From Waddliaceae bacterium (GTDB taxonomy: Bacteria > Chlamydiota > Chlamydiia > Chlamydiales > SLFE01): DNA of 7,256 nt. The notes under the pieces were generated by a model that had not been told where the DNA came from, ran no database searches, and saw nothing but the letters and a program-made list of their open reading frames with translations. Shown here piece after piece: positions 1 to 7,256 of the stretch. The stretch covers positions 1 to 7,256 of the forward strand of contig CAWAPJ010000040.1 in NCBI GenBank assembly GCA_963783885.1. Direction: 5' to 3'. How positions within the stretch are numbered: the first letter of the stretch is position 1; each line of letters opens with the position of its first letter. The translations under genes and the position numbers were made by a program.

Positions 1-1
1 T

Positions 2-112
2 TAGAGAACGAAGCGCGGGCGACGGTATGCAAGGCGTCCGATGCAGGCAACCCCTCTAGGGGTTGTCGAAGCAGGACAACGCAGCAGACCGGAAGCCCCC
101 GCAAGTTCTCTA
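2..112. mobile_element. ERIC/RPE-like palindromic repeat element (putative MITE)
   Basis: Terminal inverted repeat TAGAGAAC (2-9)/GTTCTCTA (105-112). Nested stems: GCGCGGGC 13-20/GCCCCCGC 95-102 (1 mismatch), CGGT 23-26/ACCG 88-91, TGC 28-30/GCA 84-86, GCG+TCC 34-39/GGA 74-76+CGC 80-82, TGC 42-44/GCA 71-73, apical GGCAACCCC 46-54/GGGGTTGTC 59-67. TA at both ends. Confidence 0.7.
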
Positions 113-153
113 GGGGCGTAGATCGCCGAACGCTTACAAATAAAGCTTTTTTT

Positions 154-930
154 TCAATTTAACAAACGCGCTAGATTGTCATCGATAAGGATACCGCATG
201 CTACAAGTACAACGTTGACCGCTGTTCGAGGTATAAGGCCTGCGTATAAAGTTCGGATTTTTTGTTTGAAGGACTGGACTTTAAGACTTCTCCAAATTCC
301 CTTGATTGTGCATGAAGGATCTACCTGTAAATTAATGCGAAATACTTGGAGAGGCTGTGTTGCTATGCAAGTGCCGAAGCCTGTAGCCAAACTGCTGAAT
401 AATATTGCTAGAGAAGGGTCTACTCCTTTATTGGATATCTTCCGCTGCAATACAGCTCCCCAAGTCAGCACTCCGCCGACTGCGATACAGTCGCGCCCCA
501 GAGTAGGAAGAAATCCCCTATAGAGTCCTCGGAAGCCATCGCAGCGAATGATTTCCCGGAATAAGGACAGATTCCCATTTCCGGTTTTATTATCTAAGGC
601 GGCAACCCGCTCACCCGGACAAGCCGCAACGACCGAAGCACCACCGGAAATCAATCCAATGACTAATTCAGTACCATCTGTTTGCTTCCATTTCCATCTT
701 TCAAGCCCATTCCGAAGAGCCCCTTTGCTAAGATGGGCGACACACATAAACCCGAAGTAGCTGAAAAAATTTGCAGAGGCACCCCGCCAAATATCCTGAA
801 GACGAAGCGGCATATTCTCTACTCTGCAATACTGCCAATGCAAAAGGGGATTAGTTGCAAAGGTCGCACTGACTGCGCTCACCGCTCCTTGAAGGAAGTC
901 TCTTGAGGTACTGGCAGATGATGGATTCAT
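154..930 (-). CDS. Mitochondrial carrier family (SLC25/Mito_carr) protein, 258 aa
   Basis: Three repeats, each with a small-residue-rich helix ending in a signature Pro (P28 NPLLHWQ, P105 CPGERVA, P193 QPLQVFR) and followed by an aromatic-x-G motif (WRG 48-50, EIIRCDGFRGLYRGF 126-140, LYAGLIPR 228-235). ATG 928-930, TGA 154-156. Confidence 0.85.
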   Translation of the reverse strand: MNPSSASTSRDFLQGAVSAVSATFATNPLLHWQYCRVENMPLRLQDIWRGASANFFSYFGFMCVAHLSKGALRNGLERWKWKQTDGTELVIGLISGGASVVAACPGERVAALDNKTGNGNLSLFREIIRCDGFRGLYRGFLPTLGRDCIAVGGVLTWGAVLQRKISNKGVDPSLAILFSSLATGFGTCIATQPLQVFRINLQVDPSCTIKGIWRSLKVQSFKQKIRTLYAGLIPRTAVNVVLVACGILIDDNLARLLN

Positions 931-1134
931 AATTTTCCGATACTTTTATTAGGCAATATACTTAAAAGATTTTTTCTTGTATTTAGTTCTTCTGACTGCA
1001 GAGGAATAAATATGGCTCGAACAATATTGACAAAAGAAGAAGACGAATAGGCACACTATACGAGAAGCATGCTGCAAATTTTATTGGGATGGTAACAATT
1101 GGCTGTATTCTTCAGTGGGCAATCTTTTAAAAAA

Positions 1135-1239
1135 TACCACAGAGAGCACAGAGATCACTGAGAGAGATTTATATGGTACAGTTCACTAAAATAGGTAACA
1201 CTTTCCTTCCTCTCTGTGATCTCTGTGGGCTCTGTGGTA
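1135..1239. repeat. Long inverted repeat of (CACAGAGnn)x3 units, MITE-like
   Basis: 30-nt arms at 1135-1164 and 1210-1239 match at 27/30 as reverse complements, with a 45-nt spacer. AAAAAAT flanks the ACCAC...GTGGT core on both sides (1129-1135 and 1239-1245). Confidence 0.8.
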
Positions 1240-1291
1240 AAAAATTCATAGCAGACATTTTGAAATTAAAAGAAATGGAATCGCTGATTAT

Positions 1292-1321
1292 ACCTTCTAG
1301 GTACTCTACCTAAATGAAGGT
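1292..1321 (-). terminator. Hairpin downstream of purT, possible terminator or stabiliser
   Basis: ACCTTC-TAGGTA-ctc-TACCTA-aat-GAAGGT, about 30 nt past the purT stop. No convincing U-tract. Confidence 0.3.
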
Positions 1322-1350
1322 CATCTTTCGCCTTAGGTCACAATCATGGG

Positions 1351-2547
1351 TTAAAGTCCGATTTTTACTCCGCTGCTTGCGCTTTTGGCTTTTTGAAGGG
1401 CCTCTTCAAGAGTTTCTCCAAGTGCAAGAGCCACGCCCATTCTCCTCTCCCCATCCACCTCGGGTTTTCCGAAGAGTCTCAGCTCAGTCCCTTCTTGAGA
1501 GAGCGCTTCCTTAAGGTTGTTGAAGCTGACATTTTTCGAACTTCCTCGAGCTATTATTACCGATGATGCGGCAGGTCCCAGTTGCTTGATTTTAGGAATG
1601 GGCAATCCCAAAACCGCTCTTGCGTGGAGAGCAAACTGGGAAAGGTTTTGAGATATCATGGTTACCATGCCTGTGTCATGAGGCCTCGGCGACACTTCAT
1701 TAAATAGGACGTCTTTGCCTTTAATAAAAAGCTCTACACCAAAAATGCCCGTACCCCCTAGTGAAGAGGTGATTCTTTCGGCGATGGACTTTGCTTTCTC
1801 AAGAGCCGTCTGGGGCATAGGGTGGGGCTGCCAGGACTGCCTGTAATCCCCTTTTTCCTGCAGATGGCCGATGGGCTCGCAAAATGACGTGATGATGTTT
1901 CCGTCGGAACCGGCATGCCGCACGGTCAGCAGAGTGATCTCGTAGTCAAAATCAATGTAGCCTTCGACGATCACTTTGTCCGCTTTCCCGCGCGCGCGCT
2001 CGCAGGCAGAGTCCCAGGCCGCCTCAGCCTCTCTCTCGGTTTTGACAAAAGACTGCCCTTTCCCCGAGGAGCTCATAATTGGTTTCACCACGCAGGGAAA
2101 GCCGATACTTTTCACCGCTATTAAATAGTCTTCTTTGGTGGGCACAATTCTATAGGGCGTTGTCGGCAGCCTAAGCTCTTCGGCGGCATGCCGCCGAATC
2201 CTCTCCCGATTCATCGCTGTGCTGACAGCCTTTGCCGTGGGAATGACCCGAAAGCCTTTTTCTTCCAGTTTGATGAGCGCGTCGACAGCGATAGCCTCGA
2301 TTTCAGGAATGATAAGATCGGGCTGCTCCTCTTCGATCAAATGCAATAAGGCCTTTTCATCGAGCATGGATACCGTATGGGATCGATGTGCCACCTGCAT
2401 CGCGGGAGCATTGAGGTACCTATCGACAGCGACAACCTCCACACCCAATCTTTGCAATTCAATGACCAGTTCCTTTCCGAGCTCACCGGCTCCCAGAATC
2501 AGGGCCGTTGTGGCATTTGACGACAAGGGCGTTCCAATAGCGGGCAT
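1351..2547 (-). CDS. purT: Formate-dependent phosphoribosylglycinamide formyltransferase (GAR transformylase 2, ATP-grasp)
   Basis: Diagnostic motifs [73 protein letters not shown] and RRMGVALA; 398 aa. Confidence 0.97.
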
Positions 2548-2550
2548 AAA

Positions 2551-3132
2551 CTACTTGCCCCAGATTTCTTTTAGCCGGCTGTCGCGGCCGCATAAAGTTC
2601 GGTAAAATTTGTAGCGGTAGGGGTGCTTTTTATAGTATTCTTGATGATACTCTTCCGCTGGCCAAAATTTCTCTAAAGGGACGATCTGTGTATACACATG
2701 CTTCACTTTCCCCTCTTTCAAAAGCTTCTCTTTGGATTCTTCGGCAAGCTTTTTTTGCTCTTCGTTTTCATAAAAAATGGCCGAGCGGTATTGAGAGCCC
2801 TTATCGCAAAACTGCTGGTCTTTCACAGTCGGGTCGATATTGACCCAAAACACGTCGAGAAGTTTTTGATAGCTAATTTTTTGAGGATCATAAGTGATCT
2901 GAATTGATTCGGCATGTCCTGTCGTTCCTGATGAAACCTGCTCATATGTGGGGTTTTCTGTATGTCCGCCGGCATAGCCGACTTTTGTCGAGACAACGCC
3001 ATCGAGCTTATCAAACGGCGGCTGCATGCACCAAAAGCAGCCTCCGGCAAAAGTGGCGGTTTGCAGCCCGCTTTCCTCAGCAAATAAAGAGAGCGAAAAG
3101 AGACTGAGAAGAATCACTAAAATGTACATCAT
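2551..3132 (-). CDS. msrA: Peptide-methionine (S)-S-oxide reductase with N-terminal signal peptide, 193 aa
   Basis: ATFAGGCFWC, GYAGG, PTYEQV, GHAE, DKGSQYRSAIF and AEEYHQEYY motifs. ATG at 3132 has GGAG 8 nt upstream and is preferred over the TTG at 3174. Hydrophobic leader MMYILVILLSLFSLSLFA|EE. Stop lies 3 nt before the purT ATG. Confidence 0.95.
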   Translation of the reverse strand: MMYILVILLSLFSLSLFAEESGLQTATFAGGCFWCMQPPFDKLDGVVSTKVGYAGGHTENPTYEQVSSGTTGHAESIQITYDPQKISYQKLLDVFWVNIDPTVKDQQFCDKGSQYRSAIFYENEEQKKLAEESKEKLLKEGKVKHVYTQIVPLEKFWPAEEYHQEYYKKHPYRYKFYRTLCGRDSRLKEIWGK

Positions 3133-3239
3133 CCTTTTTTCTCCAATACACTTCCGAAAATACCACTTTATCAATTTTTTGCTTTATTAAGAATACAAAT
3201 CCCTTTATGTGTAGGAAAGGATAAATAAAGGATTTTTTT

Positions 3240-5108
3240 ATGGAGCATGATCTTCGCGAAGATGAACAAGCGGCAGAAGAGACAAAAGAAATTGCCGAAG
3301 AAGCCAGAGACTTTGCCTATGAACACCCTAGCTTTGGCGCCCAGCTCTTTATGGGTAAGTTTGCCTGGGATATGATGTACCCTTTTCCCGAACAGGATGA
3401 AGAGGATAAGAAAATCGGCGATGAGTTTATCGAAAAAATCGAAACCCTTCTCAAAGAAAAGCTCGATCCTGAAGAGGTCGACCGTACGCGGGAGATTCCT
3501 CAGAAAGTGCGCGACGAAATGGCCAAGCTGGGGGTCTTTGCCCTAAAAGTTCCCAAAAAATACGACGGCCTTGAATTTTCCCAAATGAACTATAACCGCA
3601 CCGTGATGAAAGTCGCGTCCTACTGCGGAGCCACAGCAGTGCTCATTTCAGCCCATCAGTCTATTGGCGTTCCTCAGCCGCTGAAATTTTACGGTACCGA
3701 AGAACAGAAGAAAAAATACTATCCCCCCTTCCGCAAAGGGGCAATTTCCGCTTTCGCTCTGACCGAACCGGCTGTCGGCTCCGACCCTGCCCGCATGTCG
3801 ACTGAAGCTGTTCTTTCCGAAGACGGGACTCATTATGTCCTCAATGGCGAAAAGCTGTGGTGCACCAACGGCACCATCGCCGATGTCATCATTGTCATAG
3901 CGAAAACCGCTCCGAAAATTGTCAAAGGGAAAGAAAGGCAGCAAATCACTGCCTTTATCCTCGAAATGAGGACTAAAGGTGTCGAAGTCGTTCATCGATG
4001 CGAATTTATGGGATTAAGTGGGATCTATAACGGACTGCTCCGCTTTACCAACGTTAAAATCCCTGTGGAAAACCGGCTAGGCGATGAAGGGAGAGGGCTG
4101 GCCATGGCCCTTGAAACGATCAATGTAGGCCGCCTGACGCTGCCTGCTGCCTCGACAGGCGGAGCCAAACAGTGCCTATCGATCGCCAGAAGATGGGGCG
4201 CAAGCCGGATCCAGTGGGGGCAGCCTATCGGACTGCATGAAGCAGGCAGGCAAAAGATAGCCTATATTTCCTCGACAACATTCGCCATGGAGGCGGTCAG
4301 CTGGCTGACAAGCATGTGGCAGGACATGGGAGGGATCGATATTCGTATTGAAGCCGCTATGGCTAAATTATTTACAACCGAGGAGTTTTGGAAGATAACC
4401 GACGAGACCCTGCAGCTAAGAGGAGGCAGAGGGTATGAGACAGGACGATCGCTCAAAGCCAGAGGGGAACCCCCCTATTCTGTCGAAAGGGCTATGAGAG
4501 ACTGCCGCATTAATCGCATCCTCGAAGGGTCCTCCGAGATCATGAAGCTCTTTTTGACCCGCGAGGCAGTCGACACCCATATCAAGAGGCTCATGCCGCT
4601 TCTTAAAGGCGAATTCAAAGGAATGGACAAATACAAGTATATCGCAAAACTCGTCGGGCACTACAGTTGTTGGTACCAGAGCCGCTTTTTTAAGTCGTTC
4701 AAATCCTCCTCCTATCCTGAGGCGGGCAAGCTTGAAAAGCATTGCAAATTTATTGAAAAAACTGCCCATAAATTAGCGAGGAACATATTCTTTTATATGG
4801 CCAAGTATCAAAAAAAGCTCGAGAAAAAACAATTGCTTTTGGGCCGTTTGATCGATATCGGAACAGATCTATTCATGATGGCCGCAACGTGTTCTTTTGC
4901 GATTAAAGAGGAAAAGAGGATCGGAAACGACTCCCCCATCGACCTGGCCGATTATTTCTGCGAAGTTGCCAGAAGACGAATTGAAGAAAACTTCAAGGCT
5001 GTCAAGGACAACGACGACCGGCATACAAATTCTATCGCCAAAAGAGTCATAGACAATGACTATACTTGGCTGGAAAAAGGGATCATGTGGATTGGGCCCG
5101 AAGAATAA
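3240..5108 (+). CDS. Long acyl-CoA dehydrogenase (FadE10/VLCAD/ACAD9-like), 622 aa
   Basis: AHQSIG, FALTEPAVGSD, LNGEKLWCTNG, GGRGYE and RILEGSSEI (catalytic Glu) motifs, plus a C-terminal extension of about 180 aa. N-terminal AEEAR...PSF..QLFMG resembles mycobacterial FadE10 (recalled). AAGGA SD 7 nt upstream. Confidence 0.93.
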   Translation: MEHDLREDEQAAEETKEIAEEARDFAYEHPSFGAQLFMGKFAWDMMYPFPEQDEEDKKIGDEFIEKIETLLKEKLDPEEVDRTREIPQKVRDEMAKLGVFALKVPKKYDGLEFSQMNYNRTVMKVASYCGATAVLISAHQSIGVPQPLKFYGTEEQKKKYYPPFRKGAISAFALTEPAVGSDPARMSTEAVLSEDGTHYVLNGEKLWCTNGTIADVIIVIAKTAPKIVKGKERQQITAFILEMRTKGVEVVHRCEFMGLSGIYNGLLRFTNVKIPVENRLGDEGRGLAMALETINVGRLTLPAASTGGAKQCLSIARRWGASRIQWGQPIGLHEAGRQKIAYISSTTFAMEAVSWLTSMWQDMGGIDIRIEAAMAKLFTTEEFWKITDETLQLRGGRGYETGRSLKARGEPPYSVERAMRDCRINRILEGSSEIMKLFLTREAVDTHIKRLMPLLKGEFKGMDKYKYIAKLVGHYSCWYQSRFFKSFKSSSYPEAGKLEKHCKFIEKTAHKLARNIFFYMAKYQKKLEKKQLLLGRLIDIGTDLFMMAATCSFAIKEEKRIGNDSPIDLADYFCEVARRRIEENFKAVKDNDDRHTNSIAKRVIDNDYTWLEKGIMWIGPEE

Positions 5109-5532
5109 CGATCACTACCGCAAGCTGGAGAGGATGTACCTCTCTGCAGCTATCAATAAATGGTATAAGCCCAGGATCGCTATCTCCGACAGGCATTGCG
5201 AGATCACAATGCCGCTCGACCCTAAATTTTACCATGCCGCCGAGGCGGTCCATGGTTCTATCTATTTTAAAATGCTCGACGATGCGGCGTTTTTCGCCGC
5301 AAATTCCATTATTCTTGATGTTTTTGCTCTGACAACTAATTTTAACATCAATCTCTTGAAACCGGTCTCAAAAGGGATGATAAAATCGAGTGCCGACCTG
5401 ACTTTCGCATCAAAAAGCTCCTACATTGCCGAAGCCAGACTCTTTGATGAAACCGGCGACCTGCTGGCAGTCGGCATGGGAACATTTGTAAAAAGCAAAA
5501 TCGCCCTATCTTCACTTGAAAGTTATCAATAA
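5092..5532 (+). CDS. PaaI-like hotdog-fold thioesterase
   Basis: VHGSIYFKMLDDAAFFAA active-site helix, NINLLKPV strand, and C-terminal AEARLFD..LLAVGMGTF. Start uncertain: TTG 5092 (AAGGGA 9 nt upstream) or ATG 5056; both overlap the ACAD 3' end. Confidence 0.88.
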   Translation: MGPKNNDHYRKLERMYLSAAINKWYKPRIAISDRHCEITMPLDPKFYHAAEAVHGSIYFKMLDDAAFFAANSIILDVFALTTNFNINLLKPVSKGMIKSSADLTFASKSSYIAEARLFDETGDLLAVGMGTFVKSKIALSSLESYQ

Positions 5533-5571
5533 AAAAGAAAGGCTGAAAGCAGAAACTGCCTGCAGCCTTTC
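5531..5571 (-). terminator. Rho-independent terminator between convergent genes (possibly bidirectional)
   Basis: GAAAGGCTG 5537-5545/CAGCCTTTC 5563-5571 with inner GCAG/CTGC stem. A6 at 5531-5536 gives a U-tract on the minus strand. Confidence 0.8.
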
Positions 5572-5593
5572 ACATCGATGCAAATGTCTATTC

Positions 5594-6196
5594 TTAGAGA
5601 TTTGTTTTGTTTTTCGTAGACTGATTTAAACTTCCGTTGCTTTTTACGTTTGTCGGTTTGCTGCTTTTGATGTTATTGTTATTGGGGTTGTGCTGGTAGT
5701 AGCCTTGGCTGTTGCGTTGATTCGGTCTCCAGGCAGGAGCAGGGCAGCTGCCGTTTGCACATGAAGATCCTTGATTATCGTAGTAGCTGCATTTTTTGTA
5801 TTTGCAGCATGGAATGTATTCGCAGCATTGGTCGTAGACAGTTCTTTTTCTATATGTGCAATAACGTTCGTAGTGGCACTTAGGAACTTTTACGCAATAT
5901 GTTTCATAGTAATACTGTGGAACATATCGGCAGCACCTTTTTTGCCTTGTTTGATACTCGCAAGTTTCGCATTTTTTGCATTTCCACACAGGCTCATAAA
6001 CGCAGCGTGGTTTGCAATAGTATCTTGGTTTGTATGTCACTACCGGCTGATAGCAGATGGTAGGACATTGACAACAATTGTATTCCCGGCCGCATTCAAC
6101 GCCGTCGCGAGCAACCTGGTGGTTGCCCCATCCGGCAAATGCGGGCAGGAATGATAGCACACCTAGTGCAAAAAGCACTGAAAAGTAACGCTTCAT
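5594..6196 (-). CDS. Exported Cys/Tyr-rich 12-aa-repeat protein A, 200 aa (putative envelope protein)
   Basis: Strong SD GGAGGT (6202-6207); signal peptide ending AFA|GW; 22 Cys and 23 Tyr; seven 12-aa repeats; N/Q/S/K-rich tail. Confidence 0.85.
   Translation of the reverse strand: MKRYFSVLFALGVLSFLPAFAGWGNHQVARDGVECGREYNCCQCPTICYQPVVTYKPRYYCKPRCVYEPVWKCKKCETCEYQTRQKRCCRYVPQYYYETYCVKVPKCHYERYCTYRKRTVYDQCCEYIPCCKYKKCSYYDNQGSSCANGSCPAPAWRPNQRNSQGYYQHNPNNNNIKSSKPTNVKSNGSLNQSTKNKTNL
5789..6040 (-). repeat. 7 x 12-aa coding repeat in protein A
   Basis: VTYKPRYYCKPR / CVYEPVWKCKKC / ETCEYQTRQKRC / CRYVPQYYYETY / CVKVPKCHYERY / CTYRKRTVYDQC / CEYIPCCKYKKC. Confidence 0.8.
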
Positions 6197-6419
6197 GTGT
6201 TACCTCCAAAAAATATATTATTGTACTAAGTTTAGAACTGCCAGCGAAGAAACGAGCGTTCAAGCTTTATTGAGATTGCAGTTCTACTTAAAATGAAGTG
6301 CCTTCCTCTAAGAGGACTGATGATAGGCTAATCTTTTTGTCCTCTACATCTCTATTTCTTATATAGGGAATTTTGTTGCAATGATTTTTATTATATTTTT
6401 TTATTTAACTGATATACAG

Positions 6420-6902
6420 CTATTTACATTCTATGCAACCTTGCGGGGGACACTCGCTGCATTGACTGCAGTCCGGAGGATAATACTTGCACCTTCTATA
6501 GCATTGTTTGGGAACCCAATTGACATGCCGATTGTATTTAACGCATTTCTGATACGTATAATACCTGCTATAGGTATCAACCGGCTCATACTGCAGGATT
6601 TTTTGCGTATAGACTTTTGGTTCGTATTTAATAAATTTTTGCTCATAGTAGCGGGGAACATATTTGACTCCCCTATTCCATTTTTCTTCGGGTATGTAAG
6701 TGCATTCGGGAATTTTGCATGTCTCGCATACATACTTCACATAAGGTTGGTAACAGTACCTAGGCTCCTGATCGCAACCTCCCTGATACCAGCCGACAGG
6801 CATCGAACACCCCGACCGGCATGGCCGTTTTTGACGCCAACCAGCTTCTAAAGAAGAAAAAACAATCAGAAAATACAAAATGATTGAAATTGTAGATTTC
6901 AT
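6420..6902 (-). CDS. Exported Cys/Tyr-rich 12-aa-repeat protein B, 160 aa, paralog of A
   Basis: ATG 6902 with GGGG 8 nt upstream (alternative TTG 6908); signal peptide ending LEA|GW; 15 Cys and 21 Tyr; C-terminal CxxCxxC...CxxC. Confidence 0.82.
   Translation of the reverse strand: MKSTISIILYFLIVFSSLEAGWRQKRPCRSGCSMPVGWYQGGCDQEPRYCYQPYVKYVCETCKIPECTYIPEEKWNRGVKYVPRYYEQKFIKYEPKVYTQKILQYEPVDTYSRYYTYQKCVKYNRHVNWVPKQCYRRCKYYPPDCSQCSECPPQGCIECK
6489..6740 (-). repeat. 7 x 12-aa coding repeat in protein B
   Basis: VKYVCETCKIPE / CTYIPEEKWNRG / VKYVPRYYEQKF / IKYEPKVYTQKI / LQYEPVDTYSRY / YTYQKCVKYNRH / VNWVPKQCYRRC. Confidence 0.8.
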
Positions 6903-6962
6903 CCCCAAAACCCCAAATTAGTTATCAAACCTTACTTTCCGGATTTCGGAGTTATTTCGCAA

Positions 6963-7256
6963 TCATTTTTGACAAGATTCGGGGACTGGGGGAGCAAAAT
7001 GATCGTAGGCAATCTCAACCGCCTTCGGCTGAAAGCTGGAGTCAATATTCAATTTCCACCAACCATATGTGCCCACCCGGGCGGAACTTTTGTAAAGCTT
7101 CCACTCTCCAAACCGTTCTTTGACGCAGGCGCTGATATATATGGGCATATAGCATTGACTATAAAAAGTCAGGGTTGATTGAAACGCGTTCAGAGGAGCC
7201 CAGCCCTTGTATTCGACGCACACAGGATATGGGATACTATCTTTAACTACTTCCTT
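6963..7256 (-). CDS. Hypothetical protein, C-terminal fragment (5' end outside the window)
   Basis: The frame stays open from TGA 6963-6965 to the window edge (KEVVKDSIPYPVCVEYKGW...PESCQK). Co-oriented with protein B and 60 nt upstream of it. Confidence 0.6.
   Translation of the reverse strand, partial: KEVVKDSIPYPVCVEYKGWAPLNAFQSTLTFYSQCYMPIYISACVKERFGEWKLYKSSARVGTYGWWKLNIDSSFQPKAVEIAYDHFAPPVPESCQK

Follow-up and report, generated by a model that had tools for sequence, protein, structure and literature searches.

A short, divergent mitochondrial-carrier-type gene in a Waddliaceae-type genome of the Chlamydiales

Described carriers and the locus

Mitochondrial carriers are regarded as a hallmark of eukaryotes, and the Legionella protein LncP as a curiosity. 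In the described proteins, the motif Px[DE]xx[RK]xxxQ on helices H1, H3 and H5 provides the matrix network together with its glutamine braces, while [YF][DE]xx[RK] on H2, H4 and H6 provides the cytoplasmic network; according to the same review, strong gates go together with a high membrane potential (PMC12410006). Nucleotide carriers feature G-[IVLM] at contact point II (PMC10251735). A literature search on chlamydial carrier-family genes yielded one sentence, and the relevant part of that literature only lists these proteins as 'a few Chlamydiales' in Pfam (PMC5621508).

The window analysed here (7256 bases) is one whole contig of a Waddliaceae-type MAG of the order Chlamydiales. According to the ORF list, its minus strand features an ORF at 154..930 with an ATG start (930-928), a stop codon at 156-154 and no internal stops, which codes for a protein of 258 aa. 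Upstream and co-directional lies purT (1351..2547, minus strand) for the formate-dependent GAR transformylase (TIGR01142, 577.2 bits vs 502; NF006766, 606 bits), and 3 nt upstream of purT follows the likewise co-directional msrA (2551..3174, minus strand; PF01625, E 3.5e-66; TIGR00401). The initial annotation, which had placed an intronless gene next to purT and msrA in a bacterial locus, is in line with these profile identifications of both neighbours.

The spacer between purT and the carrier gene (931..1350, minus strand) is 420 nt long and appears as a gap in the blastn synteny at window 950 to 1352; in the congener G001 it comprises just 55 nt. A long palindromic hairpin was found at 1135..1239, with about -50 kcal/mol on either strand and a T-run following on the strand of the gene. 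Partial copies of it occur elsewhere in the genome (C25, C28; blastn), and it is possibly a terminator or a small repeat element separating the carrier gene from purT. The Rfam search for a riboswitch upstream of the carrier gene at E <= 1 returned three sub-threshold matches to hairpin (miRNA) models only, on the palindrome. The promoter and terminator scan of the spacer was no better than shuffles and gave no convincing promoter. Based on these results, control of the carrier gene by a riboswitch or promoter was rejected. An 'orphan purT' was rejected as well: purM, purH and purD do not exceed the cut-off in the genome of the window, but purM is present in G001 and G003, so that the gap probably results from an incomplete assembly.

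Just downstream of the carrier stop codon, a dispersed repeat of about 135 nt was detected by blastn (1..145). It was found at about 15 other places of the genome, on nine other contigs and with identities of 74-92%, which explains the contig break. The next gene to be expected is a 738-aa ORF without recognised domains, which follows the carrier gene in G001; contig C12 of the MAG ends 129 nt past the start of its homolog.

The shortness of the contig, the position of the gene 153 bases from its end and a eukaryote-looking contig in another MAG of the order (L014, a canonical carrier with SNF5 and uricase as neighbours) could point to eukaryotic contamination or a chimeric contig. However, the ortholog in G001 shows 89% identity and lies on a contig of 2,293,731 bases in the same gene order (orphan ORF, carrier, purT, msrA, acyl-CoA dehydrogenase, two Cys-rich ORFs). 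A 1244-base contig obtained with an independent assembler from run X1, which is perhaps the MAG's own sample, bridges window 457-1700 and thereby carrier, spacer and purT. The GC content of the gene (0.472) fits the genome (0.464 ± 0.045 for long ORFs), and the contig end is accounted for by the repeat and by the expected next gene at the end of C12. The probability of a contaminant is practically nil: the synteny with G001, the bridging contig and the repeat refute a chimera, the possibility of a misassembly raised at the outset. The carrier gene has a codon index of 0.711, less than the 5th percentile (0.734) for long ORFs, and its GC3 is about 1 SD low. Compared to the G001 ortholog, its dN/dS is 0.18 (0.04-0.16 for five neighbouring genes), and the gene is maintained by purifying selection in the Waddliaceae-type lineage.

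Fold, gates and binding site

Comparison with Pfam PF00153 (Mito_carr) yielded 68.3 bits (E 5e-19), which is above the gathering score of 22.3; the same model gave no match in any of 14 control genomes. The six-frame matches cover two repeats only, at about aa 87-157 and 173-258. The AlphaFold2 model (126-row alignment; pLDDT 93.0, pTM 0.88) features six long helices. When searched against the PDB with Foldseek, it gave 14 matches at E <= 0.001, and the top ranks listed were mitochondrial-carrier entries. TMq values were 0.78 for UCP1 and 0.69 for yeast Aac2, matches included the bovine ADP/ATP carrier, and chains of Tetrahymena complex IV entries reached 0.80-0.81 (highest 0.81). Model and Foldseek matches indicate the six-helix, three-fold pseudo-symmetric carrier fold. 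A mitochondrial-carrier-type gene at this position had been claimed in the initial annotation, with a PF00153 search and a structural comparison with ADP/ATP carriers as suggested checks, and both agree with it.

Domain 1 (aa 1-84; 679..930, minus strand) comprises H1 (6-37) and H2 (51-78), is devoid of a matrix helix and reads P28-L30-Q33-V37 at the matrix signature. This repeat is too divergent for Pfam, where it has no match alone, and is defined by the model; repeat-vs-repeat profile comparison with hhalign gave weak, in-register matches to repeats 2 and 3 (E 0.0098 and 0.029), compared to 1.6e-4 between the latter two. Domain 2 (aa 85-170; 421..678, minus strand) consists of H3 (85-116), matrix helices (120-137) and H4 (140-167), reads P105-E107-A110-N114 and includes the best Pfam stretch (aa 87-156). 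Domain 3 (aa 171-258; 157..420, minus strand) consists of H5 (172-203), matrix helices (209-228) and H6 (232-257), reads P193-Q195-R198-Q202 and corresponds to the second Pfam match (nt 151-414). The structure model, in which three domains are predicted, points to the full set of three repeats.

The proline kinks are kept (P28, P105, P193), as is [YWF][RK]G in two of the three repeats (W48-R49-G50, Y137-R138-G139). None of the three helices H1, H3 and H5 shows the complete matrix signature. By the salt-bridge pairing rule for gate residues, E107-R198 would be the sole possible bridge of three in the inner gate, presumably braced by Q202. The cytoplasmic signature is also incomplete on H2 (K69-G70-..-R73), H4 (W157-G158-..-L161) and H6 (I249-D250-..-L253), in a register which was taken from the UCP1 alignment and the contact-point spacing and may be off by one residue. 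Judged from these residues, at most D250-R73 would be left of three possible bridges of the outer gate.

Contact point I is occupied by S57, II by R146-D147 and III by V238-N239, so that neither a positive contact point III nor a class-specific contact point II was found; S57 and V238 leave contact points I and III uncharged. R146-D147, which is invariant in the subfamily, takes the place of the G-[IVLM] of nucleotide carriers, and R146 is aligned to the arginine on H4 of UCP1. An R-[DE] pair at contact point II is of the amino-acid-carrier type. E107, R146 and D147 are invariant across all 8 rows of alignment A4 and all 7 rows of the subfamily alignment A5, and the same two alignments show P193, Q195, R198 and Q202 to be invariant across the subfamily. 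In total, 43 columns are invariant among seven subfamily members, which are 36-89% identical to the window protein. The invariant polar residues R146, D147, N54 and N239 are located at or beside contact-point registers, and the equally invariant H31 and R235 may be expected to face the cavity. With one arginine left of the three positions of the 'arginine triplet' and contact points and with R-D at contact point II, the substrate is probably something other than a polyanionic nucleotide. The occupancy of contact point II likewise makes an LncP-like ATP carrier unlikely. Overall, the carrier gene is intact, bacterial and conserved, and codes for a carrier fold with the motif states described here.

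Relatives and gene contexts in the order

Carriers were regarded in the initial annotation as having rare bacterial members. For the Chlamydiales this view was found to be wrong: among the sampled genomes of the order, 104 of 400 have a PF00153 match exceeding the cut-off, as do 83 of 216 genera. The chlamydial radiation of the carrier family is large and barely described. The window gene is a chromosomal member of it, and other genomes of the order harbour relatives.

Out of 30 loci fetched, 29 were examined (L040 was left out), in a sample biased to the best Pfam scores. At least 20 of the 29 feature the carrier gene beside, and co-directional with, genes for bacterial transporters or enzymes. 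An MFS transporter gene is located immediately upstream on the same strand at 12 loci, often overlapping, and two of these MFS-paired loci (L035, L042) sit behind a TPP riboswitch exceeding the Rfam gathering score. Tandem carriers beside thiamine pyrophosphokinase and/or transketolase were observed at three loci (L016, L019, L021). Four loci have amino-acid or polyamine neighbours (a PLP enzyme; a Na:alanine symporter in two cases; arginase with AdoMet decarboxylase and EamA), and at one locus the carrier gene overlaps a TauD gene.

The window carrier belongs to a narrow and short subfamily. In the search of the 400 genomes with a subfamily profile, more than 101 bits were obtained only in the genome of the window (G000), in G001 (437 bits) and in G003 (142 bits), and the metagenome locus scan revealed one locus only. 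Adjacency of the subfamily carrier to purT is restricted to G000 and G001 and absent in G003 and L044, which led us to reject a conserved gene partner. The carrier gene of G003 has a gene for a solute-binding protein and a domain-less ORF as neighbours, that of L044 is on its own, with orphan ORFs and an HTH gene next to it. The context of the subfamily itself is thus not conserved, and any operon argument is borrowed from other clades. A 2.7-kb indel absent from G000 contains a paralog and another orphan ORF.

In the IQ-TREE analysis, the subfamily forms a clade of its own (support 98) inside a group supported at 99 that also holds other chlamydial clades. A sister grouping with the clade found in amino-acid contexts (FastTree support 66) was not upheld, IQ-TREE yielding an open polytomy. 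Alignment-based protein search gave 28 matches and the Atlas generic carrier clusters only. Nearest relatives are metagenome proteins and one chlamydial protein of the same family (G003). The best eukaryote-labelled match is to Fonticula alba (E 1.6e-24); this protein (P0010) and a Parachlamydiales protein (P0013), the two among 20 representatives for which an organism name was obtained, both fall outside the clade of the window protein. Acquisition from a eukaryotic host, as initially suggested, is plausible, although the gene has the GC content of its present genome and the tree leaves the order of clades open.

Proposed function and comparison with known systems

With moderate confidence, we propose a role for the protein in the bacterium's own nutrition, as a solute carrier of low barrier, with membrane, direction and substrate class deduced from the features given above. 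Of the options named in the initial annotation, it is the import of host metabolites that is now favoured. A small host-derived metabolite would be taken up or exchanged, most simply at the bacterial cytoplasmic membrane, with the 'matrix'-equivalent loops directed toward the bacterial cytoplasm. Transport might proceed by alternating access round one central site formed by the subfamily-invariant residues H31, N54, R146, D147, R235 and N239. Both gates would be weak, the inner one held by E107-R198 and the Q202 brace and the outer one by at most D250-R73, which suggests a low-barrier uniport or facilitator rather than a strict high-energy exchanger. The nutritional reading is derived from the frequent occurrence of the family in operon-like units with bacterial transporters, enzymes and TPP riboswitches.

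An effector targeting host mitochondria, the first proposal for this gene, is a possibility with less support than a carrier for the bacterium's own nutrition, and we consider it rather unlikely. Such an LncP-like protein would be exported and imported into the host mitochondrial inner membrane, where it would alter the metabolite or ion balance, perhaps by leak or uncoupling. LncP provides the precedent of a carrier-family protein sent to mitochondria by Dot/Icm (PMC3252375), and the genome encodes the type III secretion components SctV and SctN. The protein has an N-terminus rich in Ser/Thr, its gene shows a dN/dS slightly higher than that of all five neighbouring genes, and orphan, domain-less neighbours and the paralog on the indel are also consistent with an effector. 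However, LncP depends on a type IVB system, and a search limited to the VirB4-type type IV ATPase gave no match in this 88.9%-complete genome. Type III substrates surveyed in PMC6110835 mostly have one or two membrane segments and rarely three, compared to six here. The same source reports moderately hydrophobic segments for secreted membrane proteins. This matches the carrier, in which one of six windows reaches KD 1.6 and segments are less hydrophobic than those of the genome's polytopic proteins, a comparison biased by its own threshold. Low hydrophobicity is nevertheless a family trait: the mean of the six peaks is 1.12 for 32 chlamydial and 1.25 for five eukaryote-labelled carriers, which is no difference, and hydrophobicity was therefore rejected as an uninformative test for secretion vs the inner membrane. 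The R146-D147 pair at contact point II is not of the nucleotide type, and the frequent linkage of relatives with bacterial transporters, enzymes and riboswitches fits an effector poorly. Some observations do speak against a nutritional role. The 738-aa domain-less ORF behind the carrier gene in G001 and the paralog on the indel both fit accessory or effector genes, and weak gates could just as well belong to a protein that induces a leak in a host membrane. Further observations against it are the low codon index and GC3, the presence of the type III system and the demonstration by LncP that a six-helix carrier can be translocated.

The type III system could alternatively serve to export the carrier to the vacuole membrane, where it would pass host metabolites into the lumen for uptake by a bacterial inner-membrane transporter. 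A carrier and an MFS gene in one operon-like unit at 12 of 29 loci, two different transporters of one pathway, would be sensible for two successive membranes, and, strong gates having been connected with high potential (PMC12410006), a membrane lacking a large potential would allow weak ones. An inclusion-membrane location is unlikely nonetheless: it encounters the same problem of exporting six segments (PMC6110835), the window carrier has no MFS partner, and two transporters of one operon can share one membrane and handle different substrate forms. Slightly more doubtful is the wider proposition that the chlamydial carriers, including the window protein, are the long-sought inclusion-membrane solute carriers for vitamins, amino acids and other small metabolites, paired with MFS proteins and with weak gates as an adaptation. 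It is improbable, finally, that the protein has ceased to transport and has degenerated or taken on a different function in the membrane, which has been suggested for carrier-like proteins of very high divergence. The loss of salt bridges (two out of three in the matrix network, two or more out of three in the cytoplasmic one), the uncharged contact points I and III and the missing matrix helix of repeat 1 would fit, as would the published, highly divergent bacterial protein Lpg1137 (PMC5621508). Purifying selection and the 43 invariant columns, which include R146, D147, N54, N239, H31, R235 and the leftover set E107-R198-Q202, argue against it. Taken together, contact point II, the failure to detect a VirB4-type ATPase, the six segments and the operon-like contexts of relatives disfavour the mitochondrial target proposed at first, and uptake for the bacterium's own nutrition is retained as the best explanation.

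About one quarter of the sampled Chlamydiales genomes carry such genes, often wired into bacterial operons and riboswitch control. If they act at the bacterial or the inclusion membrane, they would represent a so far overlooked way for obligate intracellular bacteria to obtain nutrients from their hosts. They are also natural experiments on the extent to which the carrier mechanism tolerates reduction, the window subfamily having about one possible salt bridge per gate and one matrix helix fewer while still being under purifying selection. In addition, they are relevant to the place and time of origin of the carrier family, or of its exchange between eukaryotes and their intracellular bacteria.

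Compared to SLC25 proteins such as UCP1 and the ADP/ATP carrier, the window protein shares the Pfam match, six tilted helices in three domains and the proline kinks. It differs in its length (258 aa vs about 300), in the absence of the matrix helix of domain 1, in its possible salt bridges (one out of three in the matrix network, no more than one out of three in the cytoplasmic one), in its uncharged contact points I and III, and in being a bacterial gene in a bacterial neighbourhood. With LncP of Legionella pneumophila it has in common the carrier family, an intracellular bacterium of protists as its source and a host-directed secretion system (PMC3252375). LncP, however, is described as transporting ATP and as delivered by Dot/Icm (PMC3252375), whereas in the protein studied here the signatures are degenerate and contact point II is not of the nucleotide type, in a genome in which the VirB4-type search detected no type IV ATPase; this contrast is drawn from the description of LncP. 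The TLC/NTT nucleotide transporters of chlamydiae (PF03219), of which this genome already has five copies, may be a functional analogue in the uptake of host metabolites, but constitute an unrelated 12-helix family of bacterial origin (PMC3252375). Other chlamydial carriers resemble the window protein in order, fold family, size (about 250-300 aa), chromosomal location and lack of introns, although its subfamily is without the MFS, thiamine or amino-acid gene partners of the other clades. Lpg1137 of Legionella is likewise encoded by a bacterium and combines the carrier fold with repeats and motifs that have strongly degenerated, and is described as far more divergent from the Mito_carr repeats (PMC5621508), while the window protein still exceeds the Pfam cut-off.

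The carrier gene and its genomic setting

The carrier gene (930 to 154, minus strand) is an uninterrupted frame of 258 codons. It matched the Mito_carr model PF00153 with an E value of 5e-19 (68.3 bits, cut-off 22.3); the model gave no second match in the whole bin and none in 14 control genomes. Pfam recognises only repeats 2 and 3; for repeat 1, the structure model provides support, along with weak, in-register matches between its profile and those of the other repeats. The AlphaFold2 model (126 aligned homologs, pLDDT 93.0, pTM 0.88) has six long helices; on the matrix side, domains 2 and 3 add short helices that domain 1 lacks. Foldseek comparison with the PDB yielded 14 matches at E ≤ 0.001. 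Human UCP1 (TMq 0.78), ADP/ATP carriers of yeast, bovine and fungal origin and chains from entries of Tetrahymena complex IV (TMq 0.80–0.81) lead the matches listed; unrelated structures with a TMq of about 0.2 come next. A PDB sequence search was in agreement (UCP1, E 3.2e-5). The carrier-type gene beside bacterial genes, as proposed in the initial annotation, is confirmed by profile, fold and neighbours, which are purT (TIGR01142, 577 bits), msrA, a long acyl-CoA dehydrogenase gene, a hotdog thioesterase gene and two Cys-rich ORFs.

The window makes up one entire contig (C40, 7256 bases) of the bin (2.16 Mb, 46 contigs, 88.9% complete, 0.03% contamination), which is that of a typical chlamydia. 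In the congener genome G001, an 89%-identical ortholog of 258 aa is located on a contig of 2,293,731 bases, with the same gene order on either side. Positions 1–145 of the window, directly after the carrier stop codon, form a dispersed repeat of about 135 nt with short palindromes, matching about 15 other places on nine other contigs of the bin with 74–92% identity. A 738-aa ORF follows the carrier in G001, and contig C12 of the bin ends 129 nt past the start of its homolog; the left end of the window is thus an assembly break at the repeat. Misassembly was further countered by a 1244-base contig from run X1 (which may be the bin's own sample), built with another assembler, that joins the carrier via the spacer to purT. 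The GC content of the gene is 0.472, compared to 0.464 ± 0.045 for long ORFs of the bin, with somewhat low values of GC3 (0.421 vs. 0.50 ± 0.08) and codon index (0.711 vs. 0.776 ± 0.023). Based on synteny, the repeat-caused break, the bridging contig and GC composition, the gene is bacterial, and contamination or a chimera as its source is extremely improbable. With a dN/dS of 0.18 against the G001 ortholog, it is under purifying selection, slightly weaker than on five neighbouring genes (0.04–0.16). The right end of the window (7000–7256) is 99.6% identical to positions 895–1150 of contig C4, reflecting an overlap in the assembly or else a recent duplication.

The spacer between carrier and purT measures 420 nt, but only 55 nt in G001. 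It contains a palindromic hairpin of about 105 nt (1135–1239, approximately −50 kcal/mol) followed by a T-run, which is absent from G001; partial copies occur on contigs C25 and C28, and Rfam returned only sub-threshold miRNA-precursor matches. At its 3' end, the acyl-CoA dehydrogenase gene is overlapped by the thioesterase gene (5056–5532), and positions 5108–5531 lack a counterpart in the otherwise collinear G001 locus. The ORFs at 5594–6196 and 6420–6908 encode Cys- and Tyr-rich paralogs (27% identical, E 1e-9), both of which have a signal peptide and no Pfam or NCBIfam assignment. G001 conserves the two of them (dN/dS 0.11 and 0.16), and they could represent a novel type of envelope protein. 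Despite the presence of purT, searches for purM, purH and purD yielded nothing above cut-off in the bin. purM does occur in G003, a genome of the same family, and in G001 (G001:C4:1309836-1310735, where it is part of a 1281-aa open frame containing one TAG); the gap in the purine genes probably lies with the assembly and not with the organism.

Gates and binding site

The sequence was read against the SLC25 motifs in a 2025 review. The matrix gate residues are P28-L30-Q33-V37 (H1), P105-E107-A110-N114 (H3) and P193-Q195-R198-Q202 (H5). Under the usual pairing, as in the ADP/ATP carrier, E107-R198 is the sole pair able to form a salt bridge, with Q202 as brace. These three residues are invariant in alignments of the subfamily. 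The cytoplasmic gate (G70 and R73 on H2, G158 and L161 on H4, D250 and L253 on H6) permits at most one bridge, D250-R73, in a register uncertain by one residue.

Contact points I, II and III are S57, R146-D147 and V238-N239, respectively. R-[DE] at contact point II is presumably of the amino-acid-carrier type. Nucleotide carriers feature G-[IVLM] at point II and a usually positive point III (PMC10251735). Since R146-D147 replaces that motif, the site is, as judged from its residues, not of the nucleotide type. The review ties strong gate networks to charged substrates, high membrane potential and strict exchange. Gate and contact-point residues would suit a carrier with a low barrier whose solute is small and without strong negative charge.

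Relatives and gene neighbourhoods

Bacterial members had been regarded as rare, which does not hold for this order: PF00153 scored above cut-off in 104 of the 400 genomes sampled (one unscored), in 80 of 303 high-quality genomes and in 83 of 216 genera, with many matches on megabase contigs. One of the 104 probably reflects eukaryotic contamination, namely a 3.1 kb contig (L014, G216:C117) on which SNF5 and uricase genes flank a canonical carrier with three repeats (Pfam E 1e-56). The subfamily is far narrower. Across the 400 genomes, its own profile exceeded 101 bits only in the studied genome, G001 (437 bits) and G003 (142 bits), all from one family. When 1.84 billion representatives were searched with a profile, 6289 hits reached E ≤ 0.001 and just seven E ≤ 1e-30 (all ≤ 1.1e-53; next best 1e-24). 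These seven are 239–267 aa long, one being the G003 protein from a later start; beyond this gap, names first appear with a carrier of Fonticula alba and a protein from a Parachlamydiales MAG.

In an IQ-TREE quick tree of 47 rows, the carrier falls into an 11-row clade (support 98) nested in a 37-row group (support 99), which also contains a 14-row chlamydial clade with amino-acid gene neighbours, a G001 paralog clade and a Fonticula clade, branching as a polytomy. Thiamine-context chlamydial carriers are on the opposite side, together with other eukaryote-labelled rows. In this tree, of which few rows are taxon-labelled, the chlamydial carriers thus form several clades interleaved with eukaryotic sequences.

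Among 29 of 30 returned loci (L040 left out; a sample biased to the best Pfam scores), an MFS transporter gene lies directly upstream on the same strand in 12, often overlapping the carrier start. In two of the 12, from unrelated chlamydial genomes, a TPP riboswitch above the Rfam gathering score precedes the overlapping MFS and carrier ORFs (L035, 48–2274; L042, 164–2229); none was detected within the short flanks of the other ten. Tandem carriers adjoin thiamine pyrophosphokinase and/or transketolase genes in three loci (L016, L019, L021), where the pairs lie between both genes as a second thiamine-linked arrangement. Four loci feature a PLP enzyme, Na:alanine symporters, or arginase, AdoMet decarboxylase and EamA, and one a TauD gene overlap; the contaminant-like L014 also counts among the 29. 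L027 (3–3234) carries arginase, carrier, S-adenosylmethionine decarboxylase and EamA transporter genes on one strand and resembles a polyamine-related cluster with a carrier at its core. Such bacterial transporters, enzymes and riboswitches argue that bacterial metabolism both controls and benefits from many of the chlamydial carriers. The carrier's own subfamily has no conserved partner among four compared loci: purT is the neighbour in the bin and G001, whereas the gene in G003 adjoins an orphan ORF and a gene for a solute-binding protein, and that in the metagenome locus L044 adjoins orphan ORFs and an HTH gene.

Membrane location and role

We give about even chances to a putative carrier that helps to feed the bacterium, the bacterial membrane being the simplest site for it. 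The operon and riboswitch wiring of the family favours this location, as do the five TLC nucleotide transporters already present in the genome. The initial annotation had headlined a candidate effector aimed at host mitochondria; LncP is a precedent for such export. Export is also favoured by the type III components SctV and SctN, by orphan ORFs as neighbours, and by a second G001 carrier gene (260 aa), which lies with a 332-aa orphan ORF on a 2.7-kb segment (L009 4974–7662; G001:C4 ~2104974–2107662) missing from the collinear site of the bin's contig C29 (82454–82522). However, a survey of type III substrates counted one or two membrane segments in them, and three only rarely, and a VirB4-type ATPase was not detected in the 88.9% complete bin. 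The effector reading is unsupported and unlikely; the annotation's alternative of importing host metabolites fits better. An inclusion-membrane carrier is less likely again, and a non-transporting derivative of the fold is quite improbable. Hydrophobicity does not discriminate between the bacterial membrane and an exported location.

In the literature searched, a single sentence on chlamydial carrier-family genes was found. Compared to known systems, the carrier is a new, stripped-down variant among bacterial mitochondrial-type carriers, a kind that is known but barely described.
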